From NCBI GenBank assembly GCA_944391075.1, contig CALXSG010000005.1, positions 1 to 60,897 on the forward strand: a DNA stretch of 60,897 nt, in the 5' to 3' direction. The position numbers were made by a program, and so were the translations under genes. Below, one piece after another: positions 1 to 60,897 of the stretch. The notes under the pieces were generated by a model. The model was not told the DNA's origin, ran no database searches, and was given only the letters and a program-made list of their open reading frames with translations. Each line of letters opens with the position of its first letter. Within the stretch, counting starts at the first letter, position 1. This stretch comes from an uncultured Rickettsiales bacterium (GTDB lineage Bacteria; Pseudomonadota; Alphaproteobacteria; Rickettsiales; UBA1997).

Positions 1-1
1 T

Positions 2-886
2 GACTTTATTGATAATGATTATATTGAACATTTAGTTAAAACAGCAGAAAAAGAAAATGCTGATATTGTGGTGAATACGAATATGTATAGCTGTAAAAAT
101 AAAAGGAAAAAAATACACGATTTAACTAGACAATTTAGAACAACACCAAAAGATGATTATAAAATATTAGCCAACAAATTTTTTCCATCTGTTTGCAACA
201 GACTTTTTAAACGAGAATTACAAATAGAATATAACATATTATTTCCTGATGGAATAAAATATCTTGAAGATGGCTATTTTAATGTTTTATATTTTTCAGT
301 ATCAAATAATGTATCTTTTATTTCTCCAAATTCTTATTATTATAGAGTTATAGAAAATAGCAACTCAGTTATGTCAAATTTAAAACAATTATCAACAATA
401 AGAGATATGTTATTCGTACTCAAGAATGAATATAAATTTTTAAAAGAAAATAATATACTTGATAAAGGCTATTTTACAGATTTGGCAGGAATCGAAAAAG
501 TATTTTTTGACAAGGTATATATTAATGACAATAAATTAGATAATAAAACAATAGAATTATTACAAAAATATTATTTGGAAATAAGAAAATTAATCTTAAC
601 AATTCAGTGCGATCTTTTAAATAATAATTTATTATATACAAATCAAGAAAAAATGGTTTTAAAAAGTTTGAATAAATTTAAAAATTATAATGATTATAAA
701 GAATATTACAATAAAAAAGTTTTAGTAACTAACTCAGTAATAGTTTTCTTAACCACTATTTTAATAGTATTGGTATTATATGCGTTTTATATATTATACA
801 AAGTATATATAGATGTAAAGAAATATAAAATTTTTAAGAAAAAAATTAATAAAACTACTAAAATTCTTAAAAACCTTGATAATTAA
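2..886 (+). CDS. Family 2 glycosyltransferase paralog, 5' end cut by the window edge (C-terminal part with TM anchor)
   Basis: The frame is open from nt 2. Nt 1-78 are near-identical to 1311-1388 inside the next gene (DFIDNDYIEHLVKTAEKENADIVVNT). The FPS.(C/W)NRLFKRELQ..YNILFP block is shared, and there is a hydrophobic C-terminal segment. Confidence 0.6.
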   Translation, partial: DFIDNDYIEHLVKTAEKENADIVVNTNMYSCKNKRKKIHDLTRQFRTTPKDDYKILANKFFPSVCNRLFKRELQIEYNILFPDGIKYLEDGYFNVLYFSVSNNVSFISPNSYYYRVIENSNSVMSNLKQLSTIRDMLFVLKNEYKFLKENNILDKGYFTDLAGIEKVFFDKVYINDNKLDNKTIELLQKYYLEIRKLILTIQCDLLNNNLLYTNQEKMVLKSLNKFKNYNDYKEYYNKKVLVTNSVIVFLTTILIVLVLYAFYILYKVYIDVKKYKIFKKKINKTTKILKNLDN

Positions 887-930
887 TTCTTATATCTATA
901 TACTATCAATAGTATATATAAAATAGCCTT

Positions 931-2163
931 ATGAAGAAACTATTATCTTATATTACAATATTGTTTTGTATTTTATTTAATTCTACTTTTGCAGAAGAAA
1001 TAAAAGAAGAAACAGTAATAATAAAAAATAATGAACCATTAGTATCAGTTATTATGCCTGTATATAATGCAGAAAACTTTTTAGATAAAAGTGTTTCTTC
1101 TGTTATTAATCAAACATATAAAAATTTAGAAATATTATTAATAGATGATTGTAGTACTGATAATTCATATAATATACTTAAAGAATATGCTAATAAAGAT
1201 AATAGAATAAAATTATTTCATAATGAACAAAATAAACATGTTTCAGCTACTAGAAATGTTGGTATTAAAAATGCAACAGGAAAATATTTATATTTTATAG
1301 ATTCTGATGATTTTATTGATAATGATTATATTGAACATTTAGTTAAAACAGCAGAAAAAGAAAATGCTGATATTGTGGTGAATACAAATATATATGATTT
1401 TCATAAAAATCAAAAAACATTAAGTTTTTTCTCAAGGGAATTTAACAGGAGAATTTTTGATGATAAAAAAGTACTTGCTATTAAAATTTTTCCATCAGTT
1501 TGGAATAGACTTTTTAAACGGGAACTGCAAACAAAATACAATATATTATTTCCAACAGATATAAAAATAGGAGAAGATGCATCATTTAATATATTATTTT
1601 TTTCTAAATCTAATAACATTGCTTTTATTTCACCAAATAGTTTTTACTATTATAATAAGAATAATAAAAATTCTATTGCAACGACAGTAAATTATAATTT
1701 ATATTTTAACAATACTCTATTAATAATAATAAATATAAATAAATATTTAAAAGAAAATAATTTACTAAATAAAGTAGCAAATTTTAATTTTATAGATTTT
1801 AAAACAATGTTATTTTCAAATCTTTTTAATAATAAAATATATATAAATGAAAAGAGAAAAAACTATCAAGAATTAAGAAATTTTATATTGAGTATTAAAG
1901 ATGATATTTTTAAACATAAAAATATGTATTTAGAAAATGAAATAGATTTTATAAATAATATAATAAAATATCAAACATACGATGAATTAAAAAGTTATTA
2001 TACAAAAGTCCATATCACGTTATTATTGCTTATAATATTTACAAGTTTAATTTTATTAATATTTATTATTTTGATATTATATATCTTCCATCAAGTATAT
2101 AAAGATTTTAAAAAAGGAATTAATCCATTTAAAGTAAGAAAGAATAATAGAAAAGATAGCTAA
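931..2163 (+). CDS. Family 2 glycosyltransferase with N-terminal signal/anchor and C-terminal TM segment
   Basis: VSVIMPVYNAENFL...QTYKNLEILLIDDCSTDNS and YFIDSDD (DxD) motifs typical of GT2; hydrophobic ends. Confidence 0.85.
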   Translation: MKKLLSYITILFCILFNSTFAEEIKEETVIIKNNEPLVSVIMPVYNAENFLDKSVSSVINQTYKNLEILLIDDCSTDNSYNILKEYANKDNRIKLFHNEQNKHVSATRNVGIKNATGKYLYFIDSDDFIDNDYIEHLVKTAEKENADIVVNTNIYDFHKNQKTLSFFSREFNRRIFDDKKVLAIKIFPSVWNRLFKRELQTKYNILFPTDIKIGEDASFNILFFSKSNNIAFISPNSFYYYNKNNKNSIATTVNYNLYFNNTLLIIININKYLKENNLLNKVANFNFIDFKTMLFSNLFNNKIYINEKRKNYQELRNFILSIKDDIFKHKNMYLENEIDFINNIIKYQTYDELKSYYTKVHITLLLLIIFTSLILLIFIILILYIFHQVYKDFKKGINPFKVRKNNRKDS

Positions 2164-2205
2164 AAAGCTATCTTAATTTTATTTGTAAATAATAATATTA
2201 ACGTA

Positions 2206-2802
2206 TTACATAAACATATTTCCATCTAGTGATGTAGCAACTAAACCACTTTTTAAAACTTCAATATCATCTGTTAAGTTTTCTAATCTTTCCATTAATT
2301 CATTATTTTTTTCTTCTTCATTTATAAATTGGAAGATAATAATGTCGTTTCTGTATAAAATTGTGCTACCATTATAATCACTAACTAAATCCATAATTCT
2401 AGAAATTTGTGGGTTGTCTTCTTTAACTTTAACTAAAATAAGTTCTCTTTCTATATAATTATTAGCTTGAAAATTTGAAGCACTAACAACAACATCAAGT
2501 TTTCTTAAACCATCAAGTAAAGAATTTATCCTTTGTCTATCACCTGTAATATATAAAATAACTCTGTGTTGTAAATTATTTAATTTAAAGTTAGAAAGAA
2601 CAAGTCTTTCAATATTCATATTGTTAGCTGCACAATAACCTGTAACTTTTGTTAAACTACCTTTAACATTATTAATTACAACAGATAACAAACTCTTTTC
2701 ATCTTCATTAATAGGTCTTGAAGTTGGTTCAGCTTCATCATTGTTATTATGAACTAAATCATCTGCTTTTGGTAAAGTTACATCATTAAAAATATTTTCC
2801 AT
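2206..2802 (-). CDS. ACT-domain protein resembling the acetolactate synthase small (regulatory) subunit
   Basis: LLSVVINNVKGSLTKVTGYCAANNMNIERLVLS....HRVILYITGD resembles the IlvH/IlvN ACT-domain pattern. No ilv genes are nearby. Confidence 0.4.
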   Translation of the reverse strand: MENIFNDVTLPKADDLVHNNNDEAEPTSRPINEDEKSLLSVVINNVKGSLTKVTGYCAANNMNIERLVLSNFKLNNLQHRVILYITGDRQRINSLLDGLRKLDVVVSASNFQANNYIERELILVKVKEDNPQISRIMDLVSDYNGSTILYRNDIIIFQFINEEEKNNELMERLENLTDDIEVLKSGLVATSLDGNMFM

Positions 2803-2925
2803 TTACATCTATCTTTATGAAATCATATTCACATAATACTTATTATTTTTAAAAAATCAATATAAATTATATTGACAATTTTATAAATCACTATATAACT
2901 AATATAGTTAACTTTTTTTAATAAA

Positions 2926-3051
2926 ATGTATAAAAAAACAATATTAATATTATTTTTATTATTAAGTGCTTGCATGTCATTTAAAGAAAATAATGAATTA
3001 GCTATACCACCTATTGCCATAGAAGAAATCACAACAACAAATAATCAATAA
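2926..3051 (+). CDS. Small putative lipoprotein (41 aa), not in the ORF track
   Basis: MYKKTILILFLLLSAC has a signal peptide plus lipobox (LLSAC). The stop lies 1 nt before the ATG of the next gene. Confidence 0.4.
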   Translation: MYKKTILILFLLLSACMSFKENNELAIPPIAIEEITTTNNQ

Positions 3052-3052
3052 A

Positions 3053-3784
3053 ATGAAACAAATTATAGAAATTACACCAAGTATATTTTATTATATTCAA
3101 TATTTATTGATTGAGTCAGGTAATGATTCGGATAATTCAAGTTTTGCTGAAATTCACGATAGGTTATATTCACCTAAAATTTTTACTCCGGAAGAGTTTG
3201 CTGAAGAAATTTTTTACGTAATTTGTGTAGCTGGTTTTAAACAAGAAACAGCTAAAAAAATGTGTAATAAAGTTAAAGATTATATTAAAGAAAACCCTAA
3301 CCCAGATTTTAATGATATGATTAAAATTTATGGCAATGTAAATAAAGTCAAAGCTATTATTAAGGTATGGAACGAAAGAAAAGAACTACACAAACAATTT
3401 TATTCTTTATCAACACCAGAAGAAAAATTAGACTTTTTAGCAAAATTACCACATATAGGAAACATTACAAAATATCATATAGCTAGAAATTTAGGAATTA
3501 ATTTTGTAAAATATGACATATGGATTCAAAGATTAGGTGTTGCTTTATATGGAACTGATGATTATGTTAACAAAATTAGTAATAGCAAACTTAACCCAAA
3601 AATTAAAGAAATGTGTGATCAAATGTTCTCAAAACTTGAAGCACAAATAAATGAAAAAACTGGTTATATAGATGTTGTATTATGGAAAGCTTGCCAACAA
3701 GGTGTTCTTGTTATTGATGGCAGAAAAGTATTTTTTAACCCTGACAAATTTAATCTTCAAAAAACATCACCAGATTTTACATAA
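3053..3784 (+). CDS. Hypothetical protein with a helix-hairpin-helix (HhH-GPD glycosylase-like) segment
   Basis: LPHIGNITKYHIARNLGINFVKYDIWIQRLG resembles the HhH motif of EndoIII/AlkA-type glycosylases. The rest is unassigned. Confidence 0.35.
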   Translation: MKQIIEITPSIFYYIQYLLIESGNDSDNSSFAEIHDRLYSPKIFTPEEFAEEIFYVICVAGFKQETAKKMCNKVKDYIKENPNPDFNDMIKIYGNVNKVKAIIKVWNERKELHKQFYSLSTPEEKLDFLAKLPHIGNITKYHIARNLGINFVKYDIWIQRLGVALYGTDDYVNKISNSKLNPKIKEMCDQMFSKLEAQINEKTGYIDVVLWKACQQGVLVIDGRKVFFNPDKFNLQKTSPDFT

Positions 3785-4464
3785 TTATAAGTACCATCTT
3801 GTAATTTCATAACCAATGTTCCATCTTTATCTAAATTCTCAAATATTCCTTTTACACCATCAACTTCAATCTCTTGCTGAAATTTATAACAACCTTTTAA
3901 CCATTTTACTCTAATTGATGAAAAGCCAACCTTTTCCCATTCATTTAATAAAAAGCTAAAATTACTCAAAAATTCTTTTAATAAATCATATCTACTTACA
4001 ATTATACCTTCATCTTTTAAAGATGTAGCTTTAAAATTCGTATTTTCTGGAAAATTATTAATATTTGTCCCTGGTCCTATGATTACTTTATTATCATCAA
4101 ATTCAAGCAAAATACCAACAACTTTTTTATCATTTACTAGAACATCATTAGGCCATTTGCAAACAACAGAATTATTTTTAGTATCAAAATTTTTAATAGC
4201 ATATCTCATTGCTACACTAGTTATAAAAGAAACTTGGCTATAATCTAAACCCTTTTTATTGGCATCAATCATTAATGAAAAATATAAATTATCATTATTT
4301 TCACTATGCCATATTCTGTTTCCTTTGCCTTTGCCTGCTGTTTGCTTTTTAGAAATAACAACTGTATTTACTTTAAATTGCTTTACAACATTCATTGTAG
4401 AATCAACTTCATCATATTCAATTATATCATAATTCAAGTATTTTTCTTGATTAATTATATTCAT
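3757..4464 (-). CDS. birA: Biotin--[acetyl-CoA-carboxylase] ligase
   Basis: QTAGKGKGNRIWHS (GRGRxGRxW-type motif) and KWPNDVLVNDKKVVGILLE. Confidence 0.85.
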   Translation of the reverse strand: MNIINQEKYLNYDIIEYDEVDSTMNVVKQFKVNTVVISKKQTAGKGKGNRIWHSENNDNLYFSLMIDANKKGLDYSQVSFITSVAMRYAIKNFDTKNNSVVCKWPNDVLVNDKKVVGILLEFDDNKVIIGPGTNINNFPENTNFKATSLKDEGIIVSRYDLLKEFLSNFSFLLNEWEKVGFSSIRVKWLKGCYKFQQEIEVDGVKGIFENLDKDGTLVMKLQDGTYNYVKSGDVF

Positions 4465-5434
4465 TTTTAATGCCTAATTTATTAAGTGTTTTTTTAAATT
4501 CTTGTGATAATGGAGCTTTTATTTCTAAATCTTTATCAAAGAAATTTTTTATTTTAATATAATAAGCATGTAAATGCATATCATTACTTAAACCATCAAT
4601 AAAAGCTTTTTTTGAACCATATTTGCCATCACCCAAAATAGGATGACCTATTTCTTTCATATGTACTCTAATTTGATGAGTCCTGCCAGTAAGTAATTTT
4701 ACTTCAACTAAACTCACATTGTATTTTGTTGAATAACCTATAACTTTATATAATGTAATAGCATTTTTACCTTCTTTTTCGTCTTTGTAAACTTTTTCAA
4801 CTCCATTTTCAACCTTTTTTAATAATGGAATATTAATTTCCCCTTGATCTTTTGAAAATTTACCAATAACTAATGCTAAATAAATTTTGTCAATATTTTG
4901 ATCTTTGTTTTTAAAATAGTTTGATAATAAATCAGCTGATTCTCTATTTTTTGCTAAAATCAATATACCACTAGTATCTTTATCTAATCTATGAACTAAT
5001 TTAGGAATTTCGCCATTATTATCTTTTAAATATTTTAAATAGTCATTTACACTTTTTTCTATTTTTGTACCACTTTGCACAGCCAAACCCTTAGGTTTAT
5101 TGATTGCAAAAACATTATTATCTTCATAAATTATATATTTTTTAAATTTTTCTAACTCATCATTAGAAATACTAATTTCTTTTTTTTCTTTTTCATTTTT
5201 GGGTTTTGAATTAAAAATTTTAATTATAAAATCAGTTAGACATACATTATCATTTACCTTTAAATGATAATTATTCTGCACAACCCGCATATTTACTAGA
5301 ATATCTTTATTTCTTAACGCTTTTTGAATTAAAACATTATTTGTATTTCTAAAAATACTCTGTAAAAATTTATCTAATCTTAAACCTGAATATTTATTTT
5401 CAATAGTAATAATCTTATATTTATCGTTTTTCAT
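4451..5434 (-). CDS. RluA-family 23S rRNA pseudouridine synthase (RluC/RluD type, with S4-like N-terminus)
   Basis: HRLDKDTSGILILAKN catalytic Asp motif and LLTGRTHQIRVHM. Confidence 0.9.
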   Translation of the reverse strand: MKNDKYKIITIENKYSGLRLDKFLQSIFRNTNNVLIQKALRNKDILVNMRVVQNNYHLKVNDNVCLTDFIIKIFNSKPKNEKEKKEISISNDELEKFKKYIIYEDNNVFAINKPKGLAVQSGTKIEKSVNDYLKYLKDNNGEIPKLVHRLDKDTSGILILAKNRESADLLSNYFKNKDQNIDKIYLALVIGKFSKDQGEINIPLLKKVENGVEKVYKDEKEGKNAITLYKVIGYSTKYNVSLVEVKLLTGRTHQIRVHMKEIGHPILGDGKYGSKKAFIDGLSNDMHLHAYYIKIKNFFDKDLEIKAPLSQEFKKTLNKLGIKNEYN

Positions 5435-6077
5435 TTTTATAAGCTATTTCTAACATTTCTACACGTTTTTCTAAGGATCTTAAATCTTTTTTAATTCTCT
5501 CTATTGAATACAAAACTTCAACATCATTTCTATTTACATTAACAACACCCTTCCACATCATAGTAATAATTGTTGCTAAGCAAACTATACCAACAGATAA
5601 TGAAATAACCATCCATTTTGCAAGATCAAAATTAGCTTCTAATTCTTCGGTAAATGTTTTTAAATTATTAAGTTCTTTTTCTACATCAATAAATTTATTG
5701 TCAGTGCTTTTTGTGTGGTTATTTATGTAACTTTCATATTTATCAAATTCATATTGCGCCTTATTTAGAGTTGTTGTAACTCTTTTTCTTAATTCAGGCG
5801 AAACATTTTCATCACCTATAACATCCAAAACATTAATTACCTTTATATTTTTATCAACACCATTCTTTGTACTAATATCAAAATCTTCTTGTATGTTTTT
5901 TATATTTGAATCACTACTTTTTGAAGCCATATCCACTTTTATTTCAGCATCTTCAACATTTGTAGCAATAACAATGTTTTTATTTACAGTATTCACTGTT
6001 TGTTTTTGTTGTTCCGTAGCAATTGATAAACTAGAATACACAACAAGAGATAATAACAATATATTAAATTTTTTCAT
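5421..6077 (-). CDS. Hypothetical secreted/membrane-anchored protein
   Basis: N-terminal signal peptide, one C-proximal TM segment, 14-nt overlap with the downstream rlu gene. Confidence 0.45.
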   Translation of the reverse strand: MKKFNILLLSLVVYSSLSIATEQQKQTVNTVNKNIVIATNVEDAEIKVDMASKSSDSNIKNIQEDFDISTKNGVDKNIKVINVLDVIGDENVSPELRKRVTTTLNKAQYEFDKYESYINNHTKSTDNKFIDVEKELNNLKTFTEELEANFDLAKWMVISLSVGIVCLATIITMMWKGVVNVNRNDVEVLYSIERIKKDLRSLEKRVEMLEIAYKNEKR

Positions 6078-6169
6078 TGTAGAAACTATATTTGATACTA
6101 GTATTATTTAAATAAATTTTTTTTAATATTCAAGCTTTATTTTATGTATAATATTTTTGTATAAAAATG

Positions 6170-6198
6170 TTGCAAAATAAAAAATAATAAGTTATACT
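6170..6198 (+). promoter_or_regulatory. Sigma70-type promoter upstream of the VirB2-like gene
   Basis: TTGCAA (6170-6175), 17-nt spacer, TATACT (6193-6198). Confidence 0.5.
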
Positions 6199-6229
6199 CT
6201 TAATTGTATTAATTAATATGAGTTAAATT

Positions 6230-6565
6230 ATGTTAAAAAAATTATTTTTAATTACTTTGTTTACTGCATTGATGATTGGCGCTTCTTATGCTACAGTAAC
6301 TGGTGATGGCGATAAGACTAAAGATGCAATGACAGTTATTTTATGTAATGTTTATGCCTTTATAACAGGTGGTATTGGTAAGACTATTTGTTCATTCGTT
6401 ATCATTGGTGTTGGTATTGGTTTCTTCACAGGAAAAGTTTCTTGGGGTACATTAATTGGTGTCGCATTAGGTATTGCTTCATTATTTGGTGGACCTTCAA
6501 TTATGGCTGCTGTTACAGGTACAACCGATACACCTTGTAAGGGTTGGACAGCAACAACTCTATAA
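6230..6565 (+). CDS. TrbC/VirB2-like type IV secretion pilin, stand-alone
   Basis: 111 aa with a signal peptide and two Gly/Ile-rich hydrophobic helices (ITGGIGKTICSFVIIGVGIGFF... GVALGIASLFGG), as in VirB2 family members. Confidence 0.55.
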   Translation: MLKKLFLITLFTALMIGASYATVTGDGDKTKDAMTVILCNVYAFITGGIGKTICSFVIIGVGIGFFTGKVSWGTLIGVALGIASLFGGPSIMAAVTGTTDTPCKGWTATTL

Positions 6566-6605
6566 AATATAAAATAAATTATTTTATGTATTGATATAAA
6601 TTATG

Positions 6606-6629
6606 ACCTCATTTTTTAATGAGGTTTTT
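6606..6629 (+). terminator. Rho-independent terminator after the VirB2-like gene
   Basis: ACCTCATT-tttt-AATGAGGT followed by TTTT. Confidence 0.7.
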
Positions 6630-6712
6630 ATTTATAGAATTGTAAATATATATATTTTTGATATAATATTTTACTATAATATTATAATTAATCAGGTATA
6701 AAAATAAATATA

Positions 6713-7210
6713 CTAAAATTTAACAATCTTTTTAGTATCAAAACCCATATCATTAATTTTGTTAATTAACTCGTTATATACTTCATTAGACATTTTGGAA
6801 TCTTTACTTAAAATCCATAAATAGTCATAATTACCACCAGCAACCACAGCATATTCATAATTTTCATCTAATAATATTATGTTATAGTATGCATAGAATG
6901 GTCTAAAAAATGATACTTTTAATTGTCCTATTCCATCTTCTAATAAATAAGCTACTCCTTCAATAGATTTGTCTTCATTTTTCTTAGTATTATAACCACT
7001 ATTAATAACTTTAACTTTGCCATTATCCATTAAACTATAATTAGCTTTTACATTTATTAAATCCTTTTCAAATTTATTATCAATTCTAGCAATTTCATAC
7101 CAAGTGCCTAAATATTTATTAATTTCAAAATTTTTAACAACAAAATTTTGCGGAATTTCGTTTTTAGCGCATGCGCAAACGAAAAATAATATAAATAAAA
7201 AATTTTTCAT
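6713..7210 (-). CDS. blc: Bacterial lipocalin (outer-membrane lipoprotein Blc)
   Basis: Lipobox FFVCAC and the lipocalin signature YLGTWYEIARIDNKFEK. Confidence 0.85.
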   Translation of the reverse strand: MKNFLFILFFVCACAKNEIPQNFVVKNFEINKYLGTWYEIARIDNKFEKDLINVKANYSLMDNGKVKVINSGYNTKKNEDKSIEGVAYLLEDGIGQLKVSFFRPFYAYYNIILLDENYEYAVVAGGNYDYLWILSKDSKMSNEVYNELINKINDMGFDTKKIVKF

Positions 7211-7312
7211 ATGTAAACTTATAGTTGAACTACAATAACCATAACAATCTTTTTTAATTTATCAAGCCATATTATAAGGAAAATGACGTTAATTTAATTA
7301 ACGCCACAAATA

Positions 7313-9958
7313 TTATAACCAATTTTTATATTTTTTAATGTAAATTATTTTTATAACTTGTACTAATAAAATATATAAAACTAGTAAAGCAAATAACCAA
7401 CCATAATATATTGCAGGCAAGCCTGTTAAATCTAAATAATTTCCAATTTTTAAATATGGTAATATCATAGTAATTAGCATTGCCATACTTGTTGAGAAAA
7501 ACACATATACGGATGGGTTGCTGTGAATAAATGGAGTTTTTGCTGTTCTTATGAAATAAATAATTATTGTTTGTGTAATCATACTAGCAACAAACCAACC
7601 ACTTTGAAATAATGATACATTGCTTGCTATATCAGGATTATTCCAACCTAATAAATTAAACATTATTAAGAATAACAATATATCACATATAGAACTTGTT
7701 GGTCCAACCCATAACATGAAACTCATTATAGATTTAGTGTCCCATTTCCTTTGTGTTTTAATATAATCTTCATCTATATTATCCCAAGGAATAGTCATTT
7801 GTGAAATATCATAAAATATATTTAACAATAAAATTTGCACTGGCAACATTGGCAAGAATGGCAAAAATGCAGATACAAATAAAATACTAAACATATTTCC
7901 AAAATTAGAAGAAATAGTCATTTTAATATATTTTATAATATTACAGAAAATTTTTCTTCCTTCAATAACACCATTTACTAAAACATTTAAATCTTTTTTT
8001 AGTAAAATAATATCAGCACTTTCTTTTGCAATATCAACTGCTGTATCAACAGATATTGCAACATCAGCTTCTTTCATTGCAGGAGCATCATTTATACCAT
8101 CACCCATAAAACCAACAGTATGTCCATCATCTTTAAGAATTTTGATAATTCTTAATTTTTGTTGTGGTGATAATTTTGCGAAAATATCAACTTTTTCAAC
8201 AATAGTTTTTAATTCTTTATCACTCAATTCATCAATTTCAGCTCCTGTAATTACATCGTTATGATTTTCTATGCCAACAGCTTTACATACATGTTTAGCT
8301 ATAATTTCACTATCACCTGTTAGAACCTTTACTCTAACATTATATTCTTTTAAAGCTTTAATAGCGGACTTAGCCGATTGTTTAGCGGGATCTAAAAAAC
8401 TCAAATAACCCATTAAAACCATATCTTTTTCAATATCTTTTGTTATAGTTTTAGATATATCTATGTTATTTTTTTGAGCCAATGCTAAAACTCTCATACC
8501 TTCTGCATTTAATTTCAAAGCTGTTTCTTCTGCTTTTTTCTTCATTTCATCAGTTAATTCAACAACTTTTCCATCATATTCAACCCATTTACAAACTTGC
8601 AACATTTCTGTTAATGCACCTTTTGTAATTAATTGCACTTTACCACTTTTATCTTCCAATAATACGGACATTCTCCTTCTCATAAAATCAAAAGGCAATT
8701 CATCAATTTTTTTATATTCAAAATTTAAAGAATAAAAATTATTTTCCATTGCTTTATCTATTATAGCAATATCAAGTAAATTTTTTAAACCTGTTTGAAA
8801 ATTACTATTCAAGTATGCATGCCTTAATACTCTTAAATCTTCCTTTCCCTCTATATTTAAGTGATATTGCAATACAACAGCATTTTCAGTCAAAGTTCCT
8901 GTTTTATCAGAGCAAAGTATATCCATTGCACCGAAATTTTGAATTGAATTAAGATTTTTCACAATAGTTCTTTTTGCTGACATACCAACAGCCCCTTTTG
9001 CAAGATTAGCAGAAATTATTACTGGCAACATTTCAGGAGTTAAACCCACAGCAATAGATATTGCAAATAAAAATGCTTCAAGCCAACTATTTTTAGTATA
9101 ACCATTAATTATAAATACTAAAATAACCATCACAATCATAAATCTAATTAAAAACCAACTAACACTTGAAACACCTTTATCAAAACTAGTTTTAGCCTTT
9201 GATTTTGTAATCAATTTAGCCATGGAGCCAAAATAAGTATTTGTTCCAATATTTACAACAATAGCTACACCTGTTCCACTAACAACATTTGTTCCCATAA
9301 AACAAAGATTTTCAATATCAAGTGGACTTTTAGGCATATTTTTTATTCTTTCTTCACTTAAATTAGCAATTTTCTCCAATGGTTCAGATTCACCAGTTAA
9401 AGAAGATTGTGAAATAAACAAATCTTTTGCTTCTAATATTCTTAAATCAGCAGGAATTATATCGCCAGCAGATAAAAATAAAATATCACCTTTTATAATT
9501 TCATTAATAGGAATTTCTTTTTTTCGTCCATCCCTTAAAACAGTAGCGGTTGTACTAATCATTGATTTTAATTTCTCGCTAGCATTATTAGATTTTTCTT
9601 CTTGAATAAATTTAATAATACCACTCAAAATTACTAAAAATAATATAGTAAAGCCAGCAGTAATATCTTTTGTCAAAAAAGATATAACAGATAAAACAAT
9701 TAAAACTATACTAAAAGGATTAAAAAACGACTCTAAAAGCCCTATGTACCATTTATGGACTTCACCATGCGCAACTTCATTAAAGCCATATTCATCTTGC
9801 CAGTCTTCAACATAATCAGTTGAAAAACCCTTTTTGATATCATTTTTTAATTCTTTTAATATATTTGATTGATTTAATTTTGAATAAGAAATAAGTTCTT
9901 TCTTGATATTGCTTTCAACAGCATTTTTTTGAATTTTTTTAATCATCTTGTACCTCAC
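7313..9958 (-). CDS. mgtA: P-type ATPase, Mg2+-importing (MgtA-like)
   Basis: TGESEP, CSDKTGTLTEN phosphorylation site and GDGINDAPAMKEADV. The length and 10-TM layout fit type IIIB. The substrate assignment is less certain than the family. Confidence 0.7.
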   Translation of the reverse strand: MRYKMIKKIQKNAVESNIKKELISYSKLNQSNILKELKNDIKKGFSTDYVEDWQDEYGFNEVAHGEVHKWYIGLLESFFNPFSIVLIVLSVISFLTKDITAGFTILFLVILSGIIKFIQEEKSNNASEKLKSMISTTATVLRDGRKKEIPINEIIKGDILFLSAGDIIPADLRILEAKDLFISQSSLTGESEPLEKIANLSEERIKNMPKSPLDIENLCFMGTNVVSGTGVAIVVNIGTNTYFGSMAKLITKSKAKTSFDKGVSSVSWFLIRFMIVMVILVFIINGYTKNSWLEAFLFAISIAVGLTPEMLPVIISANLAKGAVGMSAKRTIVKNLNSIQNFGAMDILCSDKTGTLTENAVVLQYHLNIEGKEDLRVLRHAYLNSNFQTGLKNLLDIAIIDKAMENNFYSLNFEYKKIDELPFDFMRRRMSVLLEDKSGKVQLITKGALTEMLQVCKWVEYDGKVVELTDEMKKKAEETALKLNAEGMRVLALAQKNNIDISKTITKDIEKDMVLMGYLSFLDPAKQSAKSAIKALKEYNVRVKVLTGDSEIIAKHVCKAVGIENHNDVITGAEIDELSDKELKTIVEKVDIFAKLSPQQKLRIIKILKDDGHTVGFMGDGINDAPAMKEADVAISVDTAVDIAKESADIILLKKDLNVLVNGVIEGRKIFCNIIKYIKMTISSNFGNMFSILFVSAFLPFLPMLPVQILLLNIFYDISQMTIPWDNIDEDYIKTQRKWDTKSIMSFMLWVGPTSSICDILLFLIMFNLLGWNNPDIASNVSLFQSGWFVASMITQTIIIYFIRTAKTPFIHSNPSVYVFFSTSMAMLITMILPYLKIGNYLDLTGLPAIYYGWLFALLVLYILLVQVIKIIYIKKYKNWL

Positions 9959-10162
9959 TACTTTAAATTAATAAAATTTTATTATCCCATAATATTTAAA
10001 AATTTATTGATAAAATAATTAAGACGAACTTATGAATATAAGTCCTGGCAAATTTTAAAAATTATTTCTTAAAAGTCTATAAAAATCGACAAATTTTAAA
10101 GTAAGAGTGTATAACTAACTCAATTTAAATATTAAAAATATTACAAAAAAAGTAGTAAAAAA

Positions 10163-11650
10163 TTATTCATCTTCTTCAAAATCTAAAGATAATTGATTCT
10201 TAACTTTTCCCTTATCAGCAATACTTATAATTTTATTAGCTGTTGATAACATATTACCTTTACCCATAGAAATGTAGTTTCTAGCTGACATATAAGCATC
10301 TTTTGCCTTATCTAAACTATCACCAATCTTTAACATATCCTGAGAAAATTTTTCAACTTTAGCATATAGTTTTTTAGACAAATCTATAATATCAGCAATA
10401 TACTTATTTTGATTTTCAATATTCCATAAGTGTTCAATCATTCTTAAAACTGGCATAAATGAAGATGTAGTAACTAATGCAACTTTATTTTTTGTGGCAA
10501 CATCAAATATATTTTTATCAAACTTTATTGCATCAATATAAGCGCCCTCAACAGCCACAAACATAAATACAAAATCAGGTGTATCATTTGCAACTTTTTT
10601 ATTATATTGCTTATAAACATTTTGATATTCTTTTGCACCCAATTCTTTAATATGATTTTTTATATCTTCACAATACATTTTTAAATATGAATTTTTTTCA
10701 TCTTGATTATTTGAATTAATATATTTTTCATAATTTACCATCGATACTTTTGAATCCACTATCAAAATTCTATCTTCCGGTAGTTTGATTAAAAAATCTA
10801 AAAAGAAATCTTTTCCATCTTCATTTTTAATATTATATTGTTTAAAAAAGCTAATATTTTCTTCTAGACCTGACATTTCAAGTAAATTTTGTAATTGAAA
10901 TTCTCCCCAATTTCCTTGTGCTTTTTTGTCACCTTTTAAGGCAGTAGCTAAATTATCAGCCTTTTTTCCAATATCATTTGTTGTGTTAACTAAATGTTTA
11001 ATATTTTCTTCAATCTTAATAGTATTAGCATTATTGCCATCTTGCACTTGTTGTATTTTTTCTTTAAATTCTTTTATATCTTTATTTAATGGAATTAATA
11101 AATGTCCCAAACTTTCATTTTGTTCTTTATTGAAACTTTCCTTTTGTTCCTTAATAATTTCATTAGAAATAACTTTAAATTGGTTTTTAATTTGTTCTTG
11201 CAATTGCATCAAATTTTCAATATTTTTCTTTTTTTCTTCCAACTCCGTAAAGTTTTTCTTATTTTCTATTTCTATTTCCTTCAACCTACTTTCAAGCTCA
11301 TTTTTAACTTTATTCTCAGCCTTCAACCTTTCATTTTCACCTTCTAAAAAACTATTTTGACTTTTTAAATTAGTAATACTTCCGTCTCTATTTTCAATAA
11401 CACCTTCTAACTCATCAATCCTCTTATCTTGTTCCTCCAACTTTTTCATCAAAGCAACATACTCCCCTTGCAACCTTGCATACTCTATTTGACAATTTTG
11501 CAACTCCTTTTCCTTACTCTTATACTCATCAGTCAACTCAGGGCTTTGCACCCCACCCCTAACCTGCTTATACATCACCACACACACAATGCACAATATC
11601 AAACACAAAATACTCAAAACAGCAACAACTAATGTCATACTTACACTCAC
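10163..11650 (-). CDS. rmuC: DNA recombination protein RmuC (GTG start)
   Basis: N-terminal TM segment, long coiled coil, then an RmuC-type nuclease region (GNWGEFQLQNLLEMSGL, PDFVFMFVAVEGAY). Confidence 0.85.
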   Translation of the reverse strand: MSVSMTLVVAVLSILCLILCIVCVVMYKQVRGGVQSPELTDEYKSKEKELQNCQIEYARLQGEYVALMKKLEEQDKRIDELEGVIENRDGSITNLKSQNSFLEGENERLKAENKVKNELESRLKEIEIENKKNFTELEEKKKNIENLMQLQEQIKNQFKVISNEIIKEQKESFNKEQNESLGHLLIPLNKDIKEFKEKIQQVQDGNNANTIKIEENIKHLVNTTNDIGKKADNLATALKGDKKAQGNWGEFQLQNLLEMSGLEENISFFKQYNIKNEDGKDFFLDFLIKLPEDRILIVDSKVSMVNYEKYINSNNQDEKNSYLKMYCEDIKNHIKELGAKEYQNVYKQYNKKVANDTPDFVFMFVAVEGAYIDAIKFDKNIFDVATKNKVALVTTSSFMPVLRMIEHLWNIENQNKYIADIIDLSKKLYAKVEKFSQDMLKIGDSLDKAKDAYMSARNYISMGKGNMLSTANKIISIADKGKVKNQLSLDFEEDE

Positions 11651-11714
11651 AATTTTATTCCACTATCACCATAATACCACCAACATTTTTATTTACAACA
11701 CAAAAACCTCACCA

Positions 11715-11770
11715 CCACAAAAAATTTTAATTCTATCACCACAAAATTTTTCCGGAAGTACAAAAAGTAA
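11715..11770 (-). repeat. Inverted-orientation copy of the ~55-bp TACTTCC motif family
   Basis: The - strand reads TTTTTGTACTTCCGGAAAAATTTTGTGGTGATAGAATTAAAATTTTTT. This aligns with the copies at 51561, 58993, 59261 and 59641. Confidence 0.55.
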
Positions 11771-11793
11771 AAAAATTTCAAATCGTAAAACTA

Positions 11794-11895
11794 GTAACGC
11801 ATTGACTATAAAAATAGATTCGCTAAAATAATTTATAGGATTTTTCTGAACAGTCATTTGTTATAGCTTGACTATAAAAATAGATTCGCTAAAAT
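11794..11895 (+). CRISPR. Two decayed CRISPR repeats (36 nt each) with one 30-nt spacer
   Basis: The units at 11794-11829 and 11860-11895 are 66 nt apart, the same period as the main array. The second starts with GTTATAGCTTG, the exact first 11 nt of the canonical repeat. The last 25 nt of both units are identical to each other. Confidence 0.65.
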
Positions 11896-12522
11896 AAAGA
11901 AAGTGAAGTTCCTAGTGAAGTTAAGAGAAAATTTAGAGATTTAGCTTTAAGTATACAAAAAACAGCTATACTAGAAGCATTAGAAATGGTAGAAGAATGA
12001 TATATAACGGATTAGAAATTAAAGGACACCAGAGTAAAAAAATAGAACAAGTAGTCCAATATTTTAAGAAAAATAATATTAATACTCTTAAAGATATAGA
12101 AGATATAAAGAGTAATAATGTTGAGGTGTTTAAGTTTTGGAATGAAACTGGAATAGATATAGAAAGTTTAGAGATAAGAAAATATATTAAACCTAGAACA
12201 GATTTTAGTTTTTACTGCCCTCAAAGTGAAATTATATATGAAGATATAGATATAGAAAAAACTTTGGGATTTAGAATAATTAAGTTTATAGTTAGTTTCT
12301 TTTTATTAATAGGAATGCTTGGTTATTTAATAATAATTTTTAGTATTAATATAGTTAGAATGATTTAAGGAGAAAATATGAGTAATAATGAAGAGAAGAC
12401 ATCTAGTTTAGATAAGTATATTAAAGAAGTTTGGAAAGATTATAGAGATAGTTTTGAAGAAGATGCTGCTAAAGAAGTAGGTATAGTAGTAGAGGATTAT
12501 GTAAGACACCCAGACACAGGCT
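11896..12522 (+). other. 627-bp coding fragment bounded on both sides by CRISPR repeats
   Basis: Three co-directional, tightly packed ORFs. The first has no start because its frame opens at the repeat boundary. The last runs into repeat 1. Confidence 0.6.
11997..12368 (+). CDS. Hypothetical small protein with a C-terminal TM helix
   Basis: 123-aa ORF. Its ATG overlaps the stop of the preceding truncated ORF (ATGA). No recognisable motif. Confidence 0.45.
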   Translation: MIYNGLEIKGHQSKKIEQVVQYFKKNNINTLKDIEDIKSNNVEVFKFWNETGIDIESLEIRKYIKPRTDFSFYCPQSEIIYEDIDIEKTLGFRIIKFIVSFFLLIGMLGYLIIIFSINIVRMI

Positions 12523-12542
12523 GTTATAGCTTGCGTTTTTAA
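12378..12542 (+). pseudogene. ORF truncated by the first CRISPR repeat
   Basis: An AAGGAG RBS lies 6 nt upstream of the ATG. The reading frame enters repeat 1 at 12523 and stops at a TAA inside the repeat. Confidence 0.5.
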
Positions 12543-15330
12543 TTTCCTATGTTAGAATGTAGGCGTGGTGTGAAAGTCAAGTTATTATGTTATAGCTTGC
12601 GTTTTTAATTTCCTATGTTAGAATTTAGAGTTTATAGTAACATTTAAAGCTTTTGTTATAGCTTGCGTTTTTAATTTCCTATGTTAGAATGGATATCTTC
12701 AACTGTAGCAGCAGTCGCGGGTTATAGCTTGCGTTTTTAATTTCCTATGTTAGAATTATCCTAAAAATGCGAATACAGGATTGTAAGTTATAGCTTGCGT
12801 TTTTAATTTCCTATGTTAGAATAAACCTCTGTAAGCCTCTATATCATTATAGGTTATAGCTTGCGTTTTTAATTTCCTATGTTAGAATAGCCCCAAAAGT
12901 GTTAGAACCAGTAGACAGGTTATAGCTTGCGTTTTTAATTTCCTATGTTAGAATTATTATGAATAAGTTTGAGACAATTAAAGAGTTATAGCTTGCGTTT
13001 TTAATTTCCTATGTTAGAATTCTGGTTGGAGTGTAGAAGATATAATTTTAGTTATAGCTTGCGTTTTTAATTTCCTATGTTAGAATGTAGGCTCTACAAT
13101 AGTCGTTAATAATTCAGTTATAGCTTGCGTTTTTAATTTCCTATGTTAGAATAGTTTTATAAAACGAGTTAGTAGTTTTTATGTTATAGCTTGCGTTTTT
13201 AATTTCCTATGTTAGAATTAGAATAACACTTGTTGCTCACCAAGTTAAGTTATAGCTTGCGTTTTTAATTTCCTATGTTAGAATATATATAAATTTTATA
13301 ATACATCAGATAATGTTATAGCTTGCGTTTTTAATTTCCTATGTTAGAATATTCCATAATTACGTGTTATACAATTTTTTGTTATAGCTTGCGTTTTTAA
13401 TTTCCTATGTTAGAATAAAATAGATTATGACCCGCAGATTAATATTGTTATAGCTTGCGTTTTTAATTTCCTATGTTAGAATAGTTCCACGGTTTACCGC
13501 CAGCGTAAACTGGTTATAGCTTGCGTTTTTAATTTCCTATGTTAGAATGAAGCAGGAGTAGAAGTAGTAGATGGTGTTGTTATAGCTTGCGTTTTTAATT
13601 TCCTATGTTAGAATGCAAATCCACTACAACTAGATAGTGTTTCTGTTATAGCTTGCGTTTTTAATTTCCTATGTTAGAATTAAAAATTTATTAATAAAAA
13701 AGGAGAAATAGTTATAGCTTGCGTTTTTAATTTCCTATGTTAGAATTTTTAGAAGTGATAAAACAGAAGCTAAATCGTTATAGCTTGCGTTTTTAATTTC
13801 CTATGTTAGAATTGCTCTTGTCTTAAAGAGTTAAACACTATAGTTATAGCTTGCGTTTTTAATTTCCTATGTTAGAATATAATATGAGCCAGTAAGAGCA
13901 CCAGCGAAGTTATAGCTTGCGTTTTTAATTTCCTATGTTAGAATTAATGAGGAAGCAAATAAGCAAATTGAGGCGTTATAGCTTGCGTTTTTAATTTCCT
14001 ATGTTAGAATAAATAAATTTTTATCAAGGCTTTACAAGCCGTTATAGCTTGCGTTTTTAATTTCCTATGTTAGAATAATAACAATCGGCACTCTTAATTT
14101 ACAGAAGTTATAGCTTGCGTTTTTAATTTCCTATGTTAGAATTAAGTAAATAAAAACTCGGGGTTTTGACACGTTATAGCTTGCGTTTTTAATTTCCTAT
14201 GTTAGAATCTTTATTTATTAATACTCTGCTTCAAATTCGTTATAGCTTGCGTTTTTAATTTCCTATGTTAGAATTATAATGAGGTAAAAAATGTCAAAAG
14301 AAAAGTTATAGCTTGCGTTTTTAATTTCCTATGTTAGAATTTACTTTTATGGTTGCGAGCAAGCAGCAAGGTTATAGCTTGCGTTTTTAATTTCCTATGT
14401 TAGAATATATATGTTGGAGATTCTAATGTATCTTTAGTTATAGCTTGCGTTTTTAATTTCCTATGTTAGAATTTAAACGATATAATTAAAGATGTAGACT
14501 TAGTTATAGCTTGCGTTTTTAATTTCCTATGTTAGAATAGACAGAGATAGAGTAATAGAACTTTATATGTTATAGCTTGCGTTTTTAATTTCCTATGTTA
14601 GAATTGATGATATAAATACAGAACGTGAACATCTGTTATAGCTTGCGTTTTTAATTTCCTATGTTAGAATTATTGTTTAAATAAATATCAATAAATATAA
14701 GTTATAGCTTGCGTTTTTAATTTCCTATGTTAGAATAATGGAAAGTTAGTATCAATAGAGCTACAAGTTATAGCTTGCGTTTTTAATTTCCTATGTTAGA
14801 ATAGAAGCAAGAAAAGCTGCTAAGGCTGCTAAGTTATAGCTTGCGTTTTTAATTTCCTATGTTAGAATCGCAAAAGTTGCTTGTATGTTATTTAATAAGT
14901 TATAGCTTGCGTTTTTAATTTCCTATGTTAGAATTGCACCAGTGTAGAAGTCAATTTTATGTGTGTTATAGCTTGCGTTTTTAATTTCCTATGTTAGAAT
15001 TACAAAGTAGTAATATAAATACAAGTACTTGTTATAGCTTGCGTTTTTAATTTCCTATGTTAGAATGGAAGTCTAATTGTTTCTGCTTCATCGTCTGTTA
15101 TAGCTTGCGTTTTTAATTTCCTATGTTAGAATTTAAACGATATAATTAAAGATGTAGATTTAGTTATAGCTTGCGTTTTTAATTTCCTATGTTAGAATCT
15201 TAATGAAATAATAAAAGATGTAGATTTAGTTATAGCTTGCGTTTTTAATTTCCTATGTTAGAATTTAAAATACGATATATACGTTTAAACAGTTGTTATA
15301 GCTTGCGTTTTTAATTTCCTATGTTAGAAT
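12523..15330 (+). CRISPR. CRISPR array: 43 repeats of 36 nt and 42 spacers of 30 nt
   Basis: Repeat GTTATAGCTTGCGTTTTTAATTTCCTATGTTAGAAT with an exact 66-nt period from 12523 to 15295. The strand is assigned from tracrRNA complementarity and the downstream terminator. Confidence 0.97.
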
Positions 15331-15342
15331 AGCAAGCTTTTT

Positions 15343-15379
15343 AGCCCTTGATAATCAAGGGCTTGTTTTGTATTTTTTT
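15343..15379 (+). terminator. Rho-independent terminator at the cas-proximal end of the array
   Basis: AGCCCTTGA-taa-TCAAGGGCT followed by TGTTTTGTATTTTTTT. The T tract is present on the + strand only. Confidence 0.7.
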
Positions 15380-15441
15380 AAAGAAAAAATGAGAATTTTT
15401 TAGAAAAATTTATAAAAATTTTTCATTTTTTTTGAAATTTA

Positions 15442-15774
15442 TTAAAATAATAAAAGTTGTTGTGGTCCAACTTTTTTCTCTTGTTTTGTTTGTTCTCCAA
15501 CTAAAATTTCCATACTGGCATATTGTTTTTCTGTAACTGTTAAAACTCTTATACTGCCATGTGGTGGTATTTGTTTTTTTATATTTTGCAAGTGAGTTTC
15601 TACATTACAATCATTTCTAATTATTCTAGAATAAACAGATAATTGCAACATTTGAAAGCCATCATTTAACAAAATTTTTCTAAATTTATTTGCCTGTTTC
15701 ATCATTTCTTTTGTTTTTACAGGCAAGTCAAAAAATACTATCATTCTCATAAATTTATCCCTTGTATAGTCCAT
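15442..15774 (-). CDS. cas2: CRISPR-associated endoribonuclease Cas2
   Basis: MRMIVFFDLPV... is typical of type II Cas2. The ATG at 15774 has a GAGG RBS; the ORF-track start at 15786 is a TTG. Confidence 0.85.
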   Translation of the reverse strand: MDYTRDKFMRMIVFFDLPVKTKEMMKQANKFRKILLNDGFQMLQLSVYSRIIRNDCNVETHLQNIKKQIPPHGSIRVLTVTEKQYASMEILVGEQTKQEKKVGPQQLLLF

Positions 15775-15782
15775 AAAATACC

Positions 15783-16685
15783 TCAAAATAATAAATCCTT
15801 AGGAAAAGTTGGTAAAATAAAATTTTTTGCTTCATTATTTTTTGTAATATTTAATAGATTTTCAGTTAATAATTGTGTAGCATACATCATATTATAATTT
15901 TGTCCGCCATAATTTACTTCATAAAAAATAATTTCTATTAGTTTTTGTTTATCTTCTATTGTGAGTGTGTCATCTTTATCATCAATGTCATATAATTTTT
16001 TTACTCTAAAATCTATAATTCCTCTAAATGGTTCTATTAAATCATCAGCTAAATTAAAAGAATTATACATATTACAATGATGCAAACCAAAACAAGTAAT
16101 AAAACCCAATGCAGATAAATTTTTTGCTATTAAACTTCTGGTAATCATATAAACATAATTTAAAGCAGAATTTACTTTTGTATTATCATGTCTTATAAAA
16201 TTATTATAATATACTTTCCAATATTCTTTTGCTGCTCTTCCTTCAATATTAGATGTATCACCCGATAAAACTTCTTTTGATAAACCAATCAAATATTTGT
16301 ATAAATTATTATTTATATTTTTTATACATAATGCTTGATTTTGTATTTTTTGTTGAACTATTTTTTGCCACAATCTTTTTTTAAAAGCTTCACTCCAATC
16401 TCTTTGTAAGAAGGCAGTTTCTGTATTTTTATAATATTGCATATATGGCAAAAAAATTCCATTTGGTGTATGTGAATTATCAGTAGTTAAAACAACAATT
16501 TTATTATTTGCAATTTCCGATAATAAATAACCAGTAATATTTATTTGTGGTGTATCTATTACAATAGCTCCTATATCTTCTAATGGAACTTGCAATTCCT
16601 CTTCATCTTGTGGTTGATAAACTAATTGATTATTTTTGTAAGATATTTTACAAGGTTTTGTAATTAAAATTATTCTCCAAGACAT
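15783..16685 (-). CDS. cas1: CRISPR-associated endonuclease Cas1 (type II)
   Basis: Starts MSWRIILI as type II Cas1 proteins do. The longer ORF-track start (16721) would lie inside the terminator hairpin. Confidence 0.9.
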   Translation of the reverse strand: MSWRIILITKPCKISYKNNQLVYQPQDEEELQVPLEDIGAIVIDTPQINITGYLLSEIANNKIVVLTTDNSHTPNGIFLPYMQYYKNTETAFLQRDWSEAFKKRLWQKIVQQKIQNQALCIKNINNNLYKYLIGLSKEVLSGDTSNIEGRAAKEYWKVYYNNFIRHDNTKVNSALNYVYMITRSLIAKNLSALGFITCFGLHHCNMYNSFNLADDLIEPFRGIIDFRVKKLYDIDDKDDTLTIEDKQKLIEIIFYEVNYGGQNYNMMYATQLLTENLLNITKNNEAKNFILPTFPKDLLF

Positions 16686-16704
16686 GTTAATTAAAAATTT
16701 ATTA

Positions 16705-16729
16705 ATAAAAAAGGCACTCAATAGTGCCT
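16705..16729 (-). terminator. Hairpin plus T tract between cas9 and cas1
   Basis: On the - strand: AGGCACT-attg-AGTGCCT followed by TTTTTT, 9 nt after the cas9 stop. Confidence 0.6.
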
Positions 16730-16737
16730 AATAAAAA

Positions 16738-19700
16738 TTAATTTTTTTGTTTTTTGCATTTTTTCTCAATTATACCTTGTCGCTTTTCTTGCTTTACTTC
16801 GTTTATATAACCTAATGGATCTACTTGAAATTTTTTTAAAGATATTATACTACCTAAAGATATTCTAACTTCTTTGTCATATTTATTGCCAACTAAATAT
16901 TTTTTACTTCTATCTAATGATTCTATTTTAATTGTATTAGCTTGACTTGCATCAAAAGAACAAAAATAACCAAAATATTGTTCGTTTTTCTTTGTTTTAA
17001 AATAAATCAACTCATCTTTATATAAACTAAAAACAAAATGTTTATTGTAAAATTTATCATCTTCTTTTTCTTCAATTGGAAAATCAATATTGTGTGGTTT
17101 TGATAAGGTTTGCAATTTATCTTTTACAAAATCGGCAATGTAAATTGGAACTGCATAATATTTGTTATCTTTGTAAAATATATCAACTCTTGGCATGCCA
17201 CCATTTTGAGCAATACCATTATTTACTTCAACTCCACCACCAGTATAATTAGAAACTAGTTTTACACTTTTAATTTGTGGAGTTTTATTTTCATCATATT
17301 CTCCATTTTTATTAGTCATATAAATAGGTTCTTTAAATGCTTTTTCAGCATCTCCATTAAATTTTTCTAATCTATTTTTCAATATATTATATAAATTTTT
17401 AGAAGCACCATCTTTATCTTGCAAATTTTCTATATTTTTTAATGTTAATTTTGATAATTTAGTTTTAGTATAAGTTATATTTTCTACTTTATCTAAACCA
17501 ATTATTGTTGCATTATGAGCTTCTCCTGTAATTTTTCTTCGCGGCATTCGTGAAACAATATTTTGACCCTTTTCTGGCAAACCAGTTGTTTCATTTGTTT
17601 TTGTTAAATTATTTACTTTTTTATCAACATCACTTACAAAATTTTCCCATATACCATTTAATTTACAATGCCCTTCTAATATATGTCTAGATTCAATTAA
17701 ATTATACCATTTGCTTTCTTCTTCTAATTCTTTAATTTTTTCTTCAATTTCTTCTGTTTTTGATAAAGATTTTAATTGATTTATTTTATCAAAAATTTCT
17801 TTTTGTTGTTGTTTCACATCTTCATTTCTTTGTGTAGCATGTAAAGCAGAAATCATTTGACACATTGATTGAGTAGCACAAGCAATAATAATAGCATCAA
17901 CTACATGATGTGTGTCGCCATCACTTCTAATTTTTTCACCTAAGCCCCATATATGTCTTAAATAAGATGTTAATTGTCCCGGTCTAACTTGAATTTTATT
18001 TTTTATTTTATCATTTTCTTTAAATTTTAAGCTTTTAGATAAATATTTTACTAAATATTTTGATATATAACTTGTATCACATAAATTTCTAGCTTTCCAT
18101 TTATCTACAAAATCATAACTTTCAGTTGTTAAATTTTTTCTTTTTATATATGGTAAACTTTGTATACTCCATATAATTTTTTTCCATTCTTCCCAATTGC
18201 TATCTTTTAAATATTCAAAAGGTATTCTGTTTTGTTTGTTTTGATTTTCTTTTGGTAAAACTAAAACTTTATTATTTAAAGAATCATCAAAACTTTTTGA
18301 ATAAGGTAAAATATGATCTATTTCACAACATTTATCATCAGTTAAAATTTCCCTTAAATCTGGTAATTTTTCTAATGGATTAGAATATAAACTTTTTCCT
18401 TCTTGTTGCTTGTATAGCCTTAATTTTAAAATTTGTTTATCAGTTATTACATCTTCATTTACATGTAATATTAAAGAAGCTTCTTTTTTTAATTCTTCTT
18501 TTAAATCTCTAAATTCTTTTTGACCTTTTTCAATTTTAATTCTTTCATCAGCTGATTTTCCTAAATCTCTTGTAAATTCTATATTTATTTGATCAAAATT
18601 TCCATATTTTCTAATAATTGCATTTATTACTTTTCTTGTTTGTGATAGAGTTCTTTTTACTACTGGATTTGTTAATTTAGCAATATCATTTTCTTTTGTA
18701 TATTCTTCTAATGTAGGCAAAAAATCTTGTTGATTGTTTTTTGAATCATCTTTAAATTCATATTTACACTCTAAACAAGCTTTATCATAAGTCAAACCTT
18801 TTTCTAAATATGGTAATAAATTTCTAATAGCTTTACAAGATATATGAATAAAATTACTAGTTTGAATATTTAAACATTTATCAATAATATCTTCTGGGAT
18901 ATTATGATCTTGCATATATTTTTTACTTTTTTCATCATTTTTTTCATATGACAAAGCTTCCATTATAATATCTATTATAAATGGTGAATCTTTATCCTTT
19001 TCTATATATTTTTTAAATTCATCATCATTTAATACATCTTTAACTTTATGATAACCAACCATTGAATATATTTTTACATTTTCTATATCATTTTTGCTTT
19101 TATATTTATATTCACCTTTATCATTTTTAAAAAATACTTTTCTAGCTTTATCTGGTTCTTCTATAAAAAAGCCTTCTAATTTATATTTTTCAATATTTTT
19201 TTTATCTGTATTAGATAATGTTAATTCTGTTGAATTTTTAGCTTTTTTAAATTCAACATATTCAGCTTGATAATAATCTAAACCTTTAAATTTATAATTA
19301 TCATCAAGTTTTAATTCTTTTCTAATGTCTTTATATTTTACTTCTTTTTTAGTTTTAAATAATTCTACTAAACTATTAAATTTTTTATTGTAATCAACAT
19401 CTTTTAGATCTAATACTTTTAAATTATTAATTTTTGTATAAACATTAAATAATTCAGCAGAATAAGATTCTTTTGGTGCTCTAAATTCACCTTTTTCAAA
19501 TAAACAAAAACCAACCATATCTTTGATTGATTTAGTTTCTTTTTCATAATTAAATAATTTTAAAACTTCATTTTCAAAATTATTATCTAATTTACTAAAA
19601 CCAAATTCTCTTTGTTTTTCAAAAATTCTTTTTATTTCAAATTCATTTTGACTTCTTCCAATACAATGATCATAATTTTGATGTTCGTTTATTATTTTTT

Positions 19701-20280
19701 CATTATCATAATTTAAACTTTCAGCTTTTAATTTTCCATAATAATAACCAGGTGTTTTATCATCTCCTAATTCTTGTTTTAATTTATCAATAGCAGTTTT
19801 CATTTTGCCAGAATCACCTTCTTTTTCTTCGCTTTTTCTTCTGCTAGCCCAACCTCTATGCTTTACTATATGACACAAAATTCTACTTAATTCTATTTCA
19901 TTTAATTTTCTTTCTAATGCTTCTTTTCTTAAAATCCATACATCTTTAAAATCATTTTTATCTAATGTTTTTTTAAAAAATTTATCATCAATTTTAATAT
20001 TAAATTGTTTTTCACATAATTCTCTAATTTTTTTACATCTAGCTGACTTTCTAAATAATCTCCTTCTTCCTAATCTTGCTTCTCTTCTAGGTTCAGCTGA
20101 TGGTGATTTATCTTTTTGATTTTCACACGGATCAAAAATTCTTACACCACAATCAATAATTTTTCCATTTTTAAGAAAAACTTCACCATTATTATTAACA
20201 AAATCCAAATCATCAATCTCGGTAATCGCCCAACCGATACTTGAAATACCTAAGTCTAATCCTAATATTCGTTTTAACAT
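16738..20280 (-). CDS. cas9: Cas9 endonuclease, 1180 aa
   Basis: RuvC-I [13 protein letters not shown], Arg-rich bridge helix [41 protein letters not shown]...NR and RuvC-III [14 protein letters not shown]. There is no csn2 or cas4 in the locus. Confidence 0.95.
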   Translation of the reverse strand: [1180 protein letters not shown]

Positions 20281-20356
20281 ATGTTTTTATATATATTATT
20301 GATATACTATATATAAAAAAGATTATTAAAAATTGCAATATGTTTATTGAAAAGAC

Positions 20357-20386
20357 TTGACTTTAAGAAATTTATATTTTTATAAT
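20357..20386 (+). promoter_or_regulatory. Sigma70-type promoter of the tracrRNA
   Basis: TTGACT (20357-20362), 18-nt spacer, TATAAT (20381-20386). Confidence 0.7.
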
Positions 20387-20392
20387 CTTATT

Positions 20393-20524
20393 GTTTTAAC
20401 ATAGGAAATTAAAACAGCTTGCTATAATAAGAAGAGATTCGTAAGGTCGCCCATCCTTTATCTAACTTTTGGGCTACTATTTTTATTATAGTATTTCAGG
20501 TGAAGTTTTGCTTCACCTTTTTTT
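20393..20524 (+). ncRNA. tracrRNA
   Basis: The anti-repeat TTTTAACATAGGAAATTAAAACAGCTTGCTATAA is complementary to the repeat: an 18-nt perfect block, an internal bulge, then 7 nt. It is followed by AATAAGAAG... and the terminator AGGTGAAG-ttttg-CTTCACCT plus a T run. The 5' end is only estimated from the promoter. Confidence 0.8.
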
Positions 20525-20715
20525 ATGCAATTAATAAATCTTATTGTCCTATTGTGTATTATTTATTTATGTGATTGTGTGTTGATAAATTGTGCCATGA
20601 GTATATGTTGGACAATTTTTAATTAAATTTAAGTTAAAATTAAATTAAAATTAAAATACTAATTAAAATATTAATTAAAAAAATAAAATATAAATGGAGA
20701 AATAGCAAGAAATGT

Positions 20716-20752
20716 AAAAATATAAAAACCACATAATGTGATTTTATGTTGT
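20716..20752 (-). terminator. Probable terminator after ftsK
   Basis: On the - strand: ACAACATAA-aatcaca-TTATGTGGT (one mismatch) followed by TTTTATATTTTT. Confidence 0.45.
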
Positions 20753-20764
20753 GTGTTTTAAATG

Positions 20765-23224
20765 CTAGTCGTCATCATTATCAATTAATATTTCTCTTTT
20801 CCCTGTGTTGCCTGGACTACTTAAAATGCCTTTTCTTTCCATTTCTTCAATGATGTTTGCAGCTTTGTTGTAGCCGATTCTTAATTGTCTTTGAATATAA
20901 CTTATGCTACATTTTTTATCTCTCTTAATAATCGCTAGCGCTTGTTGAAATAATGCTTTGTCTTTATCCCCACCATATGAATCATCATCAAAACTATCAT
21001 TGTCAGCATTATCATCAATATATTCATCACTCTTTAAAACTTCATTTACATAATTAGGTTCAAAACCTTGTGATTTTATGAAATTTACAATTTTTTCAAC
21101 TTCATCATCAGAAACAAATGGTCCATGTGCTCTAATAATTTTTCCACCACCTGCCATAAATAACATATCCCCCATACCTAATAGTTGTTCTGCACCCTGC
21201 TCACCAAGAATTGTTCTACTATCAATTTTTGATACAACTTGAAATGACATTCTAGTAGGGAAGTTAGCCTTAATAACACCAGTAATAACATCAACAGAAG
21301 GCCTTTGTGTAGCCATAATTATATGAATACCAGCAGCTCTTGCTTTTTGTGCAATTCTTTGAATAGATGCTTCTATTTCTTTTCCTGCTGTAATCATTAA
21401 ATCAGCCATCTCGTCAACAATTACCACAATATAAGGCATTTCTTTTGTTTCAATTTCTTTTTCTTCATAAATTGGTTCATCTGTTTCAATATCAAAACCA
21501 GTTTGAACTCTTCTAGTTAACTTAGTACCATTCTTAATAGCATTATTAAGTTTTTCATTATAACCAGCGATATTTCTAACACCTAAACTCGCCATAATTC
21601 TATATCTGTCTTCCATTTCTCTACATACCCATCTTAAAGCTGTAATTGCTTTTGTAGGTTCTGTAACAACCGGAGTTAGTAAATGTGGTATACCTTCATA
21701 AACTGATAATTCAAGCATTTTAGGATCAATCATTATAAATTTACATTGATCCGGAGTCATTTTATATAATAAAGATGTAATCATTGTATTAATAGCAACA
21801 GATTTTCCAGAACCAGTAGTTCCAGCTACAAGTAAATGTGGCATTTTTGCTAAATCATAAACTACTGCATCACCACCAATATCACTACCAATAATTAACG
21901 GCAATTGTGCTTTACTATTTTTATATTCATTAGATTCTAATAAATCTCTAATATAAATTGTTTCTCTTTGTTTATTAGGTAATTCAATACCCATAGCATT
22001 TTTTCCAGGAATAACAGAAATTCTAGCAGAAACAGCACTCATAGATCTAGCAATATCATCCGAAAGTCCAATAACTCTTGAAGATTTAGTACCGGCAGAT
22101 GGTTCAAATTCATGTAATGTAATAATAGGGCCAGCTCTAACATTTAGCATTTCACCCTTAACACCAAAATCCCTTAAAACTTTAATTAATTGTTTTGATT
22201 GTTCTAACAATTCTTCCCTTGATACAGAAATTTTATTATTATTTTTATTTTTTGATAATAAATTTATATTAGGTAGCTTATATTTAACATACTTTCTAAT
22301 ATCTAGTTTATTTTTTTCTACTTCTTTCTTTATATTAACATTTTCATCTTGTTCCTCTATTTTTTCTTCTTTTTCTGTTTTTTTGCCAAATAGACTAAAC
22401 AAAGTTTTATCTTTTTTATTATTTCTTAAATTATCAAAATCTTCATCATCATTACATATTATATCTTGAGTATTTTTATATTGTAATTCACTATGTTTTA
22501 GATTTTCTCCAAGATTTAAATCTTCTTCATCTCTTTCATCATCGATAAATACATATTCACCTTTATTTTTAGTAAAAAATTTAATTAATGAAATTCTAAA
22601 TGATTTTGTGGTAAATAATTTAAATAAGAAAATTATTCCATTTAATGCAAATTTTAAGATTTTTTTAAATAATCTATACATTTTAGCAAAGGTCACTAAC
22701 CACCAATTTTTTCTAATATCAATTAAATATGATAAAGATATCATAAAAATTAAAGAAAATAAAATTGCTATTGAATATTCAGGTGTATCGTAAAAAACAT
22801 AATTAGAAAAGAAACTTCCCAATAAACCACCACATTTATCATTTGCGCAATATTGAGAAATAACAAAATCGTTTAATAAAATTGATGAAGATGCCAAAAC
22901 TCCAATACATGCTAAGATTTTTTGTATTTTATTATAAATAGTTCTATTAAAAATAATTTTAAAACCTAAAATAATAAATAATATAGATAATATTATAGAT
23001 GAAAGTCCTATAAGTTGTAATACTAAATCAGCAAGATATGAACCAAAAGTACCAAGATAATTTTTAATATTTTTATATGTAGAAATATTATTGAAAGAAG
23101 GATCATTCTCATTATATGAAAATACAGAAATACATGTAGCAAATGAAATTAAAATTAAAAATGTTCCAAAAATATAATTTTTAATTTTTATAAACTTATT
23201 AATTTTTTTATCTTTAAACTTCAT
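20765..23224 (-). CDS. ftsK: DNA translocase FtsK
   Basis: N-terminal TM helices, Walker A GTTGSGKSV, VIVDEMADLM, and a C-terminal gamma wHTH (ISYIQRQLRIGYNKAANIIEEME). Confidence 0.95.
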   Translation of the reverse strand: MKFKDKKINKFIKIKNYIFGTFLILISFATCISVFSYNENDPSFNNISTYKNIKNYLGTFGSYLADLVLQLIGLSSIILSILFIILGFKIIFNRTIYNKIQKILACIGVLASSSILLNDFVISQYCANDKCGGLLGSFFSNYVFYDTPEYSIAILFSLIFMISLSYLIDIRKNWWLVTFAKMYRLFKKILKFALNGIIFLFKLFTTKSFRISLIKFFTKNKGEYVFIDDERDEEDLNLGENLKHSELQYKNTQDIICNDDEDFDNLRNNKKDKTLFSLFGKKTEKEEKIEEQDENVNIKKEVEKNKLDIRKYVKYKLPNINLLSKNKNNNKISVSREELLEQSKQLIKVLRDFGVKGEMLNVRAGPIITLHEFEPSAGTKSSRVIGLSDDIARSMSAVSARISVIPGKNAMGIELPNKQRETIYIRDLLESNEYKNSKAQLPLIIGSDIGGDAVVYDLAKMPHLLVAGTTGSGKSVAINTMITSLLYKMTPDQCKFIMIDPKMLELSVYEGIPHLLTPVVTEPTKAITALRWVCREMEDRYRIMASLGVRNIAGYNEKLNNAIKNGTKLTRRVQTGFDIETDEPIYEEKEIETKEMPYIVVIVDEMADLMITAGKEIEASIQRIAQKARAAGIHIIMATQRPSVDVITGVIKANFPTRMSFQVVSKIDSRTILGEQGAEQLLGMGDMLFMAGGGKIIRAHGPFVSDDEVEKIVNFIKSQGFEPNYVNEVLKSDEYIDDNADNDSFDDDSYGGDKDKALFQQALAIIKRDKKCSISYIQRQLRIGYNKAANIIEEMERKGILSSPGNTGKREILIDNDDD

Positions 23225-23350
23225 GGTATTACTTTTTAAATCATATAAATATAATAAATTTTATTACTTTAAAAGCAATAAAATATTTATGATTTATTTT
23301 TAATAAGATATAAAAATATTGAGACATATTTAGTCTCAATATTTAAAAAT

Positions 23351-24133
23351 TTATTTAATATACTTTCTGGCTTCTTCTAATTCTTCTGGTGTATTTACAT
23401 CAGCAGGTGCTTCTTGAATTAATTTCATTTCTTCTTGTGTAATAATTCTAGCTCTAATCACCATACCATCTTCTAATGCTCTTAATTGTTCTAATGATTC
23501 TCTAGCTTCAAGCACACCAACTGGTAAAGATACCATTCTTCTTAATGCATCTGCAGTATAAACATAAATACCAATATGATGATATAAATCTTGATTTTTA
23601 ATTTTATCAGGATCTCTTGTAAAAGGACAATTAGCAGCTCTTGTAAAATATAAAGCTCTTCCTTCTTTTTCACCTTCTCTTAAACCCATAACAATTTTTA
23701 CATTTGTTGGATTATCAGAAGCTTCTTTTGTTTTAAAAACCATACCACAAGTTGCAATATCACAACCACCTTTTTCAACCATTTCTATTAATGGAAGATT
23801 AACTCGTGGATCAACATTTAAACCATCACCTTGAAAATTTACAACTATATCATATTTTTTGCCAGATGGATCAATTTCTTTTAATGCAGCAGCAATTCTA
23901 TCAGTACCAGAAGGCAAAGATGCATCGGTTAAAATAGCGGGTACTCCATATTCTTTACAAGCATCAACTATAACTTGATCACCTGCTGCGACATAAACAT
24001 CACCTTTTATATATTTTTTAACATTTTCGCAAACTATTTGTAAAACTGTTTTTCCATTGATATCTAACAATGGTTTATTTGGCAATCTAGTTGCCTTCAT
24101 TCTAACTGGTATCAATGTAACTACATTTGACAT
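23351..24133 (-). CDS. kdsB: 3-deoxy-manno-octulosonate cytidylyltransferase (CMP-KDO synthetase)
   Basis: IPVRMKATRLPNKPL at the N-terminus, with length and layout typical of KdsB. Confidence 0.85.
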   Translation of the reverse strand: MSNVVTLIPVRMKATRLPNKPLLDINGKTVLQIVCENVKKYIKGDVYVAAGDQVIVDACKEYGVPAILTDASLPSGTDRIAAALKEIDPSGKKYDIVVNFQGDGLNVDPRVNLPLIEMVEKGGCDIATCGMVFKTKEASDNPTNVKIVMGLREGEKEGRALYFTRAANCPFTRDPDKIKNQDLYHHIGIYVYTADALRRMVSLPVGVLEARESLEQLRALEDGMVIRARIITQEEMKLIQEAPADVNTPEELEEARKYIK

Positions 24134-24144
24134 ACTTCTCCTTT

Positions 24145-25062
24145 TTAATTATTAATTAGCTCTTCAAAATAATTTAATAAATTGGTATTGTTTTCTTCAT
24201 CATAAATCTTAAATATTTTTTTATATTGTTCTATTTTAGAATCAACAAAATATTGTATATATTTTTCATTATCTTTATTTTGATTAAGGATTTTTGCAAA
24301 ATCTGCAAATTCTTTTAATCTATTTATAACATCTTTACAATCTTTTTCTGTTCTATGTCCTGTAACTGATGAATTATATCTATTAAAAATTACATTATTT
24401 CCTGAAATACCAATAATTTTAAGTTCATTCACAAAAAATATTCCCATATAAACAAAATCAAAATATTTTTCATTTTCTTCAACATTAATGAATTTTTTAA
24501 AAGTCTTACTATTATATATTTTGACACAACCTAAACTAGTCATTTTTGTGAGATCGTCAAGTTCAAAATATTTTGATTTTTGATATTTTTTTACTAAGTC
24601 TTTTGTTTCTATTTCCGTTTTTAATAAATCGTCATTTTTAGTTTTACCATCATAAAAACCATAAGAAAATTCTAAAATACCAATATCAGTATTAGCATTT
24701 TGCATTAAATTAATTGCATTAGAAATAGTATCATTTTTCATATATTGATCATCAGAATCTAGCTGAAATATAAATGAATTATCATCTACATTATTTTTAA
24801 CATATTTTAATAATTCATTTCTAGCTGTTGCAACACCTTTATGTTCTGTACCACCAATTATAACAATATCTTGTTTTTCATTATCATTTAAAAAATTCAA
24901 AAGACTTTCTTTTTGATCCATTTTATCATCAATATATATAATTAATTTTTTATTTTTATAATCTTGTTGTATAAAACTATTAATAGACTTTTCAAAAAAT
25001 TCTTGTCTAGTTCTATAATATGGCATCAAAATATATGCCATTGCTTCTTCATTGTTTTGCAT
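24145..25062 (-). CDS. Family 2 glycosyltransferase
   Basis: ILMPYYRT...SINSFIQQDY and the QLDSDD (DxD) motif. Confidence 0.65.
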   Translation of the reverse strand: MQNNEEAMAYILMPYYRTRQEFFEKSINSFIQQDYKNKKLIIYIDDKMDQKESLLNFLNDNEKQDIVIIGGTEHKGVATARNELLKYVKNNVDDNSFIFQLDSDDQYMKNDTISNAINLMQNANTDIGILEFSYGFYDGKTKNDDLLKTEIETKDLVKKYQKSKYFELDDLTKMTSLGCVKIYNSKTFKKFINVEENEKYFDFVYMGIFFVNELKIIGISGNNVIFNRYNSSVTGHRTEKDCKDVINRLKEFADFAKILNQNKDNEKYIQYFVDSKIEQYKKIFKIYDEENNTNLLNYFEELINN

Positions 25063-25124
25063 ATTTTTTATATATATTTATTTTTAAAAAACTCTCAATA
25101 AAAAATATTGAGAGTATAGAATAA

Positions 25125-25814
25125 TTATTTCATTGTTGTATTTGTCAACAACCAATCTTTGAATTGATAAATGTTTTCAACTTCTGGAACATCTTTTAGA
25201 TCAGCTGGTGAATCTGTTGTAAATTCACTTCTAAATCTAACTGGATGAACTCCTGCCTTTAAAGCTGAATATATATTATAAATTCTGTCATCAACTAAAA
25301 CAGTTTCTTCTGGTTTAGCACCAACTTTTTTTAGAACTTCTAACATTTTAGCCTCTTTTGTACTTCCGGCATGCATACCAGCTTTATCGTGTTCAACAAC
25401 TTCAATTTTTAAGAAATCAGTTAAATCACCAAGTACTCTTTTTAATAATTCTTTCTTTTTGTCCATATTAAAGCCTGCTGACATAGTCATTTGTAAATAA
25501 CCCATATCATTTAACTCTTTTAAAATTTTTGCAGTTCCTGGATATAATGGTCTATCAAAATAATAATCCTCACTTGCACAAAATTCTTTATCTAATTCTA
25601 CACCAAGGGTTGGATGTGTTTTTAATTCCATAGCACCATATTTTTCTGTATCTAGTGGTAAAGCTTTTGGTAAATCTTTATACTCATATTGTTTAAAATG
25701 ATCTTTAAATTTAGGGTGATTTTTAATAAAACAATAATAAGCATGATTTAAATTTGCTAAAACACCATCAACATCCCAAAAAATATTTTTGATTACAAGT
25801 TTCTTATCTGACAT
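25125..25814 (-). CDS. HAD-superfamily hydrolase
   Basis: The WDVDGVL (DxDG) nucleophile motif near the N-terminus and a late VLVDD motif. Confidence 0.6.
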   Translation of the reverse strand: MSDKKLVIKNIFWDVDGVLANLNHAYYCFIKNHPKFKDHFKQYEYKDLPKALPLDTEKYGAMELKTHPTLGVELDKEFCASEDYYFDRPLYPGTAKILKELNDMGYLQMTMSAGFNMDKKKELLKRVLGDLTDFLKIEVVEHDKAGMHAGSTKEAKMLEVLKKVGAKPEETVLVDDRIYNIYSALKAGVHPVRFRSEFTTDSPADLKDVPEVENIYQFKDWLLTNTTMK

Positions 25815-25927
25815 AAAAATTTATAATATAATTAGACTTAAAATAAGTGTAATATTTATAATAAAAAAGTCAATTTATTTTTCAATATTACAAGAATAAA
25901 TATTTATTCTTGTAATATATTATATTA

Positions 25928-26995
25928 TTAACCAATTGTCATACCTGTTTGTTTTACTGGCTCCTTCTTTCCAGCATTATCAAGTTTTTTACAAGCTTGT
26001 TCAATATATTTTTGTTCTGAACTTGCTTGTATTTCACTAAGTTTTATTCTTTTCATATTAGGACAAACTGCTTGTATAACTTGATCAATTCCTCGTTTTC
26101 TTGTATCAACAGTATCTTGTAGATATTTAGAAAAATCATTTTTAACACTTTCAGTTTTTTCTTCATTCCTTTTAAAGAAATTTTCATAAAATTTTTCTTC
26201 AGTTTTTTCTTCTTTTGCTTTTTGGTATTCCGCATATTGTTCTGGATCTTTTTCTTTCATTAATTGTGATAATTTATTTTTATGATTAGTATATTCGCCA
26301 CTTGAAATAATATATGGAACTTCATCTTTTATCTCTGGTTTTTTAGAATCATATAATTCTGTTCCACTATGACCCTCTAAATAAACCATATTATCTTTTG
26401 ATACATCTAATGTTCTTTGTTGTAATTCCAGTAATGCTTCAGTGCTAGCACCAACTTTTGCACATACAACAAATTTCTTACCATTTGTTGAGACTTTATT
26501 ATCTTCAAAAAACATTTTAGTTGTAGCATTTGCCCATTTAGGCCATACTTTACCATCAATTGTTTCCTTAGTATCTTCGTTACTAACATCCTCTATTTGA
26601 TCTGCAACATATGATAAAGCGGACGATAAAGAACCACTATTTTTTGTTAAACCACCATCTAACTTTGAAGAAAATTTTTCTTTTGGCAATATTTTTTTAT
26701 CTATTCCCAATGTTTCTGTAAAAATATCATATAAAGCATCCATATATTTATCATTTCCTTGACTTAATTGTTTTCTACCATATTGTTCAATATAATTTTG
26801 ATTTATAATAGTACCATTTTGATTTATAGTTCCATCCTTTGCAATATATTGATCATCCTTTTTGCCTTTTTCAACAATAGAGATACTATCTATATCTGTT
26901 AATACAATTACCATTGGCTGTTGTTCAACCTTCTGTGTATTTGTAGCATAACTAGCATTTTCAGTACCAAACGATAATTTTTTAAGACCTTCCAT
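25928..26995 (-). CDS. Hypothetical protein (355 aa)
   Basis: Long ORF with normal composition and no recognised motif. Confidence 0.5.
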   Translation of the reverse strand: MEGLKKLSFGTENASYATNTQKVEQQPMVIVLTDIDSISIVEKGKKDDQYIAKDGTINQNGTIINQNYIEQYGRKQLSQGNDKYMDALYDIFTETLGIDKKILPKEKFSSKLDGGLTKNSGSLSSALSYVADQIEDVSNEDTKETIDGKVWPKWANATTKMFFEDNKVSTNGKKFVVCAKVGASTEALLELQQRTLDVSKDNMVYLEGHSGTELYDSKKPEIKDEVPYIISSGEYTNHKNKLSQLMKEKDPEQYAEYQKAKEEKTEEKFYENFFKRNEEKTESVKNDFSKYLQDTVDTRKRGIDQVIQAVCPNMKRIKLSEIQASSEQKYIEQACKKLDNAGKKEPVKQTGMTIG

Positions 26996-27163
26996 AATAT
27001 CCTCACAAAAAAATTAATAAATATTACATTATAAGATTAAATAATAATATTTATAAATGCTACATTTTTTTTATTTTTTTGCATAATAATATTTTTTAAT
27101 TTTGTACTTGTAAAAATTTTTATAAATACTATATAACACTTATGAATTAATTTATTATTAATA

Positions 27164-27466
27164 ATGAGTGTAAAAGAAATGAAAATCAAACCATTATATG
27201 ATAAAGTTTTAGTAAAAAGAGAAGAGGCAGTACAAAAAACTGCTGGTGGAATTATTATTCCTGACACATCAAAAGAAAAACCATCAATTGGAACTGTTAT
27301 ATCAGTTGGCGATGGTGCTAGAGAACCAAATGGCAAACCAATACCTATGATTTTAAAAGAAGGTGATAAAGTTTTATTCTCAAAATGGGGTGGAACAGAA
27401 GTTCCAGGAGATGATACTTTAATTATCCTAAAAGAGAGTGATGTACTTGGAATTATTCAAGAATAA
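27164..27466 (+). CDS. groES: Co-chaperonin GroES
   Basis: KPLYDKVLVKR...TAGGIIIPD and a ~100-aa length. Confidence 0.95.
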   Translation: MSVKEMKIKPLYDKVLVKREEAVQKTAGGIIIPDTSKEKPSIGTVISVGDGAREPNGKPIPMILKEGDKVLFSKWGGTEVPGDDTLIILKESDVLGIIQE

Positions 27467-27470
27467 TTCC

Positions 27471-27504
27471 AAAATTGAAAATTGAAAATTGAAAATTGAA
27501 AATT
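27471..27504 (+). repeat. (AAAATTG)x4 plus AAAATT heptamer run, left arm of an inverted repeat
   Basis: Its reverse complement matches 33 of 34 nt of the runs at 28001-28034 and 28121-28154. A shorter run lies at 28241-28267. Confidence 0.9.
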
Positions 27505-27507
27505 ATT

Positions 27508-27858
27508 ATGCTTGAATCAGATAATATTATACAAAAAAAGAGTTTTGATTTTGCTTTATTAATTATTGAATTGTATAAGATACTTAATAAAAATAATGAA
27601 TTTATATTATCTAAACAATTATTAAGATCTGGTACAAGCATTGGAGCTAATATTGAAGAAGCATTACAAGCTCAAAGTAAAGCTGATTTTATTTCTAAAC
27701 TTTCAATATCTTTAAAAGAAGGTGTTGAAACTAGATATTGGTTAAAATTATTAAAAGAATCAAAAATTGTGGAATACAATTTTAATGAATATATTTTAAA
27801 AGTAAATGAAATCATAAATATTTTAACCAAAATTATAAAAACATCAAAAGCTAAATAA
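27508..27858 (+). CDS. Four-helix-bundle protein (23S rRNA intervening-sequence protein / Avd family)
   Basis: SKQLLRSGTSIGANIEEA...KADFISKLSISLKEGVETRYWLKLL matches the family signature (QL.RS..SI.ANI.EG ... KE..ET.YWL). The ATG at 27508 is preferred over the TTG at 27496. Confidence 0.75.
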   Translation: MLESDNIIQKKSFDFALLIIELYKILNKNNEFILSKQLLRSGTSIGANIEEALQAQSKADFISKLSISLKEGVETRYWLKLLKESKIVEYNFNEYILKVNEIINILTKIIKTSKAK

Positions 27859-27915
27859 TTTTTATTTTTAATTATTAAATTTTCAAATTTATAGTTTATT
27901 TTATTATTTTATTAA

Positions 27916-29952
<2,037 letters not shown>

Positions 29953-29977
29953 TCAAAAAATACTAAAAAAAATTAAA

Positions 29978-30007
29978 AGAGGGACAATTTTTATCCCTCT
30001 TTTTTTA
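29978..30007 (+). terminator. Rho-independent terminator after groEL
   Basis: AGAGGGA-caatttttа-TCCCTCT region (stems at 29978-29984 and 29994-30000) followed by TTTTTTT. Confidence 0.75.
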
Positions 30008-30125
30008 TTATAATTGTCAAATTAATAAATTTAAGAAAAAATACTATTAATATTAATTAATATAAATGTTGACAACTAAAAATAATTGATTTAAAAAGTT
30101 TATTAAGATAATTTTATTTTTTGTT

Positions 30126-31523
30126 ATGTGTGCAACCATTAGTAAAAAAGCTAGCTTAAAAACCACTCAAGGTGATTTTGAGTATAAAGTAGAATCAAGA
30201 AAAAATTATTTTGATTCTGGCGAAATAAAAGTCCTTAAAAATTTTTCAATTGATAATGGAATCTTAGTGATATATTATACGCCTAAAACATATTGTTTTG
30301 GGGCTGTTTTATTTGATAAAAAGACAAATGAAATAATTTACAGAACAGCTAATCCATTTTTTAAAAATGAATTACCTTTAAGTGGTATTAATATAAAATT
30401 AGAAAATAATATCATTAAAATTTCTTTTAAGAAAAATGATGAAAAAGAAGAATGGGAATTTTCTATTGATTATATTTTAGGAAAAGTAGATAAAAATATA
30501 GATCAAAAAACTGAAATAATAAAATGTATTATTGAAAAATCAACTACAAACCCAATTATAGCACCTATTACACAAAATATTTGGGAATCTTGTGGTACAT
30601 TTAACCCTGCTATTGTTAATATAGATGGTAATATTTATATTTTATATAGAGCCGTTGGTGGTGATGGTGGTTCTGTTATTGGTTATGCTTTAAGTAAAAA
30701 TGGTATAACAATAGATGAAAGATTGTCTTATCCTATATATAAACCAACAGGTGAGTTTGAACTTAGAGTTAGTAAAATGTCGCAACCACTATTTCCATAT
30801 AGTTCTGGTGGTGGATATGATTGTTGGGGTGGTTGTGAAGATCCTAGAATTACAAAAATAGATGATACACTTTATATGATTTATACAGCATTTAATGGTA
30901 TTCATCCACCTTGTGTTGCAATGACATCTATTAAAGTTCAAGATTTTTTAAATAAAGATTGGAGTAAATGGAAAAAACCAATTTTGCTTTCACCTAAAAA
31001 TCAAATGCATAAAAATTGGGTTATTTTTCCTGAAAAAATAAATGGAAAATATGCAATTTTGCATAGTATTACACCTGATATACAAATTGCATATTTAGAT
31101 AGTTTAGATTTTCAAGAAAGTCCTGCTATTCAAAGTAAATATGTACAAGTGAAGAATAAAGGTGTATGGGATACTGTTATTAGAGGTGTGGGACCTACTC
31201 CATTAAAAATCGATGAAGGTTGGTTGGTTTTTTATCATGCAATAAATGAGAAAGAACCTGCTAAATATAAAATTGGCGCAATGATTCTTGATTATAAAAA
31301 CCCTACAAAAATTTTATATAAATCAACATTTCCTATTATTGAACCTGATCAAAAATATGAAAATGAAGGTTGTAAAGGCGGAATAGTTTATACTTGTGGT
31401 GCTACTATAAAAGATGATAATTTAATTTTGTATTATGGTGGTGCTGATACAGTAGTTTGTGTTGCAAGTTGCAACTTGAAAAAATTTGTTCAACAAATAA
31501 AGGATAATAATGGTAAAATTTAG
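30126..31523 (+). CDS. GH130-family (DUF377) glycoside phosphorylase/hydrolase-like protein with a ~140-aa N-terminal extension
   Basis: FNPAIV..DG.IYILYRAVG, GCEDPRITKIDDTLYMIYTAFNG and YYGGADTVVCVA. The start codon is uncertain. Confidence 0.65.
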   Translation: MCATISKKASLKTTQGDFEYKVESRKNYFDSGEIKVLKNFSIDNGILVIYYTPKTYCFGAVLFDKKTNEIIYRTANPFFKNELPLSGINIKLENNIIKISFKKNDEKEEWEFSIDYILGKVDKNIDQKTEIIKCIIEKSTTNPIIAPITQNIWESCGTFNPAIVNIDGNIYILYRAVGGDGGSVIGYALSKNGITIDERLSYPIYKPTGEFELRVSKMSQPLFPYSSGGGYDCWGGCEDPRITKIDDTLYMIYTAFNGIHPPCVAMTSIKVQDFLNKDWSKWKKPILLSPKNQMHKNWVIFPEKINGKYAILHSITPDIQIAYLDSLDFQESPAIQSKYVQVKNKGVWDTVIRGVGPTPLKIDEGWLVFYHAINEKEPAKYKIGAMILDYKNPTKILYKSTFPIIEPDQKYENEGCKGGIVYTCGATIKDDNLILYYGGADTVVCVASCNLKKFVQQIKDNNGKI

Positions 31524-33459
31524 TAGATCCGAAAAAAACCCAATTTTAGGACCTAATAAAAAGAATAGTTGGGAAGAAGTAGCAGCTTTTAATCCTAGTA
31601 TAGCTTTTGATGGTAAAAAATACTATTTATTATATAGGGCTATTTCAAATATTCAAGAAAGACAAGGTTTTCAATTAGAAATATCATCTATTGGCTGTGC
31701 TGATGGTACAACATATGATAGTTTCAAAAATAGACACCAACTAATTAAACCAGAGTTTTATTGGGAGGCATTCGGTTGTGAAGATCCGCGAGTTACAAAA
31801 CTTGATGGCAAATATTATATTTTTTATACGGCACTTTCAACTTATCCATTTTCTGCAAATGGTATTAAAGTCGGTTTAGCTATTACAAAAAATTTTAAGA
31901 AAATTGAAGAAAAACATTTAGTTACACCATTCAATTCAAAGGCTATGGCATTATTTCCAGAAAAAATTAATGGAAAATATGTTGCGATTTTGACAGTTGA
32001 TACCGATAATCCACCATCAAAAATTGCATTAGCTTTTTTTGATAAAGAAGAAGATATATGGGATCAAGGTTTGTGGGAAGAATTTTATTGTAATTTAACT
32101 TCTCATATTATTCCACTTCTTAGAAGTAAAAATGATCACATAGAAGTTGGTGCTCAACCTATTAAGACAGATAAAGGTTGGTTAGTTATTTATTCATATA
32201 TTAAAAATTATTTTTCTGGAAATAAAATTTTTAGTATAGAAGCTGTTTTATTAGATTTAGAAAATCCTTTTAAAATTATTGGAAGAACAAAAGAACCTTT
32301 GCTAGTTCCAGAAGAACCATATGAATTTACTGGAAATATTGCAAATATTGTTTTCCCTTCTAGTGCATTAGTTGAAGGTGATAAATTATTAATTTATTAT
32401 GGTGCTACTGATACAACATCTTGTGTTGCAAGTTGTACTTTATCTAAATTATTAGAAGAAATGATAACACCAGCAGAGCAAAAAGATTTGTTTATAAAAA
32501 GTAAAAATCTTGCTGTTGGTTTTGAAAGATATATTGGTAACCCTATTATTAAACCAATTATTGAATCACCTTGGGAAGCTAGATCTACATTTAATCCGGC
32601 AGCTATATATTTAGATAATAAAGTACATATTTTATATAGAGCATTCTCATATAAAAATAAGTCTGTTATTGGCTATGCATCTACAAAAGATGGTGTACAT
32701 ATTGATGAGAGATTACCAGAACCAATTTATGTTGCTAGAAAAATATTTGAAAAAAGAGCAGCGCCTGATTTATGGTGTGGTTGTGAAGATGCTAGATTAA
32801 CGAGAATAGAAGATACAATCTATATGACTTATACAGCATTTAATGGAAGAATTGCCAGAGTTGCAATGTCTACAATTTCTGTATTTGATTTTATAGAAAA
32901 AAAATGGAATTGGAGTGAACCAGTAGTTATTTCTTCACCAAGCTTTGATGATAAAAATGCTTGTTTCCTTCCAGAAAAAATTGATGGTAAATTTGTAATT
33001 TTCCATAGACCAGAAAATTATATTGGTTTAAATTTTGTAGAAGATTTAAATACATTACAAGAAAAATGGTTAGATAGATCTTTTGCTTTAATTAGACCAA
33101 GAGGTGATAAATGGGACAATAAGAAAATTGGTATTTCCGCTCCACCTATGAAATTAAAAGAAGGTTGGTTATTATTATATCATGGTGTTTCCGATCCAGG
33201 ACATATATATAAAGTGGGTGCTATTTTGTTAGATTTAAAAGATCCTACAAAAGTTCTCGCAAGAACAGATGCTCCATTAATTGAACCAGAAATGGACTAT
33301 GAATTATTTGGAGATGTTCCTAATGTTGTATTCCCATGTGGTGCTGTTATGATAAAAGATGAAGTTTATTTATATTATGGTGGGGCTGATACAGTTGTTG
33401 GGGTTGCAAAAATGAAAGTTAAAGATATTTTGGATCAATTAACAAAAGTAAATGAATAA
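31510..33459 (+). CDS. Protein with two tandem GH130-family domains
   Basis: The motif set occurs twice: GCEDPRVTKLDGKYYIFYTA ... YYGATDTTSCVA, then GCEDARLTRIEDTIYMTYTAFNG ... YYGGADTVVGVA. It overlaps the previous gene by 14 nt. Confidence 0.65.
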   Translation: MVKFSRSEKNPILGPNKKNSWEEVAAFNPSIAFDGKKYYLLYRAISNIQERQGFQLEISSIGCADGTTYDSFKNRHQLIKPEFYWEAFGCEDPRVTKLDGKYYIFYTALSTYPFSANGIKVGLAITKNFKKIEEKHLVTPFNSKAMALFPEKINGKYVAILTVDTDNPPSKIALAFFDKEEDIWDQGLWEEFYCNLTSHIIPLLRSKNDHIEVGAQPIKTDKGWLVIYSYIKNYFSGNKIFSIEAVLLDLENPFKIIGRTKEPLLVPEEPYEFTGNIANIVFPSSALVEGDKLLIYYGATDTTSCVASCTLSKLLEEMITPAEQKDLFIKSKNLAVGFERYIGNPIIKPIIESPWEARSTFNPAAIYLDNKVHILYRAFSYKNKSVIGYASTKDGVHIDERLPEPIYVARKIFEKRAAPDLWCGCEDARLTRIEDTIYMTYTAFNGRIARVAMSTISVFDFIEKKWNWSEPVVISSPSFDDKNACFLPEKIDGKFVIFHRPENYIGLNFVEDLNTLQEKWLDRSFALIRPRGDKWDNKKIGISAPPMKLKEGWLLLYHGVSDPGHIYKVGAILLDLKDPTKVLARTDAPLIEPEMDYELFGDVPNVVFPCGAVMIKDEVYLYYGGADTVVGVAKMKVKDILDQLTKVNE

Positions 33460-33485
33460 TTTTAATTTTTACTTGTTATAAAATT

Positions 33486-33514
33486 AATGCTACTATAATT
33501 AGTAGCATTTTTTA
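33486..33514 (+). terminator. Terminator between the convergent GH130 and fmt genes
   Basis: AATGCTACT-ataatt-AGTAGCATT followed by TTTTT. Confidence 0.65.
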
Positions 33515-33537
33515 TTTTAATAGATTAAATTAATAAA

Positions 33538-34458
33538 TTATTTTTTAAAACCTTTAACAAATTCTGCAACCTCTAATGCTTTTTTGCCTTCTCTTTGTAA
33601 GATTAATGGTTTTAAAAGTCCATCGCTACATTTTATGGATAAATCATTTTTTGTAATTATGATTTCGCCATTTTGCAATTTTTTTTCATTTTCTGTAAGT
33701 GATTTTTGAATTTTAGCTTTTAGAATTTTAATTCTTTCACCATTATATTCAAAATATGTTCCAGTTAATAAACCTATTGCTCTAATTGTATTATAAATTT
33801 TTTCAATAGAATCATTAAAATCAAGTCTACCTTCTTCTTTATCGATTTTTTCAGCATAAACCATACCTTCGCTAGCTTGTGGCGTTGCAGTAATTTTTTT
33901 ATTTTTTTCTATATCATCTAAACATTTTAGCATTAAATTTGCACCTTCTATTGATAATTGATCGTGTAAACTTTCAATATCCATGTCATCATCAATTTTA
34001 ATTTTTTTACAAGCTAATATGTCACCATCATCTAAACCTTCACCTAATACAATAATACATACACCAGTTTCTTTATCGCCAGCCATAATAGCTCTTTGAA
34101 GTGGTGCTGCACCTCTCCATCGTGGCAATAGAGATGGATGAATATTAATGCAACCATATTTTGCAATATTAATAACTTCTTTTGGGAGAATTAAACCATA
34201 TGCAACAACTACAAAAATATCAGCATTAAATTCTTTTAATTTTTCCCATTCTTCGGGTTTTTTTAATGTTTTAGGTGTAAAAACTTTTAAGCCTAATTCA
34301 GTGGCTTTCTCATAAATTGGTGTATTTTGTAATTGCATACCCCTTCCTTGTGGTTTTGCCATTTTTGTATAAACAGCAAGAATTTCATGATTAGAATTAT
34401 TAATTAATTCTAATGTAGGTATAGCAAATTCAGGAGTAGCAAATAAAACTATTTTCAT
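33538..34458 (-). CDS. fmt: Methionyl-tRNA formyltransferase
   Basis: IVLFATPEFAIPTL and HPSLLPRWRGAAPLQRAI. Confidence 0.92.
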   Translation of the reverse strand: MKIVLFATPEFAIPTLELINNSNHEILAVYTKMAKPQGRGMQLQNTPIYEKATELGLKVFTPKTLKKPEEWEKLKEFNADIFVVVAYGLILPKEVINIAKYGCINIHPSLLPRWRGAAPLQRAIMAGDKETGVCIIVLGEGLDDGDILACKKIKIDDDMDIESLHDQLSIEGANLMLKCLDDIEKNKKITATPQASEGMVYAEKIDKEEGRLDFNDSIEKIYNTIRAIGLLTGTYFEYNGERIKILKAKIQKSLTENEKKLQNGEIIITKNDLSIKCSDGLLKPLILQREGKKALEVAEFVKGFKK

Positions 34459-34461
34459 AAA

Positions 34462-35592
34462 TTATCTTTTTTTAGTTGTTATTAATACAGAGTTGCTAAT
34501 TATTTGGTCTCCTTCTTTTAAATCATCACATTCTATTTCGATTTGTGTTAAGTCAGATAAACCAACCTTAGCTTGAACTGGAACGACCGTATTGCCAACT
34601 AATTTATATAAAATAATTTTTCCTTTTTCTCTTTCAGGTTTTTTTACACCCATGATTTCTAATAATCTTGCATCAGGGTTAAATCTAAGTGAAACGGTAC
34701 TAATCTTTTTTACATTTGTCACTTCACCAATAGGAATTGTAACATAAGCCGTCATACCTGGCATTAACAATTTATCTTCATTGAATATTTCAATAATTAC
34801 ATTATATACAACAACATTAGATTCGGTAACAGGATTTAATCTTATTTGTTTTACTTTTCCTTCAAATATTTTTGATGGGTAAGAATCTACTGTAAACTCA
34901 ACATCTTGTCCAACTTTAATTGAACCAATATCAGCTTCGGACACACTAGTTTCTATTTGCATTTTAGTTAAATCTTCTGCTATTTGAAATAATGTTGGGG
35001 CAGAAAAACTAGATGCAACTGTTTGTCCTATATCAACTTCTCTTGAAATAACAACACCAGAAACAGGAGAATCAATATATGCATAGCCTAAATTAATTTT
35101 AGCTACATCATATTTTGATTTTGCAATATTATATTCTTCTTTTGCATTTTTTAGTTCAGTTTCAGCTTGGTCTAATTCAACTTTTGCAATGTAATTGTTT
35201 TTAAATAATTCTTTTGTTCTTTCATAATTTAATTGTACTAAATCTAAATTAGCTTTTGTTTTTTTCATACTAGATTCAGCTTCATTTACAGATCTAGTTA
35301 AAATTGATGTATCTAATTCTGCTAATCTTTGTCCTTTTTTCACAACATCATTATAATCAACATATATTTTTTCAATAGTACCTGATACTTGTGTACCTAC
35401 ATTAATAACATTTACTGGATTAATTGTACCATTAGCAGTAATTGTCTTTGTAATATCACCAATACTAACTGTATCTAAATCAAAATCTTTGATATTAAAT
35501 TGACTTTTTGTTGGTTTTAATAATAAATACATACCAACTAAAACAATTAATGCTATAATAATTACTTTCTTTTTTGTTATTTTCATTTTCAT
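34462..35592 (-). CDS. Efflux periplasmic adaptor (HlyD/MacA-type membrane fusion protein)
   Basis: N-terminal anchor, lipoyl-like halves flanking a coiled-coil hairpin, and adjacency to the TolC-like gene. Confidence 0.7.
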   Translation of the reverse strand: MKMKITKKKVIIIALIVLVGMYLLLKPTKSQFNIKDFDLDTVSIGDITKTITANGTINPVNVINVGTQVSGTIEKIYVDYNDVVKKGQRLAELDTSILTRSVNEAESSMKKTKANLDLVQLNYERTKELFKNNYIAKVELDQAETELKNAKEEYNIAKSKYDVAKINLGYAYIDSPVSGVVISREVDIGQTVASSFSAPTLFQIAEDLTKMQIETSVSEADIGSIKVGQDVEFTVDSYPSKIFEGKVKQIRLNPVTESNVVVYNVIIEIFNEDKLLMPGMTAYVTIPIGEVTNVKKISTVSLRFNPDARLLEIMGVKKPEREKGKIILYKLVGNTVVPVQAKVGLSDLTQIEIECDDLKEGDQIISNSVLITTKKR

Positions 35593-35604
35593 TTTCTTAC
35601 CATT

Positions 35605-37008
35605 TTATTTTTTATTATCATTAGTTTGAATATCTGGATTAGAAATACCATCTAAGTTTGAGGCATTTGTAATATTTTCAATTTCTTCTAAACTCATTTG
35701 TCCAATAGCTCTTACTAAATTAGCTCTTGTTGTAAACCAATTATGTTGAGCACTAATATGTTCATATCTAGCAGAAGCTAAATCGCTTTGTGCATTTAAT
35801 AAATCTAAAATTGATGATTTACCATTTTTATATCTTCCTAACATTGTTTTTTCAGTTTCTGTTGCACTTTTTAATAGTGTTTCACTGGTAATATATGTTC
35901 TTTTTGCTGTCATAAAATCTTGATATGCTGTCCATACATCTAGTTGAATATTTTTTTCTAAATCGTTAATTTGTTGATTTACTATATTCAATTCAGCTTT
36001 TGTTTTTGCAACATTATTATAAATATAACCACCTGTAAAGAAAGGCATACTTGCAGTAATACCAATATTATAATTATCTCTAAAAGGTTCATTATCATTT
36101 TTATAATCGTGTGCCCTACCATATGATGCATTTAAAGAAATTGATGGTAACCAATCACTAGCTGTACTATAAATTTCAGCTTTTTTTGCCTTTTTTGTTT
36201 CATAATATGCTTTTAAGTCTGGCCTATTATTTAAAGCTGTTTCAATCAAATTTACAATATTAGCTTCAAAATCATCTTTTGATACATCCATAAAAGGAGC
36301 CTCTAAATTTAGTTCATTTAATGGACTTAAATTCAATAAATAATTTAATTCAGCTTGTTTTATTTTTACTGTATTTTCAGCTTTTTCTCTAATTAATCTT
36401 TTTTGTGTATATGAAGTTTCAGCTTGTAATTTATCAGTTAATGGAGCTAAACCAATATCATATCTAATACTTGCAGCCTTATATGCTTCATAGCTTGAAT
36501 TTTCAGCTTCTTTTGCAGCTTTTTCATTAGCAAGTGAAGAAAATAAACCATAATATGCAGAAATAACTTGATAAATAAATGTTTGTATAAAACTATTTGT
36601 ATTATATTGCACTGCATTTAATTTATATTTAAAATTTAAAGTATCAGCAGTTCTGCCACCAAAGTCAAATAGTAAATAACTTAAACTAACACTAGGAGTT
36701 AAAGTTTCATTTTTTGTTGAACTAATACTGTCTTCATATTTGTTTTTTCCATTAGAATAACTCACTTGTCCATTAATATCTGGCAAATAGTTTGATAATT
36801 GTGCCTTGTATGAACTATTACTAACATTAATATTAAGCCAAGCTTCCTTCACTTGCGGGTTGTTAGTTAAAGCCATATCAATAACATCTATTAATGTTAA
36901 TTTTTTATTTTCATTTAATTTTTTAATTAATTCTGTTTCCTCAGCACGTAAATTCACACATGCAAAAAATAAAATAAATATATAATTTGCTATAATTTTT
37001 ATTTTCAT
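35605..37008 (-). CDS. TolC-family outer-membrane efflux protein
   Basis: Signal peptide and two internally repeated helical/beta halves typical of the OEP family. Confidence 0.7.
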   Translation of the reverse strand: MKIKIIANYIFILFFACVNLRAEETELIKKLNENKKLTLIDVIDMALTNNPQVKEAWLNINVSNSSYKAQLSNYLPDINGQVSYSNGKNKYEDSISSTKNETLTPSVSLSYLLFDFGGRTADTLNFKYKLNAVQYNTNSFIQTFIYQVISAYYGLFSSLANEKAAKEAENSSYEAYKAASIRYDIGLAPLTDKLQAETSYTQKRLIREKAENTVKIKQAELNYLLNLSPLNELNLEAPFMDVSKDDFEANIVNLIETALNNRPDLKAYYETKKAKKAEIYSTASDWLPSISLNASYGRAHDYKNDNEPFRDNYNIGITASMPFFTGGYIYNNVAKTKAELNIVNQQINDLEKNIQLDVWTAYQDFMTAKRTYITSETLLKSATETEKTMLGRYKNGKSSILDLLNAQSDLASARYEHISAQHNWFTTRANLVRAIGQMSLEEIENITNASNLDGISNPDIQTNDNKK

Positions 37009-37078
37009 ATAATCTTTTTATTCAACATATTATTAGTATTTTAAAATATTTTGTACAAAAGTAAATTATTTTTTACTA

Positions 37079-39820
37079 TTATTGCACCTGTTTTATTGTA
37101 TTTATGTAATCATCAATTTGTTGATAATTTACACTTGCTTTTAAACCAGATTTTACATTACCATTAATAGAAATTGGCAAAGTTAAATTAACTGTATTAT
37201 TTAAAGTTCCAACTAGCATAATAAAATTAGCATATGCATTTAAATATTTATCGTCCTTCAAGAATTCAAACTTGCCTGTAATTTTTCCATTAATTAGAGG
37301 TCTTGAAACATCTAAATCTATTTGTCCCCTTCCACCAATATATTGAATATTTCCAGATAAATTATTAAAAATTGTTTTATATCTATTATTCATTAAAATA
37401 GCATTAGTATCTAAAGAATTTGCCAATTCAGGAGATATATTTAACTTTAATATAGATGCATTTAATTCTTCTAAACCTAAATTTCTTACCTCTATACCGC
37501 TTCCTATAATTTGTGTTTTTACAATATAATTATTCAAAAAAGCATTTAATGTATTACCATTGCTATATAATACTGAACTAAAACCAACTAAACCACTAAT
37601 ATTATTTTCATTAGTAAACAAATATACTGTTTCACCTAAATCTGCTGTACAAGCATTAAATACTAAATTAATTTTTCTATTTAAATTTAAATCTAAGAAA
37701 CCAGTAATATTGCATTTTCCGCCAAAACCATCTACCGTAAATTTATCAAAAGTAAATACTCCATTCTTTAATGTAGCCATTATAAAAAATTCATTAAGTG
37801 TTGATTCTTTATATTTTGAATTTTTACCATTAATAGCAAGCTGACCATTAAAACTATTAAAAGTTGGAATATCAAATAACAATTTATTAAATGACACTCC
37901 ATCTTTAAATACATGGTTTTCAACATTTAAATTCATATTAAATGTTGGGGTTAACTGTCTTATATCAAAATTGATATTACCAATAATTTCATTATTAAGA
38001 TTAATATTATTGATATTTAATATACCTTGTGAAGTTTGTACAATAAAGCTATAATTATGTCTTAATAAATCCTTATACTTCAAATTAACAATATTAAATT
38101 TTAAGAATGAATTAAGTGAAAATTCATTTAAAAATAACATTTTATTTTTTAATGAACCGCCATCATATTGAATAATATTTTCTTTTGTTTTATTATTAAT
38201 AAGATTATCTAATATAATATTATTAATATTACTATTAACTGCTATATATGATATTCCATTATTCAAAGCTATTTCTACAGTATTTATAGTTTCAAAACTA
38301 TTTGTATTAAATTTTACATTATTAAGAAAGACTTTATTTTTTATTATATCAATCGAGCCAGTAGCTGTAAATTTTTCATTATTTTGGTCTATTATATATT
38401 TTGTATTATTTAAAAAATTCCAAAATTCTTTTAAATTATTGCCAGAAATTGCAAATACAGTTTTATTTTCTTGATTATTTTGTATTAATAACTTTGTTTC
38501 ACCAGGTAATACACCAGAAATATTACTTACATTAAAATCATAATTTCCAGAATATGCAAAATTTAATGTTATATTTAATAAATTAGAACGATTAAGAAAA
38601 GCATTTTTAATAGATATATTAAAAGTGTTTTTATTTTTATGAAATAATTGTTGCAAATATGATTCAGGTTCATTCTTTGTTGAAAATTCAACATTTTTAC
38701 CAGAGAATATAAAAATATTATCTTCTGTCATATTAATAGAAGATTTATTTATGAAATTTTTTGTAATCAAATTATCAATATTAATAGATTCAATATTAAA
38801 ATTGAATTTATTTTCTTTATTTTCAACAAAATTAATTATAGAATTTCCAACACCAACTAAATTATTACCTTTAAAAGTAATATCGTTAATATTAAGAACT
38901 TTATTTATATAATTAAAAGTTAAGTGTCCGTCTAGACCAGCATTATCTATAACTCTTTGATATAGAAAATTCTTAGAATCGAAAAAAGTTTTAGCAAATA
39001 TTTGTAAATTAACTATATCAAAATTAATACGTCCATCTATTTTTTTAGTTTCTCTAACATATTTTGAATCTGTCTTTATATTAAAAGCTTGAGAAAATAA
39101 ATTTAATTTTAATCTATCTTCTTTTTTCCATTTTTGCCATGTTAAATCTATACCTAAAGGTTGTTTATTTGTTATAAAAGTACCAAAAACTTCAACTCTA
39201 TTCTCGTTAAATACATTTAATAAGTTAATATTATTTAATTCTCTTGTAATTGTATTATTTTTTATTTGAATATTATTATTAGTTATTTGAAGCTCGATAT
39301 TGTTTTTTGATAACATTTTACTAGAAAATAAGTCAATAATTTTATCAATATTATTTATATTATTAGTATTTTCAAATTCTGTAACATTAAAATTACCATC
39401 TATTATCTCAATTTTCTTAACAACTATTTTACCGGTAAAAATATGTAGAGATGATATATGCAATTTAGTTTGTTTTATATCAAAATCTATTTTATAATTA
39501 TTTTTTACTAAATTAGTAGACTTTATATTATTAATGATAATATATGGTTTAAAAAATGCTTTGAATGAAACATTGCCAGATATTGTAAAAGTCGGCTTAT
39601 TATCAGCATCACCTTTTATTGTTTCTTGAAGAGAAGTATTAAATGTATTTCTTAAACTATTTGTATTTACCATTAAATTTAATAATAATATCCACAAAAT
39701 ATAAATACATACTAATGAAGCTATCGGAATAACAATTTTTTTCCAATCTATTCTAGTATGAATTGGAACTACATCATCTTCTAAAATTTCTTTGCTAGTC
39801 CTAAAATTATTTTTTTCCAT
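37079..39820 (-). CDS. Large Asn-rich envelope protein, AsmA-like (tentative)
   Basis: A single N-terminal TM segment followed by ~850 aa that look beta-rich and repetitive. The position upstream of tolC and next to murG fits the AsmA-family context. Confidence 0.35.
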   Translation of the reverse strand: MEKNNFRTSKEILEDDVVPIHTRIDWKKIVIPIASLVCIYILWILLLNLMVNTNSLRNTFNTSLQETIKGDADNKPTFTISGNVSFKAFFKPYIIINNIKSTNLVKNNYKIDFDIKQTKLHISSLHIFTGKIVVKKIEIIDGNFNVTEFENTNNINNIDKIIDLFSSKMLSKNNIELQITNNNIQIKNNTITRELNNINLLNVFNENRVEVFGTFITNKQPLGIDLTWQKWKKEDRLKLNLFSQAFNIKTDSKYVRETKKIDGRINFDIVNLQIFAKTFFDSKNFLYQRVIDNAGLDGHLTFNYINKVLNINDITFKGNNLVGVGNSIINFVENKENKFNFNIESINIDNLITKNFINKSSINMTEDNIFIFSGKNVEFSTKNEPESYLQQLFHKNKNTFNISIKNAFLNRSNLLNITLNFAYSGNYDFNVSNISGVLPGETKLLIQNNQENKTVFAISGNNLKEFWNFLNNTKYIIDQNNEKFTATGSIDIIKNKVFLNNVKFNTNSFETINTVEIALNNGISYIAVNSNINNIILDNLINNKTKENIIQYDGGSLKNKMLFLNEFSLNSFLKFNIVNLKYKDLLRHNYSFIVQTSQGILNINNINLNNEIIGNINFDIRQLTPTFNMNLNVENHVFKDGVSFNKLLFDIPTFNSFNGQLAINGKNSKYKESTLNEFFIMATLKNGVFTFDKFTVDGFGGKCNITGFLDLNLNRKINLVFNACTADLGETVYLFTNENNISGLVGFSSVLYSNGNTLNAFLNNYIVKTQIIGSGIEVRNLGLEELNASILKLNISPELANSLDTNAILMNNRYKTIFNNLSGNIQYIGGRGQIDLDVSRPLINGKITGKFEFLKDDKYLNAYANFIMLVGTLNNTVNLTLPISINGNVKSGLKASVNYQQIDDYINTIKQVQ

Positions 39821-40907
39821 ACCTTATAATTTCATTAATAATTTTTACTATATTTTTATCGGCATTTTTATTTGCCATTTTTTTAATATTTTTTGATAAA
39901 TTTAATAATTTTTCCTGATTTTGAATTAAACTAAAAAATATATTTTGAAAATCTTGTATATTAAAATCTTTTTCTAAAATCTTTATTATTGCATTATTAT
40001 TTTCAAACACACTTGCATTAATTTCTTGATGATTATTAGCTGAATTTATCAATGGTATAATAATACTTGGTTTTCCAGCCATAGCAGTTTCAAATAGTGT
40101 ATTACTTCCTGCACGACCAATAACAAGATGAGCTTTTACTAATAATTCATCCATATTATTAAAAAATGTAGATACACTGGCTTCTAAATTGATTTTTCTA
40201 TAATAATCTTTTACTGTATTTAAATATTCCTCTCTAACTTGATGATATACTTTTATATGTTTTTGAATATCTTTATGCTGCTCATCAAATATTTTAGGTA
40301 AATATTCACTAAATATTTTAGCACCACCACTTCCGCCAGTAATTAAAACTATAAATTTTTCATTTTCTTCTGGTAACTTATATTCTAATTCATATAAGTT
40401 TTTTAATTCTTTTCTAATAGGAAGTCCTGTATATGTTGTTTTATTCATGTCATTAAAATTAATGCCATACATCTCATAATAACTTGTCATCATTTTCTGC
40501 GCATACTTACAAAACAATTTATTGATTTTTCCTATATATGCATTTTGTTCATGTAATATAAATGGAGTTTTTGTATAATAACAAGCCATTAAAGTTGGTA
40601 GTGTTGCATAACTTCCAAAGCCAATAACTAAATCAGGTTTTTCTTGTTTTATTAATTTTTTTGCTTGAAAGAAACCTTTAATAATGTTAATTATATCTTC
40701 TAACTTTTTTAATGTTTTTCCGGCTTTAATTATTCTATGATTTAAATTATTTGATGAATATTTTTTATATACATCATCGGCAAGTATACATATATTGTTT
40801 CCATCAACTGTAAGTGTTTCAGCTACAGCAATAGCTGGAAATATATGTCCACCGGATCCCCCAGTTGCCAAAAAAATTTTTAATTTATCTTTACTATCTA
40901 TATTCAT
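39807..40907 (-). CDS. murG: UDP-N-acetylglucosamine--N-acetylmuramyl-(pentapeptide) pyrophosphoryl-undecaprenol GlcNAc transferase
   Basis: GGSGGHIFPAIAVAE G-loop and a second GGSGGA loop. Confidence 0.9.
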   Translation of the reverse strand: MNIDSKDKLKIFLATGGSGGHIFPAIAVAETLTVDGNNICILADDVYKKYSSNNLNHRIIKAGKTLKKLEDIINIIKGFFQAKKLIKQEKPDLVIGFGSYATLPTLMACYYTKTPFILHEQNAYIGKINKLFCKYAQKMMTSYYEMYGINFNDMNKTTYTGLPIRKELKNLYELEYKLPEENEKFIVLITGGSGGAKIFSEYLPKIFDEQHKDIQKHIKVYHQVREEYLNTVKDYYRKINLEASVSTFFNNMDELLVKAHLVIGRAGSNTLFETAMAGKPSIIIPLINSANNHQEINASVFENNNAIIKILEKDFNIQDFQNIFFSLIQNQEKLLNLSKNIKKMANKNADKNIVKIINEIIRYGKK

Positions 40908-41276
40908 TTAATCAACCCAAGCATTTTTAATATGTTGTACTCTTAAAAAATTATATACTAAAATAACATCTACTCTTGAATTAAAATTAGAATATACTTC
41001 GTTTTTATTCAAGAAAATTTTTAAACTATTTAAAATTCTAACAAATTGTTTTCTTGAAACCACTTCACCTATTTGTAAATTTTTATTTTTTCTAGCTTTT
41101 ACTTCAACAGCAATAATGTTATTACCCTTTTTAAAAATTAAATCAATTTCTCCAAGTTTTGTTTTATATCTATGTTCTAATATTTTATAACCTTTAAAGA
41201 ATAATAAAAATATAACATAATATTCAGCCAATAACCCAAAAAAATATGACTTCTGTTTTTTATTTTTCATTTTCAT
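40908..41276 (-). CDS. yraN: YraN-family (UPF0102) endonuclease-like protein
   Basis: GEIDLIFKKGNNIIAVEVKARKN core. Confidence 0.8.
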   Translation of the reverse strand: MKMKNKKQKSYFFGLLAEYYVIFLLFFKGYKILEHRYKTKLGEIDLIFKKGNNIIAVEVKARKNKNLQIGEVVSRKQFVRILNSLKIFLNKNEVYSNFNSRVDVILVYNFLRVQHIKNAWVD

Positions 41277-41538
41277 AATTTTTATAATAAAATAATAATA
41301 GTTTTAATCTTATAAAATTCAATTATTTTTATTTAATTAAAATATATTTTATTAAATTTTCTTATCTTTTTATTTTTCAATACTTTATTTATTGTTTATA
41401 TGTATACTAAAAATTGTATATTTTTTTATGAATTTTAAATATATATCAATGGTTGAATAATTGTATTTTTTAATCTTTTTGTTGTTTTTTATATTTTATC
41501 AAATATTATAATGATAGAAACTTTATTTATAAATAAAA

Positions 41539-42684
41539 ATGTTATCAAAAAGTGACTATAATATTTTAAAATTAATTAGAAGTAAAAATGTTGGTGCATC
41601 AACATTTTTTAAAATATTAAATTTTTTTGGAAATTGTGAAAATGCCATTGAAAATATAGATGAATTTAATAAAAAATACAAAAATAAAAAACCTATAATT
41701 CTAGCAAGTGATAAAGATATTGAAAAAGAAATTGTCGGTTGCTCTACGATTGGTGCAAAAATAATTACATATCAAAATAATATATATCCTAAACTATTAA
41801 AAAATATTTATACATTTCCACCAGTACTTACTGCACTTGGTAATATAGATTTATTTAACAAAAAATCAATTTCAATTGTTGGTTCAAGAAATGCATCTTC
41901 TAACGGAAGAGCATTTGCAAAAAAAATGGCTGAGGAGTTGGGTGAAACTGGTTATGTTATCACTTCTGGTTTTGCTAGCGGTATAGACACAGCATCACAT
42001 TGGGGTGCATTAAATACAGGAACTATTGCTGTTTTAGGTGGTGGCGTTGATAATATATATCCACGGGGCAATGAAGATTTATATTATGAAATTAAAAATA
42101 AAGGTTTAATAATTTCAGAAAATCCTTTTAATTCGGCACCAAAAGCTGAAAATTTTCCTTCTAGAAATAGAATCGTTTCCGGTTTATCAGAGGGAGTTAT
42201 TATAATTGAAGCTAGTGCTAGATCGGGAACATTACACACAGCTAGACAGGCATTAGAACAAGGTAGAGAATTAATGGTTGCACCTGGAAATCCTTATGAT
42301 TATAGATGCGAAGGTTCTAATAAACTTATAAAAGATGGCGCCAATCCAATTACTAGTTCAGAAGACGTTTTATATTTACTTGAAAATTTTTCTCTTAAAG
42401 ATAATAGCAGTGGTTTAAGTTTAAATGATAGACAAAATTTTGATAACGAAGATGAATATGAAATTGATTTAAAAAACCAAGAAGAAAACGAATTATTGGA
42501 TGATGATGAAAAATTATCAATTAAAGAAAAGATTATTTCAAGATTAAATCACACTCCAATAAACATTGAAGATTTTAGTATAGATTTAAATATCCCAATT
42601 CATATTTTAAATTCCCAATTAATAGAATTAGAATTGGACGGCAAAGTTGTTGTTGAAAATGGTTGTGTTAGTATAAAAAATTAA
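41539..42684 (+). CDS. dprA: DNA-processing protein DprA
   Basis: VGSRNASSNG......SGFASGIDTASH Rossmann core and a C-terminal wHTH-like tail. Confidence 0.9.
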   Translation: MLSKSDYNILKLIRSKNVGASTFFKILNFFGNCENAIENIDEFNKKYKNKKPIILASDKDIEKEIVGCSTIGAKIITYQNNIYPKLLKNIYTFPPVLTALGNIDLFNKKSISIVGSRNASSNGRAFAKKMAEELGETGYVITSGFASGIDTASHWGALNTGTIAVLGGGVDNIYPRGNEDLYYEIKNKGLIISENPFNSAPKAENFPSRNRIVSGLSEGVIIIEASARSGTLHTARQALEQGRELMVAPGNPYDYRCEGSNKLIKDGANPITSSEDVLYLLENFSLKDNSSGLSLNDRQNFDNEDEYEIDLKNQEENELLDDDEKLSIKEKIISRLNHTPINIEDFSIDLNIPIHILNSQLIELELDGKVVVENGCVSIKN

Positions 42685-43603
42685 TCATTTCTTGCATATC
42701 ATCTTTATTATATCTTGAATCTATTGGCAATAATAATAAATTATTTTTAAATTTTAATTCTGTATTTGATAAAAATTTATCTATTTGTGGCCAACATTTT
42801 GCTAAAAGAATATTATTTTGTCTAAAAATATTGTATAAATCATCATTATCACTTAAAAATGGGTAAAACATAGGTATGTCATCATTTTCTAAATTTATTT
42901 TTAATAAATTTTTATTTTTTAAATTTACATGTAAGAAATTAAAATTTTTTAATCTGCTTTGTTTATGATAATCATAATTTATATTTGATAATAAGGCCTT
43001 TGTTAATTTTGATATTTCTTGCAATGGCATTTTATCTATTTCTAATTCATTTTTTAAAAAATTTATATAGCTTTCATCATAACCTTTATCATAAGATTTT
43101 AATAAATGAGTACATAAGTGATATGATTTTGATTTTTCTAACTTTATATCTATTTTTTTATCACACCATGCCATACCGCCATCTGGAACACCAAAAAACT
43201 TTCTAAAACTATAAAAGCTTGCAAGTCCTTTTGTTTGACTAAAAAGTGCTTGGCAATTATCAATTATTAAATTTTTATAAGTTTCATTTAATATCTTAAT
43301 ATGTTTACTACAAATACCAAAATAATTATTATATATAATATATGAATTTTTATCAAAAGTTTTCGTTGGCATAAAATTTTCATCTATATGATAAAAATTT
43401 ATTTTACAATTTTCTTGTTGTAAAATATCCCATACAAACTGACAAGTATAATATGGAACATTAATTTCTGTAATATTATAAGCTTTCACAATATATCTTA
43501 AAGCATTTCGTCCTGAATTTAATAATATTTTATTTTTAGTCCAATCGAGAGAATAATTAGCTGTTTCAAGTTTAAAAAATTCACCACAAATATTTTTTTT
43601 CAT
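42668..43603 (-). CDS. DegT/DnrJ/EryC1-like sugar aminotransferase-related protein (short form, tentative)
   Basis: LNSGRNALRYIVKAY..TEINVPYYTC and FYSFRKFFGVPDGG resemble the family layout, including a candidate PLP-Lys. It overlaps the dprA end by 17 nt. Confidence 0.45.
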   Translation of the reverse strand: MKKNICGEFFKLETANYSLDWTKNKILLNSGRNALRYIVKAYNITEINVPYYTCQFVWDILQQENCKINFYHIDENFMPTKTFDKNSYIIYNNYFGICSKHIKILNETYKNLIIDNCQALFSQTKGLASFYSFRKFFGVPDGGMAWCDKKIDIKLEKSKSYHLCTHLLKSYDKGYDESYINFLKNELEIDKMPLQEISKLTKALLSNINYDYHKQSRLKNFNFLHVNLKNKNLLKINLENDDIPMFYPFLSDNDDLYNIFRQNNILLAKCWPQIDKFLSNTELKFKNNLLLLPIDSRYNKDDMQEMINFLY

Positions 43604-43738
43604 AATTTCAATTTTCTTATTTTATGTCAAAATATATTTAAAAAAATAATATTCAATAATTATATTTTATTAATATTTTATAGTTGAAAATACTAAAATA
43701 ATATTTATATTTTATTAAAAAATATAATAACAAATTTT

Positions 43739-44902
43739 ATGAAAATACAAAGAATTTTATTATTTATTTTACTATTATTTTCACCAATATTTTCATACGC
43801 TGAAACAAATAATAAAAATCATTTTATTTCACAAAATTTTTATCAAAATTTTAAAGATAATTTAAAAAAATATGGAATTTCATATTCTGTTGACATCACA
43901 TATATGCCACAAATAAATTTTTCACATAATAATGTTGTACCTCAACAATTTATGATTTCTCCAAATATGAATTTAAACATATTTTCAAATAAACAGTATG
44001 GCATTTTAGATTTACAATTTAGTTATTCAATTGTAAACTATTGGTCTAAACAAGCACAAATACTGCAAAATAATTTAAATACCATAACTAATATAAATGA
44101 TTCCATTAATACAGATAAACAATTTTCTCAATTATTATTAAGTTATACATTAGCAAATAATATGAATTGTCTATCATTAAATATAGGACAATATAGTTTA
44201 TACTCAATAGATGGAACTTTTCCAACATATAATCAACAAACTACATTCATTAATTATTCTTTATCACAAAATGCTACCGCTACTTATCCTACCGCAAGCT
44301 TAGGTGCTTATTTACAATTTACACCAACAAATGAATTATTAATGCAAATTGGTTTTCAAGATGCTAATAATATAGATGGTGAGAGAATAGAATTTAATAA
44401 TTTGGATAGTAATAAATATACAACTTATGCATATATATATTGGGATCCAACATTTAAAAATAATTGGGCAGGACAATATACATTATTAGCATATAATCAA
44501 CCATCAACAGAAAAACAATCTGGTAATTCAAAGGGCGTATCATTTAGTTTTTCTCAATATCTTGGCAATATATTTAATATTTTTGGTAGAATTAATGGTT
44601 CTAGTGGAAATATTACGACAATAAAACAATCATATGTTGTTGGTTTTGGTTTTAAAAACCTATTTAAGAGAAATATAAATGATTATTTGGGTTTTGCATT
44701 TACAACCAATAAACTAAATGAAAGGGCGATAGATACTCCACTTACACACAGATATGAAAATATAATTGAAGCACAATATGTAATCGGTTTAGGAAATTAT
44801 ATAACAATTACGCCTGATATTCAATACATTATCAACCCCGCATTAGATATTGAAGAAGATTCAGCATTTGTTTATAGTTTAAGATTGGGTGTTTCAATAT
44901 AA
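43739..44902 (+). CDS. Outer-membrane beta-barrel porin-like protein (possibly OprB-type)
   Basis: Signal peptide, alternating aromatic/polar beta-strand pattern, aromatic-rich C-terminal strands. Confidence 0.4.
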   Translation: MKIQRILLFILLLFSPIFSYAETNNKNHFISQNFYQNFKDNLKKYGISYSVDITYMPQINFSHNNVVPQQFMISPNMNLNIFSNKQYGILDLQFSYSIVNYWSKQAQILQNNLNTITNINDSINTDKQFSQLLLSYTLANNMNCLSLNIGQYSLYSIDGTFPTYNQQTTFINYSLSQNATATYPTASLGAYLQFTPTNELLMQIGFQDANNIDGERIEFNNLDSNKYTTYAYIYWDPTFKNNWAGQYTLLAYNQPSTEKQSGNSKGVSFSFSQYLGNIFNIFGRINGSSGNITTIKQSYVVGFGFKNLFKRNINDYLGFAFTTNKLNERAIDTPLTHRYENIIEAQYVIGLGNYITITPDIQYIINPALDIEEDSAFVYSLRLGVSI

Positions 44903-45015
44903 ATTATTGTGGTATATAAAAAGTATAGTACAATATCTAATTTATACTAGAAAATTCTTGATAATTCAAAACAATAATTATAATCTATAAGCAGTTTAAC
45001 TATTAATAAATTCTT

Positions 45016-47007
45016 ATGAAAAAAAGTCTAGAAGAATTGAAACAAATGGCTACTGCTGTTAGAGTTTTATCCGTAGATATGGTTGCAAAAGCTAATTCAG
45101 GACACCCTGGTTTACCACTTGGTTTTGCTGATGTTGCCACCGTTCTATTTAGTGAAGTTTTAAAATATAATGCAAAAAGTCCTAAATGGTTTGATAGAGA
45201 TAGATTTATATTGTCAGCTGGCCATGGTTCTGCTTTACTTTATTCTTTATTATATTTAACAGGTTATAATGATATAAATATAGAAGACATTAAAAATTTT
45301 AGACAATTTAAGTCAAAAACAGCAGGACATCCTGAATATGGTTATTTACAAGGTATTGAAACAACAACTGGCCCATTAGGACAAGGTATTGCAAATGCTG
45401 TTGGTATGGCTATTGCTGAAAAAATGATGAATGCTAGATATGGTGATGATTTAGTTAATCATAAAATATATTGTATGGTTGGTGATGGCTGTTTAATGGA
45501 AGGCATAAGTTATGAAGCATTAAATATTGCCGGTCACTTAAATCTTGATAATTTAATTGTTATGTGGGACAACAACTCCATAACAATTGATGGTTCCACT
45601 GATGTAGCTAGAACAGAAAATATGAAAATGAGAATGGAAAGCAATGGCTTTAAATATATTCAAGCTGATGGCCACGATTATGAATCAATTAGAAGTGCTT
45701 TTGATGATGCAAAAAATTCAACACAACCTGTATTTATAGATTTTAAAACTATAATTGGTTATGGTTCTACAAAACAAGGTACAAATAAAGTTCATGGCTC
45801 CCCAATCAAAGGTGAAGATCTTGAAGAATTAAAGAAAAATTTAGGTTGGACTTTACCACCTTTTGAAGTTCCTGATGATATATTACAATTATGGAATCAA
45901 GCTGGTGTTCAATATATGGGTGAAGAAGCAGAATGGAACAATAGAGTTGCTACATCTTCAAAGAAAAATGAATTCTTAGATTTAATAAATGGAAAATTAC
46001 CTAATGGTTGGAAAGAAAAATTGGCTAAATTCAAATCTGATATGTTTAATGAAAAACCAAGTGAAGCTACAAGAAAATCATCCAATAGAGTATTAGAAGT
46101 TTTAACAGAAGCAATACCTAGTTTAATAGGTGGAAGTGCCGACTTAACAGGTTCTGTTTTAACTCAAACATCATCTACAAAAGAATCTATTAAAAAAGAT
46201 AATTTTAATGGAAGATATATAAATTATGGTGTTAGAGAACATGCTATGGGTGCTATAATGAACGGTATGTATTTACATGGTGGCTTTATTCCATATGGCG
46301 GAACATTCTTCTGTTTTGCTGATTATGAAAAACCTGCTATTAGATTATCTGCCTTAATGAAATTGCCAGTAATTTATATTTTAACACACGATTCAATAGG
46401 TTTAGGTGAAGATGGTCCTACACATCAACCAATAGAACATTTAGCATCTTTAAGAGCCACACCTAACTTAAATGTGTTTAGACCATGCAACATTCAAGAA
46501 ACAATAGAATGTTACGAATTAGCATTAGAAGAAAATAAAACACCAAATGCTATGGTACTTTCAAGACAAAATGTAAAATTCTATTCAAAAGAAAGTGCAG
46601 AAAATCAATCAAAGAAAGGTATGTATGTATTTGATGAATGTGATGGCAAAGCTGATGTAATAATTATCGCAACAGGTACAGAAGTTGATTTAGCTATGGA
46701 GACAAAAGCTGTTTTAGAAATCAAAAATCTAAAAGTTAAAGTTGTTTCTGCTCCTTGTTGGGAATTATTTGAAAAGCAAGATGAAAACTATAAAAAATCA
46801 GTTTTAGGTGATGACACAACTTTAAAAGTTGCTATTGAAGCTGGTTCTTCAATGGGTTGGTGCAAATACATTGGCAATAATGGTTTATTCTTCGGTACAC
46901 CTGAAAATAGTTTTGGTATGTCAGCACCAGCAAATCAAATCTATGATTATTATGGCTTAACTTCTGAAAAAATTGCTGAAAAGATTTTCAAAAAGTTAGG
47001 TGAATAA
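45016..47007 (+). CDS. tkt: Transketolase
   Basis: SGHPG, SAGHGSALLYSLLYLTGY, GDGCLMEGISYEA and HDSIGLGEDGPTHQP. Confidence 0.97.
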   Translation: MKKSLEELKQMATAVRVLSVDMVAKANSGHPGLPLGFADVATVLFSEVLKYNAKSPKWFDRDRFILSAGHGSALLYSLLYLTGYNDINIEDIKNFRQFKSKTAGHPEYGYLQGIETTTGPLGQGIANAVGMAIAEKMMNARYGDDLVNHKIYCMVGDGCLMEGISYEALNIAGHLNLDNLIVMWDNNSITIDGSTDVARTENMKMRMESNGFKYIQADGHDYESIRSAFDDAKNSTQPVFIDFKTIIGYGSTKQGTNKVHGSPIKGEDLEELKKNLGWTLPPFEVPDDILQLWNQAGVQYMGEEAEWNNRVATSSKKNEFLDLINGKLPNGWKEKLAKFKSDMFNEKPSEATRKSSNRVLEVLTEAIPSLIGGSADLTGSVLTQTSSTKESIKKDNFNGRYINYGVREHAMGAIMNGMYLHGGFIPYGGTFFCFADYEKPAIRLSALMKLPVIYILTHDSIGLGEDGPTHQPIEHLASLRATPNLNVFRPCNIQETIECYELALEENKTPNAMVLSRQNVKFYSKESAENQSKKGMYVFDECDGKADVIIIATGTEVDLAMETKAVLEIKNLKVKVVSAPCWELFEKQDENYKKSVLGDDTTLKVAIEAGSSMGWCKYIGNNGLFFGTPENSFGMSAPANQIYDYYGLTSEKIAEKIFKKLGE

Positions 47008-47030
47008 TTATAATAACTACAATAAATTAA

Positions 47031-47054
47031 GTCCCCATCTAATGGGGACTTTTT
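47031..47054 (+). terminator. Terminator after tkt (between convergent genes)
   Basis: GTCCCCAT-cta-ATGGGGAC followed by TTTTT. Confidence 0.75.
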
Positions 47055-47083
47055 CATATTAATTAATATATATAAAAATTAAA

Positions 47084-48547
47084 TTATAAAGTTTTTGAGT
47101 TAGCTTTTTCTTTTACACTTTTAATAGCTGTAGGTTTTTGTCCTGGTAATTCCTCTATATTATCATTTGCTTTTACCTTATTAGTATTTGCTTTTTTAAT
47201 TTCTGTTATAGTTTGTTTATTCTGTGTACCTACATCAAGTTTAAGCCATGGAGCTACGGTATCAATTACTTTCTTAAAGAAATTAAATACTTTTTTGAAA
47301 AAACTAGGCTTTTCTTCTTTCTTATCATCAGTATTTTCTTTATTTGTTTCTTTATCATTATTTTTTAATTCATTTTTAACAGTAGTATCTTTTTGTTCTT
47401 GTTTAGGTGATGATATACTTGATAATTTAGCTACTTGTTTTTTGTCAACTTTGTCTTTTTTATTATCTTCTACTTCTTCAATAATAGCATTATTCTTTTT
47501 TGCTAATTCTTCTAAATTATCTTTTGTTGTTAAAGCATATTGTATACTGTATTTGTCAATATTATTAATTGTATTTTGTTTAATAGTATTTTCTAAATTT
47601 TTATCATTAATAATATCTTCACATGTTAAAATAGCTTTTTTATTTTTTGCATGTTCTTTTTGCATATTAATTATTTCATTAACGCATGATTCACAACACC
47701 ATGAACATGAATCTTTAAATTGACTTCCAGCTTTTTTAGCAATTTCATCTTGTATAGAAGTGCTAGCAATTGTATCATTGCCTTTTATTAATTTACTTTC
47801 AACAGCAGAACCTAAACCATGTTCATCTTTAAAAACTCCACTTGAATCAAATAAAGCAAATTCACCTTTTTGATTTCCTAATAAAACTCCCATATGTCCC
47901 GAACCATCCCATCCTGTTGTATAAGGTATTACAATATAATCTTGTTTTGAACGTGTATGTTCATGACTTTCACAATATTTCTTATATTGTTCTTGCATTT
48001 TCACTGCTTTTTCTGCGGATTTTTCAGGCGTTTCATTTTCATATGTAAACATTAATCGAACATTACATTCATCACTTGTATAATAATTTTTAGATTCTGG
48101 CTTATTTCCTTCAAAACCACTTAAAATCATTGATGTATATGTAGTCGTAAGACTCCTTGCTATATCTTTACTTTGATAACAATTAGAAAAATTTGTAATT
48201 TCTTTTGCTTTTTCTGGTGTATATTTTTCTCCTGTTTTATTATCAATACCTAATTGAACACTTGTAACTTTACCATATTCATCACTATTAGCATTTTCAT
48301 TAATCTTTATTTGAGAAACATATTGATTAGGTTTTAAGTTTTTAACAACTTTTGACATATTCTTTTGTCCTTGGGTATATTCCCTAGAACAAAGTGTTAA
48401 AACTTTAATTTTATTTCCATGTTCATCTTTTTCATATGATTCAATAATTTCATAATTAGATTCTTCTGCTAATTCTTCTTTTTTTGCTTGTGTAAGAGTT
48501 TGATTTAATTTTTTATCATTTAACTCTTTATTTTTTGCTTCTACCAT
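47084..48547 (-). CDS. Lys/Glu-rich hypothetical protein with a CE-clan (Ulp1/C48-like) cysteine protease signature
   Basis: GSGHMGVLL-(11)-ALFDSSG-(38)-GSQFKDSCSWC gives His, Asp, Gln and Cys at Ulp1-like spacing (H-16-D-42-Q-5-C). Confidence 0.45.
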   Translation of the reverse strand: MVEAKNKELNDKKLNQTLTQAKKEELAEESNYEIIESYEKDEHGNKIKVLTLCSREYTQGQKNMSKVVKNLKPNQYVSQIKINENANSDEYGKVTSVQLGIDNKTGEKYTPEKAKEITNFSNCYQSKDIARSLTTTYTSMILSGFEGNKPESKNYYTSDECNVRLMFTYENETPEKSAEKAVKMQEQYKKYCESHEHTRSKQDYIVIPYTTGWDGSGHMGVLLGNQKGEFALFDSSGVFKDEHGLGSAVESKLIKGNDTIASTSIQDEIAKKAGSQFKDSCSWCCESCVNEIINMQKEHAKNKKAILTCEDIINDKNLENTIKQNTINNIDKYSIQYALTTKDNLEELAKKNNAIIEEVEDNKKDKVDKKQVAKLSSISSPKQEQKDTTVKNELKNNDKETNKENTDDKKEEKPSFFKKVFNFFKKVIDTVAPWLKLDVGTQNKQTITEIKKANTNKVKANDNIEELPGQKPTAIKSVKEKANSKTL

Positions 48548-48560
48548 ATGCTTATCATAT

Positions 48561-48863
48561 TTATTTAATAATAATACTGGTTAATGTTGTATTAGCTTCC
48601 TCTGCTAATTTTTTCCAATTTTTTCCAACATTATCTTTTATTTCAGCTTTAACAACTTCCTCATCATTTTGAAATGCATAGATAATATTAGGTGTAGATT
48701 TTAAATCAACAACTACAACATTATTTTCTTCATTTTCATTATTATCTTCTATTAATAAAAATTTAATATAACCACCGGAATTTTCCTTTGTATCTATTAA
48801 ATTTTCAATTTCATCTTCTGTTGGCTCATTAAGTATAAGATTTTTTAATTCTTCTTTTTTCAT
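48561..48863 (-). CDS. Small acidic hypothetical protein (100 aa)
   Basis: ORF lying between two large hypothetical genes on the same strand; rich in Glu/Asp/Asn. Confidence 0.4.
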   Translation of the reverse strand: MKKEELKNLILNEPTEDEIENLIDTKENSGGYIKFLLIEDNNENEENNVVVVDLKSTPNIIYAFQNDEEVVKAEIKDNVGKNWKKLAEEANTTLTSIIIK

Positions 48864-48928
48864 AACTAGTCACTCTATATTACATCATTAATAATTATAA
48901 TATAAATATTCTTTTTTGTCAATAAATA

Positions 48929-50260
48929 TTAAATATTCCTATCATTAGTTTTTACTTTCTTTCTATTATTAGCTAATAAATCAACATGGTTTAATCTTTT
49001 CATGGGGGTGAGATTTTGTGGTGCAACACTTTGAACTTGCTGAATACCACATTTTTCCTGCATTTCTTTATTTTCTTGTTTTTTTTGTTTATTATATGCT
49101 AATTTATCTCTCTTCGATATAGTTTTTTCTGGAACTATATCCATATTATCATTCTCATAATTTCTATCATACACACCATAAAATACTCCCGCTAGTGCTC
49201 CTGAAAGTTGGCTAAACTTAGACTGTTCTGATACTGCACTTCCTTTTACTACAACTGGTATATCTATTCCTTTTTCATGATAAACATTTTCTATCGCAAT
49301 CTTTTGAGGATTGACATTAATACCATTTGAAATATATATTACTTTTTCTAAATCTACATTCGATTGTTCTAGAAAGCATCTAACTGTTGCTTCCGTATTT
49401 GGTCTTTTAATAACATGTCCTTCATGATTTAAAGTAGCAGAAGCATCTAATATTGTACATACTTTAACTCCCTTTTCTTCAAATTCTTTTTTATATTTAT
49501 CGTATAAAAAATAAGCTAAGTCTGTTTCCGTTATTTCGTCTAAACTTTGTGGTATTTTTCTTCCACTCCTCTCCATAGCCCCTTGTACGCTTTCTAATAA
49601 TCCACCTATTTCTCGTTCGGTTTTAAGTAAATTTCTTTGTCCAACCAAAAAAAACAGTTGATAATCTTTTAAGCCCGTACTTAATAAATATTTAATTCTT
49701 TCCTCCATACCTCTTACATTAGCACCCAACAATGCTACCGTTGTTGTATTTTTTATTTCTTCATCAGTAATTTTTGTCTCTTTTCTTTCAGAATTAAATA
49801 TATTTAATTCCTCTAATGTTAATCTAACCACACCTTTTTTTCCAGTTGTTGATTCATAATCATCAAATTTTGTTAGGGATTCTGGTGGTGTTCCATAAAT
49901 TCTCTCACCATTTTTATCTCTAGCAAACCAACATTTCTGCGTGAAACCAACAATTATCCTATCAAGTTCATCATTACTAATACCTTTATCTTTCAGTGAT
50001 GAAAAAACTTCATAAACATTATGTTTATCTAAATATTCGTTTATTTCTTCTTTTGTTTTTCCTTTTAACTCCGGTAATAAAACATTGCTTCTTGTTTGCC
50101 TTTCACCATTAACTTTCATATCAACTTCTTCTATCTCATCAGCAAGACCAGTAAGAAGTATTAATTTTAATATGGCTTCTTTTTGTTTTTCACTTGTATA
50201 TTTAGCTGTTTCAGTAAATTTTCTTAATTGTTCCATTTGTATTTTTGTATTACTTTCCAT
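48929..50260 (-). CDS. Hypothetical protein (443 aa)
   Basis: Long ORF that looks slightly more G+C-rich than its neighbours; no motif confidently recognised. Confidence 0.45.
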   Translation of the reverse strand: MESNTKIQMEQLRKFTETAKYTSEKQKEAILKLILLTGLADEIEEVDMKVNGERQTRSNVLLPELKGKTKEEINEYLDKHNVYEVFSSLKDKGISNDELDRIIVGFTQKCWFARDKNGERIYGTPPESLTKFDDYESTTGKKGVVRLTLEELNIFNSERKETKITDEEIKNTTTVALLGANVRGMEERIKYLLSTGLKDYQLFFLVGQRNLLKTEREIGGLLESVQGAMERSGRKIPQSLDEITETDLAYFLYDKYKKEFEEKGVKVCTILDASATLNHEGHVIKRPNTEATVRCFLEQSNVDLEKVIYISNGINVNPQKIAIENVYHEKGIDIPVVVKGSAVSEQSKFSQLSGALAGVFYGVYDRNYENDNMDIVPEKTISKRDKLAYNKQKKQENKEMQEKCGIQQVQSVAPQNLTPMKRLNHVDLLANNRKKVKTNDRNI

Positions 50261-50388
50261 ATTTTTTTTAAATTTAATTTGTATTATATTACTTAAAATT
50301 ATACTCTATAAAAAATATTTGTAAATAATTTTCTTGTTTTTTTATTAATAATTATTTATCTTTTAAGTACTTAAAAAATAAATAAAAA

Positions 50389-51525
50389 ATGACACAATTT
50401 GGCTTAGAATTTCTACAAGAAGATGATTTAGAAAATAATGGCATGGCAAGATTAGGTTTATTACATACAGCTCATGGAGATGTTCATACACCTTGTTTTA
50501 TGCCAGTTGGAACAATAGCTGCCATGAAAGCAATGCATTTTGATCAACTTAGAGATACAGGTGCAGAAATAATGCTATGCAACACATATCATTTAATGAT
50601 TCAAGATAGATACAATACTATTGCAAAAATGGGCGGACTTCATAAATTTATGAATTGGGATAAACCAATATTAACTGATTGTGGTGGTTTTCAAGCTATG
50701 TCTTTAAGTAGTTTGAATAAAATCAAAGAAAAAGCTGTTATTTTTAGATGTCATTTAAGTGGAAAAAAATATGAATTAACACCAGAATTTTCTATGGAAA
50801 TTCAACACAAACTTGATACAGATATCACAATGGCACTTGATGAATGCGTTAGACAACCAGCTGATTACAAATATACAAAAAGAGCAATGGAAAGAAGTTT
50901 AAGATGGGCACAAAGGAGTAAAGATGCTTTTGTTCAACGTGAAGGCTATGGACTTTATGGCATTGTACAAGGTGGTGCAGAAAAAGATTTAAGAACAGCA
51001 TCCATTGAAGGACTTAAAAAAATTGGTTTTGATGGTTATGCTATTGGTGGTGATTTATCTATTAATGATGGGTGGGAACTTATGTTCTCCGTTCTTGACT
51101 ACTTAACACCAATGATGCCACATGACAAACCACGATATTTAATGGGCGTTGGCAAGCCTATTGATATAGTTGGTTCTGTGTTAAGAGGTGTAGATCAATT
51201 TGATTGTGTTTTGCCAGCTAGAAGTGGACGAAACGGACAAGCATTTATTAGAGGTGGGACATTAAATATTAAAAACTCAAAATACAAATATGACGATTCA
51301 CCACTAGATCCTAAATGTAATTGCAGAGCCTGCAAACAACACACAAAAGCCTACATAAATCACTTATTCAAAGCCGACGAAATGCTTGGTGCCATGTTAT
51401 TAACAGAACACAACATCATGTACTATCAAGACTTAATGCGTGGCATTAGAAAAGCCATCGCAGAACACAGATACAAAAATTTTGTTGATGAATTTATGAA
51501 AAATGGTGCAGTAGATTTATATTAA
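50389..51525 (+). CDS. tgt: Queuine tRNA-ribosyltransferase
   Basis: LTDCGGFQ, GGDLS, and the zinc site CNCRACKQH...H. Confidence 0.95.
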   Translation: MTQFGLEFLQEDDLENNGMARLGLLHTAHGDVHTPCFMPVGTIAAMKAMHFDQLRDTGAEIMLCNTYHLMIQDRYNTIAKMGGLHKFMNWDKPILTDCGGFQAMSLSSLNKIKEKAVIFRCHLSGKKYELTPEFSMEIQHKLDTDITMALDECVRQPADYKYTKRAMERSLRWAQRSKDAFVQREGYGLYGIVQGGAEKDLRTASIEGLKKIGFDGYAIGGDLSINDGWELMFSVLDYLTPMMPHDKPRYLMGVGKPIDIVGSVLRGVDQFDCVLPARSGRNGQAFIRGGTLNIKNSKYKYDDSPLDPKCNCRACKQHTKAYINHLFKADEMLGAMLLTEHNIMYYQDLMRGIRKAIAEHRYKNFVDEFMKNGAVDLY

Positions 51526-51536
51526 GAAAATTATAT

Positions 51537-51569
51537 AAGCATTATAAATATATATAATGCTTATTTTTT
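51537..51569 (+). terminator. Terminator after tgt
   Basis: AAGCATTATA-aatata-TATAATGCTT followed by ATTTTTT. Confidence 0.65.
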
Positions 51570-51613
51570 GTACTTCCATAAAATTTTTATTGATGTAGTA
51601 TTGATAATTTTTA
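51561..51613 (+). repeat. Copy A of the ~55-bp TACTTCC motif, abutting the res stop codon
   Basis: TTATTTTTTGTACTTCCATAAAATTTTTATTGATGTAGTATTGATAATTTTTA. Confidence 0.6.
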
Positions 51614-54565
51614 TCAAACATCAAGTTCACCTTGTTTATATATTTTAGTCCTATTTAATTTCAACATATCATCAATTGGAGTATTCTTAGCAATAAGATT
51701 ATAAAAATCTTCATCACTCAATAAAGTATAATACCAAGTCCTATTATCTCTATCTTCTGGATTAAATTTATTAATCTTTTCCACAAAATAATAAGCAGAT
51801 TTTAATTTATTTTGTGTATTTTCATTATCCATTCTATCTTTACCTTTTGTCTCAACAATAAATATATTTTCCTTTGTTTTAACAATAAAATCTGGATAAT
51901 ATCTTGCTAAAAAACCCCTTTCATTAATATATTTTAAATTAATAAAATCAAAAGCTCTTTCTTTAATTTTTAAGAATGCTTCAACATTTGAATCTCTATC
52001 GCAAGCTTCAATAAAATCTCTTTCAAAACCACCTTTATTTGATGGAAAACCAAGCTTTGGATAAATACATTTAGAAACTTCAATTGAATAATTTTCTCTC
52101 ATTGTAATTTGATTTAAACAAGAGAAATATTTTTTCTCAATTACCATTTTCTCAATTTCTAAATTATTTTGCATTTTAATAATCATTTCACTTAATTGTT
52201 TAATTAAATGAGTAGTAATTTCAGCTTTTTCTAACATCAATATTCGCCAATTCTCATCAACAAAAGGATTAAATTCTTCTTCAAAAAGTTTATGTCTAAT
52301 ATAATTATCAATTATAGCAATTAAATAAGCTTGATTTATTTGCATTGATGGATATGATTTTTTCTTTTTATCAAGATGATTATTACTATAAATATTTACA
52401 TTTTTACAAATATTATTAATCAAAGAAGTAAGATATTCATTATAACTATTTGCTGTGAAAGTTTCACTATTAACTCTATAAGTTCCAAATTGAGTTTGTG
52501 TAATAATTTCTCTTGATCTAAAAATTTCTCCTGTATGTTTTTTAACATAATCTTTTAATTCTTCTAAATTTAATTTAGTTTGAATAGGTTTTATATCATC
52601 AATAGTCAATTGTGGAACTGATAATTCTTCTACTTCATCTTTAACAATTACAGGCCAAAATAAATCATACTTTTCATAATTTTCTTTTAAATCAACTTTT
52701 ATTAAATCACCCAATGTTTTTTTAGGTGAATATTCTTGCTCTTCAACAACAACTCCTTCTTCAATTAATTTTTCATAGAATTTTTTATAATTAGGATGTT
52801 CTACAATAAACAATATATCATAATAAGCAGAAAATTCTTTACTTTTATCAATAAATAATTTATGTCTATTATCAGCTTTTATTTCATTAATAACATCATC
52901 ATTTCTCCACATCAATCTTAATCCCCTACCTATTGTTTGTTCCAACAATATTTGCGAAGATGAAGATCTTAAAGGAACCACAACACATATATTATTAACA
53001 TCAAAACCTTCTCTCAACATCAAAACAGACACAATAACTTTTACTTCATCATTTTTATCAACATTATTCAATTTAATCTTTAAATTATTCCATTCATTTT
53101 CAGATATTGAACCCTTTTTAGAAGAATCAACCCTCAATATAGATTTCTCATTCAAACCACAATCACTTTGTAAAAATTCTTCAACCAATGGTGTTATTTC
53201 TGTATCTTCACAAATAACCATCATTTTTGGAGTTTTACCAAGTTTAGAAAATTGCTCTTCCAATGTAGACAACTTTGCCAAACCAGCTCTCAACATTATT
53301 CTTTGACCATCAGACAAATATTTATTATTTTTCTCACCTTCTGCTTTAAAATTCAAATCACCATCTTGAATACTTGCAGTTTGTATTCTTTCATCAATAC
53401 TAACAATTTTAACAAGACCTTGTTGAATAGCCTTAACAAGTGGAAAATCAACAATAATATGTGGAAAATAATTTTTAGCATCAGACTCATTAGAAACATT
53501 ATTATAAGGAGTAGCCGAGAAATCTATCTGCAAAAATCCTTTATCTTTATTTTTAGAAGCTAAATTAATAATAGCTTCCCACACCAAATCTTCATCCTTT
53601 TTCAAATCATGAATATGGTGCGCTTCATCATTTATAATACATAAATTATTTAAAGAACTCAAATACTTTATACTATCACCAATAGTATATCTTGAATCCA
53701 AAACATTCAAATCAGAGCCAGCATTTTTACTAGGTGGCAACTCCAAAACATCATCAACCAAATTTTTCATAGCCTTCAAGCTATAATCATCACATACAAT
53801 TTTTTCCTTTTCATCTTCTTTTTTAGACAACAAATCTTTATCAAAATCATACAAATATTGCCAATTAGTAATAGCAATCAACCCACTACCAGTAATTTTT
53901 TTACCTATTTCATCCTTTTTAACAAGATTATTATTAACAAAAGAATACAGAGTTTCCCTATACTCATAAGGCAAAAATAAATCTTCATTTCTTTTTATAT
54001 CAGATGTATTAAAATCCCTACCACCACCATCTTTTTCTTTTCCCAAAAAAGAATCCAATAATCTATCATAAACAATAACACCCGGTGCTATAATCAAAAA
54101 ATTTTTTATCCAATTAACATCACTATCTTTATTATACATAGCATTCAAAACTTGCCATATAAACAAAGCATTCATAACAAATGTCTTACCTGTTCCAGTA
54201 GCCATTTTAATACAATATTTTAAAGTATCATATTTATCATTTTTAATCGCAGACAAAAACTCATCATCTATAAAAACTTCACCAACATCATCTTCAATAA
54301 TTGAATAAACATCAAAAATATTTTTACACTTCAAAACTTCATAACAATATATAGCATTCAAAATAGCTTGCTTTTGCCCTTCGTGAAAATTTATACTTCT
54401 ATTATCACAAGTATCTTGACTAAACCAATACTCCAACAATTCAGCAGTAACATCACTAACATTATCATAAATAGATTCACTTTCCCATTCATTCAAAACA
54501 ATTTTACTAAGAGCTTCTGCAAATTTTATAGGTTTACTACCAGTAGTTAATTTATTTTTACTCAT
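51614..54565 (-). CDS. res: Type III restriction enzyme, Res subunit
   Basis: SF2 helicase motifs MATGTGKTFV and NDEAHHI, plus a C-terminal PD-(D/E)xK motif YYPDFIVKTKENIFIVETKG. Confidence 0.9.
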   Translation of the reverse strand: MSKNKLTTGSKPIKFAEALSKIVLNEWESESIYDNVSDVTAELLEYWFSQDTCDNRSINFHEGQKQAILNAIYCYEVLKCKNIFDVYSIIEDDVGEVFIDDEFLSAIKNDKYDTLKYCIKMATGTGKTFVMNALFIWQVLNAMYNKDSDVNWIKNFLIIAPGVIVYDRLLDSFLGKEKDGGGRDFNTSDIKRNEDLFLPYEYRETLYSFVNNNLVKKDEIGKKITGSGLIAITNWQYLYDFDKDLLSKKEDEKEKIVCDDYSLKAMKNLVDDVLELPPSKNAGSDLNVLDSRYTIGDSIKYLSSLNNLCIINDEAHHIHDLKKDEDLVWEAIINLASKNKDKGFLQIDFSATPYNNVSNESDAKNYFPHIIVDFPLVKAIQQGLVKIVSIDERIQTASIQDGDLNFKAEGEKNNKYLSDGQRIMLRAGLAKLSTLEEQFSKLGKTPKMMVICEDTEITPLVEEFLQSDCGLNEKSILRVDSSKKGSISENEWNNLKIKLNNVDKNDEVKVIVSVLMLREGFDVNNICVVVPLRSSSSQILLEQTIGRGLRLMWRNDDVINEIKADNRHKLFIDKSKEFSAYYDILFIVEHPNYKKFYEKLIEEGVVVEEQEYSPKKTLGDLIKVDLKENYEKYDLFWPVIVKDEVEELSVPQLTIDDIKPIQTKLNLEELKDYVKKHTGEIFRSREIITQTQFGTYRVNSETFTANSYNEYLTSLINNICKNVNIYSNNHLDKKKKSYPSMQINQAYLIAIIDNYIRHKLFEEEFNPFVDENWRILMLEKAEITTHLIKQLSEMIIKMQNNLEIEKMVIEKKYFSCLNQITMRENYSIEVSKCIYPKLGFPSNKGGFERDFIEACDRDSNVEAFLKIKERAFDFINLKYINERGFLARYYPDFIVKTKENIFIVETKGKDRMDNENTQNKLKSAYYFVEKINKFNPEDRDNRTWYYTLLSDEDFYNLIAKNTPIDDMLKLNRTKIYKQGELDV

Positions 54566-54566
54566 C

Positions 54567-56441
54567 TTAAATCTCCTTTATACATATTGCTTCACCACCA
54601 AATATATCAACAGCCTTCACACATATTTTTCTACTTCCATAAGTTGTTTTAGGAACATTCAAAACAGCAACTTTATCAACCATCAACTCATTAGCATTAT
54701 TTTCATTACCCCTATAATCTTGCCACTTACTCCTAAATACTTGACCATCATAATCAGGATCAACCGACCAATATTCAACCATAGCCAAAGGATTAACTGC
54801 CACAATCTTTTTAACTTTTTCAGCTTCTTCTTGTTTCAAAGGCAAACAATCAGGATCCAAATAAATATAATTATCAAGTTCAACTATTATTTTTTCTTCA
54901 AAATCATTATTACCAGCCTTAACAATAGGTTCTTTAATACTCAAATAATTCAAACTTGAAAACTTAACTTCTTTTTTCTCAACAAGAGTCCTCAATTCTT
55001 TTTTCTTCAACAAATCAAACAAATTTTGCGGAATAACCAAAACTTGCAAATTTTTATCTTGATTCAACTCATCAATAATATTAACTATATCAGGAACAAA
55101 TTGCCAACCCAAAACAACCAATTTTTTAAAGCCACCAAGCAAATTTTCCTTCAACTTCAAAGCTTTTAAAATAGTAGCCTTACTAGTAATCATTCTAGGA
55201 CTATCAACATAAACCAAAGTTTTTTCTTCCTTCACATAACCAACATTATTAGGAATATTATTATCATCATCAAAAACACTAGCCCCATACAATTGCAATA
55301 TAACCCTTGCCAAATCACCAATTCTTTTAAACTTACTACTTTCAAACATTTCTTTCTGATAATCACCAATAGCTTGAAACAAAAATGGTTTAGCATCATT
55401 ATCAATCATCCTTTTTCTAGTAATCAAAGTAGAAGGTTTACCAATATCTGTTGTAATCCACTTTCTACCCAACTTTTCAGCCACACTCGCAGTAGTCCCA
55501 CTTCCACAAAAGAAATCTGCAACTATCGAGCCTTCATTACTACTTGCTTTTATGATTCTTTCTAATAGTGCTTCGGGTTTTTGAGTAAAATATTTTACAT
55601 TTTCTTTTGCTTGTGGATTAACTATTGGTATATCCCAAGTATCATCAATAGGTGTTTCTGATGAATTAGGATATATTTTATTTCCATTTACCCATTTAAA
55701 TTTTTTTCCTTCTTCATCAACTTGATCATATTTTTTTTCCCATCCTTCTTTTTTTTCTCTATATTGTATATTAAATATATAACTATTTATATTTTTAACA
55801 TATCTAAAAATGACATCATGTTTTTTAGCAAAATCTCTTTTTGGTGAATTTCCACTAACATAATGCCATATAATCTCATTTCTAAAATTCTCTTTTCCAA
55901 AAATCTCATCCATTAAAACTTTAACATAATGTCCCACATGCCAATCAATATGAACATAAATACTGCCTTTGTCGCTCAATAATTCTTTCATTAAACATAA
56001 TCTAGGATACATCATTTCTAAATAACTAACTGTGCCATCTTTCCAAGTGTCGCTGTATGCAAATTGTTCTAAAATTGTAGGTTTTGTTTCTATTTCTGCA
56101 TCGGGAAGTTGTATATTGGTTCTGTAATCTGCTTTGCTGTCAAAAGGTGGATCAATATAAATTAAATCAATACTATTTCTTAAAGATGGAGTAATATCGT
56201 CGCCTATTAATAGTGCTTGCATTGCTAATAAATTATCACCATAAACAAGTCTGTTTACCCATTCTTTTTTGCTAGGGTCTTTTAAAACTCCATTAAATAA
56301 ATTGTTTGTGTTTTTTGAAGGCAATACATATTCATTTGTTTGCAATGTTAATTTTTCACCATTGTCAATATTTTCTAAAATTCTTGCAACTTTCTTTTTG
56401 CCTTCTGCAACAATGCTTGGCAATTCGTCTATTAATGACAT
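54567..56441 (-). CDS. mod: Type III restriction-modification methyltransferase, Mod subunit
   Basis: DLIYIDPPF (motif IV) lies N-terminal of [20 protein letters not shown] (motif I), the beta-class order. The ATG at 56441 has an AAGGAG RBS. The stop is 1 nt before the res start. Confidence 0.9.
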
Positions 56442-56552
56442 AAACTCCTTTAATATGTTAATAAATTTATTCAAGAATAAAAAAAATTTTTGAAAAATCA
56501 ATTATTATATTGATTATTATTGATTAAGTTTAATGTTATGTGAGTATAAAAA
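56401..56552. repeat. Direct repeat copy 1 (mod start codon, RBS and upstream region)
   Basis: Aligns with 58818-58969. About nine in ten positions are identical by eye, with two 1-nt indels. Confidence 0.85.
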
Positions 56553-56647
56553 TATATACTTCCTAAATTTAACATTTTTTGTTAAATTTTTGTTGATTTT
56601 TACAAAAAAAATTTATATTATTATTTTATCAATAAAATTTTAAGAAA

Positions 56648-57985
56648 ATGTTAGTTAGTTTTAGTGTTGAAAATTTTAAATCTTTTGCGAAAAAAGAAAC
56701 TTTGTCTATGGCTCTTGCAACTAAGATAAAAAAAAACATTTTGACTAATAATTTTTTTAAAACAGGAAATAAAACTTATGATAATCTATTAAAAATTGCT
56801 TGTTTTTATGGAGCCAATGCTAGTGGTAAGACTAAATTTATTGAAGCAATACATAGTTTTTTATTCTTTTTTAAAGAAGAGTTGCAAGAAGTTGATGATA
56901 ATTTTGAGGATATATATGAACCATTTGCTTTTGATAAAGAGAATTCAAATAAGCCTATAACATTTAGTCTAGAATTCATTGTGAAAAATGTTTTATATTC
57001 TTATCTTATTTCTTATAATAAAAATTCAATAGTAAAAGAGAAATTAATTAAATTTAATAAAAATAAAGAAGAAGTTATTTTTTCAATAGAAAAAGATAAT
57101 ATTGATAAATCTATATTTTCAAAAGATATTGAAGAATTATCTAAAAATACAATATTAAAAATACAAAAGCAAAATTATAATAATTCATTTTTGAGACTTT
57201 TTGATCAAGATTCTACTTCTGATATATTAACAGATATTCTTTTATTTTTTAAAACAAAAATTAATGTAATATTATGTGAATCAAGATTTGATGAAAGAAT
57301 ATTCGCCGGAAATACAGCAGAAAAATATATAAAAAATAATAGTAATGATAGACAATTAATAACAAATATATTAAAAACAACTTGTAATTCTTTTACTGAA
57401 ATTAATATAAATCAAATAGATGTAGATTTAGAGAAAATGAAAATACCTGCCGGGCTAAAAAAACTTTTACAAGATGAAAAAAAATTAAAAAGATTGGATA
57501 TAAAATTTAAACATAAAAATACCGAATTGGATATAAGGGATGAATCAAGTGGAACTAAGATAATGTTTGGATTATCAGGAAGATTAATAGATCTTTTTAG
57601 AAATGGTGGTGTTATTTTTATTGATGAATTGGATAAAAATTTACATCCTGATATTTTGGTTTATTTAATAAAATTATTTCAAAATAAAAATATAAATATA
57701 AGTAATGCTCAATTAGTTTTTACAATACATAATGATATTCTTTTAGATCAATTTTATGATGAAATTTTAGAAAAAAGAGTATCTTTATTAAGAAGAGATC
57801 AAATATATTTTATTAATAAAGACAGAAATGAAGCTTCACATTTAAATAGGGCTGTTGATTATACAGGAACACAATTTAGAGATAATATGGTTAAATTATA
57901 TAGAAATGGTTTTTTTGCTTCAAGACCTTTTGATTTAGAAGAAAGTTATACATTTTTAGAGGAAACAATACATAATGACAAGTAA
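56648..57985 (+). CDS. AAA (AAA_15/21, ABC-like) ATPase, AbiLi/RloA-type
   Basis: Walker A GANASGKTKF and Walker B plus His, VIFIDELDKNLHPD. Overlaps the RloB-like gene by 11 nt. Confidence 0.75.
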   Translation: MLVSFSVENFKSFAKKETLSMALATKIKKNILTNNFFKTGNKTYDNLLKIACFYGANASGKTKFIEAIHSFLFFFKEELQEVDDNFEDIYEPFAFDKENSNKPITFSLEFIVKNVLYSYLISYNKNSIVKEKLIKFNKNKEEVIFSIEKDNIDKSIFSKDIEELSKNTILKIQKQNYNNSFLRLFDQDSTSDILTDILLFFKTKINVILCESRFDERIFAGNTAEKYIKNNSNDRQLITNILKTTCNSFTEININQIDVDLEKMKIPAGLKKLLQDEKKLKRLDIKFKHKNTELDIRDESSGTKIMFGLSGRLIDLFRNGGVIFIDELDKNLHPDILVYLIKLFQNKNINISNAQLVFTIHNDILLDQFYDEILEKRVSLLRRDQIYFINKDRNEASHLNRAVDYTGTQFRDNMVKLYRNGFFASRPFDLEESYTFLEETIHNDK

Positions 57986-58784
57986 AAAAAAGAATATAGG
58001 TAAATCAAATTTAGATACAGGTGATAAAGATATAAATATTTTAATAATATGCGAAGGTAAAAATACCGAAAGAATGTATTTAGCTAAATATTTTAAATTA
58101 CTAGTTAAAAAGATATTTGAAAAAGAAATAGAAGACTTTTATTTTTTAGATCCTTATGGAGAAGATCAAGAAGGAAAATTTAAAAATTTTAGATTTGAAG
58201 CAAAAAATAATGATGGAAATACTTTATCTGTTATTCATATTCAAATAGAACATACTGGAAAAACTGATCCTTTGGGTATTGTAAATCAAGGAAATGAAAG
58301 GTCTAGTAATTATGATTATGTTTATTGTGTTTTTGATAAAGATGGACATGTGGAAGGAAGACTAGAAAATTATAATAAAGCAATGAGACAAGTAATTAAA
58401 AAAAATGTAACAATAATTAATTCTATTCCATTTTTTGAATTGTTTATTGCTTTACATTTTAAATATACTACTTCTGAAAATTATTGTAATAATTCTAGTG
58501 ATGATTTTATAAAAAATGTTCTTAAAAAAGAATTTAAATTAGAATATTCTAAAACATGTAAAGATTTTTATAAATCTTGGGAAAAAATAAAAGATAAAAT
58601 TTCTAATGGAATAAATAATTCTATTAAATTATCAAAGGAAGATTTTAATATAAAAACAAATTTTCATATACTTTTAATTGATTTATTTAAAATATTTACT
58701 GAAAAGGTTTCTGACGAAAAATATATAACAAAAAATAAAAATGATAGTGAAGTTATTAAGGTTATGAAAAAAATATTTGAATAA
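57975..58784 (+). CDS. RloB-like (Toprim-like) protein, AbiLii-type
   Basis: The N-terminal ILIICEGKNTERMYL matches the RloB family signature (CEG..TE..Y), with a later FDKDG acidic motif. Confidence 0.7.
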   Translation: MTSKKKNIGKSNLDTGDKDINILIICEGKNTERMYLAKYFKLLVKKIFEKEIEDFYFLDPYGEDQEGKFKNFRFEAKNNDGNTLSVIHIQIEHTGKTDPLGIVNQGNERSSNYDYVYCVFDKDGHVEGRLENYNKAMRQVIKKNVTIINSIPFFELFIALHFKYTTSENYCNNSSDDFIKNVLKKEFKLEYSKTCKDFYKSWEKIKDKISNGINNSIKLSKEDFNIKTNFHILLIDLFKIFTEKVSDEKYITKNKNDSEVIKVMKKIFE

Positions 58785-58807
58785 TTTATTATTTTTTGAT
58801 TTAATTA

Positions 58808-58858
58808 CTAATTTTTACCTTCTGCAACAATTCTTGGTAATTCGTCTATTAATGACAT
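58808..58858 (-). pseudogene. Orphan 5' fragment of a mod gene (16 codons, then a stop)
   Basis: The - strand reads ATG TCA TTA ATA GAC GAA TTA CCA AGA ATT GTT GCA GAA GGT AAA AAT TAG. This equals the [14 protein letters not shown] of the intact mod and has the same AAGGAG RBS. Confidence 0.8.
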
Positions 58859-58969
58859 AAACTCCTTTAAATATATTAATAAATTTGTTTAAGAATAAAA
58901 AAATTTTTTGAAAAATCAATTATTATGTTGATTATTATTGATTAAGTTTGATGTTATGTGAATATAAAA
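58818..58969. repeat. Direct repeat copy 2
   Basis: See 56401-56552. Confidence 0.85.
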
Positions 58970-58992
58970 TTTATCTATATTTCTATAATTTT

Positions 58993-59047
58993 TTATTTTT
59001 TATACTTCCATAAAATTTTTATTGCGATAATATTAATATTTTTATTA
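58993..59047 (+). repeat. Copy B of the TACTTCC motif
   Basis: TTATTTTTTATACTTCCATAAAATTTTTATTGCGATAATATTAATATTTTTATT. Confidence 0.6.
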
Positions 59048-59260
59048 TTTTTTGATAATTAAATTTATTATCTATAATGTTTAGTATTATGATATAGCGA
59101 TTAAATGACAAAATAGTAAATAATGTTATACTTATTGTTTGACTTCATGTTATACAATATAGTGCTACACTCAATATCATAAATTATAAATGGAAATTAT
59201 TATTGTTGGCTTTTCTTATAATTCTTATGAATCTAAATTTTTTATTTAATTTATTTTTTA

Positions 59261-59306
59261 TACTTCCATAAATTTTTTATTATAATAGTATTAATAATTT
59301 TAATTG
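59261..59306 (+). repeat. Copy C of the TACTTCC motif
   Basis: TTATTTTTTATACTTCCATAAATTTTTTATTATAATAGTATTAATAATTTT. Confidence 0.6.
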
Positions 59307-59640
59307 TTTATTATTTATAATATATCAAATACTATATTATAAAAAAATTCTGTTCTAATGCAAATGCAAGATTTTTATTTACATTTCTATAAATGTTTAT
59401 TCTACTAAGAATAGAGTTTAATCTTGTTGTAAATTTTATGAGTGCTTTTTTTACACTTATATTTGTATTTATGTTCTTTTATTTATTTTTATATATATTA
59501 TCGCTAGTTTAGATTCTAATTATCGTCTATTTATAATAATTGTAACTGTGATATTATACTTAATATTATACTTGAAAACTAAGTCTCACTATTACTAGAT
59601 TTTACTATCAATCTTAAGATTCAATATTTTATAATTTAAT

Positions 59641-59695
59641 TTATTTTTTATACTTCCTTAAAATTTTTATCATGATAGTATTAATAATTTTTAAT
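59641..59695 (+). repeat. Copy D of the TACTTCC motif
   Basis: TTATTTTTTATACTTCCTTAAAATTTTTATCATGATAGTATTAATAATTTTTAATT. Confidence 0.6.
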
Positions 59696-59751
59696 TATTT
59701 TATTTTCAATTCTTGTATATTCTGTTTTTAGATTTGTTATTGGTAATTATA

Positions 59752-60665
59752 GATTGCTTCGCTTCGCTCGCAATGACAGTACCCCCTACATCGTCATTGC
59801 GAGAGTTCGTAGAACTTGTGGCAATCTCGTGATGGAACATTATAACAGTCAAACAAAACTCGTCATTGCGAGGCTTTGAAAAAGCCGTGGCAATCTCGGG
59901 ATGGCAACCACTACACACAACCAAAACTTCTCATTGTGAAGGCCAAAGGCCTGTGGCAATCTCAGTATGGGACACCAGGGTACTCAACCCCCACTGTCAT
60001 TGCGAGAACCGAAGGTTCGTGGCAATCTCGGTATAGGACATAATTATTCTATTGATAATTTTTTTTCTTTTCTGTTTTTGGTAGTGGTTCTGTGGTTTGT
60101 GGATTGCTTTGCTTCGCTCGCAATGACAAAGGGGAAAAGGGGTGGTGAATTCTTTTTCTTTTTTATAAAAGAAGAAACCAGTAGTAGTTGTGGATTGCTT
60201 CGTTTCACTCGCAATGACAGTACACACAAACTTGTCATTGCGAGAGTTCGTAGAACTTGTGGCAATCTCATTTATTTTAGACTTGTCATTGCGAAGGCCG
60301 CCCTACCCACACAGTCATTGCAAGAGCCAACCCACACTCGTCATTGCGAGGGCTTGAAAAGCCCGTGGCAATCTCGTTATGGCAACAACCACACCCAATC
60401 CACCAGTGTCATTGCGAGAACCGAAGGTTCGTGGCAATCTCAGTATGGGTACAATTATTCATTCATATAATTCTTTTGTTTTCTGTTTTTGCATTAACTA
60501 TTAGTGGTTTGTGGATTGCTTCGTTTCACTCGCAATGACAGTATCCCCACACCGTCATTGCGAGAGTTCGTAGAACTCGTGGCAATCTTGATATAGAGTA
60601 TTGTGGTAAAAGCATTACTCAACCCCCCTGCGACTTCGTCGCTTCCCCCCTTACAAAGGGAGGCA
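59752..60665. repeat. Dense field of ~40-nt palindromic (REP/MITE-like) elements arranged as a higher-order tandem repeat
   Basis: At least 10 units of GTCATTGCGAG-[short perfect hairpin]-GTGGCAATCTC, plus 4 inverted units of GATTGCTTCG.TTC.CTCGCAATGAC. The same module order recurs from ~59720, ~60066 and ~60470. Confidence 0.85.
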
Positions 60666-60897
60666 AAATGTGATTGTAGATTACTTCACATCTTGTGCAA
60701 TAATAAAGAAGAAAATAAAAAATAATTTATTTTTTAGTCACGATATTAAGAGATATTAAAGTGGCTCTCGCCACCAATTAGATATTTATTAATTTTAAAG
60801 GAGTAGTTTTAGTATACCTTAAAAAGTAACCCACCAGCTTAGCTGGTGGTTCTTCATTTTCGGGCATAGCCCTAATACTACTAGCAGCACCTCTAGG

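Follow-up and report, generated by a model that had tools for sequence, protein, structure and literature searches.

A phage-derived pseudo-spacer and two repeats of a second family at the old end of a Rickettsiales CRISPR array: a probable fossil trailer of a different type II-C array

How does a 627-bp stretch of coding DNA come to occupy the position of a 30-nt CRISPR spacer? The question is raised by one end of an array in an uncultured Rickettsiales bacterium, of which we analysed a stretch of 60,897 nucleotides (the window). The original prediction, made from the letters alone, described two units of 36 nt, 66 nt apart and separated by a 30-nt spacer, each carrying a near-consensus promoter pointing into the array, and then 627 bp in a spacer position at the cas-distal end, before repeat 1 at 12523. 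These features are in the sequence as described. The region is probably the fossil trailer of a different CRISPR array, seeded by a spacer and joined to the present array by recombination.

The resident system comprises the following elements.

12523-15330, forward strand: main (R) array with a period of 66 nt; its 36-nt repeat occurs in 43 identical copies, separated by 42 spacers of 30 nt
15331-15441, forward strand: cas-proximal flank of the array, with a terminator-like hairpin GCCCTTGATAATCAAGGGC followed by a T run
15442-15786, reverse strand: cas2 (Pfam match)
15783-16721, reverse strand: cas1 (Pfam match)
16738-20280, reverse strand: cas9, 1180 aa (Pfam HNH_4 and RuvC_III)
20389-20523, forward strand: predicted tracrRNA, with an approximate 5' end and a terminator end at ~20523

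The presence of cas9, cas1 and cas2 without csn2 or cas4 identifies the system as type II-C. The predicted tracrRNA lies upstream of cas9 and has a promoter (TTGACT-17 nt-TATAAT at 20358-20386) and a terminator of its own. Its anti-repeat (~20394-20428) forms a predicted duplex of -38.4 kcal/mol with the R repeat (GTTATAGCTTGCGTTTTTAATTTCCTATGTTAGAAT), compared to -9.7 ± 2.8 for shuffled controls. Rfam gave no family match between 11000 and 21000, the tracrRNA included. The CRISPR-Cas locus is adjoined by ftsK and rmuC. The orientation of the array is given by the anti-repeat and by the location of the PAM 3' of the protospacers; this PAM, deduced from 11 protospacers, is NNNNCAA. The R repeat ends in TGTTAGAAT, an extended -10-like sequence, its -35 element is weak, and it does not appear in the list of the consensus promoter scan.

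II-C arrays grow at their last repeat, next to the cas genes, so that the first, cas-distal repeat has the greatest age (PMC12080349). The cas-distal end would accordingly be the old end and not the acquisition end, and the slot filled by the 627-bp block would be the second-oldest of the spacer slots. By analogy with other II-C systems and their polarity (PMC12080349), the flank at 15331-15441 would be the acquisition-side leader. The R arrays of the window and of two related loci, L015 and L004, have too few spacers in common to test the polarity directly.

Upstream of the block, the old end consists of two repeat-like units and the spacer between them.

11794-11829, forward strand: V1', terminal (oldest) repeat of the V family, GTAACGCATTGACTATAAAAATAGATTCGCTAAAAT, with TTGACT-16 nt-TAAAAT
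11830-11859, forward strand: 30-nt spacer between V1' and V2, AATTTATAGGATTTTTCTGAACAGTCATTT
11860-11895, forward strand: V2, intact V-family repeat with an embedded promoter, GTTATAGCTTGACTATAAAAATAGATTCGCTAAAAT

An exact 30-nt stretch is common to both units (11802-11831 and 11868-11897), and their 28-nt core has two matches in the window, with 0.00 expected from shuffles. The promoters of the units match the consensus at 10 of 12 positions and are the two best matches in 11500-12800. The head of V2, GTTATAGCTTG, is identical to the first 11 nt of the R repeat. While this observation stands, the conclusion drawn from it, that the second unit is a chimeric copy, does not: the V2 36-mer is the intact repeat of long arrays in three other strains (L038-L040; ENA samples ERZ28614391, ERZ24773283 and ERZ28613714). 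These arrays hold at least 21-24 identical copies, separated by spacers of 29-31 nt, and the contigs end inside the array. In L004 and L015 the 36-mer is present in 2-3 copies, and V is identical in every copy across the strains. V1' differs from V by five substitutions within the first 8 nt, and a first repeat mutated in its head is typical of II-C arrays (PMC12080349). The unit with the mutated head is also found in the sister strain L038, with a different 30-nt spacer in the slot between V1' and V2. The spacer of the window has no match in the phage loci described below or elsewhere in the window.

In L038-L040, the V arrays lie directly after the phage block, in the same rmuC context. The V spacers near the block are common between strains and the far ones are strain-specific, a pattern that fits the II-C polarity with the cas-distal end as the oldest. 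The strain-specific spacers at the far end point to recent acquisition, and the V arrays thus look recently active. Five V spacers match the same phage family from which the block derives, with 0-4 mismatches; among them are one match of 30/30 and two with one mismatch each. The 3' flanks of all five protospacers read T/A-A/G-AAAA, giving a PAM of NRAAAA that is deduced from these five protospacers only. With its identical, regularly spaced copies and its PAM-flanked spacer matches, V is a genuine CRISPR repeat family, probably a second one of type II-C.

Apart from the first 11 nt and the -10-like end, V and R have no parts in common, and 14 of the last 25 positions differ (14 of 36 overall). 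V is unable to pair with the resident tracrRNA: the V2 duplex reaches -10.4 kcal/mol, the same as the shuffles (-9.7 ± 2.8). The window contains no anti-repeat for V. A V-type cas9 or tracrRNA was not found, and the two Cas9 relatives that were inspected (65-68% identity) had R-like repeats. V would be served by a different Cas9 and a tracrRNA with an anti-repeat matching ATTTTAGCGAATCTATTTTTATAG...

Other candidate roles for the units were rejected. As a minus-strand tracrRNA anti-repeat, V would pair through its 8-11-nt head only, and the real tracrRNA lies upstream of cas9. A phage promoter fused to a repeat head does not fit, as the early promoters of the phages are of the form TTGACA-N17-TATAAT, unlike the V tail. 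For a regulatory mini-array of the CreA/CreR kind, the spacer at 11830-11859 lacks any other match in the window and V2 cannot pair with the tracrRNA.

The block itself contains three open reading frames.

11896-12522, forward strand: phage-derived block of 627 bp, an oversized pseudo-spacer, with homology that stops at both repeat borders
11893-12000, forward strand: ORF-a remnant, the ~34 last codons of a 140-142-aa phage protein, without a start codon
11997-12368, forward strand: ORF-b, intact, 123 aa, a phage early protein with 21 homologues (54-100% identity)
12378-12542, forward strand: ORF-c remnant, 54 aa, with codons 1-49 of an acidic phage protein of 97 aa

The frame of ORF-a is open from 11893 and overlaps the start of ORF-b in an ATGA (11997-12000), and ORF-c runs into repeat 1, where it stops at a TAA within the repeat. 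This arrangement had been predicted, together with a truncation of the coding fragment at both repeat borders, and the comparison with phages bears it out. The block is 79.6% identical to positions 5900-6523 of a phage contig (L010), and the homology extends over 11896-12524 of the window only. The full-length phage proteins corresponding to ORF-a, ORF-b and ORF-c have 142, 120 and 97 aa, and ORF-c of the window aligns to residues 1-49 of the last one. The source is an early operon of a tailed phage that is targeted by both array types, several R spacers being aimed at the same family as the V spacers. Contigs with the full operon encode the terminase large subunit, a DNA ligase, a helicase and a dUTPase. 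The family includes contigs SRR7193015_3142 and ERZ16268207 scaffold_1434; 13 phage loci (L010-014, L030-035 and L042-043) were fetched, with 2-16 kb of each contig. A search of public phage and plasmid DNA with 11650-12560 gave no phage match and a single 42-nt chance match among the plasmids. No spacer of any fetched array matches the block over more than ~14 nt ungapped, and there is thus no sign of self-targeting in these arrays.

The event is not confined to this genome. The array ends of relatives show that the block is inherited with the array and is present at two chromosomal sites, in the relatives between V repeats. The window, L038, L004 and L015 have its left junction in common. 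Its right end varies, and with it the length of the block, which is 627 bp in the window and 488 or 737 bp in the relatives, all outside the range of ordinary spacers (29-31 nt). Each of the three right ends lies 0-6 nt from the 5' border of a repeat, which is unexpected under random deletion. The ORF-a tail is 97-99% identical among the CRISPR copies, compared to 91-92% to the phages. In L015, homology to the window covers 11860-12522 and the array-cas-tracrRNA region up to 20534 only, and the chromosomal neighbourhood is different; the left edge of V2 at 11860 is where the DNA common to the two cassettes begins. This distribution indicates that the CRISPR cassette is mobile. An empty rmuC-ftsK site was sought among RmuC relatives (85% and 67% identity), which had other neighbours and no CRISPR; none of them provided a clean empty site.

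A further exchange can be located inside the block. Over 11896-12112 the identity between the window and L038 is 100%; beyond this stretch the window carries the allele of L015 and of the phages L030 and L035, which places a putative crossover as follows.

12113-12188, forward strand: inferred crossover interval; identical to L038 on the left, the other ORF-b allele on the right

The left end of the block holds the main clue to its origin.

11896-11925, forward strand: proposed original V-type spacer, the first 30 nt of the block, from the phage ORF-a gene
11926-11931, forward strand: AGAAAA, a match to the V-type PAM, directly after these 30 nt

AGAAAA follows the first 30 nt in both the window and L038. 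The corresponding protospacer differs from the block at 2-3 positions in four phage variants, and the PAM position of the four sampled phages reads differently (AAAAAG, AGAAAG or AGAGAA). The V PAM motif has a background of ~2% of positions. The argument concerns one site, with a probability by chance of ~2% for a spacer of 30 nt and ~6% if 29-31 nt are allowed, and the match was found after several other junction hypotheses had failed. If both ends of the block were former R-type spacers joined by a double crossover, NNNNCAA would be expected behind them; neither terminal 30 nt is followed by this motif in the phages. A Cas9 cut site at the left end is likewise rejected, there being no in-register R-type PAM on either strand. 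At the right end, the sampled phages have no clean R-type or V-type PAM behind any of the three variants, and the PAM of an ordinary spacer is thus found for the first 30 nt only. A search for the 30-nt progenitor spacer followed by V in the JGI metagenomes, a collection without V or these organisms, gave no match.

Because a V-type PAM follows its first 30 nt, we propose that an ordinary V-type spacer of 30 nt, derived from the ORF-a gene of the phage, was the starting point of the block. The spacer would then have been extended into the adjoining phage genes, either by recombination with the matching stretch of an infecting phage or by integration of a prespacer whose PAM-side end was left untrimmed. 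The aberrant, very long integration that the original prediction gave as its alternative is viable and gains some support from a PAM located exactly 30 nt into the block. Later deletions would have produced the different right ends of the relatives (488, 627 and 737 bp). Finally, a crossover inside the block would have joined the V-type left end to the R-type array with its cas9-cas1-cas2 genes and tracrRNA, and the same crossover would have removed the other V repeats from the window genome.

As V does not pair with the resident tracrRNA and the block end has no R-type PAM, no working guide is expected from the V units or the block. The lack of pairing also makes the region most likely an inactive relic in the window genome. 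The V promoters probably still fire; that of V1' would produce an orphan short RNA, and that of V2 an ORF-b mRNA reading into repeat 1.

It is possible that the block was kept because it is useful, with ORF-b driven by the V2 promoter and protecting the cell against the phage family, for example by superinfection exclusion. We consider this unlikely, although several observations agree with it. ORF-b is intact in every CRISPR-resident copy, and it is the only frame intact in all four junction variants, with ORF-a and ORF-c variably cut. It lies directly downstream of a promoter with 10 of 12 consensus positions, from which it may be expressed, and the block persists at both chromosomal sites and has outlasted a change of array type. 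The dN/dS of ORF-b is below 1, at 0.48 against the L015 copy; this value rests on 27 substitutions and exceeds that between phages (0.15), and part of the divergence may predate the exchange and stem from the phages. In the phage, the start of ORF-b overlaps the end of ORF-a in an ATGA, and its translation is therefore probably coupled to that of ORF-a. In the window, only a remnant ORF of four codons (M-V-E-E) and no clear ribosome-binding site are found upstream. The predicted structure of ORF-b (pLDDT 79) consists of a small α/β domain and a long hydrophobic C-terminal helix (residues 90-122), which is modelled as a membrane helix in line with the original prediction, and has no PDB or viral fold match. 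Relatives of ORF-b are absent from IMG/VR, and the three peptides have no significant match in Pfam or PHROGs, so that neither a family nor a fold suggests a function. The anti-CRISPR or regulator roles raised earlier gain no support from these searches, in which the absence of a match does not exclude an anti-CRISPR.

Domestication of ORF-b would concern its present function, and could be compatible with the spacer-seeded origin. Since ORF-b is intact in all copies and its dN/dS ranges from 0.3 to 0.5, a purely neutral fossil is not proven. More generally, oversized spacers can carry intact genes behind repeat-borne promoters. With a crossover mapped inside the block and ORF-b intact in every variant, there is also room for a speculative and rather unlikely reading, in which the block is a working part of the locus. 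It would serve as a portable homology arm, common to CRISPR cassettes that differ in repeats, Cas9 and PAM, for the swap of modules directed at one phage family, or as a captured ORF-b that is driven by a repeat promoter and confers innate phage exclusion, or both.

A mobile element bearing a repeat-like site, such as a solitary repeat, a mini-array or a repeat-mimicking attachment site, might instead have recombined with, or integrated into, the array repeats, with later deletions leaving the present fragment. The original prediction preferred this explanation, of which the phage operon fragment has been confirmed and the repeat-like sequence in the element has not. In L038, L004 and L015, repeats flank the block at either end, three independent right-end variants have their junctions at repeat borders, and integration into CRISPR repeats has a precedent in a temperate streptococcal phage (10.1101/2020.10.09.333658). 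However, the V core and the first 25 nt of R have no exact match in IMG/VR, and no V-like sequence occurs in the 13 phage loci (exact matching for ten; a scan of L010, L030 and L035 that tolerated as many as 8 mismatches; for L042 and L043, only a check for V upstream of the block start). None was found immediately 5' of AAAGAAAGTG in the sampled phages. The single match to the 11-nt head (L010) is 5 kb away and at chance level, and the phage ORF-a runs through the junction point without interruption. By their gene content, the phage regions sampled look lytic, with genes for ligase, helicase, dUTPase and 7-deazaguanine synthesis and no integrase seen. The explanation also leaves the PAM at +31 unaccounted for, and we regard it as improbable.

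A further reading takes the units as decayed old copies of R, as the original prediction did, and the block as a random insertion into the decaying end of the array. It is contradicted by the V arrays of L038-L040, and we consider it very improbable. The first repeat of II-C arrays is often mutated (PMC12080349), and in the diverged relative L017, a degenerate unit with ATTCGCTAAAAT at its end precedes the first repeat by exactly 30 nt. V2, however, differs from R at more than half of its last 25 positions, is identical across strains and belongs to arrays with a PAM of their own; the description of a decayed copy applies to V1' relative to V, not to R. An exact left border, followed by a stretch of spacer length and a PAM, is not what a random insertion would leave.

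Least credible of all is an assembly chimera with metagenome misjoins at the junctions of block and repeats: while repeats are classic sites of misassembly and Logan contig L002 has a collapsed array, the junctions are 100% identical across samples and assemblers (L001, L002 and L003), 909-951 nt including both of them are 100% identical in contigs from other samples (L001 and L002), the ORF-b protein is found on ~20 contigs with the same neighbours, and other strains carry related junction variants.

The favoured reading of a spacer-seeded, recombinant trailer can be compared with known systems. In the type II-C systems of Campylobacter and Neisseria, every repeat contains a promoter, and the first, "extra" one is mutated (Feussner et al. 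2025, PMC12080349). Similarities include the restriction to cas9-cas1-cas2, an array predicted to be read opposite to the cas genes and a repeat ending in a -10-like hexamer (TAGAAT in R, TAAAAT in V). As in these systems, the cas-distal repeat would be the oldest, and the mutations of V1' lie in the head that would pair with the tracrRNA. L004 and L015 have a hairpin with a 27-bp stem just 5' of the first R repeat, resembling the guide-sequestering hairpins of the same study. In the window, a hairpin at the junction of the block and repeat 1 that would hide the repeat head was rejected: it folds with -10.0 kcal/mol, compared to -6.4 ± 2.6 at the other 42 junctions, four of which fold as strongly or more strongly, and is therefore no outlier. 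Unlike in the systems of Feussner et al., the units at the old end belong to a different repeat family with its own arrays and PAM, and a 627-bp phage fragment separates them from the working array.

Recombination between a spacer and a phage genome has been documented (Varble 2019, as cited in 10.1101/2020.10.09.333658). The block shares with it phage DNA contiguous with a stretch of spacer length in a PAM context. The same cassette is present at two chromosomal sites, as expected if hybrids help transfer, and allele swaps in the block point to repeated exchange with phages. The work of Varble et al., which appeared in Nat Microbiol in 2019, reportedly used a staphylococcal type II-A or III-A setting in the laboratory, where the events gave rise to transducing particles. 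The case described here differs in being a stable, inherited natural relic in a II-C array.

The prophage phiAP1.1 of Streptococcus pyogenes integrates into CRISPR repeats (10.1101/2020.10.09.333658). In both cases phage DNA lies between two repeats and disrupts the normal crRNA units. Here, in contrast, neither an attachment site resembling the repeat nor an integrase or a whole prophage was found, the source looks lytic, and only 0.5-0.7 kb of an early operon is left. "Long spacers" of at least 100 nt have been surveyed, most of which resemble transposons (Kupczok et al. 2015, PMC4524480). The block is, like them, far longer than a spacer and placed between two repeats, but consists of a non-mobile phage operon fragment with a spacer-like, PAM-flanked start. 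The same authors described recombination between homologous arrays and the acquisition of foreign arrays (PMC4524480). The locus is a comparable mosaic of parts with different histories, whereas its parts differ in repeat family and PAM, and the crossover lies inside a common phage fragment, outside any repeat or spacer.

The contribution of the region to immunity in this genome is most likely nil, and its interest is therefore evolutionary and not mechanistic. The locus also carries a warning for annotation, as "degenerate terminal repeats" can derive from a different system. If the proposed origin is true, the locus would be a natural case in which a PAM-flanked seed of spacer size brought phage DNA into a CRISPR array, a process so far known mainly from laboratory studies of recombination between spacers and phages. 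It indicates that splicing can join arrays whose II-C repeat families and PAMs differ, and related strains apparently swap whole Cas9 modules against the same phages. If true, a homology arm of this kind would allow cas9, tracrRNA and array to be exchanged by one crossover, changing the PAM specificity.

The CRISPR-Cas locus lies between ftsK and rmuC in a window of about 25% G+C, and its layout is that of type II-C. Its features are as follows.

11794-11829: first repeat-like unit (V1')
11860-11895: second repeat-like unit (V2)
11896-12522: 627-bp block in spacer position, with remnants of ORF-a and ORF-c flanking an intact ORF-b
12523-15330: main (R) array downstream of cas2, 43 identical 36-nt repeats with 30-nt spacers
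15442-15786, minus strand: cas2
15783-16721, minus strand: cas1
16738-20280, minus strand: cas9
20358-20523, plus strand: predicted tracrRNA gene, upstream of cas9 and opposite to it

The R repeat is GTTATAGCTTGCGTTTTTAATTTCCTATGTTAGAAT. The predicted tracrRNA gene combines a TTGACT-17 nt-TATAAT promoter with an anti-repeat of 35 nt (approximately 20394-20428; mismatched at two internal 2-nt sites) and a strong terminator that ends near 20523. Its duplex with R reaches -38.4 kcal/mol; no Rfam family matches it. Cas1 relatives in Neisseria and Pasteurellaceae are 36-40% identical, and among public genomes the nearest are MAGs that carry the label 'uncultured Rickettsiales'. Eleven protospacers, pooled from the window and two relatives (L004 and L015), give NNNNCAA as the R-array PAM, and at least six window spacers (s1, s7, s16, s30/s40, s34, s35) match the phage family that supplied the block. 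In II-C arrays spacers are gained at the last, cas-proximal repeat; the first repeat, distal to cas, is the oldest and is frequently mutated (Feussner et al. 2025, PMC12080349). The two units and the block therefore lie at the array's old end and not at its growing one.

Several other features of the locus can be observed. In spacer 18 (13681-13710), 23 consecutive nucleotides match the start of cas1 (16692-16714), near the cas9-cas1 junction, with the 7 nt at the PAM-proximal end mismatched. The matched region resembles an AT-rich intergenic ribosome-binding-site stretch, and the spacer also partially matches phage intergenic regions. Spacers 30 (14473-14502) and 40 (15133-15162) are one base apart and spacer 41 (15199-15228) is a variant of them with 5-6 mismatches; the three are apparently records of one phage site from different phage variants. 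The plus strand at 11400-11790 is markedly G-poor and C- and A-rich (GC skew -0.44 over 11001-12000). This stretch spans the N-terminal membrane/coiled-coil part of the minus-strand rmuC together with its upstream region, where CACCACCAC-like runs occur.

The original prediction described two units with 66-nt spacing, a 30-nt spacer and a shared 30-nt stretch, the second unit carrying the 11-nt canonical head of the main repeat, followed by three ORFs. All of this is confirmed in the sequence, and the units rank as the best two promoter matches of the region, at 10 of 12 positions each. Both block junctions recur at 100% identity in contigs of other samples, and are thus not assembly errors. 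The units are not decayed copies of R, as had been proposed, since they belong to a second repeat family, V (GTTATAGCTTGACTATAAAAATAGATTCGCTAAAAT), that forms arrays of its own. In four sister strains (L038-L041), the same lipocalin-ATPase-rmuC neighbourhood is followed by V1' and V2, separated by a 30-nt spacer that differs from the window's, and then by a block of 488 bp and a V array of at least 20 perfect copies, with 29-31-nt spacers, running to the contig end. Block-adjacent spacers are common to the strains and far spacers differ, as would be expected if the arrays had recently grown at the far end.

The V spacers match the same phage family, one of them at 30/30. All five V protospacers are followed by T/A-A/G-AAAA, not NNNNCAA, which implies a different Cas9. 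Closely related strains meet one phage family with two Cas9 PAMs: V arrays use NRAAAA, R arrays NNNNCAA. V1' differs from V by five substitutions in the first eight positions, in agreement with the head-mutated oldest repeat of II-C arrays (PMC12080349). In L017, a more distant relative (Cas1 78% identical), a degenerate unit ending ATTCGCTAAAAT lies exactly 30 nt before the first R-like repeat, indicating that R-like arrays with a V-like unit at their old end are not limited to one lineage.

By homology, the block consists of phage DNA that is truncated on either side. Among 21 ORF-b homologues, those outside CRISPR loci (54-86% identity) are found on contigs dense with small co-directional genes, which encode a terminase large subunit (E = 4.5e-29) as well as an ATP-dependent DNA ligase, a SNF2-type helicase, a dUTPase, GTP cyclohydrolase I and PTPS. 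These contigs carry the operon in full, with an ORF-a of 140-142, an ORF-b of 120-123 and an ORF-c of 97-107 aa. The phage homology covers 11896-12524 of the window at 79.6% identity, ending at both repeat borders, and ORF-c of the window corresponds to residues 1-49 of 97.

The block is also present in L004 and L015, which have an R repeat identical to that of the window, about 93% identical Cas9 and 99% identical Cas1. Unlike in the window, the neighbourhood there consists of atp genes and ychF, and the elements follow one another as V, 440 bp, V, block, V, a perfect hairpin of 97 nt and the R array.

Block versions: site; length; right end; phages sharing the ORF-b C-terminal allele
Window: rmuC; 627 bp; ...ACAGGCT, then R1; L030/L035
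L038: rmuC; 488 bp; ...ATGAGTATTTTT, then V; L010
L004: ychF; 488 bp; ...ATGAGTATTTTT, then V; L010
L015: ychF; 737 bp; ...GATGCGAA, then V; L030/L035

All four have an identical left junction. The CRISPR copies are 97-99% identical to one another in the ORF-a tail but only 91-92% identical to phages, and this points to a single origin. For the C-terminal half of ORF-b there are two alleles, with a mutual identity of only about 57%; their distribution across loci indicates that segments of the block were swapped, either with phages or from locus to locus. The window and L015 are homologous only over 11860-12522 and over a stretch that starts inside the array and ends at 20534, shortly after the tracrRNA terminator. 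The entire cassette, V2 to past this terminator, is thus present at two chromosomal sites, in the unrelated neighbourhoods rmuC-ftsK (window) and atp-ychF (L004, L015). No transposase or integrase was noticed adjoining it.

The hairpin (L004:6426-6521, L015:13144-13239) separates the last V from the first R repeat. It has a stem of 27 bp and is similar to hairpins that have been described as guide-sequestering in II-C arrays. L004 and L015 carry the loop in opposite orientations, so the element has flipped; the window contains no copy. The 440-bp stretch is a second oversized 'spacer' between two V units (L004:5171-5865 and the same region of L015). In L004, its very acidic 74-aa ORF enters the outermost V and stops at a TAG in the V head; in L015 this ORF is a pseudogene, and ORF-c likewise stops at a TAG in the V head.

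From rmuC up to and including V1', V2 and the initial 217 bp of the block (11896-12112), the window is identical to L038 except for the 30-nt spacer. It diverges after 12112 and carries the other ORF-b allele after 12188; the right part of the block is L015-like, as are the R array and the cas genes. The simplest account of this mosaic is a crossover within the shared block, which would have joined a V-type locus resident at rmuC to an R-type cassette. The other V repeats would have been lost during the crossover or later. Among the loci sampled, none is a donor with exactly the right junction of the window.

The first 30 nt of the block (AAAGAAAGTGAAGTTCCTAGTGAAGTTAAG) are directly followed by AGAAAA in the window and L038, a fit to the V-type PAM, a motif found at about 2% of positions in this DNA. 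Four phage variants have 2-3 mismatches in the 30-nt stretch and AAAAAG, AGAAAG or AGAGAA at the PAM position. The block probably began as an ordinary V-type spacer taken from phage ORF-a and was later lengthened on its PAM side. Either the spacer recombined with an infecting phage, as targeting spacers are reported to do with phage genomes (Varble 2019, as cited in 10.1101/2020.10.09.333658), or a prespacer was integrated with its PAM-side end never trimmed. The support is suggestive, as it comes from a single PAM site found after other junction models failed. Three different right ends each lie 0-6 nt from the 5' border of a repeat, an outcome that random deletions would rarely produce. Where the right junction of the window falls, phage L010 reads GGCTGTATATTAGC, which is loosely similar to the repeat head GTTATAGC, and microhomology may have contributed there.

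Repeat-borne promoters and mutated first repeats of II-C arrays (PMC12080349), prophage integration into repeats (10.1101/2020.10.09.333658), and long, mostly transposon-like 'spacers' and array-array recombination (PMC4524480) are already described. In the literature searched, we found no case combining a phage operon fragment with a spacer-like, PAM-flanked start, its fixation in an array trailer common to cassettes of two repeat families with different PAMs, and its probable role as the crossover point between both cassette types.

Most likely, the region contributes nothing to immunity at present. V RNAs would lack a tracrRNA partner, as the predicted duplex of V2 with the resident tracrRNA (-10.4 kcal/mol) is no better than shuffled (-9.7 ± 2.8). 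A transcript that reads through and ends in repeat 1 would bear an ORF-c guide, whose phage target is not followed by NNNNCAA, and no spacers targeting the block itself were found. The near-consensus V promoters may allow transcription of ORF-b, which is intact in every block variant. Its dN/dS of 0.48 between CRISPR copies, compared with 0.15 between phages, is compatible with weak constraint and does not prove it. In the structure model (pLDDT 79), a membrane helix tethers a small α/β domain; neither a family match for ORF-b nor a fold match for the model was found.

In the phage contigs L030 (12756-13819) and L035 (8696-9759), the genes for GTP cyclohydrolase I and PTPS (QueD-like) adjoin those for dUTPase and the SNF2 helicase. 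The two former genes hint at 7-deazaguanine DNA modification in the target phages, which, if present, could affect their restriction or their targeting by Cas9.

Follow-up and report, generated by a model that had tools for sequence, protein, structure and literature searches.

Mobile restriction-modification (R-M) complexes with recognition-domain substitution and with insertion accompanied by long target duplication have been described by Furuta, Abe & Kobayashi (2010, PMC2853133). In the passages searched, that work treats rearrangements and takes the codon bias or GC3 of whole genes to mark them as foreign. The locus discussed here is similar to the systems in those passages: the R-M unit occupies different loci in close relatives, the recognition domain undergoes allelic replacement, islands are substituted at a fixed site by a core gene, and direct repeats lie at the edges. 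In the same passages no one-sided, sub-genic, strand-polar synonymous signature was found, nor any in flanking core genes.

Mutation hotspots at double-strand breaks, formed via resection and gap-filling synthesis, are the second comparable system (Shee, Gibson & Rosenberg 2012, PMC3607216). In that experimental system mutation is maximal within ~2 kb of the break, decays with distance, and needs DinB and RpoS. The present locus shares with these hotspots the local scale and the proposed cause, resection followed by resynthesis of one strand. It differs in that a Y-family polymerase was not found in the genome (G000), that synonymous sites have shifted in their equilibrium over evolutionary time, and that breaks here are only deduced.

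The window is a 60,897-nt stretch of contig CALXSG010000005.1 (assembly GCA_944391075.1) from an uncultured Rickettsiales bacterium. A sequence-only reading of it had claimed a lopsided T->C codon pattern on the + strand at 51285-55565, covering the 3' end of tgt, all of res and two thirds of mod. This pattern is real and is the strongest in the genome. The base counts given as examples are exact (2 G and 14 C in 53761-53820, 2 G and 13 C in 53881-53940), and the tract has 343 G and 819 C on the + strand, i.e., a GC skew of -0.41. A genome-wide GC-skew scan bears the claim out: ranked against 2046 windows of its own size (4281 nt) across the 1.16-Mb genome, where |skew| averages 0.139 (sd 0.089), the tract has the largest |GC skew| (0.41), the sole window above it overlapping the tract itself. 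The res gene ranks first of 792 ORFs (>=150 aa) in G3-C3 skew (0.855), with third-position G/(A+G) of 0.28 vs a genome mean of 0.148 and C/(C+T) of 0.019 vs 0.108. As whole genes, res and mod have G/(A+G) of 0.28-0.30 vs 0.10-0.18 in their same-strand neighbours. In 50-codon windows over 52850-55530, G/(A+G) is 0.3-0.58 and C/(C+T) ~0.00, and TTG makes up 84% of TTR codons vs 13% genome-wide. Of all G-rich windows in the genome, 51/255 fall in res and mod.

Both halves of the pattern had been equated with T->C on the + strand. This holds for tgt, where T->C only is observed. For res and mod the named base-change type (A->G on the minus strand) is correct, but the + strand is depleted in G as well (coding-strand C3 ~0), which T->C alone does not cover. 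The cassette tract has G3 of 0.185 and C3 of 0.008 (G3:C3 ~23:1); on its sense strand G and T are up, and C and A are down. Codon positions 1 and 2 also tilt G-up and C-down. In animal mitochondrial DNA, an A->G plus C->T asymmetry is ascribed to time spent single-stranded, and the four-way shift on the cassette sense strand is the same. Sequence context in the patches is reverse-complement symmetric: the G preference is 0.79 after T, 0.47 after G, 0.28 after A and 0.26 after C, and the C preference is 0.67 before A, 0.60 before C, 0.42 before T and 0.38 before G. This symmetry could simply reflect general avoidance of TpA and CpG.

The tract is a composite of two adjoining things, a mobile R-M gene pair and the 3' end of the core gene next to it, and no single event accounts for it. 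It is broken up, being strong over 52850-55586, weak over 51900-52850, and strong again at 51641-51800 and 51214-51513. The res gene (51614-54565, - strand) encodes a predicted type III restriction subunit of 983 aa with Pfam matches to ResIII (E=1.9e-15), Helicase_C (E=1.1e-5) and RE_endonuc (E=2.6e-4; 21.2 bits, cut-off 23.4); source records call its homologues 'type III restriction enzyme'. Its cluster has 19 members with ~99% aa identity, spread over many metagenomes. The strongly G-type part of res is 52850-54565 (G/(A+G) 0.26-0.57 with one dip to 0.14, C/(C+T) 0-0.07), and the low-skew part is 51900-52850 (0.04-0.27, C still ~0), which agrees with the milder skew reported for the 3' part. 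The 3' portion (51614-52849) is ~1.6x as polymorphic as the 5' portion (64 biallelic sites/1236 nt vs 57/1716 nt).

The mod gene (54567-56501, - strand; TTG start at 56501, first ATG at 56441) encodes a predicted type III methyltransferase (Pfam N6_N4_Mtase, E=1.3e-48), and its stop (54567) is 1 nt from the res start (54565). The 3' third (54567-55586) is G-type, with G/(A+G) of 0.36-0.58 and C/(C+T) of ~0. Next comes the variable target-recognition domain (55587-55866), ordinary in composition and swapped in other copies: homology to L013-L016 stops at 55586 or 55634 and restarts at 55866, the central 280 nt of mod being replaced. Since mod occurs in at least five lengths among copies (624 to 680 aa), several variable-domain alleles exist. 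The 5' third with the upstream region (55867-56550) has C/(C+T) of 0.2-0.33, low G except beside the variable domain, and 96.7-97.2% identity among copies; its usage is not that of the tract, a point on which the sequence-only reading holds. The right border is sharp because the recognition domain is swapped among copies and ordinary in composition. The proposed borders stand as recombination borders, the right one being the swapped recognition domain and the left edge of the res part being the cassette end at the res stop, but they do not delimit one patch.

The Res domains and the upstream Mod with its variable central recognition domain identify a putative type III R-M system, and 51616-56550 is a horizontally mobile mod-res cassette. 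Depending on the contig, the cassette (98.4-99% identical) adjoins either tgt or an ATP-synt_ab ATPase gene (different strains or species). Homology runs as far as the res stop and is interrupted at the variable domain. Cassette copies diverge by 1-1.4% vs 3.6-5.3% for the adjacent tgt, and copies of both contexts are intermingled in the tree. Of the recombination patch suggested earlier, the mobility part is upheld by the same cassette beside two core genes. The cassette and its junctions recur in independent assemblies from many samples, which rules out an assembly chimera.

The tgt-res spacer is ordinary in composition, in agreement with the earlier description, and contains a 12-bp hairpin followed by T6 on the + strand (51535-51564; -11.5 and -12.9 kcal/mol, z ~-3.7 and -4.0). 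This hairpin, which was missed by a simple GC-rich terminator scan, is likely to be a bidirectional terminator. A D1-family repeat copy (~60-80 nt; 51548-51626, + strand) lies at the left island edge, and other copies are at 58980, 59238 and 59628. The region 51570-59254 has no homology in the sister species G005, so both of its ends fall in D1 copies. Two copies of a ~155-nt direct repeat (left 56395-56551, + strand; right 58812-58969; 92-95% identical) bracket an rloA-like AAA_21 ATPase gene (56648-57985) and rloB (57975-58784), both on the + strand, with ordinary codon usage and inserted beside the cassette. In L015, rloAB is absent and the bracketing regions are joined directly. An Rfam search of 56400-60897 gave no matches.

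The core gene tgt (queuine tRNA-ribosyltransferase; 50389-51525, + strand; Pfam TGT, E=2e-145) is convergent with res, and its orthologues in relatives have 76-94% identity. Its last ~100 codons (51214-51513) form a C-type patch with C/(C+T) of 0.44-0.63 and ordinary G/(A+G). The patch is present, in a weaker form (0.25-0.46), in cassette-free strains and in G005. Consequently, the C-rich end predates the cassette insertion, and a single patch spanning tgt, res and mod has to be given up. In polymorphism data, derived C is found at 12/28 T sites of the patch vs 13/107 upstream (p=6e-4); C is still favoured there, and the patch is at or near equilibrium. In the second context of the cassette, the convergent ATPase gene is C-rich at its 3' end too (0.39/0.55/0.50), as is its cassette-free orthologue. 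Near the cassette, T>C and C>T differences are 9:2 in each context vs 25:23 upstream in total (Fisher p=0.02). Such ends are also seen where the cassette is missing, so it is not what causes them, and spilling of its signature into tgt is a weakened candidate. A general effect of convergent gene ends was rejected, as it amounts to a trace (0.127-0.140 vs 0.11).

About 20 similar one-sided patches occur elsewhere in the genome, strong ones lying in lepA, iPGM, radA, hslV, dnaA, Vut_1, DpnII and an N6_Mtase gene. The C-rich ones are not G-depleted, and exact mirror images of the cassette tract are lacking among them. Replication and transcription strand asymmetries (GC/AT skew) span replichores or whole transcripts. 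Unlike them, the patches are 0.2-2.7 kb long and clustered at variable-element borders, their polarity is mixed relative to contig-level skew, and lepA flips from G-type to C-type inside one transcript. Replication-strand skew was rejected on this mixed polarity and on the same-strand neighbours, which do not share the skew.

Seven strong patches were compared with islands missing from G005 or with the cassette junction. Each is on the side of the island where it was expected; six abut it, and hslV is ~670 nt away. The polarity in strong cases is T->C on the strand running 5'->3' toward the variable element (A->G on the complement). An unbiased arm test gave C+ minus G+ of +0.039 for the left arms (n=64) and -0.032 for the right arms (n=58; p=0.011), and controls taken 1.2 kb inside the blocks gave p=0.51. 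With orientation controlled, C/(C+T) of island-facing 3' ends is 0.168 vs 0.106 (p=0.011), and strongly C-rich 3' ends are found in 5/50 island-facing genes vs 2/401 others (p=2.5e-4). Island-facing 5' ends show no significant effect in G000 (p=0.46); with G005 as the focal genome their G/(A+G) is 0.172 vs 0.130 (p=0.025). The tests in G000 and G005 are not independent because many patch loci are common to both. Averaged over the genome the effect is small, and a few loci account for it. The tract belongs to a wider and apparently undescribed pattern, one-sided synonymous patches beside frequently exchanged DNA; a description of island-flanking patches of this kind was not found within the literature searched.

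The best reading of the composite tract, a tentative one with somewhat less than even confidence, is a strand-polar bias in synonymous substitution that acts over the long term on the homology arms of DNA that recombines often. The conserved cassette modules (the 3' third of mod and the 5' 60% of res) carry an enrichment for A->G and C->T on their sense strand (minus), which drops with distance from the target-recognition domain of mod; G/(A+G) falls from ~0.5 near the variable domain to ~0.1 at 2.8-3.3 kb. The res 3' end (51641-51800), the mod 5' flank beside the variable domain and the mod arms of G018 misfit a clean bipolar picture. The tgt 3' end is one of a class of core-gene ends in this lineage that abut variable islands and have C-rich third positions among pyrimidine-ending codons. 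The pattern, its borders, the mobility, the association with island junctions and the ongoing C bias in tgt are observations; the connection with recombination intermediates, and the enzymology, are inferred. The patches could be homology arms used at each exchange of the variable element or in break repair there, and one strand of the arm may be repeatedly resected and resynthesised, or left single-stranded for some time. MutS was not found in G000, G005 and G008 and was found in only 4/26 family genomes (G010, G017, G022 and G041), and endonuclease V was found in 0/26. In such a background G:T-type mispairs or deaminated adenines on the exposed strand could stay uncorrected, and purifying selection would then retain synonymous changes only. 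UDG is present. Nick-directed mismatch repair and a Y-family polymerase were rejected as agents, their genes not having been found, and the genome yielded no gene for an error-prone polymerase. By a rough estimate, chemical deamination during rare recombination events would be too slow.

A broader statement appears doubtful: in this gut alphaproteobacterial lineage without MutS, the arms of hypervariable elements (R-M cassettes, recognition domains, defence islands) may carry a polar footprint of recombination or break-repair intermediates, namely A->G, alone or together with C->T, on the strand running away from the element.

For the cassette, inherited donor composition is a serious rival, although on balance unlikely. 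G3/T3-rich, C3-free usage could have been acquired elsewhere, e.g., in the leading strand of a genome with strong skew or in an element with a single-stranded phase, and could be slowly ameliorating; the variable domain and part of res would have been overwritten by local recombination, and the tgt end would be an unrelated neighbour. The cassette is indeed mobile and younger than its surroundings, and it is co-oriented with most flanking genes in both contexts. Minor-allele-polarised changes within it are G>A in 15 cases vs A>G in 7, at a per-site ratio of 0.31 vs 0.27 in neighbouring genes, so the G-richness may be a decaying relic that is not actively maintained. In other AT-rich contigs res homologues also have G3 raised relative to their neighbours (0.2-0.33), and low C3 is common in accessory genes here (C/(C+T) 0.045 in rloA and 0.029 in rloB). 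However, a donor lineage with such usage was not found among 5.8 billion proteins, where the next res relative has 56% protein identity, and the nearest cassette homologues have 66% DNA identity or 56% protein identity; the strongly skewed source lineage that the sequence-only reading envisaged for the patch is thus not supported. The G3:C3 ratio of the tract is far beyond that of any same-strand neighbour. A G-type patch of the same kind is found in the vertically inherited lepA, where patches are conserved across three species at 3-5% lepA divergence. The link of patches to island junctions also stands against import, and the gradient away from the variable domain would be unexpected under a simple form of it.

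Transcription-associated asymmetry is improbable. It supposes that the mod-res sense strand gains A->G and C->T and that read-through extends the bias ~300 nt into the convergent gene. A single cause would thereby cover the sense G/T excess of res, mod and DpnII together with the C enrichment at the 3' ends of the genes convergent with them (tgt, the ATPase gene and Vut_1), and in the G018 homologue both mod arms, on either side of the variable region, are G-type. Nevertheless, the putative terminator hairpin separates res from tgt, the tgt patch remains in genomes without the cassette, and the 5' third of mod is not G-type. Highly expressed groEL has G/(A+G) of 0.086 and is free of such bias, other highly expressed genes being similar. 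The reversal within the lepA transcript and the trace effect in convergent genes generally speak against it as well.

Selection on synonymous sites has little probability. It could act on codon choice (TTG, NNC) or at the mRNA or DNA level, e.g., by purging TpA-rich promoter-like or nuclease-sensitive sequence. The ongoing process favouring C in tgt could be selection, the context is dominated by TpA loss, and dedicated tRNAs for TTG, AAG, GAG, CAG and AGG are present, so that G-ending codons are readable. On the other hand, the context in C-rich patches is the first base of the next codon and so crosses codon borders, codon positions 1 and 2 shift the same way, and the patches cover arbitrary gene halves and keep their physical polarity across convergent gene pairs. 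Translational selection in particular was rejected: the patches do not lie in the highly expressed genes, and every G-ending two-fold codon has its CNN-anticodon tRNA.

A single burst of strand-specific, adenine deaminase-like hypermutation on a single-stranded transfer intermediate, the other candidate of the sequence-only reading, is very improbable and was discarded: the base-change type (A->G on one strand) fits and endonuclease V, the remover of deaminated adenine, is absent, but ~40-80% of eligible sites are changed almost purely at synonymous positions, where positions 1 and 2 would be struck too, the signature is common to 10/10 cassette haplotypes in both contexts, the tgt patch is older than the cassette, and analogous lepA patches are kept in three species. 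A kataegis-like deaminase cluster fails on the same synonymous changes, haplotypes and cross-species patches. GC-biased gene conversion in recombining bacteria should lift G and C together on either strand; it would resemble the present case in local synonymous G or C enrichment in recombination-prone regions and in the ongoing C bias in polymorphism, but only one of the two bases rises here (in tgt C and not G), the other being nearly gone in the cassette (C3 0.8%). A diversity-generating retroelement target was rejected, since the changes are A->G only, synonymous and kilobases long, and a repeat search of 51400-60897 gave no template copy. A single Chi-like motif behind the G-rich strand was not supported by k-mer enrichment, which yielded diffuse TG-rich words only, and an antisense ORF kept by TTA/CTA/TCA avoidance is contradicted by opposite-strand ORFs of only 90-103 aa and 18 stops remaining in frame.

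Local base composition is routinely taken to indicate that DNA is foreign or in which direction it is replicated. In this case the borders of the genome's strongest skew are sharp and coincide with those of recombination modules, similar one-sided patches mark core-gene ends beside exchangeable islands, and the lineage has no MutS. Should the link to recombination intermediates prove false, the tract is still accounted for: a type III R-M cassette that moves and swaps modules lies next to a gene end with a bias of its own. An assembly chimera and a burst of hypermutation stay excluded. If the link is true, arms of this kind could mislead tests that detect horizontal transfer by composition, and break-repair- or recombination-linked mutation, known from laboratory assays, would be shown to be capable of shaping genomes over evolutionary time. 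Synonymous skew would then serve as a sequence-only map of recombination hotspots in uncultured bacteria, showing where exchange occurs, how often and with what polarity.

The draft genome (1.16 Mb, 25.9% GC, 35 contigs, one of which, the 60,897-bp C5, is the window) has close relatives deposited as "uncultured Rickettsiales bacterium" metagenome-assembled genomes (MAGs) from gut metagenomes. In the window, tgt (50389–51525, + strand) is followed by a type III res (51614–54565, − strand) and by mod (54567–56501, − strand; start TTG 56501 or ATG 56441), beyond which lie an rloA-like ATPase gene and then rloB. The sequence-only reading placed here a single one-sided T->C (+ strand) synonymous patch, at 51285–55565. 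The two 60-nt base counts on which it drew (2 G versus 14 C and 2 G versus 13 C) are exact, and comparison across the genome confirms the tract and res as the most extreme in skew. GC skew of the 4281-nt tract is −0.41, beyond that of any other of 2046 equal-sized genome windows. Res has the highest third-position (G−C)/(G+C) (0.855) of 792 non-overlapping ORFs with a length of 150 aa or more, its G/(A+G) being 0.28 versus a genome mean of 0.148 and its C/(C+T) 0.019 versus 0.108.

The skew is unevenly distributed. In 50-codon windows, the stretch from 52850 to ~55530 has G/(A+G) of 0.3–0.58 and a C/(C+T) close to 0, values are ordinary at 51900–52850, G/(A+G) rises again at the 3' end of res, and C/(C+T) climbs to 0.44–0.63 over the final ~100 tgt codons. 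In the strong tract (52850–55586), TTG makes up 84% of TTR codons (13% genome-wide) and GTG 70% of GTR codons, and C-ending codons number just 7 of 892. Res and mod, with ~0.6% of all windows, hold 51 of the 255 windows genome-wide in which G/(A+G) is at least 0.40.

The mod-res pair adjoins tgt in some assemblies; in others the encoding contigs carry it in a different neighbourhood, next to another convergent gene (an ATP-synt_ab family ATPase). Presence of the same pair in multiple assemblies and two genomic contexts excludes an assembly chimera. Between the res stop (51616) and a point shortly upstream of mod (56550) the two contexts are 98.4% identical, with homology broken at 55587/55634–55866, where the copies carry different sequence. 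The right border proposed at ~55560 is therefore the boundary of a swapped target-recognition domain. Mod products of 624/644, 658/659, 664, 672 and 680 aa, as given by gene callers in different samples, indicate that the population has five or more alleles of the recognition domain. Res belongs to a cluster of 19 members with ~99% amino acid identity from many metagenomes, the next relative being 56% identical. The cassette copies diverge by 1–1.4% over 3973 nt, the adjacent tgt by 3.6–5.3% among the same strains, and the two contexts are intermixed in the tree of cassette copies; the cassette is thus a mobile module, exchanged recently and repeatedly. Its mobility features agree with those known from restriction-modification (R-M) gene complexes (PMC2853133).

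Several repeats surround the cassette. A direct repeat of ~155 nt (56395–56551 and 58812–58969, 92–95% identical), which takes in the 5' end of mod and the region upstream of it, lies on either side of rloA and rloB. Cassette contigs of the other context lack rloAB, and the repeat-flanked regions are joined directly there; rloAB looks like an insertion accompanied by a long duplication of the target. An AT-rich family of ~60–80 nt (core TACTTCCATAAAATTTTTATTG) has one copy in the tgt-res spacer (51548–51626) and three beyond rloB (58980–59058, 59238–59316, 59628–59706), with weaker copies on contigs C2 and C4. The stretch without homology to the sister species genome G005 (51570–59254) has both ends inside copies of this family. 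At 59710–60600 lies an array of palindromic REP-like units (36–45% GC; GTCATTGCGAG...TCGCAATGAC) with related copies on seven or more further contigs and no Rfam match; a 167-aa ORF at 59967–60470 is probably spurious.

Alignment of tgt to relatives does not bear out one patch spanning tgt, res and mod. The tgt of G005, which has no cassette, is 94% identical gene-wide, with differences spread evenly along the gene, and its 3' end is already C-rich (C/(C+T) 0.25/0.46/0.36). Strains that share the left neighbourhood and have another gene after tgt give 0.29/0.46/0.36, and cassette-bearing strains 0.33–0.67. The ATPase orthologue of the present genome, without the cassette, has 0.39/0.38/0.34 at its 3' end, versus 0.39/0.55/0.50 with it. 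The cassette therefore adjoins gene ends that were C-rich beforehand. These ends are somewhat more C-rich where it is present: over the last ~250 nt in each context the cassette-bearing copy has 9 T>C versus 2 C>T, as against totals of 25 versus 23 upstream (contrast p=0.02). The C bias in the tgt patch is still active. Among 10 haplotypes, majority-T third positions have a derived C at 12/28 in the patch versus 13/107 upstream (p=6e-4), and C sites a derived T at 6/24 versus 16/27 (p=0.02).

One-sided patches of 0.2–1.1 kb occur at ~20 loci of the genome. C-type patches (high third-position C/(C+T) on the coding strand) occupy 3' portions of lepA (reaching 0.88), iPGM, radA, hslV, dnaA, a Vut_1 transporter gene, an N6_Mtase R-M gene, tgt and the ATPase gene. 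G-type patches (high G/(A+G), C near 0) are found in res and mod, in a DpnII endonuclease gene (3' part), in lepA and rmuC (5' parts) and in one unannotated gene. One physical polarity is common to Vut_1 (+) and the DpnII gene (−) convergent with it, as it is to tgt and res. The same lepA patches occur in this genome, G005 and the relative G001 (95–97% identity) and are faint in G008 (84%); they are therefore old and stable. The gene (C2:68754–72439) is G-type at its 5' end and C-type over its 3' 1.1 kb, and the N6_Mtase/HSDR_N/Eco57I-type R-M gene after it, missing at the G005 site, has a C-rich 3' end. In G001, lepA is 97% identical to its counterpart here and tgt only 79%, which reflects recent exchange between species or else a chimeric MAG.

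Alignment of the entire G005 genome (79% of the present genome alignable) gives a mosaic of 70% to 98% nucleotide identity, which suggests extensive interspecies recombination. Strong patches lie inside 92–97% identical segments that end at DNA without a G005 homologue: Vut_1/DpnII to 3432, iPGM to 2721, radA from 2892, lepA to 70637 and tgt to 51569, with hslV lying ~670 nt to the right of 6707, the other end of the Vut_1/DpnII island. That 3.3-kb island (3432–6707, within C2:2194–8053) starts inside the DpnII gene, is replaced in G005 by unrelated DNA of similar length, and has a left flank C-rich on the + strand and a right flank (hslV) G-rich. At every listed junction the polarity is T->C on the strand reading toward the island. 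When all block ends are taken, + strand C/(C+T) minus G/(A+G) is +0.039 in left arms (n=64) and −0.032 in right arms (n=58; p=0.011), and the difference is gone 1.2 kb into the blocks (p=0.51). Island-facing 3' ends have C/(C+T) of 0.168 versus 0.106 in others (orientation-controlled, p=0.011), G being unchanged, and strongly C-rich 3' ends number 5/50 versus 2/401 (p=2.5e-4). The predicted G excess at island-facing 5' ends is not significant in this genome (0.160 versus 0.143) and reaches nominal p=0.025 with G005 as focal genome (0.172 versus 0.130). All these junction tests have loci in common, and a few strong cases drive them. No account of one-sided synonymous patches flanking islands was found in the searched literature.

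In G-type patches the probability of G at a purine third position varies with the base before it (T 0.79, G 0.47, A 0.28, C 0.26), and in C-type patches that of C at a pyrimidine third position with the base after it (A 0.67, C 0.60, T 0.42, G 0.38). The base after it begins the next codon, so the effect crosses codon borders, and the two contexts are reverse-complement images. In the tract, first and second codon positions share the leaning of the third. Together these patterns argue for a DNA-level process rather than codon selection. Every G-ending two-fold codon has a matching CNN-anticodon tRNA among the 37 tRNAs detected by ARAGORN (Leu, Lys, Glu, Gln and Arg included); ARAGORN detected no tRNA-Tyr, probably owing to assembly incompleteness. 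General TpA loss with CpG avoidance could give the same context ranking, and a single process is not proven. C-type patches, not being G-depleted, do not mirror the cassette tract exactly.

Cassette polymorphisms (10 haplotypes) comprise 84 A/G versus 31 C/T, and the neighbours have the same + strand T/C excess (73:17 in tgt, 26:14 and 29:18 in two minus-strand genes). Third-position changes in the strong tract, polarised by minor allele, are 7 A>G and 15 G>A (p=0.13 versus balance), with a per-site ratio of 0.31, much like the 0.27 of the neighbours; on these few data cassette G-richness may be in decay. A res homologue from another genus (66% DNA identity) has a weaker form of the bias (5' G/(A+G) 0.24–0.33, C near 0), and a 51%-identical one on an AT-rich contig has raised G and ordinary C.

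We tentatively favour a long-term, strand-polar substitution bias in arms flanking often-exchanged DNA. One arm strand would be repeatedly resected and resynthesised, or single-stranded, on a scale like that of E. coli break hotspots of resection and gap-filling (PMC3607216), in a lineage unable to correct G:T-type mispairs or deaminated adenine. MutS was absent from searches of the present genome, G005 and G008 and is present in only 4/26 family genomes, so that mismatch repair looks lost lineage-wide; endonuclease V is found in 0/26, and no Y-family polymerase was found in the present genome (~95% complete). A uracil-DNA glycosylase family protein is present.

Donor composition is a serious rival for the cassette itself, but leaves the core-gene patches and their position at junctions unexplained. 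Read-through transcription would unify res/mod with the convergent gene ends; however, a 12-bp hairpin lies between res and tgt, the tgt patch persists without the cassette, highly expressed genes lack the bias and polarity switches inside lepA. A single burst of strand-specific hypermutation on a single-stranded intermediate, one of the two original proposals, is rejected, since the changes are only synonymous, different haplotypes, species and contexts have them in common, and the patch in tgt is older than the insertion.

The sequence-only observation is thus confirmed and its interpretation borne out in part. The tract joins a mobile type III R-M cassette with swapped modules to an independently biased gene end beside it, and both belong to a genome-wide pattern with a probable link to recombination and an unproven mechanism.
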